NCBI RefSeq assembly: GCF_963676685.1
Contig: NC_092347.1
Coordinates: 72,788,001 to 72,852,000 of the forward strand
Origin: Mytilus edulis
Taxonomy: Eukaryota
Length of the DNA stretch: 64,000 bases
Direction: 5' to 3'
Below, one piece after another: positions 1 to 64,000 of the stretch. The notes beneath the pieces are model-generated. The model ran no database searches. It was not told where the DNA came from and saw nothing but the letters and a program-made list of their open reading frames with translations. Within the stretch, counting starts at the first letter, position 1. Every line of letters starts with the position of its first letter. The position numbers and the translations under genes are program-made.

Positions 1-581
1 ATAATGCCATGGATAGTTGGACCAAACAGGGATTTCATTAAATCTATTTCAAATCTTATTTTGTCACCACGGCGAATAATATCTCCTTTATATTTAGAAG
101 ATGCTAATGCAGAATCAAAACTCTCGGATAAATGTTTTTGACAAAGTGAATCGAACGATGCAAAAGGGAATGTGACATTGACATTTCCTGTAGTTGTGGT
201 ATCAATTGTTCTTTTGACATTTTCAAACGCCCCGAAAATATTTGAGTAGGCACCTGGTTCATTTTGTTTCAATTTATTCATAAGTGGAGCCCCAACTATC
301 TTTACAATTAGTTAAAAAAGGCATTATCAACTGACGTACCACCACAGTCATTTTCATCTGCTCGGCAAATTTCTTTCAATATTGACCATCTGGTAGTTTT
401 TCATGCAACGTTATGTCTGCTGTTCCACCTTTGAATTAGAAAAAAAATATGTGCGGAATTATAACAATAAAGATAATATTTTGTTTTGAGATTCAAAGCT
501 ACTACTTTTACAAGTATTTAATTCACTTGTGACAGATTTAAAAAGCTGTCGATAATATACATTTTCCAACATTTATTTAAG

Positions 582-731
582 AATTGAATGCTTCTTTTTG
601 TAACTTCATTGGGGTGTAAAAGCATTGGCCGAAGTACATATTATATGAATCGCGGAAGCGCTTCATTCTAAAAATGTGCACACGGTCAACGCTTTTATAA
701 CCCTATGAAGTTACAAAAAGAATCATTCAAT
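582..731. repeat. Imperfect 150-bp palindrome, probably the terminal hairpin of a non-autonomous DNA element
   Basis: ATTGAATGCTTCTTTTTGTAACTTCAT... pairs with ...ATGAAGTTACAAAAAGAATCATTCAAT around a central GCGGAAGCGC loop. Confidence 0.75.
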
Positions 732-2442
732 ATTTATAATTACTTTTTTTAGCTAGGATAACGAACACACGAATTTTGTCAATTTTTTATTTAGTTCACC
801 TGTGCACCTATTTTCGGACCTCGTGTTATCATGAACGTTTTGTTGTGAAATGCAATTGCTTAAAGAATAACACGTGATACGTGAATAACGTATTATAACG
901 AAACATACATCTAATGTAATTATTTCTTCATACAAAGCCAGTTTATAATTTCTTTTACTGAATTGTTCAATCTCGCAAAATCCGTACCTTATTTTGTGGT
1001 TAAATAATTTCGAAAATACATGTAAAAAAAACATTTCATACAAAAGACAAAATCTACTGATGAAAGAAGTCAACATATTATTTTTTGCACATATGCACGG
1101 CGAATAAGGTCGTCTTTCGAGAGAATGTGATATGGTCCTGGTGATCCTTGTCGGAATGATAAGAAGTAATTGAAATGCAATGTTTTTAGTTTTGTTTATT
1201 ATGGATTCAAAGGCAAACAAATTAAAATATTGACAAATAGAAAATAGGTTATATATTAAATTAATTTAGAGATTATATATGATAAGGTCTAATAAGTTAT
1301 CTGTTTTATCTAAATGCATATTTTGTTTTACCTCCAAGATCAACAATCATATCTGGTACCAGGTTTGACATGTGAAAACCTGCCTCTGTTCCATGTAGTT
1401 TTTCTGTTGGGAGATATTAGCAGTATATAGAAGCAGACTCGGGCTCCAATGCAATAAAAAGGTTTTTATCAGGAATTCCAGCCTTCAATTTAAAATAGAA
1501 TATTACATTTTTTAGTTTTGTTTTCGTGTTGCTTGCATAGCAGAAAGATTATTTGTTCATAAGGGTCAACACAAGGTGTTTTTTTTATTCCGTAAAATCA
1601 AAACTATCTTATCTTTATTATCATAATACATCGAAAAAAAATCATAAAATAATTTCTAAACTTTCCGTCCATTATGATCCCAATGAAATAACTGTTTAAT
1701 GTTTACACTCTAGAACAAGTGTTTTCCAAATGGAGAGTCACCAAAAACTTCTGATCAACAACCTTAATTCATGACATATGAAATATATTTCTAAATACTT
1801 TGAGATATGAAACTACTGATTTACAAAAAACCTTCGTTTCAGGAATTTGGACTTTCTTGACTTTAGTTAAAAATTTGTTTATCATAACCACAGAAAAAAA
1901 ATGTTCGCTTTGTTAACTTTTCCCTCCCTCATCTCAATACTGATGACATTTGTTCTTGCATCACTTCATATCAGCAGAAAGTTGTAATCTTAGGTCCTGT
2001 TTTTTTCTGGATTAGACTAAATAACGACATGGTGTAGAACGAGTGTCGTATTACATATATATATAATGTAGAATACGGTTACGATATGAACACAGTACGA
2101 TATTGTGATTACATGGTCAAATAAATCATAGCAATCAGAAATAAATTGTTTCCTTGGACTATGACACTAGTAAATGATGATTCGTTTTAATTTTAAATGG
2201 GAAGATATTGATATAACCTATTATTGAATAAAAAGTATGTTCATAATTAACAATGTCTTTTAGTTTTTCCTTATAAGTATATCATTTTATTCTGGTATCA
2301 CCTATATAGCTAAGTTGGACAAAGGTATGCAGAAAAACACATTAGTTTACATTACATTACATATAAGTACAATTGTTGAGGAAGCATTAAATATGAGGTT
2401 TTTTTTTACAACGGTATGATCAGTATAGCCGACAGGTTAACA

Positions 2443-3603
2443 TCAGAGAGAGTCCAGTTTGTCATTTATAATTCTAATAAATAGGCACTGTTTTCGGAGT
2501 TTAGATTTCTGTTTTTGGTTCATAATAGCATTAAATTTTATAACATTACAGTTCATTAGGTATTTCTTGTCAATAAGTAGTGTTCTATCTGCCAGGAGAC
2601 TGCTGCATTCCATTACATAGTGGTATTCATCACCTATAGCAACTCTGCACAATGGACACTTTCTCTGTTCTCGGGGAATGTTTTGCCATCTGCCATTTTC
2701 AATCGGCAGTTTATGGTTCATGGTCCTAAACCGCGACATTGTTATTACATCTTTGTTATTAAGTACGTTAAGGTAGTGTTCGAAATTGTGTGAGGTCTTG
2801 TATAGGCGATAATTCAGTGCTTTCGGCGAATCGTTTACCTTTCCTGTCCATGACTGTGTAAACTGATCTTCTAGTCTTTGTTTAATTGTCGATTTAATGT
2901 TAGGTGATGTGTTTTGGAATGACCATACGTAAGAGAATCCACAATTGTCTAGAATACTTTTCATCTTGTCTAATGATCGCAATCGAAATGTTGTTTCTTG
3001 TGATAACTTTAAAAGGTATCTAAACATGACAGCAGCGAGCTTACTTTCTTTACCGGTAATCAACTTTGTCCAATAAGATACCATTCTAGTTTTTATATCT
3101 ATTTCTAGGGGATACCGACCCAATTCTCCGTAAATGAAGTCGTTTTGAGTAGATGGCTTAAGATGTAAAAGTAGCTTAAAAAATTTAGTTTGAACTCTTT
3201 CTAGTATATCTATGTTTTCGTAACCCCATATTTCGCATCCATATAGCAGAATAGGTTTTACCAGTATGTCAAATAAATAAATCTACGTGGCATTTAATTG
3301 ATAAATTGTGAATTCTTCCCTTCCTTAAATCTTCGTACATTGCACTTATTGCTTTGTCCTTTAGATTTTGTTTGCATTGTTTAAAGCTGCCTGTTTTGCT
3401 GAAAATAATTCCTAAGTAGTTAAAGTGTTTTACAGTTTCAATATGATGATTGTTGAATCGGAAAAGTGGAGGGTTTGTCGTTCTTCCTTTTAAGATTAAG
3501 ATCTTAGTTTTAGCAACATTTACTCGCATCTTCCAGGTTTCGCAATACTTTTTAAATTTGTTAAGTGCATGTTGCAGTTGGTCAGGGGATTCTGCCAGGA
3601 TTA
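2443..3603 (-). mobile_element. 5'-truncated non-LTR retrotransposon (RTEX-like LINE), ORF2 C-terminal part
   Basis: ORFs 3269-3640 and 2443-3123 join through one frameshift (TTTA duplication near 3275). Motifs: VILAES..LQ..L...C..WKMRVNVAKTK, YLGIIF, KPILLYGCEIWG, YGELGRYP, and a C-terminal CPLC...DEYHYVMEC knuckle. Confidence 0.88.
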
Positions 3604-3871
3604 CAAATAAAGAGATGTGGTATGATTGACAATGAGACAACTATTCATTAAACTTCAAAAGTGGATGTAATCAATTATGTAGGTGAAGTTTAATTTTTCT
3701 ATAAACTATAGAAAGGAGGCGTCATTTTTTAAATTTCTTTCAAAAGCTTATTACTGATGATCCATGCAAGCTAATTTAGTAAATAGGTGACAACCATACG
3801 CTACAGAATGAACAAATAGCAAACATCAACTACATTAACCAAAGGAAAAATAATTAAAAAAAACGTTATCA

Positions 3872-4488
3872 AAGGTACCAGGATTATAAATTAATACGTC
3901 AGACGCGTGTTTCGTCTACATAAGTCTCATCAGTGACGCTCAGACCAAAACAGTTATAAAGCCAAACAAGTACAAAGTTGAAGAGTATTCAGGACACAAA
4001 TTCCAAAATAGGTGTGCCAAATACGGATAAGGTAATCTATTCTTGGGATAAGAAAATCCTTAGTTTTTCGAAAAATTCAAAGTTTTGTAAACAGATAATT
4101 CATATAAATGACCATATAATGATATTCATGTCAATACCAAGTGCTGACTACTGGGCTGGTGATACCTTCGGGGACGAAACGTCCACCAGTAGTGGCGTTG
4201 ACCCAGTGGTGTAAAACATTAACAAATGTACCAGGATTATAATTTAATAGGCCAGGCACTCGTTTCTAGTACATAAGACTCATCAGTGACGATCAGACAA
4301 AAACAGTTATAAAGCCAAACAAGTACAAAGTTAAAGAACATTGAGGACCCAAATTCAAAACAGTTGTGCCAAATACGGCTAAAGTAATCTATCCCTTGGA
4401 TAAGAAAATACTCAAGTATTTCGGAAAATTCTTTTTTTTATAAACAGATATTTATAAAAATGACCATATAATTGATATTCATGTCAAA
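3872..4488 (+). repeat. Two tandem copies of an ~350-bp dispersed repeat; further copies at ~5140-5468 and ~49262-49575
   Basis: The core GCCAGACGCGCGTTTCGTCTAC..AAGACTCATCAGTGACGCTC...GTACAAAGTTGAAGA recurs at all four places. Confidence 0.85.
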
Positions 4489-7400
4489 ACAGTAAGTCAG
4501 CTTTAAATCATCTGATATTTTAAATGAGAAGAAAATGTTTTAATTTTTTTTATTCCTAAATTATGATAAACAAATATTCCTTGATATCCATCAGGAATGA
4601 GAAAACTTCCAATTCATGAAAAAAACGTATAATTAGGGCTACTAAACTAAACTGTAATTCAGCCCTTCATAGTTTTTAGTTTATTTGGTCATTATTTTTT
4701 TTTGGTCTCATGTTTATAAAACTCATTTCTTTTTTTCTTTGTTTTAAATATATTTTGTATTTGAAACATTGTACTTTCAGCACCTACTGTTAGAATGACT
4801 ACTCATTTTTCTTGTTTTGGTTACAAAAATCTTTACTGGTCAAATATTTGATCTTACATTTTCGTTAGCACAACATATCTATGAAGGCTATTACTCGTAC
4901 CTAATTAGCAGCCTTTCTCATAAACTGTTTTGCCGAATTTGTCCATATTGCTGGTAATGTCAATACCCATCTCACATCATCCCTTAACATTCCCGTTCCC
5001 CTTTTTTTCTAATAATTCTAGTAAATGATCAACTGATGCTTTGATTGATAAGGCAAACACATTTATTGCTGATACGGATTCCCCTGTCACGTTCTCAAGG
5101 ATCAGTTCGGAAGACAAATGCTACAAAATAAACACTTCATAGATACCAGAATTAAATTTTATATTAGCGCCAGACGAACGTTTTGTCTATAAAAGACTCA
5201 TCAGTGACGCTCGAATCAAAAAAAGTTAAAAAGGTGAAACAGAGTACGAAGTTGAAGAGCATTGAGGACCAACTTCCATAAAGTTTTGCCAAATATGTCA
5301 AAAGTAATCTATTCCTGAGGTAGAACAGCCTTAGTATTTCAAAAACACTTAATTTATAAATATGACCATTGCAAGAATAATTTATGTCAGCACTCGGCTG
5401 GTGATACCCTTGGGGAATTAAAACTCTACCAGCGATGGCATCGTTCTCGTGGTTGTAAATAAACTCATAAGCATGTTCTATAATTACTGCAATCATTAAA
5501 TCATCGATTATAGCATGTATAGGATCATGATTTATCTTCAGACTTACAATCATCATAACCATATCATTACTAATTTGTTCCAACCATAGTCACATAGTTT
5601 GCACTGAGCACTTAAATGTAATTTAATTAACATTTTATACAACACAAATTTAAATTTGCGATTTGGTTGCCAATATATTGACCCATAAATATGTAATTTT
5701 GTTAACGATAATTTACCAAAATGTCTTTTTAAATGAAATAAAACATTTGTTTTTATTGCTGATATATTGAAATTGTAACTTAAGCGGACACAAATGGAAA
5801 ACAATTTTTAGTGATATGATATTATATGTTTTTGGTATAGCTTTAAAGTGGTCGTTTATATGAATGCAAAATCAATATAAATACTTTGTTCTTACGCAGC
5901 TGCATTTTAAATCTGTTAAAAATGTATTAGTCACTTTATTCCGCATTCAAAATAAGATCTGAATATGTATTTTCAGCATCATAACTGAAAGACTTAAACT
6001 CTACATTTTTGTCAAGAAGTAGACACGTTGGTGTTTTCAGAGACAAGTGCTGAGAGCATCCAGAATTCCCTGATTGGTTTGATTGATTTTTTAATGGCTC
6101 CGTTTAAAAACCTCCTTGCAGGGCATATGCATATCCTGAATACGTTGTCCCAAAATCTAATGCTGCAACTAATAGGCACTTGTCACTTGTGGCACCCATA
6201 TTCGGCTTTCTGTAATAACAAATATGTAGGCAGAACTATTACACCATTTATGACATAATATCCCTTTATATATCTTCTCATGTTAAAATAAGAACATAGT
6301 CATTATTGTTGTTTAACATTATAATGCCCAAATGAGGCCATCAACACTTCGAAAAAAGCTCAAATCAAACTTAAAATTACAGATGGTTCCTAGCATTGGT
6401 TTGAAAATTATTAAATGTTGCTTGTTCGTCAATCCCCCTCCCCAAACACAGACATACACACAAAACCAAACCTAAAGAAAATATTTAAATCTTATGTCAC
6501 AGTCTTTTTTCCTTCTATTCGATTGAACCACATTCAATAGTTTACCCCTCCCCCTTTTTCCCCACGAAATCTACCCAAGTGGGCCTCTTGTTTAAGTCAA
6601 CAAAATTGAAAAACTACCCAAAACTTTTTCATGTTGAAGAATTTGCTGTAATACAACTATCTAAACACAAGAAATACCATACCTTTCTTTTTTTTCTATA
6701 CTGGTTTTTATACATGCCTACTTTATCATTGTTCTCAAACTGTCCTCGACACACCAATGCATATGTTTGAAATAAAACTGAAGAAAAAACAAAATGAATA
6801 CTCAATTTGGTGTTTTTGGTAAGAATATTGATTACTTGTCACACCTAATCACAAAAATCCTTGTCATGATGGATAGTTTTAAAAAATTTCTACTTTTTAA
6901 ACCAATTTTAACCCAAATATGGAAATTTCAATTAACCATGTAGTGTTGCAGATATGAAAAGTAGTTTAGACTCATGCAAAATGAACATTTTCTGAAAATC
7001 TTTTCACCAAAAGTTCATTTTATACATATTCTACCTAATTGTCCACAATTGAGCCATAAAAATAATAACCCTAAACAAAGCAATTACTTTTGTATGTAGC
7101 TGTCTCTTCAAATATTCACTAATTTTTAAGAAAAAATTGCAACTAGAATTTTCATCACAAGAAGAAGATCTTATTGAGGAAATATCTTTCTATGTTTTTT
7201 TTTAATTTAAAATTATGTATGAAATACCATCTGAATTTCAATTTGCCTCAAACTGTTATGCTTTATATCTATTAATACTTTTGAATGGTGTTTAGTATGA
7301 AAAAGCATAATAATTACATAATTTCAGTTTTTCAGTGTAATTTGATACCCCATGATTTTTTTCTCTTAAAAAGTACTTAAATCATGATGTTTTATCATAA

Positions 7401-7909
7401 TGGACACACAAAAGTCCACATGAGCTATTAAAGACATTTGACAAAATTACCCTATGTCGGTTGCAGTCTTGTAATTTACTGCTCCATAGGCTTACATGCA
7501 CAACAGCTGATCTTTGAAAATAAAAAAAATGAAAAATTCTACATAGAAAAAAAAATTCATGTATGTACTTATGTGAAATTGTGATATAATCGGGATAAAA
7601 GTGGGTCAAGCCACGAAGAATAAAAAGTTACACAATCAGGAAGTCAAAACCTTTTTTTTTACTTTCTGTTTGCTGTTTTCACTAGGCCGCACCACTTCCA
7701 GTAAACATGATATCCTTCCACTTTTCTGGATTGATATCCCCAAAAAGATGCTAGATTTTTTAAAAGTCTGTATATTTGTTTCAATCAGCATAAACTTATA
7801 ATCGAACAGAATAAATTGAGTTCAGAAAAAAATGCACTATTTTTTCCCCCAATGTTTTGACATGCACCGGAAACCTGCACCGGAAACTGGAGCTGTGATA
7901 CAAGGACCG

Positions 7910-10900
7910 GTACCTGATACGAGACGTCAGTATTTCTATTAATAGAAACATATATAAATATGATTAAGCGCTGGGCTAAGTACTTCCCGCTTCGATACTT
8001 GATTAAACGGATAGTTAAATTTTCATTCATAAAGTTAAGGTTAGTCTTTCATTTTATCACATTTTACGTGTATATAACATGTGCACATTTATTGTTGCTA
8101 ACACATATACATGACGAAGCATCCATGATCACTTTTTCTATGTTGAGCGAGTGGTTAACATTGTTTACAAACATAGTCCCAAGTGGACAGTGTGATACCT
8201 ACCATTGTTTTCATACCATTTCAAAATTTATAATTTCGTCAAGTTTTATGCTTCAAATTGGAAGTCGGGAGATACCACGACACTGTGGAGAGTTGCCTCA
8301 TTGATAATCACATTTTTACATAGATCAGACTCAATCAAGTAGATAGACAATTTTTAGTATTATTTTGCTTCTTTCCTCGTGACTGTAATCCAATTGTGTA
8401 TACACAGCGGTACGTTTCATTTAATTTATATTCTACCTGTTAACTTATGTTGTCGTACCCGGTCAAACTGTTACATGAGGCATCTGTACATTTTTTCTTT
8501 CTATTTTACATGATAAGCCTTACCTGTCAAAGTATATGTTTGAATGGTCATTTGTTGGTTAGTTATTTTCATAACACAACAGATCTGTAAGAAGACTTTT
8601 AAATTTTCTAAATCAAGACTTTTTTTCAACATTTATTCATATGCAGTCAAAGAAACAACTTTCGAGTTCGTTTCATTTAGATCATCATGATATTATGATT
8701 AATATTAGGGACCATATTATTCGTGCGTTTCGAAGCATCCATTAACACTTCTTTCTATGTTGATCGAGTGGTTAACATTGTCTACAGACATAGTCTCAAG
8801 TGGACAGTGTGTCACCTTCAATTGATTTCATACCATTTCAAAATTTATAATTTCGTCAAGTTTTATGCTTCAAATTGGAAGTCGGCGGATAAAACGACAC
8901 TGTAAATGAATGTACAAAAAATTGGGTCAATAATTTTGAAGTAAAGTAGCGATTTGATCTAGCTGAAAAAAGGTGAAAAATAGTATTTCGGAAGCTGTCA
9001 ATAGAATTCAAGACCTTCTTAATAAACAATTGTTCATATTTTGAATTAGAACTGACGAAGTTGTCTATACTTGTGACATAATTTGTCCAAAAAGTAGTAC
9101 ACCACACGGTAAACATATTATTGTGAAAACGCAGGTGGGATTTGTTAAATTTCCATGTATTGTTTAAAGAAACTAGACTGTACCCTCTGGCCCGTTTATT
9201 TACTACATCATATTGCTATACCCATCATTTATATAACATTCAAATGCACAGTAATTCAGTAAGTGTCAATGCCGAAATTGGGTCATGTGAATATTAGCGG
9301 CCATGCTGCGAGAACTCTCTGTTCTTTTGAATCCCTACGGACGTTTTTATTGAATTGTAGGAAAGGATACGAGACACTAACACAGTGACGTCAGTATTGC
9401 TATAAATAGAACCATATATGAATATCACTGAGTAATTGGCAAAATACTTTACGCTGTGATACTTGATTAAACGGATAGTTAAATTTTCATTTATAAAGTT
9501 AAGGTCAGTTTTCATTTTATCGCATTTAACGTGTATATTACACCTGTATAACATGTGCAAATTAATTGTTGCTAACACATTTACATGACTTATTAACTTT
9601 TATTATCTTTGTTTATTACCGCTGTTTTTATCAATAATTAAGTTCATATTCATTATTGAGACAAAACACTAAATTTGAAAGCCATACGGTAACACATAGT
9701 TGTGAATTTCTTTGCTATTTGGTCTTTTGTGGAGAGTTGCCTCATTGATAATCACATTTTTACATAGATCAGACTCAATCAAGTAGATAAGACAATTTTT
9801 CGTTTTATTTTGCTTCTTCCATCGTGACTGTAACCGAATTGTGTATACACAGCGGTATGATTCATTTAATTTCAATTCTACCTGTTAACTTTTGTTGTCA
9901 TACCCGCTCAAACTGTAACATGAGGCAACTGTACATTTTTCTTTCCATTTTACATAATAAGCCTTACCTGTCAAAGTATATGTTTGAATGGTCATTGGTT
10001 TGTCAGTTATTTTCATCACACAAAAAATCTGTAAGAAGACTTTAACCTATAATGGTTTAATTTTTAAATTGATACTTGGATGGAGAGTTGTCTCATTGGC
10101 ACTCACACCACATCTTCCTATATCTATTTAAAACTTTAACAGTCAAGATTTTTGTCAACATTTATTTATATGTAGTCAAAAAACAACTTTCGAGTTCGTT
10201 TCATTTCGACCATCAAAAAATGATGATTAATATTATGGACCATATTATTCGTGCGTTTCGAAGCATCCATTATCACTTTTTTCTATGTTGAGCGAGTGGT
10301 TAACATTGTCTACAAACATAGTCTCAAGTGGACAGTGTGTCACGTTCAATTGTTTTCACCATTTCAAAATTTATAATTTCGTCAAGTTTTATGCTTCAAA
10401 TTGGAAGTGGACGAATAAAACGACACTGTAAATGCATGTACAAAAAATTGGGTCCATAATTTTGAAGTAAAGCAGTGATTTGATCCAGCTGAAAAAAGGT
10501 GAAAAATAGTATTTCGGAAGCTGTCAATAGAAATCAAGACCTTCTTAATAAACAATTGTTCATATTTAGAATTAGAACTGACGAAGTTGTCTATAATTTT
10601 GACATAATTTGTTTCAAAAGTAGTACACCACACGGTAAACATAATATTGTGAAAACGCAGGTGGGATTTTTTGAATTTTCATGTATTGTTTAAAGAAACT
10701 GCACTACGTAAAGACTGTGCCCTCGCCATGGGGCAAGTTTATTTACTATATCATTTTGATATACTCATCATTTATATAACATTCAAATGCACAGTAATTC
10801 AGTATATGTCAATGCCGAAATTGGGTCATGTGAATATTAGCGGCCATGCTGCGAGAACTTTCTATTCTTTCGAATCCTTACGGACGTTTTTATTAAATTG

Positions 10901-11100
10901 AAAGAAAGGATACGAGACACTAACAGAGTGACGTCAGTGTTGCTATAAAAAGAACCATATATGAATATCATTGAGTAATCAGGAAAGTACTTCACGCTAT
11001 GATACTTGATGTAACGGATAGTTAAATTTTCATTTATAAAGAAAAGGTTAGTCCTTCATTTTATCACATTTTACGTGTATATAACATGTGCAAATTAATT
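7910..11100. repeat. Local tandem segmental duplication with an ~1.45-1.55-kb unit (copies ~8286-9590 and ~9731-11100, plus a partial copy at ~7910-8270)
   Basis: Blocks such as GGAGAGTTGCCTCATTGATAATCACATTTTTACATAGATCAGACTCAATC occur at ~8287 and ~9731. ORFs 8856-9116 and 10382-10642 are near-identical. Each unit contains an inverted relic of the MITE found at 23589-24044. Confidence 0.88.
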
Positions 11101-11274
11101 ACCATTTTGGAGTAATTCCCTATGAGCGTAGTCCAGGCGATAAGACATTGACATATTAAGGAATTAGAAAGAGAAAATGAACTTAATTAATAACATTTGA
11201 TAATAATGGTAAATAAATAACCAATTTGAAGACTTATAAAAGTTTAAATTCATAAAAGTTTGACCATTGTTACT

Positions 11275-11370
11275 TTACGTTGTCATTGTCGTGACGTGAC
11301 GTTGTTGATGAAATACAATAAGGAGGCGGGGCTTATAGGTTAGTTGGGGTCATTGACGTATAAAGCTAAT
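11275..11370. promoter_or_regulatory. Candidate promoter module (GC box, CRE-like sites, TATA-like) between the divergent HSPA12 pseudogene and ParA-like gene
   Basis: TGACGTGACGT, GGAGGCGGGGC and TTGACGTATAAAG cluster within ~90 bp of otherwise AT-rich DNA. A possible + strand donor CAA|GTAAGC lies at 11560. Function is inferred only. Confidence 0.3.
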
Positions 11371-14131
11371 GTTAATACGTATAGCTTTATCTGTATAGTA
11401 AAATAGCTGATTGCGGTATAAAAATTTACATCAAAATTTAAATTGTTTATTACGTGCATTAATGTAAGAAAGAAATGTGGAATTTAACTAAAAAGTATGT
11501 TTTATTGATAGATCCATGTAAAATTGTTGACTTGTAGAAATACTCCAACTAGTGAACAAGTAAGCAAATGTTACACAAGATAAAGGAGTTAAAGGTTCAG
11601 TTGATTAAACAGTATAAACATTTGCCATTTACCTCACTACAGTTTTTGGTTACGGTATCGGTTTCGGTTTTTGGTATCGGATTCAGTTTTGTTATCGGAT
11701 TATGGTGAACATGTCTAGTGACGGATACACGTCATTATTTTCCCTCTGTGAGCCGCTTACATTTTTAAGTGTTCTATACGTCTAAGGACTACGTCATAAA
11801 GTATCGTTGTTTTATGATGACGATGTTGAGGTTTCATTTGGGGTAAAAACATTGTACTTAATCCGGTAGTTTTCTCAACGCATGCTGACATCTCTGTATT
11901 GTTATCCAATCACAAAACCCGACACATTTGTAATCCGTAACAAGTCAAGAAGGGTACAACATCGACATAAAATAACTATAAAATGAAAAATTATTAGATA
12001 TTTCGGATAACAGATATCCTTCTTCCATAATAGCACGATGTCAAATGCATCATGTCAATATATTCAAAATGAGACGATATCAAAATCTTGATAAACTTAT
12101 ACAATTTAAGCGAACATTATAGACGTTGGTACAATTTTAAAAGTTCCAAACACGGCGCAAAGACTACAAAGATATGCTAAAATAAAAATAGTTATTTGCG
12201 ATGTGAACTGACACAACTCTAAATTTTCAAAGGTGGTGGTAGTTGAAATGTTACACCTACAGCATGGATAGCAGTCCTCATATAAAAAAACAAAAATGTC
12301 TTAACCGATCCAAGTTGATATACTATTTCAAATTTGATAACGGTAGGGCATTTGCAAAAGAAACTACATATTTAAGGTAGTACACTACAAAGATTTTTTT
12401 ATTTCCAATCACTAACCTTAAAAATGTTGTAGCTTTCTTATTAATGTATAAAAAATAATAAAGAAGTATATATATAGATAGATAAAAAATAATCTTTAAA
12501 ATGAATGCAATATTTTTATTATGCAATCATTATTTAATCAATTATTATGTAATTAGTTGCAAACTTTCGGTCACTTCACTTGAATGAATTTATCTCAATC
12601 ATCTCTTTAACTATAACGAAATTTTAATCAACACATCATGGGCTTCAAATGGATGTCTCAAATTGTCACCATGGTATTCCATTCTCTCATAAATCCCGTA
12701 TTAGTGTGAACATTCTAGCCACATAAAAGAAGATAATGTTTAATTAGGTGTAAAGTTTATTCTATACATTCTATCTAAAATTTGAGACACTCTTTTGTAG
12801 ATAATAGCCATATGAACAACATATAATAAAATCAACTCTCTAGGAATACCTATGCAGAAACTAATTTCCATGGAAAATATTTTAAACACAGTTAACATTA
12901 TAATTGGTTACATAATTGTTGCATAATACTAACATTACATTAATTTGAAAGAGTAATCTGTTAGATATCCATAACTACCACTTTTATAATTTTTCAAGCA
13001 TTATTAAGAAAGTTACAGCAGTTTAAAACTTGGGAGATTGAGTTATAAAATCTTTGTATTGTGCTACCTTAAGCCTCCCAAACGAATAGCAGCTTAATAA
13101 TGATTAGTAACAATAAGTAAAGTTTTATTTATTAAGGTAAAATAATTGGACGTGGCTTCGTACCTGTACATCCGTTCCAAATGAATGGAGCCCTGTAATT
13201 TAAACTGATATGCTTTTTTAAAAAAATCTGCAAACTGTTAAACCAGTGAGGCAGCCGGAGTTACTGGAAAGAAATGATGGTATGAATTAATTTTTTTTTT
13301 TTAAAAAGTGATGACAGGAAAATGAGCGACTTGCCCACATATAAACTAACGCAAAAATGTTGATGAAACTCCACATAGGTTTCTCAAGCTTTGATGTTTT
13401 ACATTATAATATCCCTCAATGTTGACGACATCAACACCAACTATGGGATGGAAAACTGCTTTGTGTCAATTCCATATCTTTCGACCCATGCGATATAAAA
13501 ATAAACGAGCATTTAAAAGACGAAAACAAGTATCGATATTTTTTCTGTTACGATAACAAATTGTACACTGCATTTTTAATAATACACGATATGGCTTTAG
13601 CATGCCTTTGCAAACAGAATCTTACACATTATGTACAATAGTCATTTTGAAACTTCACAAGTTGTATGTAATGCTGCCGAAATTATACATTGCTTATTGT
13701 ATTAAAAGATGGCTGAGCACAAGTCTTGATAAATAACAAAGATAGTTCAACTTCTGTTACTTAAGAAGACATCAGGAAGAATAAAAACACATTAAATTGC
13801 AATTCGCTCAAATATGTATGTAAATTTATTTTGTCGTCCATCAAACGTTTTGTGTAGAATTTCACTACTATTTTGACGAAAATGCCTAGTCTGTGTTTGA
13901 TAACTATATAAATAATGTTGAGTTTTTCATTTTCGATTTTGAAAGTATTTAGTCAAATAATTTACAGGACCATCAAAGAAAACTGCAATTTGCCTATTTA
14001 TCAAAAAAATAGGCCATAGTTGACACGTGTACATATACTACAAACCTCATTCAGTAATATACTGTATTCCTATGTTATATTTCATTAATATTCAAACAAA
14101 ATATTTTTTTCTACTTCAGGAAAATTTAAAT

Positions 14132-14165
14132 ATGAACCCGACGAACTTAAAATCTAGCTTTGTTG
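14132..14165 (+). CDS. First coding exon of the ParA-like ATPase gene (MNPTNLKSSFV + G)
   Basis: Acceptor TTTTTTTCTACTTCAG| at 14119, ATG at 14132, donor G|GTAAGT at 14166. The phase-1 junction joins in frame to the 21189 exon and supplies the beta-strand before the Walker A motif. Confidence 0.8.
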
Positions 14166-15576
14166 GTAAGTTGACCTGCATTATTATAGTTTTGTATTAT
14201 TAGTTGCTGTCTTTGTACTAGTTTTCAGTAGCTGCTACAAATCTCATCTCGGTACTTTGCGTTTTGAGTCATTTTGTTAGTTTATTTTTGTGTGCTGTGT
14301 GTTGACCTTATTAGTCAAGCCTTACACAGCTATTGTTGACTAACTTGCTATCTGAAATGTGTTTTGTAAATAGATGAAGGCGGTTTATTAACCTAAATTT
14401 GATAACGTCTATGCTACATGGTCTGATCTGATATGGTATAATTGGCGAGCAGACTTCATATTTTTATATTTATGTACGTTATTATAGTATCAATTTACGG
14501 TTGTTTTTATAATAGCCCTGTTAAATTGATTAAGGATGCTTGTTTTCCCCACTATGGAAAATTGAAACCCCTACCCCTAATAGGCCTCAGATTTTCAAAT
14601 TGACTTACCTATTCAAAAACTAATTTTTAATGATGCTTTAATAAGTTTTTGGTACGAAGACAAAAAAGGATGGTTTTAATTTTTTTTTTCTTATCCATGG
14701 TACTACTTACCACTACCGTGGAACCCTGAACTCCCTCCTATCATAATTCAGATTTGAAAATGATGATATAATTTTTAAACTACTTTTACCATAATGTTAT
14801 GTTCTCATTTGTATCTTGGCGGTTAAGTTTTTCTTACCGGGAGTACAAGTTTTGATGGGGGGGGGGGGGGGGTTAATTTCCCGTTATTGGTGTTCAAAAT
14901 ATCATATGAAACGGGGTCAGTGGAGCATTGTTGATCACTCTAATGAATTGAAGTCAACGTTGACAATTTTTTCGTGTGCAATGCGGATTGTCCATATATT
15001 TAACCAATTATTCTGTTTATTTTGTTCACACATTGTTGTCAATATAGTGGAATTCTATGCGTGTGAAGCCAGGAATATGGTAGTTATTTTCTATTCGGCT
15101 GATATTTTCCAGCTTTTAATTTGGACATTCGATAAAGGACTTTCCTAAAAGGTTACCAATTCAACACTGTAATAAGATCATTTAATATTGTTTTTATTGG
15201 TATAACTATTGATTTTGTTATCAGTAAATTAAAAGCAAACTAGATATTACTAGTATGTGATATACATATACACATTCATGGATCTACAATCTGTCGATAC
15301 CTGTAACTTGGCATTGCACACGTTCATGTTTTTCTCTGGCTGTTTATGACGTCTTTACACTAAATCCATTGGATGTTGGATGTGTACGGATTGATAGTTT
15401 AGTCTTAGATGCATGATTTTCTTTATTAGTTATTAGTGGCTATGAGCTAGCTGTCAGATAACTGCAAGTACTTTCAGATCTGTTCCTAGTGTCTTTTTGT
15501 TGTCGGGATGTACAAGTACTCGGCCACGTCCACTTGTATTTTTGTCCATCTGACGGGTTAAGCCTTTTTCAACTGA

Positions 15577-17861
15577 TTTTTATACGACCGCAAAAATTAA
15601 AATTATTTTGGTCGTATATTGGTATCACTATGGCGTCGTCGTCGTGGGCATCCGAAGACTTGTGGTTTTCGCACTATAACTTTAGTATAAGTAAATAGAA
15701 ATCCCTATGGAATTTAAACACAAGGTTTATGACCATAAAAGGAAGGTTGGAATTGATTTTGGAAGTTTTTGTCCCAACATATTAGGAATAAGGGGCCAAA
15801 AAGTGCCCAAATAAGCATTTTCTTGGTTTTCGCACTATCACTTTAGTTTGAGTAAATAGAAATCTATGAAATTTTGACACAAGGTTGATGACCACAAAAG
15901 GAAGGTTGGGATTGATTTTGGAAGTTTTGGTCCCAACAGTTTAGGAATAAGGGGCCAAAAAGGGCCAAAATAAGCATTTTCTTGGTTTTCGCACTATAAC
16001 TTTAGTTTAGGTAAATAGAAATCTATGAAATTTTGACACAAGGTTGATGACCACAAAAGGAAGGTTGGGAATGATTTTGGGAGTTTTGGTCTCAACAGTT
16101 TAGGAATTAAGGGCCAAAAAAGGGCCCAAATAAGCATTATTCTTGGTTTTGGCACAATAACTTTAGTATAAGTAAATAGAGATCAATGAAATTTAAAAAC
16201 AATGTTTATGACCATAAAAAAAAGGTTGGGATTTATTTTGGGAGTTACCGACCGTGCAAGGGCTGTATAGCCAGTCAAGGTCGTTAAAAACTTCTATTTA
16301 TTGTTTTGGTAGTTTTGGTCCCAACAGTTTAGGAATAAGGGGCCCAAAGGGTCCAAAATTAAACTTTATTTGATTTCTTCAAAAATTGAATAATTGAGGT
16401 TCTTTGATATGCCGAATCTTACTGTGTATGTAGATTCTTTATTTTTTGTCCCGTTTTCAAATTGGTCTACATTAAGATCCAAAGGGTCCAAAATTAAACT
16501 AAGTTTGAATTTAACAAAAATTGAATTCTTGGGGTTCTTTGATATGCTGAATCTAAACATGTACTTAGATTTTTGATTATTGGCCCAGTTATCAAGTATG
16601 TCCAAATCGGGGTCCAAAATGAAACTTTGTTTGATTTCAACAAAAATTGAATTCTTTATGTTCTTTGATATGCTGAATCTAAACATGTACTTAGATTTTT
16701 TATTATGGGCCCAGTTTTCAAGTTGGTCCAAATCGTGGTCAAAAATTAGACTTTGTTTGATTTCAACAAAATTGAATCCTTGGGTTTCTTTGATATGCCG
16801 AATCTAAACATGTACTTAGTATTTTTATTACGGGCTAAGTTTTCAAGTTGGTCCAAATCGTAGTCCAAAATTAAACTTTGCTTGATATTAACAAAAATTG
16901 AATCCTTTGGGTTCTTTGATATGCTGAATTTAAACATGTATTTAGATCAAATTGGGGTCCAAAATTCAACTTTGTTTGATTTCGATTTTGTATATATGGG
17001 GGTTCTTTGATATATGCTCAATCTAACCATGTATTTAGATTGTTGATGTTTGGACCCGGTTATCATATTGGTCCACATTGAGGTTTAAAGGGTCAAAAAT
17101 TGAACTTTATTTGATTTCATCAAAAATTGAATTCTTGGGGCTCTTTGATATTCTGAATCTAACCATGTGTTTAGATTTGGGATATTGGACCATGATATAG
17201 GTAATGTCCAATTTAAAATTAAATAAAGGCAACAGTAGTACATGTATACCGCTGTTCAAAACTCATAAATCCATGGGCAAAAAACAAAATCGGGGTGACA
17301 AACTAAAACCGATGGAAACGCATTAAATATAAGAGGAGAACAACGACACAACACTAAAATGTAACACACACAGAAACGGACCAAGCATCAGACAAAATCC
17401 CACGAGAATAACAAATATAACATCAAAACCAAATACATGAATTTGGAATAGACAAGTACCGTGACACGTCTTATCGCAATGTGAATTTACACTCAAAAAT
17501 AAAAGATAACAAACGACGCAACGTCAAAATGTAACACACACAAAAACGAACTATAATATAACAATGGCCATATTCCTGACTTGGTACAGGACATTTTTAA
17601 AGAAAAAAATGGTGGGTTGAACCTGGTTTTGTGGCATGCTAAACCTTCCTCTTTTATGGCCATGTGAAATATAACATCAAAATGACAACACAACACCACA
17701 GGACTACAATATAAAGTTTTTAAGTTTAAGTTCTTAGACCACATTCATTATGTGTCAGAAACCTGTGTTGTATCAAGTTTGAATGCTGTGTCCATACTTG
17801 CCCCAATGTTCAGGGTTCAACTATGCGGTCGTATAAAGCTGCGCCCTGCAGATCATCTGGT
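15577..17861 (+). mobile_element. HINE/DINE-1-like non-autonomous Helentron-type element with internal tandem arrays (~160-bp then ~120-bp units), nested in an older repeat and carrying an insert at ~17220-17710
   Basis: Starts TTTTTATACGACCGCAAAA...GGTCGTATA (subterminal inverted repeat), then a (GTC)n microsatellite, tandem units at 15660-16330 and 16350-17200, and a 3' GC-rich hairpin ending ATCTGGT. The flanks rejoin as AACTGATTTT/ATAGTTCGTT. Confidence 0.7.
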
Positions 17862-18891
17862 AATAGTTCGTTCTGATTCTGTACTGTTATACTACTGTCC
17901 TAGGTAAGGGGGAGGGTTGGGATCCCGCTAACATGTTTAACCCCGCCACATTATTTAAGTATAGGAGCCTGTAATTCAGTGGTTGTCGTTTGTTTTTGTG
18001 TTACATATTTGTTTTTCGTTTGAATTGTTTTACATTGTCTTATCGGGGCCTTTTGCAGCTGAATATGCGGTATGGGTTTGCTCATTGTCGGAGTCCGTAC
18101 GGTGACCTATAGTTGTTAATGTCTGTGTAATTTTGGTCTCTTGTGGACAGTTGTCTCATTGGCAATCATACCACATCTTTTTTTTATATTTTCGTTTTGA
18201 ATTTCCTTTGAGTTCGATATTTTTGCTATTTTACTTTTTGAATGAGACCAAGGTGAGTCATTGATAAAGACATGCCACTACAATACAAAGATATAAACAG
18301 TATAGGGGTCTTTCTATATCCCCTCTTCTTGGATCAATAACCCCTAAACTCACTCCCAGCCTTCTCTTTGTAGTATGCAACCTTGTATTCAATTTTGTGA
18401 GATCCATACAATTAAACACAAGGTGCTGTCAGGAAACTAAAAAAAATGCTTGTTTTTGGTCCTTTTTGTCCATTTTTACTGAATGATTGGGACCATATTC
18501 AATTTTAGCCTTCTCTTTGCAATATGGAACATTGTGGGACAATTTCAGAGGGTCCATACACTAACGCAGACACAAACGACGCAGACGATAACATCATAAC
18601 GTTATACGAACCCAAAAATAGTCGGTCGTATAAAAACAACAGACAATAAAGGTACCGAAATCTGACAAATAACTTTCATAATTTGATAAACAGTAAGAAG
18701 TTCCTCCGGCTCCACTAATGACACGTGTTCTGCTAAAAATTGCAGTAAAACTACAGATATAAGTTCCCTTCGGTTATGTTTCAATCAATGCAAGGATGAT
18801 TAGTAGTGGCTACGTCATTATGGTACGTGTTTGCGGTTATCAGTGACATATCTATTCAATAAAGGTCAACCAAAATCAATCTGGTGTCTTT

Positions 18892-19551
18892 AACTAGGGG
18901 CTCCCAAGAGCCTGCGTCGATCATCTGACCCTACTTTGGTTTGGTACTTTGGTTTTTGAAACCATGTTAAAAAAGATAAAAATCATAATAGATACCTGAA
19001 TAATAATTGAGGCAAAATCAGGTTAAATATTTGCCCCGTAATTTAAAATGTAAAACAAATCCTGGTATCAATCGTAAGGGACATTTATGCCATGTTTCAT
19101 TTCATTCCATTCAATGGCTCCCTTAAAGAAGATATTTGTATGTATTTCCAATAGTATCCTATGTTAAGATGAGTCTCCCACTGGCGGCCATGTTAGATGA
19201 TGGCTCAGCTTCAAAGTAACAACACTTGGTCAGCACCTGAAAAGTAACATTCATGCCATGATTGGTTTCCTTCCATGCAGTGGTTCTCTAAAAAAAAAGA
19301 CATTTGTATGTATTTCCCATAGGGTCCTGTGTTAAATTAAGTCCCCCGCTGGCGGCCATCTTGGATGAGGGATCGGCTCAAGTAAAAACACTTGGTCAGC
19401 AGATCATAAGATACATTGGTGCCATGTTTGGTTCCATTTCATTCAATGATTCTCTAGAAGAAGTTCAAAATGTAAAAAGTTAACGACGACGACAACGACG
19501 ACGAACACAAACGAGGGACAACAGACGCCAAGTGATGAAAATAGCTCACTT
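18892..19551 (-). mobile_element. Second HINE-like element in reverse orientation
   Basis: AACTAGGGGCTCCCAAGAGCC terminal hairpin, internal ~180-bp tandem units, (GAC)n microsatellite and ...AATAGCTCAC end. Confidence 0.6.
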
Positions 19552-20892
19552 GCATATATCGGTCAGATTTTCTTTATTAAATTGGCTACGTAGAAATGAA
19601 ATGCTTAAATGTTGGAAATTGTAATTATTTATCTTGTTCAAATTCAATCCAAAACCACAAGTCAATTTAATGCAGATATTTGAAAGTTTGTGTAAAGATT
19701 CTATTTCTTCACTGGTAGACATGCTTATTGAAATGCAATATAATGTATTCTAGATTTAGTCAACCTATACAAAATCCATAACAGAGATGCGTAACATCAT
19801 TTTTTTCTTTTAATTTATATAATTCATAGTGGAAAAAAGTAGCCATGTAAAAATGCCCGAAAATCTTTTCGATATAATGCAAAAGAAAATATATGGATCA
19901 ACGTAAAACAAAGTTTAATTATAGTAAACAATTATAAACACTTTATTTATTTCATGTGTCCGAAGTAAATGTTTCTACTTTAAAGCGTACACAAATGTCA
20001 AGAAAAAAATTCATCAGTTTTTTAAACTGTTTATTGCATTATGTATGAGACTGTCTCCTTATTGATAAAAGCAAAACTGATCCATTACAGACTAACTGAT
20101 CATAAATGCAGGCTATTACGGACTTTCAGTCACCACCAATTTAAATTCATTCTTGGGAAAATAAAACTTGGTTTATTTGACCAAGTTGTCAAGTTAACAA
20201 TTAATACATTCAATGGCCAGGATGTGCAACAATTGATATTTAATTTTGAGTGTAAAATGCAGAATTAAATATTGTATTTTATATCCCATAAATGAATTTG
20301 AAGAGGGGTAACAATAAAACTTTTTTTTTCATTTTTATACGACCGCAAAATTTGAAACTATAAATATCTAGGACATCTTTTTTTTGCTTCCAAAATTTTT
20401 TCTTCATCTCGATATGATTTGTATCAAAGGGGTTAAAATATAGCTTTGTTCAAGTTTAAAAGTACTTTTGGTGAAAACTTCCCTAAAATTCATAGTTGTT
20501 TACATATCTTTGACCACACAATAATGCCGATTTTAACATATGGCTAAAAATATTGGGAAATTGTGCTTTGAATTTTGAATTTGCTCTTGCTTTGAAATAA
20601 GAGAAAATTTGCATTTCAGAAACTAAATATACATGTAGTAGTGATGTATTTTTTTTTATAAGAGAGGCTTATATATTCTATTTTAGTTATTTTTGTTAAA
20701 ATTTACTTTTTTACTTTGTTGGTCTTTTAGAAAATGTTGTTTGTGCTGTATTAAGAACTATCTACCAAGAAAATTGTTTTACAGGTACACGTATACAAAT
20801 TGCGGTTTTTATCCAACGCAATCATAGGTCTGAATGCTGTTTTCAATTCAGACTTGTTTATAGCATAAACTATAAAGTAATTATGTTTATAC

Positions 20893-20897
<5 letters not shown>

Positions 20898-20924
<27 letters not shown>
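20898..20924. repeat. (TA)n microsatellite
   Basis: Direct observation. Confidence 0.9.
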
Positions 20925-20928
<4 letters not shown>

Positions 20929-21188
20929 TGAAACGGGCCCTTTTATTATTTTCAATAACTATTATTATTCTTCTTATTCCGATATTAGTATATTAGAAAT
21001 GAGTCTGTTAGTTTAATTCAAACGCGGATATTTCATCATATTGTACATTGTATTATACTGCATATATGGCAATATGCCAATCAATCCCGAATTAAAGTAA
21101 TACACAAACCATCTCAATTATAAATGGAACTTAATTAATTAAACTTTCAAAATCTTTTGCATAAATTGCTCTCATTTTGTATTTGTAG

Positions 21189-22339
21189 TGTGGAATAACA
21201 AAGGTGGAGCTGGAAAAACTACCCTAACATTTCATCTTTCGACAGAATATGCGATACAAAATCCAAAAGTTAAGGTAGTAATTTTTGATTTGTGTCCACA
21301 AGCGAATATTTCTGCAGCTCTACTTTCGAATAAAGACGAGAAGGACGGAGGATTTAGAGGAGATGATATGGTAAGAGCGATACCAGACGGCAGAAAAGTA
21401 AGTTGTTCTGATATAGATGGAAAAGTCAAGACTTATGACCGAACTGTGAGTGGATATTTGATGGCACAGAACGATATAACAAAAATTAAACATTCCGAGT
21501 TTCTTGTACAACCTGCTCTAGAAGTCCACCCAAATAAATTTATCAGTGAAAATCTTTTTCTTCTTTGTGGAGATCAGTATTTGGAAGTTATTTCTAGAGG
21601 CTTAGATAGCGAGAGGATCCTTCTTAGACCGCAGAGTACAGATGGGCCATGGAAAAAGATTACTTCGTATATGAAAGTATTTAGAGATGAATTGGTTAAA
21701 AGCGATCCCACCAGTAACTACGTGTTTTTCATAGATACCAACCCGAGTTTTTCCTTTTACACGGAACTAGCTATTACGGCTGGAACACGTCTCATCGTTC
21801 CTATAATGTCGGATGATTTTTCCCTTTCTGCCGTGAAATCAATATTTTATTTGTTGTACGGAGTTGAGATTGATAATAAGAGAGATGTACGATATCGTAC
21901 TTGGAAAACCTTCGAATTTTGGGATCGAGCAAATACAGAAAAAATTAAAGTACCACAGATTAGCCTTGTTATAAACAATAAGATTATACCGTATGCTGGC
22001 AGGAGTGCAACAGCAGTTAGCGCCAAGCAACAGGAAATACAGAGGTATTTAGATAGGGTTCGTAGTGAGAGGCCAGAAATATTCGATGTACCGAAAGATA
22101 CCAATACTGCTGAACCTATGGATACCAGTGAATTGGAGTCCAACGTATCTATTTTAGAACTTAAAGACTTTCATTCGATAGCAGTCACATCGCTTCACTT
22201 AGGTTGTCCGTTGTCAAAGCTTCCGAGAAAGATTGAAATTGATGGTGTCAATATTCCAAAACCCACTCAGAATAGAGATGCATATTTGCCTGGTCTTCTT
22301 GCAATTGTAGAAAAGATTAAAAAACTGACAACCTGTTAG
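21189..22339 (+). CDS. ParA/MinD/Soj-family (AAA_31/CbiA-like) P-loop ATPase, second coding exon; full spliced protein about 394 aa
   Basis: Deviant Walker A WNNKGGAGKTT, Walker A' VIFDLCPQAN, Walker B YVFFIDTNPS, then RLIVPIMSDDFS. Preceded by the acceptor TTTTGTATTTGTAG| at 21188. The ORF is uninterrupted. Confidence 0.9.
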
Positions 22340-23214
22340 TGATTTCAACAGAGTCAGATGACATTTCATACCGTGCCTCAAATTGTATTTTGAAAATCTT
22401 TATAACTTGGTAACATATATCTATATTGATCATTGTGTTTTAGTTTGTGTTATATTTTGTTTGGGTAGCGTTCACAAGCAACTGTTGTTGGGAGTCTTTA
22501 AATTTCCTTTATAGCACTGTTGGTTATGGTCTTTTTATTTATTAATTCCACGAACATGGGGAATTTATTTTTATCAAGCTGTTCACGCGAATTGCATAAC
22601 AATTAGAAACATTCCGACTAAATGCAGTCCAGTCTAGTATGGTCGACCTGATTTTTCAGTCCGTGGGTGGACAGACCAGATTTTCGAAATATTTGATATT
22701 TAAAATATGGCGGGAAAAGGCTGACTCGGACTTTTATCTTATATTTGCATTGGTATTATTTGGGTCTCAAATCAAAAGAAAGAAAATCAACAATCTGCCA
22801 TAATTTTGGTAAATGACCTTCAAGAGCTATTAAATCTTGTATGAAGAAATAAATGGGTGTTATGGGGCAAAATATTTTACCTTGTATTGTATGGAAAAAC
22901 ACCAAAGAGTCCGAATATTTGACACAAATGTCAAAACCTAACTAACCTAACCTTAACTAAGGCCGTGTTTGATTACAAAGAATCCGGAACGGTGTTTGAA
23001 ACCAACACGTCATTTTACAAGATTTCCTCGGATATAAGAAACAGTGAATATTGTCCCGAAACATGATTTATAGAGTTAGAGATGGCCGGGTTTAACCGCT
23101 TCACTTTACTTACATCAGTACTTCTATAGACAGGTACCTTTAAAATACACACAAAGAAACAACAAGTGTCTGCGTTACAAATTTCCAAATATACTTAGCT
23201 TTAAAATGTAAAAC

Positions 23215-23369
23215 GTGAATATGACAAAAACAAGTCTGAATGAGTGTGAATATGACAAAAACATGTGTGAATGAAGGTGAATATGACAAAAACAAGTCTG
23301 AATGAGGTTGAATATGACAAAAACAAGTCTGCATGAATGAGGGTGTATATGACAAAAACATGTGTGAAT
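23215..23369. repeat. Minisatellite, about five copies of an ~31-bp unit (GAATATGACAAAAACAAGTCTGAATGAGTGT-like)
   Basis: Direct tandem repetition. Confidence 0.85.
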
Positions 23370-23588
23370 TAGTGGGAATAAACTAAGAGTGATATCGAGG
23401 GAAACACATATAAAAATATCATCACATTGAGAACCCACAAACAACAAGTAAGCAGAAGAAAAAAGATTGAAGTTTTTACAAATTAAATTTGTACAGGGTT
23501 TTTGTACATGTTATAAATTTTCGTCAAAGTTCGTGAATGTAAAATACGAATAGCACCACTCATAATTAATTACAATCCGTAATTAATC

Positions 23589-24044
23589 AGGTCCGAGAAC
23601 ACAATTATTTCGTAGTGCATTTCTTTTAGAACATAAATGAAAATAAAAAAAAATCCCGACTGCGCTTTCTCAAAGATACTTTTACAGTGTGTTGTACTAC
23701 TTTTGGGACAAATTATATCAAAATTATAGAAAACTTCATCGGCTCTAACTCAAAATATGGACAATTTTATGTTTAGGGCGTCTTGAAATCTTTTGACAGC
23801 TTCCGAAGTGCAAATTTTCAACCTTTTTCAGCCGGACCAAATCACTACTTTCCTTTAAAATTCTGGACCCAAATTTTTTAACAGTTTAATTTCACCCCCC
23901 TACTTGCAATTTGAGGCATTAAACATGGAGAAATAAATTTGGAAGGGGTATAAAAATTAATGGCAAGTAATCCACTGTCAACACTAGGGACTATATTTTT
24001 GTGAACAACGAAAATCAAGGGACGACAATTGTGGTCTCGGACCT
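23589..24044. mobile_element. MITE with 18-bp terminal inverted repeats
   Basis: AGGTCCGAGAACACAATT ... AATTGTGGTCTCGGACCT (one mismatch). The internal sequence is homologous, inverted, to ~8905-9160 and ~10430-10690. Confidence 0.8.
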
Positions 24045-24436
24045 AATATATTTGAAAACGAAAACACAAATATGAATTAGGAATAAAATCATCTTTATTT
24101 AAAGCAAATTCATATCGGAAATAAAATATACATTACAAAATCATATCAGTACTTATTCAATCGTGAATAAATACACACTAGGACATTTATACATACCTTT
24201 TTGCACCAGGTGATAAAACATTATCTTATTAAATGTTTCAGTTTCATGTCTTAAATTTAGATTTATACATTTCAACCTAAAAAAAATAGTGTTATTCTCC
24301 TTGACGTCAAACTGGAATAAAGGACACCCGAATAGTCTTAATTCTAAATTTATTTCCTGCTTATACCAAAATCATACCCATAACAGGTCTTTTTTGTATT
24401 CTTGCAATGTTTTTGTATCAATACACAGTATTATTA

Positions 24437-24546
24437 GTTACATAGTGTGCTAGTAACCTAATACGGTATATATGGGGTCAGTAAATTCCATATGTAATTT
24501 ACTGACCCCATATATACCGTATTAGGTCACTAGCACACTATGTAAC
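24437..24546. repeat. 110-bp near-perfect spacerless palindrome
   Basis: GTTACATAGTGTGCTAGTAACCTAATACGGTATATATGGGGTCAGTAAATTCCAT is followed directly by its reverse complement, with two mismatches. Confidence 0.92.
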
Positions 24547-24764
24547 GAATTTATCTTACCAACTATCTGAACGTGTGAAATTTAGACCTATCAAAATGAG
24601 CAAGTCTTCAATACCGTTAGCATAAAGAAACTACTTCCACTGATCCTACAAAATCAGATACCAACAAAAACAACTTGTTAGGTTTAAGGATGTTCGCTAC
24701 TCTGTTTGAAAATAACAAGCTTTTTAAAAGAATGTTATAAATTGAAAGTGTATAAATAAAGAAA

Positions 24765-25414
24765 CTAAAAAAGCAGAAAAAAATGGAGGGTCCGCGGTGT
24801 TTGTTTCCAATTTCCTTGTAGAGGGTGATATGGCTTTAAATGTTCAACCTTCACGTTGTCTTGTTCAATGATTTGAGGTGAATCGTCCGTATCCCCGCAT
24901 GGTTCATGCGCAAAATCATATATTTGCTCGTACACATTACTGTCATGCATGTCATCACTAATTTCGAAAATAAAATTGCTTTGATCGGATGTATGATTGG
25001 AACGACAACTTTCATGGACAGCAAATAAAGGGGCGACAGTGGTATTGCAGTTATTTTCTGAATACAAAGAACAGAGGTAATTATAGTGCTCGGAGATACG
25101 GATATTATCTGCTGAATCTAAATGACAGAGGTGATTAGTGTCGTCTGAACTTCCTGCTTCTTCCTTTGCATCAGTTATATTCTTCCTCTGAATGGGGTTT
25201 ATATTAGAATTGTCTACCATCTCCAACGCGTCGACTTCATCATATATACCGGTATATGACATGACTCGAATATGTCTATTATCTTCGTTGATAGCTTGAA
25301 CTTGTCTGGTATCCCTCTTTTTCCATATGTTAATGCAACCAAAAAGACCTAGCACCAATATCATACCACAAGCAATTACCAAATTGTATACAACTAAGAT
25401 CCGATCAACAAATT
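24765..25414 (-). CDS. Ig receptor terminal exon: TM segment and cytoplasmic tail
   Basis: Acceptor TTTCAG| at 25415. ILVVYNLVIACGMILVLGLFGCINIW-KKR is a TM with a basic stop-transfer. Tail motifs include IYDEV, YNYL, VYEQIYDF and YHPL. Confidence 0.8.
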
Positions 25415-28400
25415 CTGAAATCATGAGGATATTTGTTATCATCATTTGATCATGAGACAAATCAAGAATTAAATTTCGTAGTATCTTTTTTCAATTTTGT
25501 TTTGTTGGTTTTGGTTGCTTTTCTAAATATTTGTTTGTTTGGTTTTTTTTTTCCTTTTGTTTTTATGTTTTACGTTTATTTTTGGTTTTATTTGGGGAGG
25601 AAATTACATTTTAATTCAAACTTGACATGAATAAACAACATCCCCTAAACTACAGAACCCTGACTTCGATTTAATGTGTTTGTGATCACTTAACCATCAT
25701 CTAACCATATAACTAGTAGTATAATACAACATAACTACAGGCTCTTGAGAGCGTGTGTCGCTCATTTGGTTCTGTGAGCAATACAGAGCACACTCTTTAA
25801 CATTGTAGACGAGAAATGATCCCATGACAAAAAATCTCTATTTTGTTGATTTTGTATTACTGATCTTTTAGTCTGTTTAGTTTAAACTAAACAAACTAAA
25901 AGTTCAGTAATACAAAATCAATATATATCTTAATGTTGATTGTGACCGAGTTTGGTTTCGGTACTTTTAAATAATTTGTTGTTGCTAAAGATAACAAAAA
26001 TTTACAAACAATTGTCAAAAAATAATTATGAAGCGCAATAACCAATGAAGGAGTCAATTCAACAATTTGGTCAAGTTGACTTATTTGTAGATCTTACTTT
26101 GCTGAACAATTTTGCTGTTTACAGTTTATCTCTATGAATTATAATATTTAAGATAACCAAAAACTACAAATTTCCTAAAAATTACCAATCCTGACGCAGC
26201 AACTTATCAACAGGTTATCTAACTGGTTCGACTGAAATTTATAGGACATATAGATTTTGACCAAATGAACTTTTTCATACATGTCAGTTGGCTGTAAATG
26301 TTTAAGTTTAAGAGATATAAGACAAAAACTGCATTTTACCCCCATGTCAAATTCTTAAATCATAAACGTCTGCAATATCACAAGTAAACGTATCGTCAGG
26401 GTGTAGGATCATATACATGTAAAGCAATATGAATATATTATTCTTTCACATTCTTTTGGTTTCTATAACGGTTCAACTAAAGGTGTTTAAGTTGCATCTT
26501 TTTGGAAAATTAATACTTTTCTATGATGATCTTCGATTATATGGACTTCTCCGTTTTTAATTTGCCATGGAGATCTTTACATCAACTTACTCGGAATCGT
26601 TGATTGGGTAGTTGTCACTATTGACGACGTATATATATCAACACAACCATGTACATTATCACATCTAAAAAACAATATACTGTTATACATTTTTGATGAA
26701 TAATTTGTTAATCAAAAATGAAGGCGCATAATTAAAAAATGAGACAACGCATGGGGACGTTACAACAAATACCAATGTTTCTTGTTAGTCTATCATGCTT
26801 TTATATTAATAGAATCCATTTGAAGGTGGTTTAACCAAAACTACAAGCATGGTATACTACAAAGAAAGTATTCCGTTGCATAACAGGTTCCCTTCAGGTA
26901 GATTGGGTGTCTCCCATAATCAATTGATTGTACAATAACAGAAACATTCGGTTGCTGTAAATAAGTACAAGATACAAATTTAAAAACTGTCTCTGTCAGA
27001 TGTTCATTTATCAAATCTTAACAAACCAACCCTATAAATTAATAATTTGTTGTTTGATTTCTTGATTTCAAACATATTCTTCGTACACTGATTTTACCAA
27101 ACAATCGACATCCTCTTAGGAAACAATTGTGTTCATCTTATCGGCTTGATCCTTTGTTTATATGAAACATTCTTCATACAGGAAGTTCTAAGACTGAATT
27201 AAAAGAAACCATCTCGCCCTACTTTTTAACTTAACATTCTGTTATTAAGATGATGCCATTTCACTAAACTATTCAAAATGCGTTGACCATGATGAATGCA
27301 TCTACCCCGTCGAGATTGAAGGAAATTAGACAACAGATACAATTAAGTATGCGATTTTATTTTTATGCAAGACTTTTTATTTTGCCATTTCCTTTGGGGA
27401 AAAGTTAAATCAAAAAACATACTGAACTCCGAGGAAAATTCAAAAAGAAAGTCCTAAATCAAATGGCAAAATCAATAGCTCAAACATATAAACAAATGGA
27501 TGAAAACTCATATTCCTGGCTTGGTACAGGATAATTTTCCTTGGGGTGATTTTTGTTTGCAATTTTACTGTTTTCAGTATGTATTTTAAATTTTCTTTTT
27601 ATGTATTTCGAAGAACGCAGATGTTTGGGGAAAAAAAATAATTTGGACTCCCTGACTTTTATTAACAAAATAAATATAACCTTTTGTCGTTTACTTTTAT
27701 TGTTTTTCAGTCTTTAATTTCCTTTACATTATGCTACGATAACAATTTGAAATCATGATTAAAAAATTACCTTTGACGAGTATTACATTCACAAACACAA
27801 CGGCAATCATTCCCATACCAGTTTTCAGTGCATGGCTCACAATTAGACCCGTTAGTCAATATAAAGCCAGATGGACATGCTGTAAAATATTATTAAAAAA
27901 TTGTTTAAAATTTCTCATACTTTAACACAAAATTTACACAAATACTTGGTTAGTTTACAATCCGAGAGATGATCACTAATCGCCGTTTACTTGAGCAGAT
28001 ACACAACTTAAAATGCAAACAGCATATTTTTTTATTCAATGGAGAAAAATTCTAATTTCCACAACAAATATCAATAAGTAAAACCTCTGAAGTAAAACTA
28101 CATTAAAAAAATAAAATATATAAAAAATATGAAGCTCCCTAAAAACTCCTCCGACCAAAACCATGGTTAATTCCATCATTTAAAAAGAACATGAAAGGAT
28201 ACAATTGGAGACAATTCAAATGGATATACATGCGATTTAATTGTTGCATAAAACATCGTATTGAAAACGATAAAAGTTTAAACATGATTTAAAAAAAAAC
28301 CATGGCAACACTTATTCGACCAAAATATACAAAAGACATCTGGGTTTCAAAGTTTGAATGGTGACACTTGGCAAATAAATCAATTAAAATACAAAACATT

Positions 28401-31400
28401 TTGCAATGTATAAAGTAGATAAACATATCATTTGCTTCTTCTTTGTGTAAGCGGACGACGGTTCCACCTACCCATCACTCTTAGAAAAGCGAAGGCATAA
28501 CTTTTAACGAAACTGTCTTCACCATTTCTGTCAAATATTATGTTTCCTGTCTCACAACTTATACTACTTGTGTCTTCTGGATACTTCACATTCTTAATGG
28601 TAAGGATTTCTTTATCTGCACTGAGCTGATATTTATGTGAAAAATTGCTATCATCTACAAGTACATAATTTCAAAATCGTTATCATATTAATATTGAAAA
28701 TATCAGGTGCGCAACACAATATTATAAAAATGGAAAAATGCTGCATAATATAACGCACACCTGATACTTTACAGCATCAATGTGCAGCAAAAAAAGCTGC
28801 AATACACTGTGCTTCCTTTTAAAATGTTTCAAACAAAAAGGACTAACAAATTATTGTCTTTATATTAATAGATTTAGATCAGAAATATCCTGGACAATTA
28901 GGAATCGTTACATGTTTACCCATAATTTGTCAATGGTCTGAGACATGTTAAGGGTTGCAGATGAGGTGTTCCCGCTACCAATCTCTAACTACACTGTTGT
29001 TGTGACGTTATCTATTGAGAGTTCAAATAAAAGTATCTATGCAAGCAGACGCTCTTATTTCTTAGCCTTAATGTGTGTTAAATAAGACCACTCTTCGATA
29101 GCTATGTTCTCTTACGGTTGTTTCCTGTTAAATGTATTTTGCATAGTGATATATATCTCGCATCACACTACCCCGAGTGTTACACGAAAAAATGATACGA
29201 AAACTACGTTAATTTGATTGGCATGTCTAGTATAATGAGACGCTATTAAGATATTTTATTGTCAGTTCGGTACGCCATTGATTACTTTCCAACTTGAGAT
29301 TAATACGATAGGCATTTCGTCCATGGCAACGGATATATGTGATTTTTTTCAATTATAAACAAAACATTCATACTCTTCGTCATGGTATCTTAAATTTTTG
29401 TCTTCATATTTTGAAGTGTAAATAATTTTGCAAATTATGAACACCTGATATTAAGATATTTGTCCTTCAACGCTGATCTTTACCATTTTTTATACACTTC
29501 TAAAATGGTTTTCAAAATACAATTAAGGTAATCTAGCTATTCATAGAGTCGGAATTCCTTAGTAATTAGGACAATTCAATTTTTGTAAACAGTTTATTTA
29601 TGAATACCAATTCGTCTTTTAATTTCGATAATAAACTTGAAACGATAATGGATTTAGACAAAATGATAAACAAAATGATCAACAAGGTAGTTTTAGTACT
29701 TGTAGTTTCGTTTGGGATGGCATCTTGTCAAAACAGGTGTACTCAAAGGAAGGGATAACTGATAATTACGTAGCATTTTACTATCAAATGTTTAATTGTA
29801 AGATGACTAATAGGAAACAATTGCAGACACTATACGAGATATAGAGCAGATGTAAATAGCAAACATTTTCAACATGATAAGATCCACAACTTAATATGAC
29901 AGTACTTGCAAATTTATTCCATATATGAGCTAGTGTCATTGAATGCTGATTTTAAACCATTTTTTGTCGGGAATTATAACAAAAAGGCAATATAATAGCA
30001 ATTTGAATGCATGACATTAAAGAGTTGTTTTCATTATATTTTTTTAGTGTATTGAATTGGCGGGGGGGGGGGGGGAGGTAAAAAAAAACTCACATTGTTC
30101 ATAAAACAATTCTTTTCCATTTATTCTCCAAATAGGTTCTGAAGGAGTTTTTTCATCAGGAAGGGATTCCATTTTGCACTTAAACACAGCATTTTGACCA
30201 TCCGGGATAACTTGGGATTTAAGTGTCTCACCTTCTTGAAAAATTGGTTTGGCTAATTGATATAAAAGATTACTTTTTAATAAACTGAATTATACAAAAT
30301 CGAATTTTTGCTTTTCATGTCGGTTCTTTTACGTCGTTGTCTTTTAATCAGTCGGCTTTGAGCGTTCCTGATGAAGAAAAGCGCGTCGGACACATGCAAC
30401 TTATAACGTTTTGTTTTCATTCTTTTATTTTAAAAAAACATAGCCGTTTTCGAAAGAGACTTTTTTTGCCGAGTACGTATTAATTAATGAGTGATATCTG
30501 TTGGTCATATATTTATTAACCACGACTTTAACATCTCGGCTTTGATGTAATAAAAAAACGCGGTTTGCGCGTAGTTAATATAGTAAGGATAATTTCATTT
30601 AATAGTGCTTGTTGTTCAACATCGACATACGACTGAATTAATACAAGAACGATACATTCCATCTTCGCTGGCCAAGGGGTTACGATCCACTCCCGTTCTC
30701 ACTTGTTTTTTCGCGTTGCTTCTGTGTAAAAGAAAGTTGTTTGTCGATATTTACGTATATTTTTTTTTATTTGTAAATGATTTTCTCATGTATTTTTTCA
30801 TTCTGTAGCTGATTTTTTTCGTTAAATACCTGTAATATTTTTTTATAGCACGAACTAATTTAGATCCCAGTACAATCACTGATAATGAATACTTACATGT
30901 TACATTGAGATATATACGAGCGTGGACAGCACCCATTACGTTTATGGCACTGCAAACGTAAGTTCCTTCATCGGATACATTTAAATGTTTTATTCTCAGG
31001 TTTCTCCTGACACTAGGATCAGTGAATTGGTATTTGCTACTTGGTTGAATTTGTTGATTGGAGCCAGACAAATGCCATTCAATATCTGGAAGGGGACTAC
31101 CATGAAATGAAAGTATAGAAACAACTGTGTTATTGTTAAATGTTGGACATTTGTTCAGAGGAATAGATTAATAAATTTGAAAAAGGCAAAGTAGAAAAAA
31201 TACAAATGAAATTCTATTAAGAGCAACACAGAAATGTGAACTACGGAAAACGGAGATGTTGCTGTGACGTTGCTCACGATGTTATTACATGTTCCTCAGC
31301 TATAGATTGTAATAAAAATAAATACGTAGACTGGTTAGTTCGATAAAAATATTGTGATGTCTGTCATTAGAATGACTTAAAAATAAAGAAAAATAAAACC

Positions 31401-34400
31401 AAAATTTGATATACAAAAGTTTTTAACACCTTAATATCCCATTTTTCTCATAAACGTAATGGCCAACGTTACAATTCGTGTTCAAAAGATCTGAGTTCCG
31501 TTTTTGTATAACATATTTTCATAATAATTAGATAACCTCAGTCAAAGATTCCAGTTAGCCATTCTCATCACTTACAAACATTTCTCATCTGATTTCTGTC
31601 CTAATAGGGACTAAACTTGGCAATAGTTTAATTTACTGTACACCTTTTTTTGATATTCGTCCGATGTTCCCGTATGTCTATCAGCTTTGATGACAAGGCT
31701 AGTCAGCAGTGTTAAAAAAAACATACTGATACATGAGTTTCGTCTCTAATCTTGAAAATCGCTTTAGATAGAGAAAACCAGACCAGATAAGAAAATATAA
31801 CAATAAAAATGTTTTCAGACGACCATACTCATTATTTAGTCTACCACTTTGAAAACAATACTAGTAAAAAAGAATTTTAAAGTTCAAAAAATTTTCACCT
31901 AGTCAAATAGATGAAATCGATTGTCAACTTCAAGGAGTTATTGCTACTACATTTAGATGTTGCTTTTTCAGGTTTTATGGACTTTCCCTTTTTTTGTTCG
32001 TTATTTTCGTCATTTACCATTACATTAAATGCGTTAGATGAGGCTGGATAAGTACAATGTAGTTATTTAAGGTGGTATGGGTGTCTTACTCCATCTTGGA
32101 TTGTAAAAAAACGGGAAACAAAGGTCCAGATTTTCTTTCAAGTTAGCAAAATTTGATGCAGGAATGCAGATATTAAATGTGAATTTTCATTGAAAAGAAC
32201 CAATTTATAAGAATACAACTTATAAATATTAATACTTTTGCAAATATTCATTATTTTTTGTTGTTTATAAAAAAAAAATTGGCATTTTAAGGGGAGGTAA
32301 CTCTAAAACAGTGCATTTTCTGAAGGATTCTACATGGAATTTTCCTATTTTGAATTTTAGCCGGAAAAAACATACGGTGACCCTATCTTTTCTTTTGATA
32401 TTCTCAAAGCATTGTTTGAAAGCTATCTTTTGCTTAAGCATTTAACAATTCTATCATTTTGTTTAGTTTTTAATCCCAAAATGGTGTTTTTTCCTGTATA
32501 AACCATACAAAATGTGTCATTTTGTCACGTCCTGTAGCTTGAAAAAATGCGCAGTGACCTATCATTTTTATTATATTTTTCAACATATATCAATAGATAC
32601 TACGTTTTGGCGAAGTATGAACAAATTCTATTATTTTTATTTTAGACTCCCATACCACCTTAAATGTGGGCAAACATCATTCATTAACTACTTGTTGTTA
32701 GTTTTGAACTAGCTTTCATTAACTGCTAGTTCTCTTAAATTAATACTTTGTGTTCTTCCTGTTAAAGTTATTTGTTTTTTGTCGTTTCGATCTGACGTTT
32801 CCTTTTACAAAAAAAAATATGTTTGATCTGATGGTATGCTATTACAACACCGTTTATGTAAATTAAAATGTAAGCGCTTGGCAATATCTAAAACCCGGAC
32901 ACTATTGGTACTATCTGTTATGTTTTAATAATTTATTGTCTGATCATTTTTAGGGTGGTGAATTTTTAACGTTTGATATAGTAATGTCAGCGTTTTTCAA
33001 AGCTCTCTTTTCCTACTTACGTGAGGAAAGATTTTTCATTGAAAATCATACCACATCTTCGTATATTAGTTAAAGTTAAACTTACAATCCGGAGAAAATG
33101 CACTGTAGTTCAGCATCTCCCCCAAGTAAACCCTTAACATCCTGTGAGAAAAGTAGTTGTGGTTTAAAAGTGTTACGGTTGATATCTGAAATAATATTCA
33201 CAAATATAAGTATGCGCTTCCGTATATACTCAGAATAAAATGGTTACAGGTCTTACAGATTAGTACACTAATGGTATAAAAATATCACAGAAAACATCTG
33301 TTTAGGCTTTAACAAACTTTCAGTAATTGCGAGTACTCCGCGTGCAGGATTGTCTTCTGTGATAACTGCTAGAGCAGGATTGTCTTGCTGTGTTGAAGAC
33401 CCATTGCTGGTCTTGTGATGTTTTCTTTCGTTTGGTTGTTGTCTCATTCCATATTCCAATCTCAGTTTTCTTGGGATGGTTAATTGAAAAAAAAGAATGA
33501 AAGAAAGAAAGCAACATATAGCTTTATAGCTTTAACAAGTTAATTCCGTGTGGTTGAAGACTTTGAAAAAGAAATAAAATGGTTATTTCAATTGATACGA
33601 TATTCACGTGCTTGCATTTCCTATCATGATTTTCTAGATAGAAGGTTGCTGCTCACAAGGAAGCTATTAAACCAAGAGTTCCGAATGGTGAAGTTAAAAT
33701 CATCCCTTCGTTAATTTTACGGACGCCACCACGAGTTGGTTGACCGTTATGGAATAACTGTTTCATAAATGATATCGGATATATTCCTTACGTCGTAACT
33801 ACAATCCCTTTCCCATTCATGAATATGACGCACCGAATTAGACTATTTGCCGGATTTGTTATCACATAATTAAGCAACACGACGGGTGCCACATGTGGAG
33901 CAGGATCTGCTTACCCTTCCGGAGCACCTGAGATCACCCCTAGTTTTTGGTGGGGTTCGTGTTGTTTATTCTTTAGTTTTCTATGTTGTGTCATGTGTAC
34001 TATTGTATTTCTGTTTGTCTTTTTCATTTTTAGCCATGGCGTTGTCAGTTTATTTTAGATTTATGAGTTTGACTGTCCCTTTGGTATCTTTCGTCCCTCT
34101 TTCATAGTCTGGCACTCTTTATAGCTTATGTTTTATTAACAAACATCAACTATGATCCATTTCTATAAGGTAAAGTTGAGCTCAGATGCATTTTGATATT
34201 AATTGAAGGTCCTGTTTTATCATGATACTCTTTGAATATTTGGATACTTATAGTTTTTATACATTATTCTTTCAAATTTTGGAATTTGGGCTCCAAAAAA
34301 AAGTAAATCACCATGAAAAGTGCTTCTTACGCATTTACTCCGCTAATGGCCAAAAACAACAGCCATTTCTCTGCTGGTGATGTGTCGCGTCCTGAAACTA

Positions 34401-37400
34401 TTTAGTATGCCACATACAAACATCAACAGTCTGCTTTTCACAAATTTTATAGTGATGTTTTCATTTGGAAAGGAAAAAAAGCAAAGACAAAGAGAAAAGT
34501 AATATGAACCCAAGTGTCGTAGAACGGATTTGGAAAGAAAAAGAGGACCTACATATCATCGGGGTTGATAAGGTTTCAACACGCAATACACATGATACAC
34601 ATATTTTGATTTTGATTCATCACTGTGATATAGAGGGATATAGCAGGCCCTCATAAAATTGACAAGAGGTTTCCAATCAATATTTAATAGTTTTGGTGAA
34701 TTGATAAGGAACTCATATGCAGTTGTCGAGTTTGATTGTTTTTCATTTGTTATTTTTTAACATAATTTCATTGCGACAATTATAATTGTAAATAACCTAC
34801 TTTTTACTTGTTACGCAAAGTAGGGCTAGCTGTAATACATTACCTTTGAGGATTGTCATAATTACATTGCTGCCTTTGTAAAATGCTCTCATTAGTTCAT
34901 TGTTTATCCCACAAGCGTAAGGGGTAGCTGCTGTAGATCCATCTTCCAGGTCAACGTACAAAAAATGTAGAGTACCTATTCAACATACAACGTTTTAATT
35001 GAAAAGTTTGGCCATTAAGTTTTGGACGAGTGTCAATAGAAAATAACTATCCATCAATCAAATGACAGAGATGTGAACAATTACTTTCAATATATTAATA
35101 TATTTAAAGTGTAATTAACACTTACTCGTGGACAAAAAAAGGTTTGACAATATTATTATTATTTATAAAATTTGGGAAAGTGTCAAAGAGACGACAACCC
35201 GCCCAAAGAGAAGACAACAGCCGAAGGCCACCAATTGGTCTGCAATGCAGCAAGAAACTTCTGTACACGGAGGCTTACTCTAGCTGGCCCCTAAACAACT
35301 ATGTATGTTAGTTCAATGATAATGGACGTAATTTTAAACTCCGAAATATATACAAGAAACTAAGATTGAAAAGGATACAAGACTAACAAAAGCCACATGT
35401 TCCTGACTTGGGACAGGCGCAAAAATGCGAGGGGAGGGGTGTTAAACATGTTTTTTGAGATCTCAATCCTCCCCTATACATCTAGTCAATGTTGAAAACA
35501 CAAACACACAACAATACCCACAGTAAAACTCAGTTTAGAAGAAGCCCGAGTCCTATGTCAGAACATGTAACAAAAGAAACAAAACAAAATGACAATGATA
35601 CATAAATTAACAAAGGACTACTAGCATTTACTAGCATGCCAGTTCCAGACTTCAATAAAATTGATTGAAAGATTATGACTTCATTATCTGAATATAAAGC
35701 ACAATCCCTCCTGTTAGTGGTTTAGTGTCATAAAATATATAAAAACAACCTAACCCGTATCATGACAACAACTGGTTTTAGAATAAATGTGTTTATTTCC
35801 GATGCAAAGACTCTGAAAGTGAATATTAAAGCCAAAGTATGCAATCTTTAATGACCTGAAAACAGTGTCGTAACTATATCCCTTCTTTAAAAGACTCTTT
35901 AAAGGTTTTGTTAGCTTTTGAGGTGAATGCCGTCAAATGAAGTCATTTTGAACTGAACCCTGCGGACAGATATTTTAACTTCTCTGACATTATATTTAAC
36001 AAATGTAAGTGCTTATGGTATCTGATAAAAAGACAAACCGATGAAAAGTCATATGGAACATTTTAGAATAGTTTCCGTCGTTTCTATTTGTTAATGTAAC
36101 TTTGTCATAACAGTTAATATATGATAAGGTGTATCAAAATTTTCATCCAGAATCAATTAATAAAATTGAAAATGGAAATGTGGAATGTGCCAAAGAGACA
36201 ACAACTCGATTAAACAGCCGAAGGCCGCCAACGGGTCTTCAACACAACAAGAAAATTCCGCACCAGGAGACGTGCTTCAACTGGCCTCTAAACAAAAAGG
36301 GTTACTTGTTTAATGATAATGGACGTCATACTAAACTACGAAATATATAAATGAACTAAAATTAAAATTCATACAAGAATAACAACGGACAGAGGCTGCT
36401 GAATTGGAACAAGTGCAAAAAACTGCTGCGGGGGCGGGTTAAAAAGTGTTTTTAGATCTCAAGCGCTCACCCTATACCTCTAGCCAATGTAGAAAAATAC
36501 ATCAATAACACTATTAAACTAAAGTGTTTTTTGTTTGTTTTTGTTTTATTACTGTTTAACAGTTGCGGTACTGAAGCTTAATGTCACTGCAAATACGGAA
36601 AAGCTATCGGTGAGTTAGAGTACGGGAAGACAATAAGTCAATTACAGTACATTTCTATAGATTTTGATAAAATAAAGGATTGTCCTTGAAAAGAAAGTAC
36701 AAGTCCAGCTGTTGTAAATTAAAGCTGGCAAAGTATAAAAAAAACGTATTCAACGAGGTGTTTTTCAAATATAACGAATACATGTAATATGCGACAAAAC
36801 CAGGTTCAACCCACAAAATGACCTGTATCAAGTCAGGAGAATAGCCATTGTTATATTATAGTTCGTTTCTGTGTGTGTTACATTTTAATGTTGTGTTTCT
36901 GTTGTGTCGTAGTTCTCTTATATTTGAAGCGTTTCCCTCAGTTTAAGTTTGTAACCCGGATCGGGTTTTTTATCAATCGATTTAGGAATTTCAAACAGCG
37001 GTATACTACTGTTGCCTTTATTTAACATTTGTTTGCCCTATTGATTACTGTATCTCAGTAATACATAACACTAAGCATTTCCAATGAACAACGTAATTCG
37101 GATCAAGATCAGATGAAATTTGACAGTCGAACATGAACACTTTATTATCTTTACAAACATTAACATTTTTGTTTATTGCTTTAAACTGGGCGATAATCGA
37201 GTTCATATGATGTCTAATGCAAACATATGCATGTCAAATTTCCTAAAATGGATATAATCAATCTTGCATTGTTGTCCATTCTTCAAAAATTACAAAAATA
37301 AATGGACGCAATAATTTCGGAATTTACAAAATCTGACATACGGACTTGATAACGAACATTGAACTTGACCATTGATCCATAACAGATGTGTAGACCTAGC

Positions 37401-40400
37401 AATAAAGACATTTAGGAAATATCCGCTTCACTAATGATAGCGGATATGTTCCTTATGTTTTAACAACAATCTCATTCCCTTTTCACGAATGTGACCTATC
37501 GACTTAAAATTATTACCGGATTTGTACTAACATGAGCACCATAACGAATGCCACATGTGGAGCAGAATCAGCATTCCCTTCAAGAGCTTCTAAGATCAAC
37601 CCCAGTTTTTGATGTGGGTCGTGTTGCTTAATTAGTCTTTATTTATCTTTGTTGTGTTTTGTGTACTTTTTTTTGTCTTTTTCTTATCTAATCTAGACAG
37701 GGCGTTGTCAGTTTATTTTCGTTTTATGCGTTTGAATGTCCCTCTGTTATCTTTCGCTCCTCTTTTATCAATAAAGTTAGATTAGAAACCCATACCAAGT
37801 AAGTATTTCACAATTTATTGTATGGCCTGATGACTTATAAGAATTTACCCTTTTTATCAATAGCTATTCGTTCAGTTTCACGAATAGTATTACTGGTTCC
37901 ATCCCCTAACTTCCATTCAACCCTACACTCGTCATCTGGTTCACATCTTCGTTTACCCGTACATGGTATAGACACATTCCTATACTGGTGTACATTTGGT
38001 AATGTCCTTTCAACTGAGTTGCTAAAACTTGAAATAACTAGAAAAAAAGAGGTACAAAGTGGTTGCTCGGTAAAATCCACGAAATCAACAAGGTTTTTCT
38101 TGTGGTTTAGTTTTTTTTTATTTAGAAACAAACTAGTATATGTATACCGCATCAGTAAATGCTTACCAATGAAAAGCTAACTTAATATCAGTTACATGTT
38201 GAAAAGATTACCCTGGGGGAAAAGTAAAAGCACACACTGAACTCCGGGGAAATTCAAAACGGAAAGTCCCTTCTCAAATGGCAAAATCAAAAGGTCAAAC
38301 ACATCAAACGAATTGATAGCAACTGTCATATTCTTGACTTGGTACAGACACCCATGCCTTCATAGAACATGTCAGCTAAAGTCGAACAATTTTTAGTTGT
38401 GTTACATGTATAAATTTGTCTAGTCGAACTTGGAGGATGGGTTGTATAAATTGATTCCTTGTATTCGGTGTGTTTCTCGCTTTCTGCACGTGGACTTGCA
38501 AAAAACTCTTTTATGATTGGCTTGTTGACAGGGTAAATGTATGCCGATCTCCAAAATGTCCTTGTTCTCAGTTTAAGTTCTTATTTCCCGGGTTTCACCC
38601 CATTTTTTTCTTTCTTGAGGAATCAACCTAATAATGAATTATTTTTTAACGGATTCTAGTCCTGAATATGCTTCAAATAATTTAGCAAAAACATGCCAGT
38701 TTCAAGTTTCAAATGCGCGTTTACTGGTATGCAAAAGGATCAAAAACCATAGAATTAAAACAGTAAAAATTCTAAATAAAGTACATAGAACAAGCCTGTC
38801 TCCTTTCATCTGAATAGGGTATGGCAAAAAATGTTTTGTTTTCTTAAAGCTCAAACATGAAACACTATATAATTATAGTCAAAGCCTCAATCTAAACATT
38901 CGAAAGCCATAGACGTATAAATACTTGAACTTGAATATTGTACGTGGTAAAATAACTTAACGGGACCAAAAGAAACTGGTCAAGAATTATGGCGCATGCG
39001 AATATAACAAAAAGGGAAATTCGTTTGATATTTTCATTTTATTTTAGACCACAGATGCTTAAAAATAAAAAAGTGAACTAAACGAACAGTTTTCCTTTAT
39101 AACAAAAAATGAACATGATAAAAAAATTAAACCATATTCAACATTTACAAAGCAAGTACAGGCTAATGAATCAGTGGTTAGTAGATGTAAAACATTTGTC
39201 TTAAAATAATTTGTCTGCTTCGCTCTCTTCCACTTCTAGACAGTTCATTACATAATCCCACCAAATTAATCAGAATCGTAATCAAATGGTAACGTATTAT
39301 TTATAACTTTCTTGATTTAACCGCGATAGGCATGTCTTTAAAATGTGATATTTGACAAACCTAATATTCAAAATTATTTGTCACTCAGATTAAAAGATTA
39401 TAACTACAACAATTTAATTCTAAAAGAATTCCAAAAAAGACAATTTACATGTAAAATAAACATACCTGCTCTTTTTATCTTAAACGCTGCAGAGGCTGCT
39501 GTTCCATATTTGTTTGTGGCAAAACACTGATAGGTACCGAAGTCACGTATTGACGGTTTGGTTATTGTCAGTTGTCCTGTGTTTTGATTCAATGAAGTCT
39601 GTAGGCTATCAGAGAGTACTTTACCGTTTAGGGTCCATTGAAATCTGTAATATAAATATAACACCGTGTATATAATGTTTTGCGTGCATAGATTTATCCT
39701 GAATTGACATCCCATGTCGTTTTGATTTTATATATTTTCCTTCATTGTAAACGGCGTTATTCATACTTAAAGACTATGCGAGACGGCTGTAATGAAAGTA
39801 AAAAAATATGAACCACATTTTTGAGGGAAGCGTTTTCGCGGTGTAAAAGAATATATCATCTTGAACAGCAATCATGTTATTTTTGTATTTATCAATCAAG
39901 TTAATATACATTTGTACATTTATTTATAAGAATGAGTTTTCCTTAACTTCATTGTTGAACAATCAAGTAGAGACACATGAAATTGATTTACTGGATAAGA
40001 ACTACATGATTTTGTAGTTATGTACATTCCATGATATATCACTAAATATATTACATTATTATACTTTTTAAACTCATTTGTGAATGTAGACCAACTGAAT
40101 CTTACTGTACAAAACGATAAAAACAAACTTACTTAGGTGCCGGGTTACCAGATGAACTACATTGGAAGGTCTTTGGTGTATCATCTTCTTCTTTCGTGTA
40201 GTAGGATTCTTCAAAATAACTTGTGATCAGAGGTGGCTCCTCGTCTGAAATAAGTGAATATTTAATAACTGTATTTTTAAACGTGGTTCTTAAAGCTGCA
40301 GGGAGTTCATTTTTTTTTAATGTGATAAATATAAAGCTGATTCCCTGATTAAAAATCCGCTGATAGAACTATTTCTTCTGTTTTCTCCAATTGATTCTTA

Positions 40401-43400
40401 ATTGGCCTGTTGCTTTTAGTATACAAGGAATAGACCAAACAATGAAAACTTCGTATTGACCTATAACCATAAAATCAGTTCAAGGTCAGATGAACCTTGC
40501 CAGACTGACATGTATACCTTACATTAATTGATACACCAAATATAGTTGACTTATTGCTTATTGATTAAGAAAAACAGACCAAAACACAAAAACTAAACAT
40601 TGAGCAATGGACCTTAAAGTGAAGTTCCAGTCAAATAAAATCTAAAATCTTAAGATTACCATTACTTTTTTCAGTCACTGAACCATACTAATAGGTAAAA
40701 GACATGGGACAGACGAGAATTTTAATACACACCACATATGTGTACAAAGTATAAAAGATCCAGGTCTTCTACCATCTAAAATATAAAGTTTTTAATTAGT
40801 TTGTCAATGTCGCCCACAACACCACCGGATCACAATCCCTATGTCTTGCTTTCTTCAGACAGACGTCGCAGGCTCGACAAATACGAAGTCGCTGATCCGC
40901 TGACCAATTTGAGATTAGCTGATTTAAAGACAAACGAAGAAACGTTTTTCGTTTATTTTGTGTTCTTTATGTACAAATGTTTACTAGTTTTGAATAATTG
41001 AATCAGTAAAATTTCGGACAATAAAAGATATCCAATAAAAGAGGGGCGAATGATACCAGAGGAACAGTCAAACTCATATATCGAACCAAAAATAAAAACG
41101 ACATGACTAAAAGAGAAAGAGACAGACAAACAAAAGTCACAAGATACAACACAGACTAAGCAACACGAACCCCACAAAAAACTGAGGCCGATCCTAGGTA
41201 CTCCAGAAGGGTAAGCAGATCATGCTTCACGTGTGGCACTCGTCGGGTTGCTCATGTTAGTACAAACACGGTAATAAGTCTAATGCGGTGGGTCAACGAG
41301 CCAGAGTTGTAAGCAATGCTTTACCAAAATCTATGATTTAGCCTATTAACTATTCCTTAATCTTTTACGTGTAAATAAGGGCAACAGTAGTATACCGCTG
41401 TTCAAAAGTCATATATCGATAGAGTTATAAATCCAAGCTACAAACTAACACATCAACTATATTAAAGGGAAAACACGAATCAACAGAAACACTGCAGTAC
41501 AAAAAGACCAACGACAATGCAACATACTTACATAGAAACTAACTATTAAATAACAACAGCCATATTCCATATTCCTGACTTGGGATAGGACATTTTAAGA
41601 AATTCTTTTGGGTTGAAATAAACTGACAACGCCATGGCTAAAACCGAAAAAGACAAACAGACATACAACTTATTTACACAAAACATCGAAAAATAAAGGC
41701 ATCAGTAGTATACCGTTGTTCAAAAGTTATAAATCGATTGAGAGAAAATAAATTTGAGTTACAAACTAAAACCGAGGGAAATACATCAAGAGGAAAACAA
41801 CGAAACAGCAGAAACACTAAAGTGCAACAAAAACAAACGGCAATGCAACATACAGAGAAACGAATTATAAGATAAAAACTTACATTTTCCTGACTTGGTA
41901 CAGGACATTTTAAGAAAAAAAGGGGGTTGAACCTCGTTTTGTGGCTAGTCAAACCTCGCGCTTTATGGCAATGTTGCATAAGAGTAACAACGGATATGTA
42001 AAATCAATTTAGGACAATACACAATTTAGCATAATAGAAATACGAACCGTGAGTGTCACTAATGTATCCACGTCAACAAAAGTGACGTCACATGTGAATT
42101 TCTAAAACTTAAATATAAATCGCGATTAAGTTTGTTATTATGTTATTTGGTGTATTTTATAACCATAACAAGACTATTAATATAGAATTGTGTTAGTAAT
42201 TGTGCGACTAACTGCACTAACTAACTATGTTTGCCTATGGGAACGAACTTTGCGCCTCTTCTTGCCGACCTATTTTCATATGAATCGGAGTTCCTTCAGA
42301 CCCTTGTCAAAAACAAGAAGATCAAAGAAGCCAGGTCATTTAATTTTTATTTTACAATCCAAACTTTTCTGATTGTGTTTCATTAACATGATTAATATAT
42401 CCCCCAGACCTAGAAATTAAAGAAATAAATAGACAGGGCTTCCTTCGCATCATTTTTAGACTTATACCTCTAATTTTACATACACGGTCATCTCAGTACA
42501 AAATCTATGACAAACGAGACGATTTTAATTTTGACATTTCTTTAGTAGCAATATACAAACTTCACTTGCAAATGGGATATTCATTTTTCAACTTATTCGG
42601 TATTCAAAAGCATACAGCAGCTACTCAGGAAATATGACAGTTGTTGTCCATTCATTTTATGTGTTTGAGTTTTTTGTCGTTTGAGATTTTGTCGTTTGAT
42701 TAGGGACTTTCCATTTTGAATTTTCTTCGGAGTTAAACATTTTTGCGATTTTGCTTTTTTCTTCCAAATCAAATTGTGTAAAAACAAATAAATCCTGTGA
42801 ATATAGAAGATTTAAAATAAATTCATACAAATGATCTGGGTGATTGGTTATCTTTACTTTTACATACGAATACACAATAAAAAAAAAACAGAATTACAAC
42901 TACTGTTTATCGTAATCTATTTATATTTACATACTTATTTAATAAAAATGATATACATGTATATCAATAAACAATATTCAAACTGCCGATACGAGTTGAA
43001 AATAGTTATACTTTGGACAGAATCGTAATATTAACTTTCAAAATATTGGATAATTTTCATAAAAAAAATAAAGCTTTTAACTAAGAATTATATCATAAAT
43101 ATAATTTTTCAAGAGAGATTTAAATGTATCAATTTATTCAGTACATTTTTCTAATATATTGTATAAAAAAATCATAATTAATATTACATTTGACAATTTT
43201 CCAGGTTTGCTGTTTGTAAGGGTTAGTTTTCGGCACAAAACATTTAATTTTCGTTATTAGATTTTGTCATTTTACTAATAAAATCCTGCTTGTTATGTTT
43301 CAAATAATTTGTCAAATTTATCGGTTTCCTGTTTTGAGAATGTTATGACATAATATTGTTTTTTTTTGTTCAAATTACTAATTTCCTGTTATTAAATTTT

Positions 43401-46400
43401 TTAATTTTCCTTATATAATCATGTTTATTCTGTTTTAAATATAGTTATATTGATATAAAAAAAAATAAAGGCAACAGTCCAATACAGCTGTTCGAAATTC
43501 ATAAATCGATTGAGGAAAAAACAAATCCAGGTTACAAACTACAACTGGAGGAAACACATCAAATATAAGAGAAGAACTACGACACAACAGAAACACAAAA
43601 TTAAAATGTAACACACACAGAAACGAACTATAACCGTAATCATCAATTGTCAAAACACATATTACTTTGAAGGCTTTTAGTATATTAAAATTGATGATAT
43701 TATGGACACAACAAAACTCAAATGTAATTGTGTAAAGAAAATCGATTTCGTATTAAAATTACCAGTCATTTTATCGATGGAGCAATTTAACTATATTTAA
43801 AACACCCCTCTTTTCGAATCCCCTTGCAAAAGCCTTTGGATACGCGATAGAAATACTAAATCATATTAGAAACTCGAATTTCAACTCGAACTCTTATTTT
43901 TTTTTAAAAGAATAAAATTCAAAGTGTAACTTGAACTCGAACTCTAACTCATCAAAAGTTAACCCAAAGGAGGAGGTTCAGTAAGACCCATTTTTGACCA
44001 CAAAATATAGCAGTTTTACAAAATTGTGAAAATGTAATCTTTTAGCTATTTATTGGAAAGTAGAATGCTTCTGCTACATAAATTTGGGCTGTTTTTGACA
44101 ATACGATGAACATATATCGGGTACTAGCATCAGTAAGTCATGTTAAATTACTGAAATCTTCACTTAAGCATTTTAGTTAAATTTTAGACGGTTTTCGTCT
44201 TAAATGAAAGTGGCCGCATTCGTGTTCATTCATAATATTGAAATGTAAGTTGTATTTGATAATATTACATAACATATATAAAGGTTGTGGATGAACAAGG
44301 ATGCGGCCACTTTCAATTTTGACAAAAACCATCTGAAAAGTGAGGTTTTTTAGCATATTTGATAGATTTTTCATATTTAGCTTGAATCGAAGCGTTTATA
44401 ATGACTAAGTCAGTTAAAATCTTTCACATTAACTAATTGAATGAATTGAAATAGACAAGTGTTTAAAAAATGTCCAAAATCTTGTGTTAGATGAACTTGA
44501 AATATGAGGCCAAAATCGGCCCTTACCGGACCTACTCCTTTAACGTTGACGTTGAATGGTAACTCAAACTCTACCTTTAAATGTGAAACAAACTCGAAAC
44601 TCAAATCGAACTCAATGCTATTTTCATATTATTTTATATTTTATATTTTTGTTAAGGCTTGAATTCTAACTCTAAGTCGATCGATGGCCAATCTTATCCG
44701 AGTCATATAAAACAAATGACATGGATATCGGTGTTACACATAGAACTAGTAGTTTTTCCAAAATGGTTACTGGGTTTAACCTCGTCAAGTAATATGAAAA
44801 AAAATAATACATAACCATATCAATAATTGGAACGATAGCACCATGCATAGTGTTTAAAATCTTAAAATTGTGAAAAATTATTTTGTAATGTAAAATCCAT
44901 ATAAGGAAACTGCAAATCATCCATGGAAAGAGAGCGACATATTTCTTTCACGTAAAAGTCAACCTTGTAGATTTCGAAAAAGAGCAGGATAATGTACCTA
45001 CAAGGCAGCACTCGCACCTGCAAAATGGAAAGGGATTAATATAAGTCTCAATAACTTCTAAATAAATATGTTTAAACAAACCATCATTACGAAATAAAAA
45101 AAACCATCATGACAAAAAACAACTACATTACGTTAACCCAAAATACATATCAAGTAAAGTTAAAACCATATAACCTAATGACAGAACCACATTAAATAAT
45201 GTTGAAACAACATCCAGTAATGAAAAAATCATATAAACCATCGACAAACATATATCATGTCATACGAAGTCATATCATGTAATATCGAAATATTATTAAG
45301 TAATGACTATTACATATTAAATTAAATCAAAACATGATTACGTAATGTCAAAACCATAACATGTAAAGACAAATATAAACAAGAAATAATAAAACCACAT
45401 AACATTATGTCAGAGTACCACATAAGACATTTTATGTCGACGCTAAAATTACCCTGTGCGCTTTTTTTTTCTCTCTCAAATGTCAAATGCCAGCCCACAT
45501 TACATTTTATCTTTATCGATTATTTTATATCGACCTTTTTCAATAACTAACTGATGCATGAGCACTAATTCAAAATTAATATAGGCTTTTTTGTACTAAA
45601 ATTTATCAACTTGAAATAAATATGCTTTCCTTTTAAAGATGTTTTTTTATCTCTAGTATTTTCTCAGTAATTCCTATATCTACTTATCAAAATATGTGTA
45701 ACCCTAATGATGAAATGTATCTGAACATGTGAATTCAATTAGCACAAAGACTTAATAAATACCAACATTCTATTCAAATGAAATGCATCCGTAATTTAAA
45801 AAGTTGGTCATCGATATACCTTGCTGTTGACGGCTAAATTGTATATTTCTTTTTAAATATGGCATCTTATATAATATGTACTTACATATGTTTGTGATGC
45901 AGGTTTGAGGACAACACTCTTCTCTCAATGAACTGTTTCCCCTTTGACACAAAAGACAAAATTAAAAGGTATATATGAAAAAGTAAATTTAGTCAAAATA
46001 AAGATTGAATGAAAAATTCAATTCGGAATTATCGGAGTTGATTGTAGCGAACTATGTTCCTTTCGATAATTTACTCTTTTTTTTTTGGTAACTCATGAAA
46101 ACAGATAAAAATGTTACATGTTAAAGTTTTATATATCGTTCGGTAAAACCAGCTCTAAAGTCTCATTGGCAATCGTACCTGATGTCCTTATTTCTATATT
46201 GATAAACAGTTGCGCAAATTATTTCATAGTCATGCACGGTGCTTTTGTCGCTATACCAGCGATAGTGGGATGTGTTTAACTTGCTTGCTTCGATATATAC
46301 ATATTGCTTATCTATTTATTTAATTAATTATGCATGAGCTTTATTCATATGGATGCTGTGTATTCTGTCAAATGTGCTTATGACTAATATTGATCTTTTT

Positions 46401-46906
46401 TAGATAGCAATAGATATAAGAAGTTGTGGTATGAGGAATGAGTGTCAATGAGACAACTCTCTATCCAACTCACAATGTATAAAAGTAAACCATTATAGAA
46501 CAAAGTACGGTTTTCAACACGGAACCTTGGTTCACACCGAACAGCAAGCTATAATTTAAGGGCCCCCAAATAACTAGTGTAAAATCATTCAAACAGGAAA
46601 AGCAACGGTATAATCTGATCAACTGCGTTAAGAGCTCTACAGATCGAGCGCATGTTCGCTATGTCAATTAGTACATATCATGTCCGACTCTAAATAAAAT
46701 ATACTTACTTTCATTTGAAATCGAACGCGAGAATTGATTTTTTTTAAAGTCATACTAAGAAATACGATCGCAGTATTAGAAAATAATAAAGAAACATACT
46801 CATCTTCAGATGGCAAAATCTCAGCATAAGCATTCTCTAGATTTGAACCAGAATTGGTCGGTAACTGCAAAAAACTATACATCGCTAGCACTATTACACA
46901 CATCAT
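24765..46906 (-). CDS. Multi-exon gene for a type I membrane receptor: signal peptide, 4 Ig domains (neuroglian/hemolin-like), EGF-like module, Ser/Thr stalk, TM, Tyr-rich tail (about 735 aa predicted)
   Basis: Phase-compatible AG/GT exons: 46906-46800 (tentative), 45833-45820 (tentative microexon), 40244-40133, 39644-39466, 38037-37849, 34975-34844, 33185-33086, 31096-30897, 30252-30094, 28654-28472, 27879-27771, 26664-26591, 25414-24765. The total is 2208 nt, an open frame. Confidence 0.8.
26591..26664 (-). CDS. Ig receptor exon: end of the EGF-like module and Ser/Thr stalk (RCDNVHGCVDIYTSSIVTTTQSTIP)
   Basis: TTTTAG| ... A|GTAAGT; phases match both neighbours. Confidence 0.8.
26990..27350 (+). 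mobile_element. Highly degraded Penelope-like RT relic (another at ~42370-42630)
   Basis: Remnants resembling FQQ..GIPMG.NC and F.Y.DD..SLN. The relic near 42400 reads IYP..LEIK, FLDLYL, YDKRDDFNF and SQLIRYSKA. Confidence 0.55.
27771..27879 (-). CDS. Ig receptor exon: Cys-rich EGF/laminin-EGF-like module (ACPSGFILTNGSNCEPCTENWYGNDCRCVCECNTRQ)
   Basis: TTTTACAG| ... AG|GTAATT; CPxG..C..C...WYGxxC pattern. Confidence 0.82.
28472..28654 (-). CDS. Ig receptor exon: second half of Ig4 (..LTIKNVKYPEDTSSISCETGN..)
   Basis: TTGTAG| ... G|GTAGGT; open frame with Ig F-strand Cys. Confidence 0.8.
30094..30252 (-). CDS. Ig receptor exon: first half of Ig4 (SKPIFQ..GQNAVFKCK..PIWRING)
   Basis: TTAG| ... 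T|GTGAGT; B-strand Cys and C-strand Trp. Confidence 0.82.
30897..31096 (-). CDS. Ig receptor exon: second half of Ig3 (PLPDIEW..LRIKHLNVSDEGTYVCSAIN)
   Basis: I-set motif DxGxYxC; donor T|GTAAGT. Confidence 0.88.
32071..32659. mobile_element. Kolobok-type non-autonomous DNA transposon (MITE) with TTAA target-site duplication
   Basis: TTAA|GGTGGTATGGGTGTCT ... AGACTCCCATACCACC|TTAA: 16-bp TIR with one mismatch and purine termini. Confidence 0.85.
33086..33185 (-). CDS. Ig receptor exon: first half of Ig3 (..KGLLGGDAELQCIFSG)
   Basis: TTTCAG| ... TT|GTAAGT; LxCIFSG resembles neuroglian/L1 Ig3. Confidence 0.85.
33583..34103 (+). mobile_element. Penelope-like element 3' fragment (RT C-terminus plus downstream conserved tail); related tails at ~37430-37765 and, inverted, at ~41040-41290
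   Basis: Translates as QLIRYSRACISYHDFLDR..LLTRKLLNQEF..VKLKSSLR*FYGRHHELVDRYGI, followed by GCCACATGTGGAGCAGGATCTGCTTACCCTTCCGGAGCACCTG. Confidence 0.75.
34844..34975 (-). CDS. Ig receptor exon: second half of Ig2 (GTLHFLYVDLEDG..YACGINN)
   Basis: AATAG| ... G|GTAATG; GxLxF..V...D..YxC as in L1/neuroglian Ig2. Confidence 0.85.
35180..35930. repeat. Dispersed ~750-bp repeat family; other copies at ~36160-36500 and ~50205-50950
   Basis: Shared blocks GTGTCAAAG.GACAAC...CAGCCGAAGGCCACCAA...CCTGACTTGGG.CAGGCGCAAAA...GTATCGTAACTATATCCC. Confidence 0.8.
37849..38037 (-). CDS. Ig receptor exon: first half of Ig2 (..NVSIPC..VEWK..ERIAIDKKG)
   Basis: TTTTTTTCTAG| ... G|GTAAAT; overlaps ORF 37835-38152. 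Confidence 0.85.
39466..39644 (-). CDS. Ig receptor exon: second half of Ig1 (FQWTLNG..GQLTITKP..DFGTYQCFATNKYGTA)
   Basis: TTACAG| ... G|GTATGT; GxYQCFAxNxxGTA is typical of L1/neuroglian/contactin Ig1. Confidence 0.9.
40133..40244 (-). CDS. Ig receptor exon: first half of Ig1 (EEPPLIT..FQCSSSGNPAP)
   Basis: TTTCAG| ... AA|GTAAGT; CxxxGNPxP motif. Confidence 0.88.
43968..44539. mobile_element. Kolobok-like MITE with degenerate TIRs
   Basis: AGGAGGAGGTTCAGTAAG ... CTTACCGGACCTACTCCT followed by TTAA; the left target site is degenerate. Confidence 0.65.
46800..46906 (-). CDS. Putative signal-peptide exon of the Ig receptor (MMCVIVLAMYSFLQLPTNSG...)
   Basis: TGTCAG|GATGATG acceptor, hydrophobic N-terminus, donor GA|GTATGT. 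It needs the 14-nt microexon at 45833-45820 to join Ig1 in frame. Confidence 0.5.
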
Positions 46907-49900
46907 CCTGACACTAATCAAAAATCGAGAAAATCGCAATTGCAACTTATTGTACTTATTTTAATATGTTTTAATTGAACTATTTCCCGGTGACAGTCAT
47001 AGAGTTTTAATGATAATTGTATTAATCATAACATAGAACAAAGTCCACTTAACCTGTAATTGTTTCACTTATTGGTTGAAACATACCGGAATTGAATTAT
47101 CACGATTCTAATAAATTACCAACATTTGTTAAAAAATGTCATCAAATCAAAATGCATCCATAATTCAAAAGTTAGTCATCAATACATCTTCCATTTCACC
47201 TGGAGATGAGGATAGTGGATCGTAACATTTGCTAGCGAAGATGTACATGTACATGTTCTTTTTCCGACGTAGTCGGTATAGTTTCGGTTTTGTGCCCTTT
47301 GAACTTAAGGACGCTTAACTATGGCAACAGAATACGCATCCTCGAAAATCCTTTCTGTGATTGGACAAGATGCTGTCATGGTGGGTGATTTGGTTGTGTT
47401 TGAAAAAAACGTCTCGTTAATTATATCGTGATGGAAAGCAAGGGAAAAACTATAAATACTTGAACTAGATCTTACAAAGATTTATATTTTTATTAAAATA
47501 ATTGTTTCTCCAATAGCTCTTTGCATCCGTGACAGCTGTTTATTCGGGACAATTATATGATTTTTAATGTAAACTTTGTAGTACGAACGTAATGACTTGA
47601 AGAACGCACTTGCGCATGTGAGATTTCCGCGGGGTTTTGGCGAATGTAAACAGAAAGATAAGAGGACTGAGAATACTGAACACAAACAGAGAAAACGTTA
47701 TGTAAATGGTATCTTTGTGCTTCTGAAGGTTATCGAAATGATAGTTTTAAACATATACGTCGGATATCTTTTTTAAAGATAGTTCTTGTTTATGCTATAT
47801 TGTATTTGTTATAGTTTTTAAATATGACATCGTAAACCAAATTTCATGTATTTGTATTTCAAAAACTAGGCATAGTTTTACTATTTGTGGAATTTTGATT
47901 TTTTTTCTAGTATTGTATATGTATAAACTGTATCAACCCACAAATAGTAATCAGATGAAACACTTTTTTAAGGACGGCCGAAACACAATTACGCCATTCC
48001 AGTCCATTTTTGTAATCTATATACTTAATATTACCAATAATAAGTTCATGGTCGAATTCGATACGAAAAGAATATGTCACATGTAGCTTCCGGTTGTAGT
48101 AAGAAACCAGGACAGACTCAAACAGAAATATTTCGAAAGGAGAGAAAGTGTGCACCATATTATCAGCATGACGTTATCAGATGACAAGAATACGAATACA
48201 ATATAGAGAACTGAGGTCTGTCCAGGTATTTCAGATCACGATAATGTTTATGCCGAAGCGACAACAACATTATCAAAATAGTAGAGTTCGTGAAAGTATA
48301 AACCCAGTGATATGGGTTAATGAGGGAGGTTACATACGAGTAAAAGAGGACGGGATTGTGGTTACAACAAATGGAACATGTCAAAATGTGAAACAGATTT
48401 TTCAAATTGTTTTTTTTATTAAGTCCGAGGTACTATATCAGGGAATGTAATAGATAAAAAAAATCTTGGTATTCGTATATGTTCAAATGATCATGCACGC
48501 TATAACAAAATGGTGAATTTATATTTTAAAGGTGTCACACATTGCGCAGGATCTGGTAACCCTTTCAAAGCACCCGATATCACCCCCGGATGTTGATGGA
48601 TTTATATATCTCAGTCATACTGATCTATTCAGTTGAGCTTATAGCAACTGTTGCTTTTTTTTACAGTTTTGTCTTATGTTGTCACGACCCAGCTGCTTTG
48701 TTCTACCGGGGCTAATCTGAGCCTTATATTGTCCTAGGTTAGGAATGGGAATGAGCATTCACAGACATTTTTAACTGCTTCACATTCTTTAAGCACTCAC
48801 AGACATATTAAAGTTCGTCCCATTCTTTATGTACCTGTCCCAAATCAGGAGCCTTATAGCATATCAATCATATATAACTATAGGCCTTCAACACACTATA
48901 TTGTCGGTTATTAAGGTCACCACGTTAGGTATAATACATTCACTGCATTTACACACTGTTGGCTGGATAGTTGTCTCATTGGCAAACACACCACATTCCC
49001 TACTTTATATATATTTTTATGTTGTGGCTTGTATACTGTGACATAGTTATTTTTTGTACGCATACACTAAGCCCTTATCGTTGGAAGCCCAAGTAAAACC
49101 CCTTGATCTCAGATAAAAAAAAAATGAAATCATATTCATAGCTATAGATAACTCGAATTTCAACTCGAAATCTTAAATTCGAAACGGTCTAACTAGAACT
49201 ACTTAAAACCCTCAAAAGGCTACTCAAGTTCAAAGTTGAAGCTGAGAGTTTGAAGACGAATTGTAAATAAACTCATCATAGATATCAAGATTAAGTTTTG
49301 TATTTACGCCAGACGCGCGTTTCGTCTACAAAAGACTCATCAGTGACGCTCGAATTCAAAAAGTTTAAAAAAGCCAAATAAAGTACGAAGTTGAAGAACA
49401 TTGAGGACCGAAATTCTTAAACGTTTAGCCAAATACAGCTAAGGTAAAAATATTCCTGAGGTAGAAAAGCCTTAGTATTTCGAAAATTCAAAAGTAGTTT
49501 TTTAAACAGTTAATTTATTGATATAACCATATCAGTGATAATTCATGTCAGCTCAGAAGTGCTGACTACTGGGCTTGTAATTCAACTTTACTTTTTAATG
49601 TGAATCAAACTCGAAATTCAACTCGAAACCCAATGCTAACTCAAAGTTTAATTCTAAAATGGTTTGAATTCTATTTTTAAATCGAAGACTTATTCGAAAT
49701 ATAACTCGAACGGTAACCCGACCTTTAATCTGAACTCTTACTCGATTGATTACTACATTTCAACAAAGATATCAGTTTTTCCCAAATAGTAATGTGGTTT
49801 TACTCCATCAAGTAAATGTGCCACATCTATATTAACTGGAACGAACACATCATGTATTGTAAAATCGTCACATTTTGAAACATCATTATGTACATTTGTA

Positions 49901-50952
49901 AATAATTGGCAAATCATCATTATGAATTAACGAAATCATACCATGTAATGAAACAACTGCATGTTACACATCAAGTAATTATAAAATTAAAATATCATTG
50001 CCTAATGACGTCGACACAACCATATTTAATAATGGTGAAACCACATCGAGTAATGACAAAAACTTATTAAGTAATGGCAAAAACTATATCAAGTCAATAC
50101 GAAATCATATCATGTAATGTAGAAATGTCTTTAAGTATAATGACTATTCCATATTGAGTTATATCATAACATGATTAAGTATGATGTCGAAAACGATATA
50201 ATGTAAATAAAATTGAGAAAGGAAATGGGGAATGTGTCAAAGCGACAACACTCCGACCATAGAGCAGACAACAGCCGAAGGCCACCAATGGGAATTCAAT
50301 GTAGCAAGAAACTCCCGCACCTGTAGGCGTCCTTCAGCTGACCCCTTAAAAGTATGTATACAAGTACAGTGATAATGGTCGTCATACTAAACTCCGAATT
50401 ATACACAAGAAACTAAAATTAAAAATCATACAAGACTAACAAAGGCCAGATCGAGGCTCCTGACTTGGGGCAGGCGCAAAATTGCGGCGGGGTTAAACAT
50501 GTTTATGAGATCTCAAACCTCCTCATATACCTCTCGCCAATGTAGAAAAGTAAACGCATAACAATACGCACATTAAAATTCAGTGCAAGAGAAGTCCGAG
50601 TCCAATGTCAGAACATGTAACAAAAGAAAATCAATAAAATGACAATAATACATAAATAACAACAGACTATACTGGCAGTTAACTGACATGTCAGCTCCAG
50701 ACCTCAATTAAACTGATTGAAAGATTATGTCTTAATCATATGAATATTAGGCCGTTAGGGGTTTAGTATCATACTATCATAAAATATATGAGAAGAACAT
50801 AACCTGTGTCATGCCAACAACTGTTTTTTTTAAAATAAATGTGTTTAGTTCCGATGCAAAGACCCTATATATATATATATAAGTGAATCAATATTAAAGC
50901 CAAAATATGCAATCTGTAATGACCTGACAACAGTATCGTAACTATATCCCTA

Positions 50953-51210
50953 TATGAACAGGAGAGCAGCTAGGTTCGTGTACAATGAATACCAAGATGT
51001 ATCAGCGGGTTGTGTCAACTCTCTAATGGAGAAATATATGGGAACCACTTAAAGATTGTCGCTCCAACGACCACCTAACCATGGCCTACAAGATACAAAA
51101 CATATTGGTAGACATTAACCCATCTAAATATTACAAACCCTGGATTCACAGACCAGAGGAGGTTAACGAATATACCAGAGACATATTTCTCTGAATATAC
51201 CAACATCGTA
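50953..51210 (+). mobile_element. Degraded non-LTR retrotransposon ORF2 C-terminal relic
   Basis: Reads RRAARFVYNEY..GCVNSL...LTMAYKI, with frameshifts. Confidence 0.5.
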
Positions 51211-51659
51211 CTCTATAAAAAAAAAAAACAGTACTTACATCCCAGCTCCTTTGTTCAACCTGGGGTGATCTGAGACGGATCATCCCTACCATATCACCCT
51301 AGCTTGAGTTTCTTTGTTTTGCATGCTTTTCCTTTGTTTTGTAACATTTTGGCGGGAATGTCCAATCCACAATTAAACTTGGAACTATTATTATTTATAC
51401 AGAAAATTCTAACTTTCAAAATGTATGTAGAAGAGGGCCCCCTCTAAGCCAGTCAGTGGGCCCACACTTATTAAAATTTTGGATCCACCACTGTATATAA
51501 TGATATACAATGTATCATCTAAAAACTACTGGGATGTAAACTGGTAATTAGCTACAGTCGTTTAAAAAAACGGCAATATACCAAACGGTCAATATTAATC
51601 ATCCATGTAATTTGTTCCATGGCATGGGATATTTGAAGAATTTCAACTGAGGAAATTTC

Positions 51660-51990
51660 TTGGCATGTCAAGTATAACATTGGCGTGTTAATTGTTTCTG
51701 GATTGTCATCTCCGGAATTGAAACAAGAGCCATGACAGCGGTTTTAGAAAGAGAAGAAAATCTATCATTAATGCCAGAAATCAGTTCATCAATATACGGA
51801 ATACAGAGTGAACGTATAATTAAACAGCAGGCTAGCGTTTCACAAAAAATCGTGTGTTTCTCCAGGAACATTACAGCGGTTTCGTTGCCTGTCGCATGTT
51901 CTGGGTACAAGAAGCTCGATATCATGCTCCTTTCCCATCATATCGATTCAGCCAATTCGGCTGAAAAAGGCTATTCTTTCCGGCATATTT
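51660..51990 (-). mobile_element. Degraded hAT-like transposase relic
   Basis: IPYIDELISGINDRFS resembles the conserved segment preceding the hAT dimerisation domain. Confidence 0.5.
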
Positions 51991-52766
51991 GTTTTTAATT
52001 TATAGTTTATTCTTACAAAAACCAATGTCGTTTGTACTTATATGTAAGTCGGATGTTGTTTCTTTAATCCGATCACTTTTATTCGTATCAATGCAAGGTC
52101 CATTACAAGTAGTTGTTACTTCAGAGGGGGCTGGTTTGTGGCGTTTCCTGAAGGAAAGAGGGTAAAAGTTACCGTTACAAATTGAAATGATCGGACAGAT
52201 GATAGAATGGGATTCGATATGATATATTTATGTGACTTAAAAACTTTAAAATTATATATGAATTTTGGGATCACAGTAAAAAAAACATTTATTGCTCGAG
52301 AAAAGTTATCATACAAAAATTTAGATAAACATAATGTAAATAAAAGTATAAATTACCTGCTAAAAACATCTAAGATTGAGGGCAATAGTCTTTTCATGTT
52401 TACATTTTGCAGTGGCTTGACTGGTATTGTTGCTCTCCATCAATTGCAACTCATTCAAAATTTTGACCAAATTGCAATTTGTTTTATTAAACCAAATTGA
52501 TCAACTGGTCAGAATATTGAACAAATTGCTCAGTCAAACTATAGAAGTGCAAGGTGATAAACTAAAACATACGTACAATCCTAAATGTTTTTGTCCACTT
52601 TAACGTTGTTGTGACAATATTAGTCTATCAGTTTGTATAGGTATATTATAGTCATTACCATGTTGAAGGTGAACTGTTATTATTTTGAATTGCTATAAAA
52701 ATGTCCAAACTAAGCTTTCGTATAGTTTTTCTTTCTTAAAGTATTCTACATTCATAAGAATCAGAT

Positions 52767-52866
52767 NNNNNNNNNNNNNNNNNNNNNNNNNNNNNNNNNN
52801 NNNNNNNNNNNNNNNNNNNNNNNNNNNNNNNNNNNNNNNNNNNNNNNNNNNNNNNNNNNNNNNNNN
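52767..52866. other. Assembly gap (100 N)
   Basis: Run of N. Confidence 1.
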
Positions 52867-54958
52867 TGCGTATTTTAATTCTTATAGTTCATTATAAAAG
52901 CAGTGTATACATTTATAAGAAGATGGTATGAGTGTCAATGAGACAATTTCTCATCCAAGAATATATATATGTTTGTAAACGAAGGCGATATTTTATGAAG
53001 AGTAATTGAACGAATACAAGTTTTGCTATAAAGGAAATAAATTTTATACAAACTGTAAATCATCAAATGTAAACGAATAAGTAGATTTAATTATTTGAAA
53101 CCTTATAATAGATAGAGTTTGTCTGTAAATACCATTCATTTCTAAGGAGATTATCGCTATTTTATCACTTTACCAATAGAGGTATCCTCAAACAATAGCT
53201 TTACCATCAATTGGATTGGAAAGGATAGTGGATGCATTGATTGCAATTATTTGACTGGTAGATTTTCAAATTGTTTACTGACATGGGCACACAATTTACA
53301 ACTGGTTAAAAGTTTGAAGTAAGTAGATTAATTTCTCTTCCGCTAAAGACCACTTCTTTGTATCATCCCATATTCAATGGGCACATCAAAAGTTTTATAC
53401 TTACATTGTAGCTATGTTTGCCGACTTTGTGATGAACCACACCAGTGTCTGGGCAGAAAGTTGCTGAACCAGTTGATCTCTTATATTTGATGTGTTTCCC
53501 TCAGTTTAAGTTTGTAACCCAGATTTGTTTTTTTTCTTAACCGATTTATGAATTTCGAACACCGGTATACTACTGTTGCCTTATTTATGCCAGAGACTCT
53601 CCGTTTATGCCGAAGAACATCTCGTCTTTTTTTCTAAAAAAAAATATCATTGGAGGATACCAAGACCTTGTTTATAATTATTTCGTATCAACTCCTCAAA
53701 CAATACATGATAGTCTTGAAGTATAGATTCTAGGTACTGACATTGTTTATCATCTTAGTTACATGTTATAGTGTTTTCTTTTTTTACTTTGTAATTATTA
53801 ACCTTTACTGTTTATTTTTTTTTTGGTTATAATTCTTTTTGTGTGGTTCGATACTTATGCATCCCGCTAATATGATGTGATGATGTATGTTTTAGTCTAC
53901 TTCTTCATTTTTACATTTTGCGCATGACTTTTTGTGTTTAGTCTATATGCAATTTTGTTTTTCTATGTTGTCACATTTGTTTGTTGTTATAGTGAATAAG
54001 ATTATAAAACAAAGTTGACTTCTGTACCCGTATTTTTGACCGTTGACATTTTTACCCATTATGTCTGTTTGGTTTGTTCAAACATTGTTGTCAATATAAT
54101 AACATTTTATGTGACTGTCATAAAATTGAGAGATTTAGCTATCTATAAAACAAGGTTTATATTTATCCACCATTTTCTACATAAGGAAATGCCTATTCCA
54201 AGACAGGAATACGACAGTTGTTTTCCATTTATGATTAGAGACTTTCCAATTTAAATTTTCCTTAGAGTTCTGATTTTTTGTCAATTTGCTTTTTATTGTA
54301 TTTTGTTCAGTACTGTTTAATTTCATAGGTTGTGGCAATTCTTTAAGAATGGTCAACTATGTAAGCAACAGATCCAGATGGAAGATCCACACATGAGTAT
54401 TAAGAATGTCATCAAGAATGTTCAGAATCTCCGTAAGAAGTGGTCAAACTATAGTTTGGCATCTTAAATATGCATTCATTTGAATAATAAAAGATTTAAT
54501 CATATTTTGGTTTTTTATCGCTAAATATTTTTAAGGTTGATTCTTGGAGTTATATTTATATTTTGTTCTGTTTTATAGTCAGAAGAGACAAAGTTTTACA
54601 ATGTGGTGATAATGAGCTTATATTTTGACAGGTCTTGTGTTGTGTTTAATATTAGATACAGTTTAATGCCTCTCTTGGTAAAATCATACAATATCATAGC
54701 AGTTTCTTTTAGAGAGAAACTATGGGTTGCTGTGGTATATTAGTAGAATATAACCACGATCACATTATGGTAGCTCTACTGCCACTTAATTGACATTTGC
54801 AAATAGGTAGAGCTGATTTGTATCCATTTTCATTACAAAAAAACTACTAGTGCTGGTAGAGTGATTAGACAGTCTATCAACAGAACAACAAACAGAACTG
54901 GACTACAAATTAATAGCCCTGGTAAATCCTTGTCTTTCTAAATTTTTACCTATAATAG

Positions 54959-56442
54959 TGTAACGGTTTCGTTATTTAAATTTATAGGTAGATTGATTTA
55001 CAACCATCACAGTTCTTTTATGAACGGTGGGAGGGCTAAACAATTTTCAAGCATTTACTGGACTTATAGTCGTGAAATCACATCATTATAATGAACTGTG
55101 TCGGGAATGTCAGGATCATATTATTACTCCAACTGAACGTTTATTTTATGTGTAATGTATAAAGAGTTCTTACCTTTACGATTTATTGTTTGCATTCCGT
55201 GGTAGCATCTTAAATTATTCATGTCTATAATTTGGAGTCCCGTTATTTTTTATGTACATTGATTTTCATGTACGACGCTCTGGTATCATATATTGTCGTC
55301 GCCATTATTGTTGACAAATTACGTCACACATTGAACCTTGGGAAAGTGCAGGTGGCATGACGTCACACAAGTGAACGTCAATTCTACTATGTTCTTATAC
55401 AAAATGTGTGTCACGGTGTGTCTTAGTGTGTCGTCCTTGTATATAAATTTGCGACATCTAAGCACTCGGGTTCAGTCTGTTTCGTCTGGGCGCCATTCCT
55501 ACGACTTTCAAATAACTAAAGCTGCTTACATATTTTTGTCTTAAGGTTAGCATATAGGATTATAAATATATAAAAAAGGGTTAAAATAATATTTCTGGAT
55601 ATCATCTACAATTTGTCGGTGACAATAACTTTCATTGATTTCATTTAAGAGAATTATACTGATTCAATACATATCAACACTGCGACACGGTGCCGACACA
55701 CATAAGTGTGTCGTGTTTCTAACAACGTATATAAAGCAGATTTTTTATACATTCTTTATATAAATAAAGATACGAAATTCACTTTTGAAAGTTATATAAT
55801 ACAAGGCGTATTAAAACTAATAGAAGAATAGAATATTGGAATTATTACTCTGAATAGGTTTTTCGTAGTATTTAGGCCTTATAGGACGACACACTTTTAA
55901 AGCAGAGAAATAGTAATAACTCGACACACATACTTATATCATACAAGAGAATATTGTTTTAGACTAAGTAAGGGAATAAATTGTATATTATCATATTATT
56001 TGTTTATTGTCATAGTATTGTTCATAAGAGATATATACTGATACCAGAGCCATTCATTTGCTACCATAGATGTAAATAAGATATCATAAATCTATTTAAG
56101 ACGTATTAATAACTGTTTCTTGGTAATTAATCGACTTATTGTTTATTGTTATAAAAGATCATAATATATTTCACTTCTAGTTAATAAATCGTTAACTTAT
56201 TAAATATCTCCTTATATATGCCATACGTGATTCACTTTATACTATCAACTGTACCTAGAGGCGTTTACGTTCAGGATCATTCCGCTAAGGTTTAATAATA
56301 GGAGTACGTTATTGCCCATCCTCCCTTATAAAACGCTCTAGATCCGTTGATAGGTACACAAAGTTTCTTGGATATAAAATTGTTGTCGTTGAGGAGATTG
56401 TCGCTGATTACATCTCACAGGCAGCAGGTCGGACCCGCTTCA
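54959..56442 (+). repeat. 5' LTR (about 1484 bp)
   Basis: Starts TGTAACGG, identical to 63548. The end is placed at the CA immediately before the PBS; the distal part cannot be compared with the truncated 3' LTR. Confidence 0.88.
55319..55478 (+). promoter_or_regulatory. LTR promoter: three CRE-like sites, three phased GTGTGTC repeats, TATA box and initiator
   Basis: TTACGTCA at 55319, TGACGTCA at 55358, GAACGTCA at 55373; GTGTGTC at 55406, 55416 and 55426; TATATAAA at 55440; TCAGTC at 55472. Confidence 0.7.
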
Positions 56443-56443
56443 A

Positions 56444-56461
56444 TGGTGGCAGCGGTGGGAT
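56444..56461 (+). other. Primer-binding site complementary to the tRNA-Leu 3' end
   Basis: TGGTGGCAGCGGTGGGAT is the reverse complement of ATCCCACCGCTGCCA+CCA, the 3' end of metazoan tRNA-Leu (AAG/TAG type). Confidence 0.9.
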
Positions 56462-56505
56462 CTACTAATAACAAACAGTAGGAATCCACACACAGAAAAA
56501 TAAAC

Positions 56506-58062
56506 ATGTATCAAGACCCAGCTGATATGACTACCTTCGACAATGACCGATCACCAACTTTAGACCAAGATATAGACGACACGCGGGCCCAGACGACAGG
56601 ACTCCCCGCACCAGTTAGAGAACGATATATCAATGCAACACCCTCTGGAGAAGTACAGGTGCGGGTTAAGACGAAACCAACTAAACCAAGCCACGTAAGG
56701 AGCTCACTATCAGATATCGGACTTAGCGGATTAAGGAGTGGACACAGTGAGTCGGAAAAAGAACGTTTTGGCGGAGCAGAATTTTCTAGAAACAGAAATG
56801 ATTCTGCATTTGATAGATCAGCGGCATTCATAGCTGATAATCAACGGTTATCCCATGGAAGGAGAGATATATCGTCTGAAATCGGTCCAAATGATAGTAA
56901 ATTTACTTCGGGGCGGGACCCCGCGGACACTCGGGCGTTTGTTCAACGCCATTTGAATATATCTCACGATCCTATATCGTTGGCTATGCCAAGTCGGGCT
57001 ACCACGAGAGAGGAAAGGGTTACCCCATGGAAGATCCGCACTGACACTAGAGCTCCCGATTCTTTTGGAAATCAGGAACGGGAGTTTCCGGACGTTATGT
57101 CAGGGTTTGAGGATAATTTTCTTGGTCGTTGCGACAACCAAGTAGGACGCCAACGTTCCGTATTGACGGACAGACGGAGGGCAGATGATAATATGACATC
57201 ATTGCCGACAAACAGGTACATAAATTCAGCAAGTACGACGCAGAAATACAAGAATCCAACCAATTATGACGGGGAGAGTAGTTGGCAGGACTATCAAGTC
57301 CACTTTGAGATGGTATCTGAGATGAATGGCTGGGACGACACAACAAAAGCTCTTGAATTGGCAACAAGTTTGAGGGGCTCTGCCCAAGCAGTACTGAGTG
57401 ACCTACGACCAGACTTAAGAAGAAGCTACGAACACTTAATAGCGGCTCTTACATCAAGATTCCAGCCAAGTAACCAGTCAGAATTATACCGAGCACAAAT
57501 GAAGAATCAAACTCGTGGGAAGGGACAATCATTGCCAGAACTAGCACAAAGTATCAAAAGGGTTACTAGACTTGCATACCCTACAGCTCCTATTGAGGTA
57601 CGAGAACAACTAGCGCGCGATTGTTTCATGGATTCACTCAACGATCCAGATCTTGAATGGGCAATTTTTCAAGGCAAACCAAAAACCATAGACGATAGTG
57701 TCAGGATAGGGCTAGAATACGAGGCATTTACATCAGGACATAGAAGGAAATACTCAAATAGAGCGCCTCTTATACGCCAAACCACGGGAATTTCTATAAG
57801 TGACTCAGAGGAGTCAGAAGATATGGATAACATCATTGAAAGGTTAGCTAGGATAGAAAAACAGGAAACCAGGAAAAAACCAGCAGGACCTTGTTACTTT
57901 TGTGGAGCAAAAGGTCACATTAAAAGGGAATGCAGAAAATTTCAGGCGTCGCTGGGGCGACAACAAAATAACAATGTTAACCAGAAGGCAAATACTAGAA
58001 CCTACACACAAGGCACACAAACAGCCAATCTTACGGGTGTGTTACCGCCGGGAAACTATTAA
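56506..58062 (+). CDS. gag: Gag (518 aa): disordered N-terminus, capsid region, CCHC zinc knuckle
   Basis: YDGESSWQDYQVHFE..NGW capsid start; CYFCGAKGHIKREC knuckle; position directly after the PBS. Confidence 0.93.
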   Translation: MYQDPADMTTFDNDRSPTLDQDIDDTRAQTTGLPAPVRERYINATPSGEVQVRVKTKPTKPSHVRSSLSDIGLSGLRSGHSESEKERFGGAEFSRNRNDSAFDRSAAFIADNQRLSHGRRDISSEIGPNDSKFTSGRDPADTRAFVQRHLNISHDPISLAMPSRATTREERVTPWKIRTDTRAPDSFGNQEREFPDVMSGFEDNFLGRCDNQVGRQRSVLTDRRRADDNMTSLPTNRYINSASTTQKYKNPTNYDGESSWQDYQVHFEMVSEMNGWDDTTKALELATSLRGSAQAVLSDLRPDLRRSYEHLIAALTSRFQPSNQSELYRAQMKNQTRGKGQSLPELAQSIKRVTRLAYPTAPIEVREQLARDCFMDSLNDPDLEWAIFQGKPKTIDDSVRIGLEYEAFTSGHRRKYSNRAPLIRQTTGISISDSEESEDMDNIIERLARIEKQETRKKPAGPCYFCGAKGHIKRECRKFQASLGRQQNNNVNQKANTRTYTQGTQTANLTGVLPPGNY

Positions 58063-58092
58063 AGGTCGAGGGGGAGGTCCCACCTTTGGCCG
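58050..58092 (+). promoter_or_regulatory. -1 programmed ribosomal frameshift signal (G GGA AAC plus downstream stem-loop)
   Basis: GGGAAAC at 58050-58056 is in the correct X XXY YYZ phase. The -1 frame reads on without a stop into pol (..LLKVEGEVPPLADTF). AAAGGT (58061) can pair with ACCTTT (58082). Confidence 0.85.
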
Positions 58093-61000
58093 ACACTTTC
58101 ATTATTAATGAGGGACCATGTATTGAATTTTCTAATGAACAAATTAAGCATGATAGTTTATATTTAAAAATTAATTTAAATGGAATTTTTGTCAATTGTT
58201 TGATTGATACTGGATCAACAATGTCCATATTACATAGTCGAAAATATTTTTCGATACCAGAATCTCAAAGACCCGTATTGTCTAAATCGGGTGTCCGTTT
58301 AAAATTAGCAAATGGAGACCTCCAGGCAACTATTGGAAAAGCAGAATTTTCCATTACAATAAACGGGAAATGTTTTCAACACATCTTATTGATAGCCGAT
58401 ATTGATACTCCGGCTATTTTGGGATATGATTTACTAAACCGACACAACTGTAAGATTGACCTTGGCAAGGGTACTATAACATTTGGAGGCACTGAGATTG
58501 CATGTCAGAAAGAGTCGCAAATGGCGACTATTTTTAAGGTTACCATTGATGAAAATGTTACATTACCACCTTTTTCGGAATCCATTATAAGAGCAACAAT
58601 AGTAGGAGATTCGAGTCATATTTCTGACGCTATTGTTGAACCAGAAGAGCCAAGTACCGACACGAATTTTCATGTCGCACGATCGGTAGTTGACCCTAGC
58701 AATGGTACAATACCGATGCGTATTGTTAACATGATCGACACAGAATGTGTCATCTACCGACACACCAATCTTGCAACATGTGAGACACTACCATATGGTT
58801 CCTTTCAGTCGGAACCTCCTGAAAGGAGTGAAGTAGTAAGAACTAATATAATTACTACTAATACCGAGGACCCAGAAAAGACTTATTCAATCTTACCTCA
58901 CCACCTTGAGGGTCTTTTCGTGGCAAGTAGTCGTGAGTTGTCCGAAGAGCAGAGAGTGCAGTTGGAACATCTACTGATCCGACACAGCGATGCTTTTGCA
59001 AAATCAAAGAATGATTTGGGTTGTTGTGACCTCATTGAACACACAATTGACACGGGTGATGCCAGGCCTGTTAAACAGAATCCGAGACGTCTTCCTCTGG
59101 CCAAACGGGAGGCAGCAGATCAAGAAATAGACCGGATGCTGGAGGGAGGAATCATCGAGCCTAGTACTAGTCCATGGTCGTCCCCAATCGTACTAGTACC
59201 TAAGAAATCCGACGGCTCTTGGCGCTTCTGCGCGGACTTCAGAAAAATTAACCATTTGACAAAAAAGGACTCGTATCCACTCCCAAGAATAGCAGATTGT
59301 CTGGATGCTCTGAGAGGCGCAAGTTGGTATTCGACCATTGATCTGCAAAGTGGTTATTGGCAGGTAAAGATGGCCGAATCCGACAAAGAAAAGACGAGTA
59401 TTGTCACAACTAAAGGCCTTTTCCAATTTAAAGTAATGCCATTTGGGTTATGCAACGCGGGCGCATGTTTCGAAAGACTCATGGAGTGCGTTCTGTCAGG
59501 GCTGAATTGGCAAATTTGCCTGTTGTATTTGGATGATGTCATAATTTTTGCAGATTCATTTGAAGAGCACCTGTCCCGTTTAGAACAAGTTATATCAAAA
59601 ATCAAAAATGCCAATCTAAAAATCTCACCAAAGAAATGCTCGTTTTTCCAGGAAAAAGTTCATTTCCTTGGTCACGTGGTATCTGAAGAAGGAGTTGCTA
59701 CCGACCCTGATAAGATAGCAGCTATAAAAGAGTGGCCTACCCCTAAAACAGTTCACGAGGTGCGAAGTTTCGTAGGTACCTGCTCTTACTATAGGAGGTA
59801 CATTCGTGGATTCTCTGACATAGCTAGGCCACTTCATAAACTTACGGAAAAAGGGGATCGATTTAAATGGACTCAAGAATGCCAAAAAGCGCTCGATACA
59901 CTGAAGGAATGCCTAATCTCAGCTCCGATACTTGGATATCCGGATATTAGCAAACCTTTCATCTTAGATACCGATGCTAGTGGGTACGGAATTGGGGCAG
60001 TGCTATCCCAAGTAACAGACGAAAAAGAGCAGGTTATAGCATATTTCAGCAAGAGTATGAATAAACCCGAAAGGAACTACTGTGTCACTCGACGGGAGTT
60101 GTTAGCAGTAGTTTTATCCATCAAACATTTCCATCACTATTTGTATGGAGTCCCGTTCCTGGTTAGGACAGATCACGGCGCACTCAATTGGATAATGAAT
60201 TTCAAAAACCCTGAAGGTCAAACCGCGAGATGGTTGGAGATCCTTGCCTCCTATAATTTCACCATTCAACACAGACCTGGCAGGCAACACAATAATGCAG
60301 ATGGACTCTCGCGGCGTCCATGTTCTCCGTGTACATACTGCACCCGTCAAGAAAGTAAGAACAGAGAAAATACGGAGAAAGATGACATTGAACATGTCAG
60401 AGTCGCGAAAGGAGCCACAAAGGAACCTGAAATATTCGATACCGAAGAAGTCGACATAGAAGATAACACGGACAGCTTTGAATGGGTACAGAGTAGAAGC
60501 CTCGTGGAAATCGCAACTGCTCAACAAAACGACACGATTTTGAAGCAATTACGGGAGATGAAAGTGAAAGGTACAGAAAGGCCCAATTGGGAAGATATTT
60601 CTTTTCAAAGCATAACTTTGAAAGTTTATTGGGCCCAATGGAACAAGATAAAATTGGAAAATGGTGTCCTGTATAGGTGTTGGCAATCCAAAGACAAGGG
60701 TGAAATAACCCAGTTAATCTTACCTGACTGTTGGCATGAGGAAGTCATGAAAATGCTGCATGACGATCCACCCGCTGGACATTTTGGCCAACATCGCACC
60801 TTAGCCAGAGTTTCGAGACGATTTTATTGGGCAGGTTACAAGGATTACGTTATACAATGGTGTCGACAATGTAAAACGTGCGAAGCTCGTAAGAAACCCC
60901 AGAAACATTATCAAGGACTTATGAAGCAGTACCTGGTGGGGGCACCATTAGAACGGGTGGCCATTGACATTCTTGGCCCTTTACCCAAAACTCATTCAGG

Positions 61001-61916
61001 TTACCGGTACATCTTAGTTCTCACGGACTATTTCACGCGATGGGCCGAAGCCTACCCTATGATTGGTCTGACCGCTGAAGAAGTTGCTGAAATTTTTGTC
61101 AGTCAATTTGTGTCACGTTTTGGAGTTCCAAAACAGTTGCACACAGATAGAGGAACTCAGTTTGAGTCCAAACTGTTTCAGGATCTATGTTCCAGATTAA
61201 AAATAGACAAGACACGAACAACAGCAATGCATCCACAAAGTGATGGAATGGTAGAGCGGCTAAACAGGACTTTGGAAGATATTTTGAGTAAATACGTAAC
61301 TAAACATCAAAAAGACTGGGATGAACATCTACAGTTAGCTCTCATGGCTTACAGGTCATCCGACCATGAGAGTACAGGGTTTTCGCCCTCCATGTTGATG
61401 TTCGGAAGGGAAATTGAACTTCCCATTGACCTGATTTTTGGATCTTACCCAGATAGTATAGAGACGGACGAGAAATCCGAGAATGATTACCTAAAAGATT
61501 TACGAAAGGGGCTTTGGGACATACACGATGTCGCAAGAGAGAAGATGAAACACGCAAGTGATAGACAAAAACGTCAGTACGACACTAGGGTCCATTCGCG
61601 ACAATACCGTGTCGGTGATGCTGTCTGGATATTCAACCCATTGCGAAGAAAAGGGTTAAGTCCAAAGCTGCAACCACACTGGATAGGCCCTTACATCATT
61701 AGAGAAGTTTATACAGACTTAATTTATAAAATAGCGCGGCAGAACGGATCGAAAGAAATAGTCATCCACCATGACAGGTTGAAACCATATTTCGGTTCTC
61801 TCGATACAGTTCCGGAATCATCGTCTGATGTAATAGATACTGGAGAACCGGAACTTGTTTCGTCGCGTCCTTCGAGACTAAGAAAGAAGCCGAAATATCT
61901 AAACGATTTTGTATAA
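58086..61916 (+). CDS. pol: Pol polyprotein (protease, dUTPase-like relic, RT, RNase H, integrase), expressed as a Gag-Pol fusion
   Basis: LIDTGS protease; IDL, MPFGL and YLDD RT motifs; LDTDAS, RRELLA and RTDH RNase H; HHCC (H..H..C..C), D,D35E and W.GPY integrase. Confidence 0.97.
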   Translation: MADTFIINEGPCIEFSNEQIKHDSLYLKINLNGIFVNCLIDTGSTMSILHSRKYFSIPESQRPVLSKSGVRLKLANGDLQATIGKAEFSITINGKCFQHILLIADIDTPAILGYDLLNRHNCKIDLGKGTITFGGTEIACQKESQMATIFKVTIDENVTLPPFSESIIRATIVGDSSHISDAIVEPEEPSTDTNFHVARSVVDPSNGTIPMRIVNMIDTECVIYRHTNLATCETLPYGSFQSEPPERSEVVRTNIITTNTEDPEKTYSILPHHLEGLFVASSRELSEEQRVQLEHLLIRHSDAFAKSKNDLGCCDLIEHTIDTGDARPVKQNPRRLPLAKREAADQEIDRMLEGGIIEPSTSPWSSPIVLVPKKSDGSWRFCADFRKINHLTKKDSYPLPRIADCLDALRGASWYSTIDLQSGYWQVKMAESDKEKTSIVTTKGLFQFKVMPFGLCNAGACFERLMECVLSGLNWQICLLYLDDVIIFADSFEEHLSRLEQVISKIKNANLKISPKKCSFFQEKVHFLGHVVSEEGVATDPDKIAAIKEWPTPKTVHEVRSFVGTCSYYRRYIRGFSDIARPLHKLTEKGDRFKWTQECQKALDTLKECLISAPILGYPDISKPFILDTDASGYGIGAVLSQVTDEKEQVIAYFSKSMNKPERNYCVTRRELLAVVLSIKHFHHYLYGVPFLVRTDHGALNWIMNFKNPEGQTARWLEILASYNFTIQHRPGRQHNNADGLSRRPCSPCTYCTRQESKNRENTEKDDIEHVRVAKGATKEPEIFDTEEVDIEDNTDSFEWVQSRSLVEIATAQQNDTILKQLREMKVKGTERPNWEDISFQSITLKVYWAQWNKIKLENGVLYRCWQSKDKGEITQLILPDCWHEEVMKMLHDDPPAGHFGQHRTLARVSRRFYWAGYKDYVIQWCRQCKTCEARKKPQKHYQGLMKQYLVGAPLERVAIDILGPLPKTHSGYRYILVLTDYFTRWAEAYPMIGLTAEEVAEIFVSQFVSRFGVPKQLHTDRGTQFESKLFQDLCSRLKIDKTRTTAMHPQSDGMVERLNRTLEDILSKYVTKHQKDWDEHLQLALMAYRSSDHESTGFSPSMLMFGREIELPIDLIFGSYPDSIETDEKSENDYLKDLRKGLWDIHDVAREKMKHASDRQKRQYDTRVHSRQYRVGDAVWIFNPLRRKGLSPKLQPHWIGPYIIREVYTDLIYKIARQNGSKEIVIHHDRLKPYFGSLDTVPESSSDVIDTGEPELVSSRPSRLRKKPKYLNDFV

Positions 61917-62126
61917 TTTAGTAAAAGGGTTAAAAATTAAAGAAAATGTTTCCACAAATAAATAAGGGTTTTATAGTCAAAATTTAGGGTTTTAAGGATT
62001 TTCAAATGGTTGTACAGGGTTGGGGTAGGACTTAAAATATAAAGCTGTCAAAGAAAATCAAATCTGTGGCTCTGGTATCTCCTGTTTGGGTTTTCTCGGA
62101 CTCATGGTTAAATTTTATTTTCCCAG

Positions 62127-63386
62127 ATGTTCACCTGTAATGAGTGTATGAGGAACTATCCCACTCTGGAGAGTCTCAAGAGGCATTTGCGCTATGCGCA
62201 CACAGATAATAGAGTGAAATGTAGATGGTGTCCCTACGACGTATCATCCAATGCCACCTACAGGATGAGGCATCATGAGAAATCCAAACACTGGTACAAG
62301 TTCAAGGATGAAAGTAAGGAAAACCAAAAGACACCCACAAAGAAAATACCATCAGTGGTAAAGAAAGTGGAAAAGAAGAAGAAGAAGAAGAAGCAGAGTT
62401 CAACTAACTCTGAGGCTACAAAATTGCCCTCAGCAGAATGCCCACCACTGAGGGAACCATCACCCATGACAGTGGAATTCGAGGAACTCATGGCCACCAA
62501 ACATACAACCCCTACAGAAGACCTACTGTTCGCGTTACCAGTTATAGCAGTCGCAGAGGTAGAGAATTCAGTAGATAACACTCCCCTTTTGAGTGTTCCG
62601 GAGCTTGTTAAATCAGTCATGCAGGATCAAGAACGAGCCAAGATAGCAACTGATAACATTAAAGAATCAGATGGTTTCGAAATTGAGAAGGGAACAGTAG
62701 TCATGGATGACCAATCAGTACCCGTCAGTGAGGACATCCAAGAGCCAGATGAAACTGTAATTAGTGAGCGACCAGGAGAAGACACAGTGACAGAGGTGAG
62801 GGAGCAATTAGTCGAAGTCACCGAGGACGGCATGGAGGTCATCCAAGAAGATATAAGGGTTGTCGAAATAGATGGGATGACGCCCACGCCCAACTACCTC
62901 CCCTCCAGAATTACTCCCACTCATCTAAAATTTGGAAAAATATATGATTATAGACACTTTGGACTGCCCGAGGAGAAGGACAATGAGGATCCCAGGCAGG
63001 TACTTCTTTGTCCTCCTTCGTCTTATCACTCTTCTAATGAGGCTGTACTATTGAAGAGACTCAGGGAACAGGCTAGGAGAAACAACCTTTCTACTACTAT
63101 TTTGCCAGATGGTTATTCTGGTTTAATCAAAACTGAGAGATGTGAGCTCCCGGATGGAACAGTATATTCACTGACCAGTCACTGGGTGCCAGACATCCCG
63201 GTCCGAAGGTACAAGACAACTGGAGTTCAGGCTTCTACTACGCCCGAAACTCGTGATGAAAATATACAGGTTACTCCAGTAACCACCTTATCGGGAACCC
63301 AAACAGAGGAGATGACAGCAATTGTAAAGAAAACATTCGAGGATAAAGAAAGCAGTTGTGACATTATTGCATGTAGATTTTACTAA
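62127..63386 (+). CDS. ORF3 (419 aa): two C2H2 zinc fingers, poly-Lys NLS, acidic disordered region, TQT-like motifs; not an envelope protein
   Basis: CNEC-x12-H-x4-H and CRWC-x14-H-x4-H; KKVEKKKKKKK; no signal peptide or TM. The acceptor TTTTATTTTCCCAG| lies directly before the ATG, and the ORF sits between pol and the PPT. Confidence 0.88.
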   Translation: MFTCNECMRNYPTLESLKRHLRYAHTDNRVKCRWCPYDVSSNATYRMRHHEKSKHWYKFKDESKENQKTPTKKIPSVVKKVEKKKKKKKQSSTNSEATKLPSAECPPLREPSPMTVEFEELMATKHTTPTEDLLFALPVIAVAEVENSVDNTPLLSVPELVKSVMQDQERAKIATDNIKESDGFEIEKGTVVMDDQSVPVSEDIQEPDETVISERPGEDTVTEVREQLVEVTEDGMEVIQEDIRVVEIDGMTPTPNYLPSRITPTHLKFGKIYDYRHFGLPEEKDNEDPRQVLLCPPSSYHSSNEAVLLKRLREQARRNNLSTTILPDGYSGLIKTERCELPDGTVYSLTSHWVPDIPVRRYKTTGVQASTTPETRDENIQVTPVTTLSGTQTEEMTAIVKKTFEDKESSCDIIACRFY

Positions 63387-63534
63387 TCGTGTTTAAAGAC
63401 ATTAGAACCGAACAATATGTGCATCGAATTCAGTTTTATACCAATAATGTGTTCATTTAGCTATTGTTTTGTTTATATGCTCAATTATTGACTATTGTTG
63501 TTAAATGCGTTCAGTTTGGGGACAAACTAAATTT

Positions 63535-63544
63535 GGTAGGGGGG
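63535..63544 (+). other. Polypurine tract
   Basis: GGTAGGGGGG, 3 nt upstream of the 3' LTR TG. Confidence 0.85.
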
Positions 63545-63547
63545 TAT

Positions 63548-64000
63548 TGTAACGGTTTCGTTATTTAAATTTATAGGTAGATTGATTTACAACCATCACA
63601 GTTCTTTTATGAACGGTGGGAGGGCTAAACAATTTTCAAGCATTTACTGGACTTATAGTCGTGAAATCACATCATTATAATGAACTGTGTCGGGAATGTC
63701 AGGATCATATTATTACTCCAACTGAACGTTTATTTTATGTGTAATGTATAAAGAGTTCTTACCTTTACGATTTATTGTTTGCATTCCGTGGTAGCATCTT
63801 AAATTATTCATGTCTATAATTTGGAGTCCCGTTATTTTTTATGTACATTGATTTTCATGTACGACGCTCTGGTATCAGATATTGTCGTCGCCATTATTGT
63901 TGACAAATTACGTCACACATTGAACCTTGGGAAAGTGCAGGTGGCATGACGTCACACAAGTGAACGTCAATTCTACTATGTTCTTATACAAAATGTGTGT
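63548..64000 (+). repeat. 3' LTR (partial, truncated by the window end)
   Basis: Matches 54959-55411 with one mismatch. Confidence 0.95.

Follow-up and report, generated by a model that had tools for sequence, protein, structure and literature searches.

The usual view is that simple LTR retrotransposons depend on host factors for their transcription. Foamy virus Tas and HTLV Tax are encoded by an accessory gene 3' of pol, are produced from spliced RNA and act on repeats in their own LTR; these are Retroviridae proteins without C2H2 pairs, and Tax works via host CREB, not by reading DNA alone. Element-encoded regulators have also been described in DNA transposons. For VANC of the Arabidopsis VANDAL transposons, ChIP and EMSA experiments demonstrated both binding and demethylation, and its target is a short, dense, family-specific non-coding motif that multiplies as tandem repeats and varies between related families (accessible text of PMC5735166). 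Spm TnpA and the Mutator transposases are sequence-specific activators of cognate copies, encoded by the elements themselves (bioRxiv 10.64898/2026.08.24.746577); the accessible main text of that report does not contain the term 'LTR'.

This study examined a locus with comparable features in a stretch of 64,000 nt of DNA (hereafter, the window). As in VANDAL, an element-encoded protein, here ORF3, accompanies a short, dense, family-specific non-coding motif, and the motifs of related families multiply as tandem repeats and vary from one family to another (compare the accessible text of PMC5735166). The two cases differ in that VANDAL is a plant DNA transposon, whereas the present element is an animal LTR retrotransposon with a C2H2 pair and motifs in both orientations, known from its sequence only. 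Likewise, the activation of cognate copies established for Spm TnpA and Mutator is proposed here, and their activators, unlike ORF3, are transposase-derived helix-turn-helix proteins of DNA transposons (accessible text of bioRxiv 10.64898/2026.08.24.746577). The comparison concerns how these systems work, and we claim kinship of ORF3 with neither protein family.

The features of the element are collected in Table 1. Direct TG...CA LTRs, a primer binding site (PBS) and a polypurine tract (PPT) identify an LTR retrotransposon, and the order protease-RT-RNase H-integrase in pol, after gag, places it in Ty3/Gypsy; Mytilus supplies the closest named proteins, which makes a mussel the probable host. 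The 5' and 3' LTRs differ by one mismatch in 453 comparable nt, and this near-identity therefore indicates a young insertion. In the one raw RNA run among four runs compared, of 24 listed, 3 of 8.7 million reads aligned, showing no splice joint and no start site. The PBS is presumably of the tRNA-Leu type, and we take the Gag type and the primer site to resemble those of Mag-lineage/C-clade Gypsy elements. This group is abundant in molluscs, and the accessible main text of the corresponding study makes no mention of a third or additional ORF or of a zinc finger (PMC6238403).

Table 1. Features of the element in window coordinates.
Feature	Position	Strand	Remark
5' LTR, 1484 bp, TG...CA	54959..56442	+	direct repeat 8589 bp away
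TGACGTCA, candidate host-factor site	55358..55365	+	sequence; occurs also in LTR of relative L005; presumably CRE-like
Phased GTGTGTC triple	55406..55433	+	-68 to -42 of putative start
Putative TATA box TATATAAA	55440..55447	+	starts 7 bp past third phased copy
Inr-like TCAGTC, putative start A55474	55472..55477	+	sole TCAGT in LTR
Putative splice-donor-like site, +72	55546..55551	+	donor-like at +94 in L143, +110 in L016
Inverted pair, 8-bp motif, 4-bp spacer	55694..55713	.	weaker copy 55683-55688; 8-bp hairpin in RNA fold
Motif copy	55887..55894	-	55883-55895 exactly complements 55425-55437 (13 nt)
Motif copy	55922..55929	-	sequence
Primer binding site	56444..56461	+	same site in L016, L017
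gag, 518 aa, CCHC knuckle	56506..58062	+	
pol: protease, RT, RNase H, integrase	57999..61916	+	single open frame
Acceptor-like pyrimidine tract and CAG	62113..62126	+	immediately 5' of ORF3 ATG
ORF3, 419 aa	62127..63386	+	C2H2 fingers 62136-62201, 62220-62291
ORF3 C-terminal conserved domain; TQT motif	~62940-63269; 63297-63305	+	preceded by lysine run and acidic low-confidence middle
Small hairpin and polypurine tract	63513..63544	+	5' of 3' LTR
3' LTR	63548..64000	+	window end falls inside its first motif copy

The relatives used for comparison (L-numbers) are contigs. About 110 of them come from the bin G001, two of whose contigs had matched a pattern scan, and were taken mostly in the listed order of its pol matches; eight other bins contributed about 25 more. 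G001, the bin of L016 and L017, is filed as a bacterial species representative, yet it contains 209 animal-type Gypsy pol matches; within its family, 9 of 380 genomes have such matches, which represent host contamination of the collection. A metagenome pattern scan gave 15 loci, of which five were true relatives, mostly short, as judged by tblastn (four) or by eye (one), and viral-contig scans gave no match. Several primer-site and hairpin details were seen on these contigs. A second partial PBS copy lies near the true site in L005, L016 and L017, about 90 nt upstream in the latter two; one primer-site reading in L005 was rejected, the sequence being a copy within the LTR, and the PBS-like site of L143, about 290 nt before gag, is either the true site or a partial copy. 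The hairpin before the PPT (window 63513-63528) is kept in L001, L005, L009, L015, L016, L017, L025, L143 and L144, with a compensatory change within the window's own copy.

Elsewhere in the window, a 398-codon open frame at 21143-22339 (+), surrounded by repeat-rich animal-type DNA, encodes a ParA/AAA_31 ATPase domain (E 3e-14); most of the Atlas clusters nearest to it are bacterial. A 59-bp perfect-abutting inverted repeat occupies 24433-24550 and a 54-bp inverted repeat 578-736; a 1.5-kb block is present in triplicate at 7900-11100, and 126-159-bp tandem arrays lie at 15700-17200.

The original prediction held that the LTR carries seven GTGTGTC/GACACAC motifs, and all seven were recovered, at 55406, 55416, 55426 and 55706 on the plus strand and at 55695, 55888 and 55923 on the minus strand. 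Its further observations, a 10-bp phase of the copies at 55406, 55416 and 55426 upstream of the TATA box and an inverted pair CGACACAC-ATAA-GTGTGTCG at 55694-55713, agree with the coordinates. GACACAC is the most over-represented 7-mer of the 1484-bp LTR, seven copies standing against 0.12 expected, and in 300 dinucleotide shuffles no 7-mer was as extreme. The remaining 6 of the 13 matches in the window lie outside the LTR, a number near chance (whole-window shuffle mean 5.49). After duplications were masked, the seven copies still gave E 2.7e-6, the strongest value among 45 regions. Since five of the seven copies continue with G, TGTGTCG occurs six times and CGACA 12 times in the LTR against 2.1 expected, (G)TGTGTCG is the better form of the word.

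For seven randomly placed sites, the probability of a triple at exactly 10+10 bp is about 1e-4, and that of an equal spacing of any 7-12 bp is 6e-4. The phased 10-mers have only the 7-bp core in common, and Tandem Repeats Finder did not call the three phased copies as an array. These are the only copies upstream of the putative start, at -68, -58 and -48, and the other four lie downstream, from +220 to +450. Relatives do not conserve the exact 10-bp phase, which was therefore rejected as a family trait, their spacings being 12, 30, 13 and others. A contig from run X15, which aligns with window 55502-55894, represents a diverged subfamily (about 25 changes in 150 bp and a 128-bp skip); its alignment stops exactly at the final base of the 55888 motif, and it differs from the window at weak sites close to 55614 and 55684.

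From spacing, we infer that the promoter lies at 55440-55477: the start of TATAAA stands 32 bp upstream of the Inr-like A, and the spacing is similar in L143 and L015. A second TATA-like site at 55728 was rejected as a promoter, as no Inr-like match stands at the right distance from it.

ORF3 has the Cys2-His2 ligands and recognition helices of two fingers (residues 14-24 and 41-54 in a low-confidence model). Canonical C2H2 fingers have a 12-residue Cys-His spacing and a TGEKP-type linker; finger 2 of ORF3 has 14 residues between Cys and His, and the 6-residue linker is unrelated to the TGEKP type. In Pfam, only C2H2-type models matched ORF3, and no family matched its C-terminal domain. With C2H2-type matches only, ORF3 does not qualify as an envelope or fusion glycoprotein, and this result rules out an env-bearing (errantivirus-like) Gypsy; the ORF3 of L090, in contrast, matches Baculo_F. 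A profile search (E up to 0.001) assembled an ORF3 family of 173 clusters at 50% identity, which includes scallop and Mytilus proteins. Among 171 family proteins, the C-terminal domain of about 90 residues is present in 108, the finger region in 69 and both in 40. The predicted model of full-length ORF3 reached pLDDT 40 and that of the C-terminal domain pLDDT 77; the latter matched no fold with a Z above 2.2, and no usable match came from the Atlas, neither of which is evidence of a new fold.

The tail of the protein carries a recurrent short motif: in 61 of 96 proteins, [TVIS]QT stands after the conserved domain, with 86 occurrences in 6046 tail residues compared with 35 in 16445 upstream residues. 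We take the TQT motif of ORF3 to be of the LC8 type. This assignment is consistent with ASCIZ, which combines zinc fingers with a disordered region of TQT motifs and LC8-driven dimerisation (accessible text of PMC5963919), and in PICTS/Panoramix a silencing factor likewise has a disordered region with TQT motifs, and LC8 drives dimerisation (accessible text of PMC7861614). Unlike ORF3, both are products of host genes, and binding of ORF3 to LC8 would be predicted from its motif only. Descriptions of such an ORF3 or of such LTR sites were not found in searches of the openly accessible literature, including passages of PMC13269885, PMC12440569, PMC6238403, PMC11952523 and PMC4131045.

A finger ORF 3' of pol is common among these contigs of relatives, and accessory ORFs of other kinds were seen as well. 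A TatD DNase domain ends the post-pol ORF in L038, L080 and L088 (Pfam E 1e-34 to 1e-43), and by C-terminal sequence also in L077, L078, L086, L104, L112, L115, L118 and L123; in L088, two C2H2 fingers are fused to it. L050:7326-9092 combines a finger with a BTB domain, and in L100 and L131 the C2H2 pair has no ORF of its own but continues the pol frame at its C-terminal end. L090:6439-8868 is the Baculo_F env-like ORF, with L092 and L107 similar by eye. The pre-gag ORFs of L074, L081 and L102 appear SGNH-like by eye, with no Pfam match in the one scanned.

The relationships of the element were estimated from a FastTree RT tree of the window and contigs only, containing 59 of 103 rows chosen as labelled or at an identity of at least 54%. 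The window's clade comprises 11 rows with an SH-like support of 95; nine have a finger ORF3, and the other two contigs end before its position. L024 was dropped as the closest relative, six relatives having 62-65% RT identity at a node that the tree does not resolve. The case that would have refuted the original prediction, recurrence of the array in related elements lacking ORF3, was not observed: each of 29 other LTR-candidate regions, from related elements both with and without a finger ORF3, contains at most two GTGTGTC. Within the RT clade, the top repeated word differs from LTR to LTR. Significant dispersed words remained after masking of duplications and tandem arrays in 4 of 21 finger-ORF3 elements compared with 3 of 24 others, and on these counts a repeated word was rejected as a marker of finger-ORF3 elements. 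The arrays of L016, L017 and L024 had no score left after masking of duplications. In a sister clade, L028 (oriented 730-1200) carries CGGAGTA in both orientations, with 8 copies of the 7-mer and 10 of the 6-mer; its layout is like the window's, with an inverted pair and words between two TATA-like boxes, and its fingers misfit the word.

Co-variation of the word with the recognition residues of the fingers was examined with the position-specific finger code of Kaplan 2005 (accessible text of PMC1183507, Tables S1-S2). When 18 finger pairs were compared with whole non-coding regions (test 1, leaving out five elements in which two fingers could not be parsed), the result was null (p 0.19), with the window region at rank 8 of 18. 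Test 2 took the top word of each region whose E was < 0.05, which left 10 of 18, and its outcome was marginal, at 0.041 by permutation and 0.059 by the Fisher test. The window fingers predict gGTGnng, for which the best register on the motif is TGTGTCG, at rank 2 of 18 models; for the window alone, the column-shuffle p was 0.17. L028, L095 and L045 were misfits, at ranks 15, 17 and 15 of 18.

Test 3 was limited to the RT clade and to LTRs, a restriction chosen after the data had been viewed, and gave exact permutation p values of 0.0012 (7 pairs), 0.017 (5 lineages) and 0.083 (4 lineages), three sister families being counted once in the latter two versions. Scrambled codes reached the real diagonal in 0/300, 0/1000, 6/1000, 1/1000 and 2/1000 trials for five subsets. 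With the fingers swapped, p was 0.41 (7-pair set, signal gone), 0.26, 0.042, 0.50 and 0.33, the value of 0.042 belonging to a four-lineage subset. Other finger pairs fitted as well or better in 9 of 41 cases for the window model and 14 of 41 for the L024 model. Given the two extra residues in finger 2 and the noncanonical linker, the code may not apply.

The predicted and observed words of the relatives were GAGGTnn and GAGGCTC for L016, GAGGtgC and GAGGAGA for L017, GAGGTaC and GAGGTTC for L027, ctGGnng and ATGGTCG for L024, gGGcAGC and GGCCAGT for L025, and GnGgnGG and GCTATGG for L020. The top-word E exceeded 0.05 in three of the seven pairs (L025, 0.30; L027, 0.087; L020, 0.076), and the L020 pairing depends on a 118-bp match of 97% between L032 and L144. 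The sister families L016, L017 and L027 have an R-D-N-R helix in finger 2, for which the code predicts GAG followed by G; TGAGG is repeated in all three with differing periods and 3' triplets, and counts as one origin. L024 was joined to the LTR contig L143 through an exact 91-bp overlap, and CnGGnnG was predicted for it before the L143 LTR had been viewed, the prediction being recorded only afterwards. Its finger-1 residues -1, 2 and 6 and a GTC-G half-site are in common with the window, and in finger 2 its arginine stands at -1, not 3, with the G of the 5' triplet at the matching position. The top 8-mer of L143 reads ATG-GTC-G, and five GGTCG copies surround a TATA-like box. In L025, four GGCCAG copies end at the TATA box, and five of seven positions are as predicted; word clusters lie at the TATA box in the window, L143 and L025.

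Taken together, these comparisons suggest that the words change in step with the fingers among relatives of the clade, whose families each seem to possess a finger-word pair of their own. Within the RT clade, the proposed co-variation has positive but limited support (p 0.0012-0.083), and the wider finger-ORF3 set gave null or marginal results (p 0.19, 0.04). On this evidence, we lean towards the view that the seven words are sites of the element's own ORF3, which would be a self-encoded regulator with co-evolving sites and probably an activating one.

The words could instead be sites of host transcription factors that set the tissue or stage of expression, with ORF3 serving another purpose, such as a role on RNA or at different loci. 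The candidate host site TGACGTCA in the LTR would fit such a role, as would repeated words in both orientations in elements without a finger ORF3, such as L034. In L143, moreover, the word cluster overlaps a host-type palindrome, a perfect TCTCGCGAGA, which is a known host promoter element that we take to be of the BANP type. However, host factors do not predict that words track fingers across the clade, outside the LTR the window shows no enrichment of the word, and a literature text search on the word named no binding factor, which is a weak argument. We regard this explanation as unlikely, while giving it more weight than the other alternatives.

The copies may also be functionless by-products of reverse transcription, through slippage and template switching. 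Plain tandem repeats that vanish on masking do make up the arrays of L016, L017 and L066, and 13 bp are common to two of the window copies. Against this origin, the window copies survive masking, occur in both orientations over 520 bp and have flanks that mostly differ outside the core, and the TGAGG core stays constant in L016, L017 and L027 despite differing repeat periods; such an origin is improbable. That the words act in RNA, through the hairpin of the inverted pair or through pairing of U5 (55883-55895) with U3 (55425-55437) across the ends of the genomic RNA to aid strand transfer or packaging, agrees with the exact 13-nt complement and the predicted 8-bp hairpin but is very improbable, as shuffled sequences fold just as well as the 5' region (z -0.70) and an RNA role leaves unexplained the phased triple before the TATA box and the single-orientation arrays of L016, L017 and L027.

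Returning to ORF3 as the protein that reads the words, finger 2 would read TGT, finger 1 would read GTC and the +2 residue of finger 1 the next G. Because two fingers read only about 7 bp, specificity is sought in site density, which, probably together with dimerisation via the LC8-type TQT motif, would supply it. ORF3 itself would probably be made from a spliced subgenomic RNA, with a donor near +72 and an acceptor just 5' of the ATG; an acceptor-like site precedes ORF3 in 6 of 11 elements compared with 6 of 82 control stretches, a soft control since these are mostly coding DNA. The protein would then feed back on the LTR promoter. The sequences themselves show that the word is enriched and specific to its family, what family and architecture ORF3 has, and how well fingers and words fit statistically within the clade; we infer binding, splicing, dimerisation and the sign of regulation alike. 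The original prediction called the array an ORF3 operator, and its assignment of the sites to ORF3 accords with the family-specific array and the clade-limited co-variation, while the repression that 'operator' implies is judged the less likely sign. Activation or anti-silencing is modestly favoured over repression because the phased sites lie upstream of the TATA box, not over it, and because the middle of ORF3 is acidic.

On a broader scale, we tentatively consider, as a possibility short of an even chance, that a two-finger C2H2 module was captured by a large lineage of Gypsy elements in marine invertebrates, to which it serves as a transcription factor of their own, and that the families re-programme fingers and LTR sites jointly, so that each gains a private on-switch or a lock against silencing. 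The finger pair would then be a portable label on different effectors, namely the unannotated TQT-tailed domain in the window's ORF3 family, a TatD nuclease in L088 and BTB in L050. Its TQT tail may act by recruiting LC8, which dimerises the transposon-silencing complex of the fly, or by titrating it. If true, this would turn round the common view of host zinc fingers in pursuit of retroelements. A self-encoded, sequence-specific regulator with LTR sites that co-evolve would in itself provide an animal retrotransposon counterpart of VANC, TnpA and the transactivators of complex retroviruses, and the family of 173 clusters would offer many natural finger-site pairs for the study of protein-DNA co-evolution.

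Follow-up and report, generated by a model that had tools for sequence, protein, structure and literature searches.

The window, i.e. the whole 64,000-nucleotide stretch of Mytilus edulis DNA analysed here, contains a Ty3/Gypsy LTR retrotransposon on its forward strand, in which LTRs with TG..CA ends, a target site duplication (TSD), a primer-binding site, and a polypurine tract are all present. The 5′ LTR (1484 bp, TG..CA; 54959..56442) carries a promoter, a short first exon, and a splice donor. It is preceded by one copy of the 4-bp TSD ATAG (54955..54958, unstranded), the second copy being located just past the window end, after the 3′ LTR (63548..64000, continuing beyond the window end). 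Only 3 differences were found between the two LTRs in the 1485 positions compared, the 3′ LTR being taken as read in locus L031. Because the LTRs are near-identical, as the first-pass annotation of this DNA had stated, and are flanked by ATAG, the insertion is taken to be young, with no hedge needed on the LTR count itself. An identical copy on contig C119, with a flank matching at 99.95%, is the window insertion assembled a second time and thus does not represent an independent copy. The primer-binding site (56444..56461), which we take to be that for tRNA-Leu, is followed by gag (518 aa, 56506..58062; zf-CCHC, with Retrotrans_gag below the cut-off) and pol (1305 open codons, 57999..61916). 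In pol, the Pfam domain search located protease, reverse transcriptase, RNase H, and integrase in the order PR-RT-RH-IN, the Ty3/Gypsy arrangement. A GGGAAAC slippery heptamer is located within gag (58050-58056), and on unspliced RNA the gag ATG would be preceded by a ~1-kb leader (55546-56505) consisting largely of LTR sequence. A third ORF encoding an accessory protein of 419 aa (ORF3, 62127..63386), claimed at first sight to be intact between pol and the polypurine tract, is indeed open throughout; it begins 210 bases after the pol stop (61916) and ends ~150 bases before the polypurine tract (63535..63544).

A search of the 1.37-Gb genome with ORF3 gave 99 matches, from which 29 loci were sampled so as to span the match scores. 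A Gypsy pol was found upstream of the ORF3 homologue in all 29 loci (within ~0.9 kb in 26, with an insertion or rearrangement intervening in the other 3), and the homologue is enclosed by a pair of LTRs with 95–100% identity in 22, the position relative to pol and the 3′ LTR thus being the one foreseen for it. The dN/dS values between subfamilies (E04, E05, and E08 vs E06 and E07) were 0.03–0.05 for the fingers and 0.06–0.07 for the C-terminal domain, and those for the whole ORF3 were 0.09–0.33 (nine unsaturated pairs). By this sequence-based measure, the folded parts of ORF3 are under purifying selection. A profile of the C-terminal domain matched 253 representative proteins. The nearest named homologues are those of Mytilus edulis, M. 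galloprovincialis, and M. coruscus, and the organisms named among the 30 homologue clusters looked up are M. galloprovincialis, Argopecten, Mizuhopecten, and Potamilus. Because two metagenome scans yielded no ORF3 locus, the context in species other than that of the window is provided by predicted proteins alone, which join integrase to ORF3 (P0257, P0168, and P0093). In one predicted Potamilus protein (P0069), a Tpt1/KptA RNA 2′-phosphotransferase domain is joined to the ORF3 domain, possibly as a gene-model artefact.

If ORF3 were a captured host exon or a neutral passenger with no role for the element, the detection by Pfam of generic C2H2 fingers only, and the derivation from cellular families of the BTB and TatD ends found in sister clades (see below), would be readily accommodated. 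This reading is contradicted by retention across families, the pol proteins of which are only 48–60% identical to that of the window, and by dN/dS values far below 1; the conserved splice signals, the 253 representative homologues, and the presence of named homologues in scallops and a freshwater mussel as well as in Mytilus also stand against it, making it scarcely credible. ORF3 is kept across families and is under selection, and thus is not a one-off captured host exon; it is a real, conserved extra gene in the retroviral env position.

Two tandem C2H2 fingers are located at the N-terminus of ORF3 (aa 4-55; 62136..62291), as had been noticed at first sight. Their eight zinc ligands, C4/C7/H20/H25 and C32/C35/H50/H55, do not vary among the 11 family representatives, and both fingers adopt the beta-beta-alpha fold in the AlphaFold model (pLDDT 82–94), in which the middle of the protein is disordered. 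Finger 2 carries a 2-residue insert. Pfam scores the ORF3 fingers below its cut-off (E 0.001). DNA-binding C2H2 proteins (ZFAT, CTCF, and the two-finger/DNA complex 2drp) are among the nearest rows in the fold searches, in which no row reaches E 0.001. Among the 25 homologues containing both fingers, Arg is conserved at two base-contact positions, namely helix position 6 in finger 1 (21 homologues) and position 3 in finger 2 (18 homologues). The TDNRVK linker to which the first-pass annotation drew attention is present but is not of the TGEKP type and varies among homologues.

The region that follows (62307..62921) is disordered and fast-evolving, without conserved composition. It contains the poly-Lys stretch (aa 83-89) and the acidic segment described earlier, the latter being disordered as claimed, but both are confined to the window family, the corresponding regions of other families being S/T/P-rich, and a basic NLS-like patch is found in only 7 of the 11 representatives. 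The acidic tract was considered as a conserved activation domain and rejected. The length of this region shifts by in-frame tandem repeats (L043, L045, L041, L047, and L075), with a repeat unit of about 33 aa in E06/E07 and ORF3 lengths of 537–623 aa within one family.

The compact C-terminal block of the earlier description corresponds to a conserved, unnamed domain of ~90 aa (aa 266-362; 62922..63212), which is modelled as a helix plus a long beta-hairpin (pLDDT 74, pTM 0.49). No sequence match was found in Pfam or the PDB. In fold comparisons, the best Z was 2.3, Foldseek gave no match at E 0.001, and nothing was matched in the PDB, VIA wide, and viral fold libraries, a lack of match that does not establish a new fold. 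One ESM Atlas search returned nothing, and another returned unnamed arthropod clusters at 0.91–0.93 with low recognition, which serve as a lead only. Longer fused forms of the domain were not found in a weak search. ORF3 contains no signal peptide or fusion fold, and no TM segment was detected (best 19-aa hydropathy 1.11), in agreement with the earlier statement; ORF3 is therefore not env. This anatomy, as read from sequence and models, fits a nuclear regulator.

Upstream of the coding region, the 5′ LTR contains an inferred TATA box (55440..55447), found at a comparable position in four other family or subfamily LTRs, and a non-coding first exon (55470..55545, the start being inferred from the TATA box) that ends at the donor AAG/GTTAG; there is no ATG between the TATA box and the donor at 55545. 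One contig of run X18 skips 6581 bases with GT..AG ends (55546..62126), joining LTR position 55545 directly to the ORF3 ATG and removing the primer-binding site, gag, and pol. X18 is a public run of unrecorded type, not documented as RNA, and its single junction contig has a depth of 28.2 and a shorter side of 28 nt. The splice acceptor (62105..62126), a pyrimidine-rich tract ending in CAG, abuts the ORF3 ATG, as had been noted. YAG is found directly before the first ATG in 19 of 21 intact ORF3s, against a background of 3% for the 1271 plus-strand ATGs in the window; in the remaining two, YAG precedes the second ATG in one and the acceptor lies 3 bases earlier in the other. Each of five family or subfamily LTRs contains the same donor word once, 106–155 bases 3′ of the TATA box; the word is also present in L121, and the array–TATA–donor layout is kept even in LTRs that share no blastn match (window vs E04).

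Four runs were compared over 54940-63545. In X18, the depth was 82.6 over ORF3 vs 4.7–9.8 across most of gag-pol (~9-fold over pol). X1, which is guessed to be RNA, contains LTR and ORF3 contigs only, and the raw-read RNA runs X21 and X24, of which about 6% and 18% were read, gave one read each and are thus uninformative. The possibility that the junction stems from a deletion in the genome was rejected, as the fetched donor copies all continue GTTAGC and the near ORF3 starts all keep the acceptor, a check that covers this assembly and not the individual behind X18; the joined, intron-less form was absent from the genomic copies examined. A second donor near 56990, suggested by a step in X18 depth, was dropped because no such joint was listed. 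ORF3 thus appears to be spliced from a short non-coding LTR exon with gag-pol dropped, the spliced transcript proposed earlier being seen as the 55545-62127 junction in X18, the one run showing it.

Because the donor sits inside the LTR, the genomic RNA must retain the 6.6-kb intron. C2H2 fingers can also bind RNA and protein. ORF3 could act in the manner of Rev or of CERV of the nematode element Cer1, being made first from the spliced RNA and then binding the unspliced genomic RNA, which would escape splicing or exit the nucleus. Besides the need to keep the intron, the dominance of the spliced form in X18 and its being the sole form in X1 are in line with such a role, as is the fact that Cer1 meets this need with a Cys-rich nuclear protein that is made by splicing and for which multimerisation is predicted (PMC10309623). 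Against it stand the CtBP motifs and BTB ends described below, which are typical of chromatin factors, and the statement in the same report that CERV is without an obvious homologue outside nematodes (PMC10309623); we regard this role as doubtful.

In a disordered region between the unnamed domain and the C-terminus (63213..63311), motif matching identified three LC8-type anchors, namely Q368 (VQA), Q381 (IQV), and Q392 (TQT). One is a full TQT and two are variants, Q368 being degenerate but in a conserved +25 register. Of the 150 homologues listed, anchoring was possible for 142, and 119 were long enough for analysis. A TQT-type anchor located +14..+30 after the conserved Asp of the domain was found in 57 of these 119 (mean 5.1 and maximum 13 in 1000 shuffles), 50 of them at exactly +25, and the other 62 have no anchor in this interval. 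Position +2 is E/D/P in 38 of the 57 anchors, a feature that was not used in the search and that matches the flank preferences of LC8 binders (PMC6607443), and many homologues bear 2–4 anchors. Given the fixed register, the triplet could alternatively be part of the domain fold.

A complex prediction for ORF3 with host LC8 scored 0.52 vs 0.16 for the best control (partner pLDDT 35–37; contact agreement at least 48%). Of 78 solved pairs, 51 reached the mark used, as did 2 of 108 mismatched pairs, and passes at ≤0.60 comprised 5 of the 78 solved pairs and all 4 of the passing mismatches (of 180). Because of these low-score pass rates and because LC8–TQT is already a solved pair type, the prediction adds little, and modelling gives weak support for LC8 binding by ORF3. 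The genome contains seven near-canonical, intronless LC8 genes in two clusters (L090-L096, G000:C6), with divergent paralogues elsewhere. CtBP-type PxDL[ST] motifs are also present in the homologues (16 motifs in 13 of 145; shuffle mean 1.0, maximum 4), and E23 carries three PxDLS-type motifs; the window ORF3 contains no PxDLS motif.

Such motifs could also belong to a counter-defence decoy, in which case ORF3 would titrate or misdirect the silencing cofactors LC8 and CtBP and would not act on its own promoter. In Drosophila, dimerisation of the piRNA silencing complex PICTS requires LC8/Cut-up (PMC7861614), CtBP is described as a target of viral proteins such as E1A, and the 2–4 anchors of many homologues would suit this function. 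LC8 is, however, abundant and is encoded by seven near-canonical genes in this genome, and a pure decoy has no need of two conserved fingers. Panoramix, to our knowledge, is not known from molluscs, and the decoy function is accordingly judged unlikely.

A candidate DNA target was found on the element itself. Three copies of GTGTGTC with 10-bp spacing are located directly 5′ of the TATA box (55406..55432), forming a candidate binding array for ORF3 or a host factor, and the window LTR contains seven copies in all (0.08 expected). CGACAC is the top hexamer of the LTR (7 vs 0.2). In an independent comparison, it also ranks first among the 1814 hexamers of gag+pol, on both strands (12 vs 3.5 in synonymous shuffles; 0/300); 12 GTGTCG sites are present in gag+pol. 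E04 and E06 keep a phased GTGTC array, and E10 and E12 have GAGTC at this position; the GAGTC signal in three other elements is post hoc. A blind two-stage LTR-to-coding motif test was passed in 1 of 28 families, 19 of which were assessed with an approximate stand-in for the LTR and an incomplete pol, and in 3 of 756 cross-family controls; a general rule of this kind was therefore rejected. The GTGTC repeats are nevertheless a candidate target of ORF3 on its own element, as judged from motif counts. CRE/AP-1-like words are also present in the LTR, and the GTGTC array may instead bind a host factor.

The first-pass interpretation of ORF3 as a transactivator, repressor, or anti-silencing factor encoded by the element itself is partly supported by these results. 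What stood is an element-borne and selected gene that is not env and that is spliced in the one run showing it; what was overstated is the lack of precedent, as regards a spliced regulatory gene in a Ty3/Gypsy element. The LC8-type and CtBP-type motifs, the motif repeated in the LTR, and the cassette shared across the lineage with its exchangeable ends had gone unnoticed. We favour the reading that ORF3 is a dimerised DNA-binding regulator of its own element, with a probability of roughly 0.6. In the proposed mechanism, the LTR transcript, spliced as in X18 from the short non-coding exon directly to the ORF3 ATG, would give a product that enters the nucleus, where two or more copies would be held together by the host hub LC8 and the unnamed domain. 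Since a pair of fingers reads no more than about six bases, LC8 and the unnamed domain would dimerise them on the phased promoter-proximal repeats. The doubled finger pair would bind short repeats on its own element, namely G[T/A]GTC arrays by the TATA box and, in the window family, dispersed GTGTCG sites. Bound ORF3 would then set element transcription, its most plausible mode of action being activation or anti-silencing, with feedback. In some relatives, added PxDLS motifs may additionally engage the corepressor CtBP, and sister clades may use other end modules (BTB, coiled coil, TatD, or unknown).

The distribution of such genes in related elements was analysed using integrase. The search gave 133 scored loci, and 40 previously unsampled integrase loci (42–65% identity) were fetched. 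A 3′ ORF or pol extension with a zinc-finger cassette was found in 32 of the 40 (two as the BTB part only, and some decayed), and 8 are without the cassette, two of these being truncated or interrupted just past integrase. The cassette heads consist of one or two C2H2-like fingers, and the tails include the window domain, BTB_2 (E down to 2e-16), TatD (E 1e-46 to 9e-40), coiled coils, and unnamed modules. Independent insertions have the ORF and the sequence past it in common. A quick integrase tree without bootstrap (49 rows, own-genome integrases; E22 omitted as too short) placed each tail type in its own clade (SH-aLRT 98 for BTB, 99 for TatD, 99 for coiled coil, and 100 for the others). The window domain was found in two clades (SH-aLRT 96 and 100) plus one unplaced row, the window-domain families not all being resolved as one clade in this tree. 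Because most relatives carry versions of the transcription-factor-like ORF3, these elements may control their own expression.

The cassettes differ in composition among the clades. In the BTB clade, a zinc finger, a Ser-rich linker, and a KCTD-type BTB_2 domain are arranged in this order (L105:3091-4290, L108, L109, L112, L116, and L118; also L106, L107, and L114), and in the TatD clade a full-length TatD-like nuclease domain forms the end of the 3′ ORF (L132:3257-4753; L135:2043-4154, minus strand; and L136:3272-4744). The 3′ ORFs of L119, L120, L134, and L139 are 580–690 aa long, two being split by a frameshift, and encode two fingers and a conserved middle block, with an unnamed domain at the C-terminus; for these ORFs, Pfam gave a weak finger hit only. 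In L127, L130, and L131, and in L123 and L138, small finger ORFs with a coiled-coil or short tail were found, some with one LC8-type anchor. In the group comprising L115, L117, L122, L124, L126, and L129, several copies carry the cassette as an in-frame continuation of integrase, and the cassette ends in a short hairpin-like block, which recalls the hairpin of the window domain (a likeness only). The pol genes of L135 and L137 end with a PHD-like finger.

The in-frame, chromodomain-like arrangement in one sister clade (L115, L117, L122, and L126) and the PHD-like fingers ending pol in two TatD-clade elements could point to an adaptor that targets or transports the particle or the integration complex, in which case the fingers would read chromatin or DNA and the LC8 anchors would link to transport, guiding integration or nuclear entry. 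In most clades, however, ORF3 is separate and has its own acceptor, and dimerisation, not carriage as cargo, is the usual outcome for LC8 partners (PMC6607443), making an adaptor function quite improbable.

Extending the preferred reading, a dimerised regulator, to the whole group, many bivalve Gypsy elements might be ‘complex’ retrotransposons that encode their own spliced C2H2 transcription factor, recognise a family-specific motif in their own DNA, recruit host hubs (LC8 and CtBP) or captured modules (BTB, TatD, and coiled coil), and thereby activate themselves or resist silencing; this wider proposal is tentative, and we place it at somewhat below even odds.

Several known systems resemble ORF3 in part. 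Complex retroviruses encode spliced 3′ accessory regulators such as Tax, Tat, Tas, and Rev, to which ORF3 is analogous as a spliced 3′ accessory gene presumed to act on expression of its own element. No sequence or fold match was found in PDB sequences or in the PDB and viral fold libraries, and ORF3, unlike them, resides in a bivalve host and in a Metaviridae-type retrotransposon without env. Errantivirus env is made from a spliced subgenomic RNA, as ORF3 appears to be. As in errantiviruses and other env-carrying metazoan Ty3/gypsy elements, ORF3 is a third ORF between pol and the 3′ LTR (PMC13524379), but it lacks the signal peptide, TM segment, and fusion fold of env; because ORF3 is no envelope, the element is not an errantivirus. 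The main text of PMC13524379 contains 0 word matches for zinc, C2H2, or Mytilus.

The earlier statement that no such factor is generally described in Ty3/Gypsy elements requires qualification, since CERV, encoded by Cer1 of Caenorhabditis elegans, is a precedent for a spliced regulatory gene in this group, although it acts in gRNA export and not in transcription (PMC10309623). Like ORF3, CERV is a Gypsy-encoded accessory protein made from a spliced mRNA, and it is nuclear, with a possible zinc finger and predicted multimerisation; unlike ORF3, it shares gag exons and has a C4-type Cys loop and a G-protein-like domain (PMC10309623). ORF3, in contrast, is a single 3′ coding exon with C2H2 fingers, the unnamed domain, and LC8 anchors.

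The cellular transcription factor ASCIZ/ATMIN has N-terminal C2H2 fingers. LC8 tunes this factor via many motifs in a long disordered region (PMC5963919). The likeness to ORF3 is an analogy only: ASCIZ/ATMIN is cellular, has many more anchors, and lacks the unnamed domain. VANC proteins of Arabidopsis VANDAL elements are TE-encoded anti-silencing proteins and, as may also hold for ORF3, are accessory proteins paired with family-specific short repeats on their own element (PMC5735166). VANC is an unrelated protein of a DNA transposon with a demonstrated function; the ORF3 pairing is a correlation, and of 28 families only 1 shows it clearly. Among bdelloid rotifers (PMC5408684) and plants (PMC7264820), non-env ORF3s and aORFs, respectively, represent exchangeable cargo in the ORF3 position; as described in the passages of these papers on such ORFs, they are GDSL, DEDDy, env-like, or antisense, and none combines a constant C2H2 head with clade-specific tails. 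Mollusc Gypsy clades have been named MolGy1-16, C-clade, and others (PMC6238403).

Extra ORF3s, a spliced Gypsy regulator, TE-encoded anti-silencers, and a link between LC8 and piRNA silencing are thus already known. A zinc-finger ORF3 of this kind was not described in the literature searched, the scope of which excluded Repbase, supplements, and most subscription journals; Repbase may already note such ORFs. Likewise, no such ORF appears in passages of PMC12440569, PMC6238403, PMC13228809, PMC10294476, and bioRxiv 10.64898/2026.08.24.746577. If the proposed role is correct, ORF3 would be to animal retrotransposons what transactivators are to retroviruses and VANC is to plant elements; host zinc-finger silencers of transposons are well studied, transposons with their own zinc-finger factor much less so. 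With a protein that has a candidate DNA site to match, a defined splice, and specific putative host partners, self-activation or silencing resistance of animal LTR elements becomes directly testable, and the constant finger head with clade-specific tails provides a natural series for studying protein–target co-evolution. In addition, many ‘hypothetical C2H2 proteins’ annotated as bivalve host genes gain a family, and the unnamed domain is now defined, with at least 253 representatives.

Two minor observations were also made. A near-identical relative of the window element (L034/L035, G000:C1:115.19-115.21 Mb) is rearranged and contains inverted LTR and ORF3 pieces; it could be a source of dsRNA or else an assembly artefact. 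The host part of the window contains tandem and dispersed repeats and a palindrome with 59-bp arms (7900-11100, 15700-17200, 23200-23400, and 24433-24550).

Follow-up and report, generated by a model that had tools for sequence, protein, structure and literature searches.

A third gene between pol and the 3' LTR of a bivalve Ty3/Gypsy retrotransposon encodes a zinc-finger protein with a conserved array of LC8-type motifs in its tail

Simple Ty3/Gypsy elements are usually described as consisting of gag and pol, sometimes with an env or fusogen gene. The stretch of Mytilus edulis DNA analyzed here (64,000 nucleotides, referred to as the window) contains an element with a further open reading frame, ORF3, which sits between pol and the polypurine tract (PPT) and 3' long terminal repeat (LTR). 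An earlier reading of the letters and their translations (the sequence-only reading) had noted three 8-mers at 11- to 13-residue spacing in a Thr-rich tail of ORF3, and had interpreted them as docking motifs for the dynein light chain LC8 (DYNLL), in a layout resembling that of the host factor ASCIZ/ATMIN. The three 8-mers were recovered in frame: positions 63210-63311 read YKTTGVQASTTPETRDENIQVTPVTTLSGTQTEE, with the anchor Gln residues at Q368, Q381, and Q392 (spacing of 13 and 11), and Thr accounts for 12 of the final 66 residues. The features of the element are listed in Table 1.

Table 1. Features of the retrotransposon and of ORF3, with positions in the window
Feature	Position	Strand	Basis
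5' LTR, 1484 nt, TGTAAC...TTCA	54959..56442	+	Identity to 3' LTR part, ends read
GACACAC, seven copies in the LTR; candidate binding sites (ORF3 fingers or host factor)	55406..55929	.	Word count against shuffles
GACACAC inverted pair, 8-bp arms, CGACACAC-ATAA-GTGTGTCG	55694-55713	.	Sequence
Primer-binding site, TGGTGGCAGCGGTGGGAT	56444..56461	+	Position directly after 5' LTR
gag, 518 aa, with CCHC knuckle	56506..58062	+	zf-CCHC, E 2.3e-4
TQT 8-mer YTQGTQTA near gag end	58003-58026	+	Sequence
pol: protease, RT, RNase H, integrase; open	58086..61916	+	Pfam
Candidate splice acceptor: pyrimidine run with CAG adjoining the ORF3 ATG	62113..62126	+	Sequence
ORF3, 419 aa (P0001), open	62127..63386	+	ORF call, homologues
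Two tandem C2H2-type fingers, residues 4-25 and 32-55	62136..62291	+	zf-C2H2_4, E 1.1e-3, below cut-off
Lysine run, KKVEKKKKKKKQ; possible nuclear localization signal	62361..62396	+	Sequence
Acidic linker, poorly conserved	62427..62846	+	34 D/E against 9 K/R in 140 aa
Conserved core, residues 254-353, ends at Trp353	62886..63185	+	Homologue alignment; no Pfam family
LC8-type site 1, KTTGVQAS; Gln at core-Trp+15, family-wide site	63213..63236	+	Sequence, homologues
LC8-type site 2, RDENIQVT; IQV anchor, Asp at -4	63252..63275	+	Sequence, homologues
LC8-type site 3, TLSGTQTE; canonical TQT, Glu at +2	63285..63308	+	Sequence
Degenerate site 4, EDKESSCD, without Gln	63339..63362	+	Aligned column: Gln in 7/20 rows
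Short hairpin-like inverted repeat, then PPT (63534-63547)	63514..63547	+	Sequence
3' LTR, cut at window end	63548..64000	+	Match to 5' LTR

The LTR retrotransposon occupies the final 9 kb of the window, where the G+C content is 41-42% as compared with ~32% elsewhere. With two LTRs (TG...CA), a primer-binding site, a PPT, and gag followed by pol, it is a Ty3/Gypsy element. The 5' LTR and the part of the 3' LTR inside the window are identical at 452 of 453 nucleotides, which indicates that the insertion is young, and a loose contig end at 56444 agrees with the boundary of the 5' LTR. The primer-binding site presumably matches the 3' end of a tRNA-Leu. The Pfam match of gag to Retrotrans_gag (E 1.1e-3) was below the cut-off, and the 8-mer near its end is close to listed LC8 binders. 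The inverted repeat before the PPT (63514-63527) reads GTTTG GGGA CAAAC in the window and GTTCG GGA CGAAC at three of the metagenome loci described below (L001, L003, and L005), so that its arms show paired changes; the hairpin was no more stable than shuffled sequences (z of -1.6, -0.08, and -0.11). Elsewhere in the window we observed an uninterrupted 398-codon frame for a ParA/MinD-type ATPase in animal DNA (21143-22339, plus strand; AAA_31, E 3e-14; CbiA, E 5e-8), an exon-sized immunoglobulin I-set domain (30751-31167, minus strand; E 4e-12), and a 279-codon open frame without a Pfam match (2443-3282, minus strand), which we take to resemble the end of a non-LTR retroelement protein.

The ORF3 protein begins with two tandem C2H2-type fingers, the second of which has a 14-residue spacing. 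Their Cys/His pattern is preserved across the ORF3 family, and the feature matches obtained in the Atlas were C2H2 proteins. An Arg at position +6 of finger 1 (12 of 14) was set aside as unremarkable; Arg is common at this position of C2H2 fingers. The fingers, the lysine run, and the acidic linker suggest, by their sequence, that ORF3 is a nuclear regulator. We also considered a membrane glycoprotein of the errantivirus env type. This was ruled out because ORF3 has no hydrophobic segment (the maximum 19-residue hydropathy is 1.11) and because Pfam returned weak zinc-finger matches only and no env-type match. We interpret ORF3 as a soluble accessory protein encoded by a Ty3/Gypsy lineage of bivalves. 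Many proteins of the family end in a short hydrophobic segment past the last Gln site, which is CDIIACRFY (63357-63383) in the present copy.

In the AlphaFold2 model, the core is formed by short helices, one long helix, and a beta-hairpin (pLDDT 74.6, pTM 0.56), and the open shape of the modeled monomer would suit an oligomer. The tail was modeled without secondary structure, with blocks of pLDDT 38-52 (low pLDDT serving as a proxy for disorder), which fits LC8 sites, as these require disorder. Fold searches were made with two models: Foldseek gave no match at E<=0.001 against the PDB, BFVD gave none, and the wide fold search in VIA gave none for one model and a single row at Z 2.0 for the other. 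This lack of a clear fold match shows neither a new fold nor its absence. PDB sequence searches with ORF3 returned weak zinc fingers, a further match at E 0.005 on a short LPDGT stretch being rejected as low, and the Atlas search found no match for the core and tail.

All three motifs of the present copy are imperfect LC8 sites, and site 3 is the single canonical TQT among them, as had been read. Site 1 has an Ala at +1, which by eye is found in none of the 79 listed LC8 binders; site 2 has a Thr at +2, its IQV anchor occurring in three listed binders; and site 3 has a disfavored Leu at -4 and a Ser at -3. Sites 2 and 3 agree with the Gln-anchor rule (T/V/I/S before, T/V/C/I after), whereas site 1 departs from it through its Ala. 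The published compilation comprises 79 binders and 32 nonbinders, and many anchor-bearing peptides do not bind (PMC6607443). A single TQT was reached by 8.8% of 20,000 shuffles of this tail and three [TVI]Q[TVA] motifs by 0.16%, the latter value being optimistic since the pattern was drawn around the motifs already noticed. The motifs in this protein alone are a modest excess and weak evidence; it is the family that is decisive.

Searches for ORF3 homologues resulted in 15, 105, 1, and 30 matches, part of the 105 through generic zinc fingers only. A profile built on the pre-tail region matched 84 of 135 proteins through its C-terminal end, and these were reduced to 39 homologues with less than 60% core identity, with fragments and fused models retained. 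The family layout consists of two C2H2-type fingers, a variable linker, a conserved core of ~100 residues, and a tail. A finger was present in 23 of the 35 core-bearing proteins of at least 330 amino acids, so that the combination of fingers with a C-terminal TQT array proposed in the sequence-only reading holds for the family, with fewer sites than in ASCIZ. No Pfam model was found for the core among the 55 members scanned. The nearest named relatives are Mytilus gene models, and the other named hosts are two scallops, Argopecten irradians and Mizuhopecten yessoensis, and the freshwater mussel Potamilus streckersoni; this host range is provisional, as fewer than half of the 30 proteins examined have a named source. 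Eight related gene models contain pol sequence (9 alignments), linking ORF3 to the element beyond the present copy.

A DNA pattern derived from the core only retrieved five metagenome loci, four of them homologous and two of these (L001 and L005) near kin; the fifth (L004) was a chance match inside an unrelated long ORF and was dropped. In three of the four homologous loci, a purine tract and then TG come after the ORF3 stop, as at a 3' LTR. The remaining locus (L002) encodes a full finger-core-TQT ORF; the ~240 nt read downstream of its stop contained no purine tract, gag and pol matches were absent from the 1.7-kb contig, and ORF3 may here have been captured or be housed differently. In IMG/VR we found neither an ORF3 relative nor the LC8 pattern.

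Across the 39 homologues, TQT occurred 22 times in 1,683 tail residues and not once in 6,764 upstream residues, as compared with 2.8 ± 1.6 in shuffled tails, where none of 2,000 shuffles reached 22. At least one [TVIS]Q[TVCA] motif was present in 30 homologues and at least two in 17, the number per protein ranging from 0 to 5. The Trp at the end of the core could be aligned in 38 of the 39, 34 of which had a tail of sufficient length. In 25 of these 34, a Gln is located exactly 15 residues after the Trp, which is the position of site 1 in the window, preceded by T/V/I/S in 22 of the 25 and followed by T in 19, mostly as TQT. The same Gln was found in all four homologous loci obtained with the core-only DNA pattern, which provides an independent check. 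Site 1 is worn in near relatives (AQW, QQY, TPV, IQD), and site 2 is preserved in close relatives only. Successive anchors are 5-42 residues apart, 11 of 23 intervals measuring 9-14. As the homologues are related, the motif counts overstate independence. The motif array across the family is far beyond chance. The sequence-only reading had made its claim depend on the conservation of the Gln positions, and on that point the claim stands.

The residues flanking the motifs were assessed by the rules of PMC6607443, with the 51 anchors fixed and the remaining residues shuffled 1,000 times. An Asp, Glu, or Pro at +2 was found at 34 of the 51 anchors (13.4 in shuffled tails), 47 had no large hydrophobic residue at -4 (38.4), and 50 had no internal Pro (42.8). 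All exclusion rules together were observed by 44 anchors as compared with 22.0, a value reached in 0 of 1,000 shuffles; the avoidance of aromatic residues at -2 was marginal (43 of 1,000 shuffles). Large residues at -3, in contrast, were rarer than by chance (35 anchors as compared with 42.3; 999 of 1,000 shuffles higher or equal), which is opposite to the published LC8 preference. A small residue at -3 is less favorable for LC8 and not excluding (Jespersen et al. 2019, PMC6607443). The reading of the motifs as LC8 sites is thus upheld by the Gln at Trp+15, by the confinement of TQT to the tail, and by most of the flanks, and is at odds with position -3.

The array is not retained throughout the family. 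In the core tree, 8 of 37 rows have no anchor, and the members of one clade (P0041, P0056, and P0075; support 100/99) possess fingers and core and end 9-10 residues past the Trp, which indicates that the tail is dispensable in some lineages. The losses of the tail showed no significant clustering across the core tree (6 changes as compared with a mean of 7.4 after shuffling). This clade, the fixed distance of the first site from the core, and the imperfection of the sites had been overlooked in the sequence-only reading. A complex of four LC8 chains and two ORF3 tails (residues 353-419), predicted without alignments by a method unproven for disordered peptides and with an animal-like LC8 from locus L008 as a stand-in, gave a median ipSAE of 0.37 (runs 0.13, 0.40, and 0.37), as compared with 0.57 for the control in which LC8 was replaced; this prediction was given no weight in either direction. 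The loci L006-L013 are dynein light chain genes of eukaryotic type from contigs assigned to six bacterial genomes, one such contig having three copies, and are probably host or other eukaryotic DNA in these assemblies.

We propose that the ORF3 tail is a selected array of LC8 docking sites, to which, judging from the conserved motifs, host LC8 dimers probably bind. Each LC8 dimer would align a pair of ORF3 chains in parallel from 10 residues past the core onward, and the clamp would stabilize a weak core-to-core dimer; a fixed short distance between core and first site is what would be expected in this case. Additional sites would add avidity and offset the imperfection of single sites. The pairing step is modeled on the action of LC8 on other clients: LC8 is a dimerization hub that is no longer viewed as a cargo adaptor, and weak adjacent sites can bind through bivalency (PMC6607443).

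Paired ORF3 would then bring two finger pairs into the nucleus and may bind repeated sites in the LTR, the best candidate being the word GACACAC with its seven copies and one inverted pair, and so regulate the transcription of its own LTR, with the acidic linker as a putative activation region. Only 0.13 copies of this word are expected from 300 dinucleotide shuffles of the LTR, none of which contained any G+C-rich 7-mer more than 5 times, and the 54,958 nt of flanking host DNA contain 5 copies. The inverted pair, with its arms four bases apart, would suit a paired protein with two fingers and could equally well be used by a host factor. At the distant locus L003, the LTR-like DNA shows no repetition of GACACAC. 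The LTR also carries four ACGTCA matches at 55321-55380. The acceptor-like sequence in front of the ATG suggests that ORF3 is made from a spliced subgenomic RNA. No read joint to 62127 was detected in the four sequencing runs examined; two raw RNA runs, read to ~6% and ~18%, yielded a single read apiece, and the contigs of run X2 cover the LTR and ORF3 only but were set aside, as that run had been picked using ORF3 and its RNA status is a guess. Taken jointly, conserved LC8-like motifs, a paired ORF3 bound by LC8, and some regulatory role in nucleic acid binding appear likely, and the more specific proposal of an LTR-binding regulator of its own element is tentative, our judgment leaning slightly against it.

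The binding of LC8 could also be real and serve transport or particle assembly, ORF3 linking the RNA or particle to dynein or scaffolding it, with the fingers bound to RNA. Gag, too, ends in a TQT 8-mer, viral proteins are among the listed LC8 binders (PMC6607443), and the nematode protein CERV, a spliced nuclear product, is required for the export of the RNA of its element (PMC10309623). We nevertheless regard this role as unlikely, given the present view of LC8 as a dimerization hub (PMC6607443) and the nuclear appearance of tandem C2H2 fingers, lysine run, and acidic linker. A tail that acts as a sink or mimic, depriving host complexes of LC8 and countering Panoramix-like silencing or the ASCIZ feedback loop, would account for the freely varying motif number (0 to 5), and in Drosophila the piRNA silencing complex is indeed dimerized by LC8, which binds two TQT motifs of Panoramix (PMC7861614). 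Such a counter-silencing device is very improbable, considering that clear Panx homologues are known in insects only (PMC7861614), that LC8 is highly expressed (PMC6607443) and would be hard to titrate with three imperfect sites, and that a constant spacing of 15 residues between core and Gln suggests a structural role.

Two other explanations dispense with LC8. That site 1 alone is at a fixed position, and that residues up to 370 reach pLDDT 78-82 in the core model, would be expected if the Trp+15 motif were a strand of the fold or oligomer of ORF3 itself and the other motifs by-products of a tail rich in Thr and Gln. The downstream sites, however, are also enriched and obey the flank rules, no strand was assigned at the motif in either model, and the core is retained in the tail-less clade, and we consider this explanation very improbable. 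Integration makes DNA breaks, and the motifs might be SQ/TQ phosphorylation sites for ATM/ATR-type kinases, in line with the enrichment of TQ in the family (35 observed, 17.2 expected). SQ, on the contrary, is not enriched (8 observed, 10.4 expected), so that the tails do not qualify as SQ/TQ cluster domains; T follows TQ in 22 of 35 cases; and the conserved Gln is preceded by a nonphosphorylatable Val or Ile in 5 of 25 homologues, including the present copy. We consider kinase sites extremely unlikely. The array of LC8 docking sites remains our preferred reading.

Like ORF3, ASCIZ/ATMIN (ZNF822) combines N-terminal C2H2 fingers with a disordered C-terminal region that contains several LC8 motifs (PMC5963919). 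ASCIZ is a host gene that controls the LC8 gene, and it has 7 LC8 sites in Drosophila (PMC5963919) and 10 listed sites in humans (PMC6607443), as compared with 3-4 in ORF3. ORF3 differs in its location inside an LTR element and in the conserved core directly before its sites, a core with which the disordered tail of ASCIZ is not described. In our best reading, which compares layouts, ORF3 is ASCIZ-like by convergence and, as a retrotransposon gene with a core of its own, not a member of the ASCIZ/ATMIN family. Viral LC8 clients (rabies and Mokola P, Ebola VP35, HHV-7 U19, HPV E4, ASFV E183L) likewise belong to mobile genomes and carry TQT-type motifs (PMC6607443, Table S4); unlike ORF3, their listed sites number one or two each, no retrotransposon protein is among them, and no zinc-finger layout is given for them in the available part of that source. 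Panoramix with LC8/Cut-up (PICTS/SFiNX) has two close C-terminal motifs that act cooperatively and dimerize a nuclear protein in transposon biology (PMC7861614), but its motifs are on the host silencing side, in insects, whereas those of ORF3 are on the transposon side.

An accessory gene beyond gag and pol is shared with errantivirus env, MDG1 sORF2/FAST, and Cer1 CERV. Some sORF2 genes are located downstream of pol (bioRxiv 10.1101/2025.03.14.642691), and CERV is a nuclear, multimeric protein made from spliced RNA (PMC10309623) with, by description, other domains than ORF3; the env proteins differ from ORF3, which has neither a hydrophobic segment nor an env-type Pfam match. In full-text literature searches, which cover subscription papers thinly, we found no description of ORF3 or of any LC8-binding retrotransposon protein, and Repbase may already annotate ORF3. 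The main texts of surveys of mollusc and annelid LTR elements (PMC6238403 and PMC8556966), as far as available, do not contain the words "ORF," "envelope," or "zinc."

These data reveal a third gene of another type, with zinc fingers, an unnamed core, and an array of LC8 motifs, that is common to many diverged elements, and many bivalve gene models annotated as "C2H2-type domain-containing" can be relabeled as pieces of a retrotransposon ORF3. If LC8 binding is true, the 0 to 5 motifs on one scaffold would be a natural series for studies of LC8 multivalency, for which the tail-less clade offers a natural negative control, and LC8, a hub reported until now for host silencing and exogenous viruses, would also be at work on the transposon side. 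In its most far-reaching and doubtful form, the proposal is that a widespread animal LTR retrotransposon lineage supplies a sequence-specific transcription factor of its own, which contains a self-association domain not described before and has host LC8 as a multivalent clamp; such a factor would read LC8 occupancy as ASCIZ does, and LTR activity would be set by a hub that is also used in transposon silencing.
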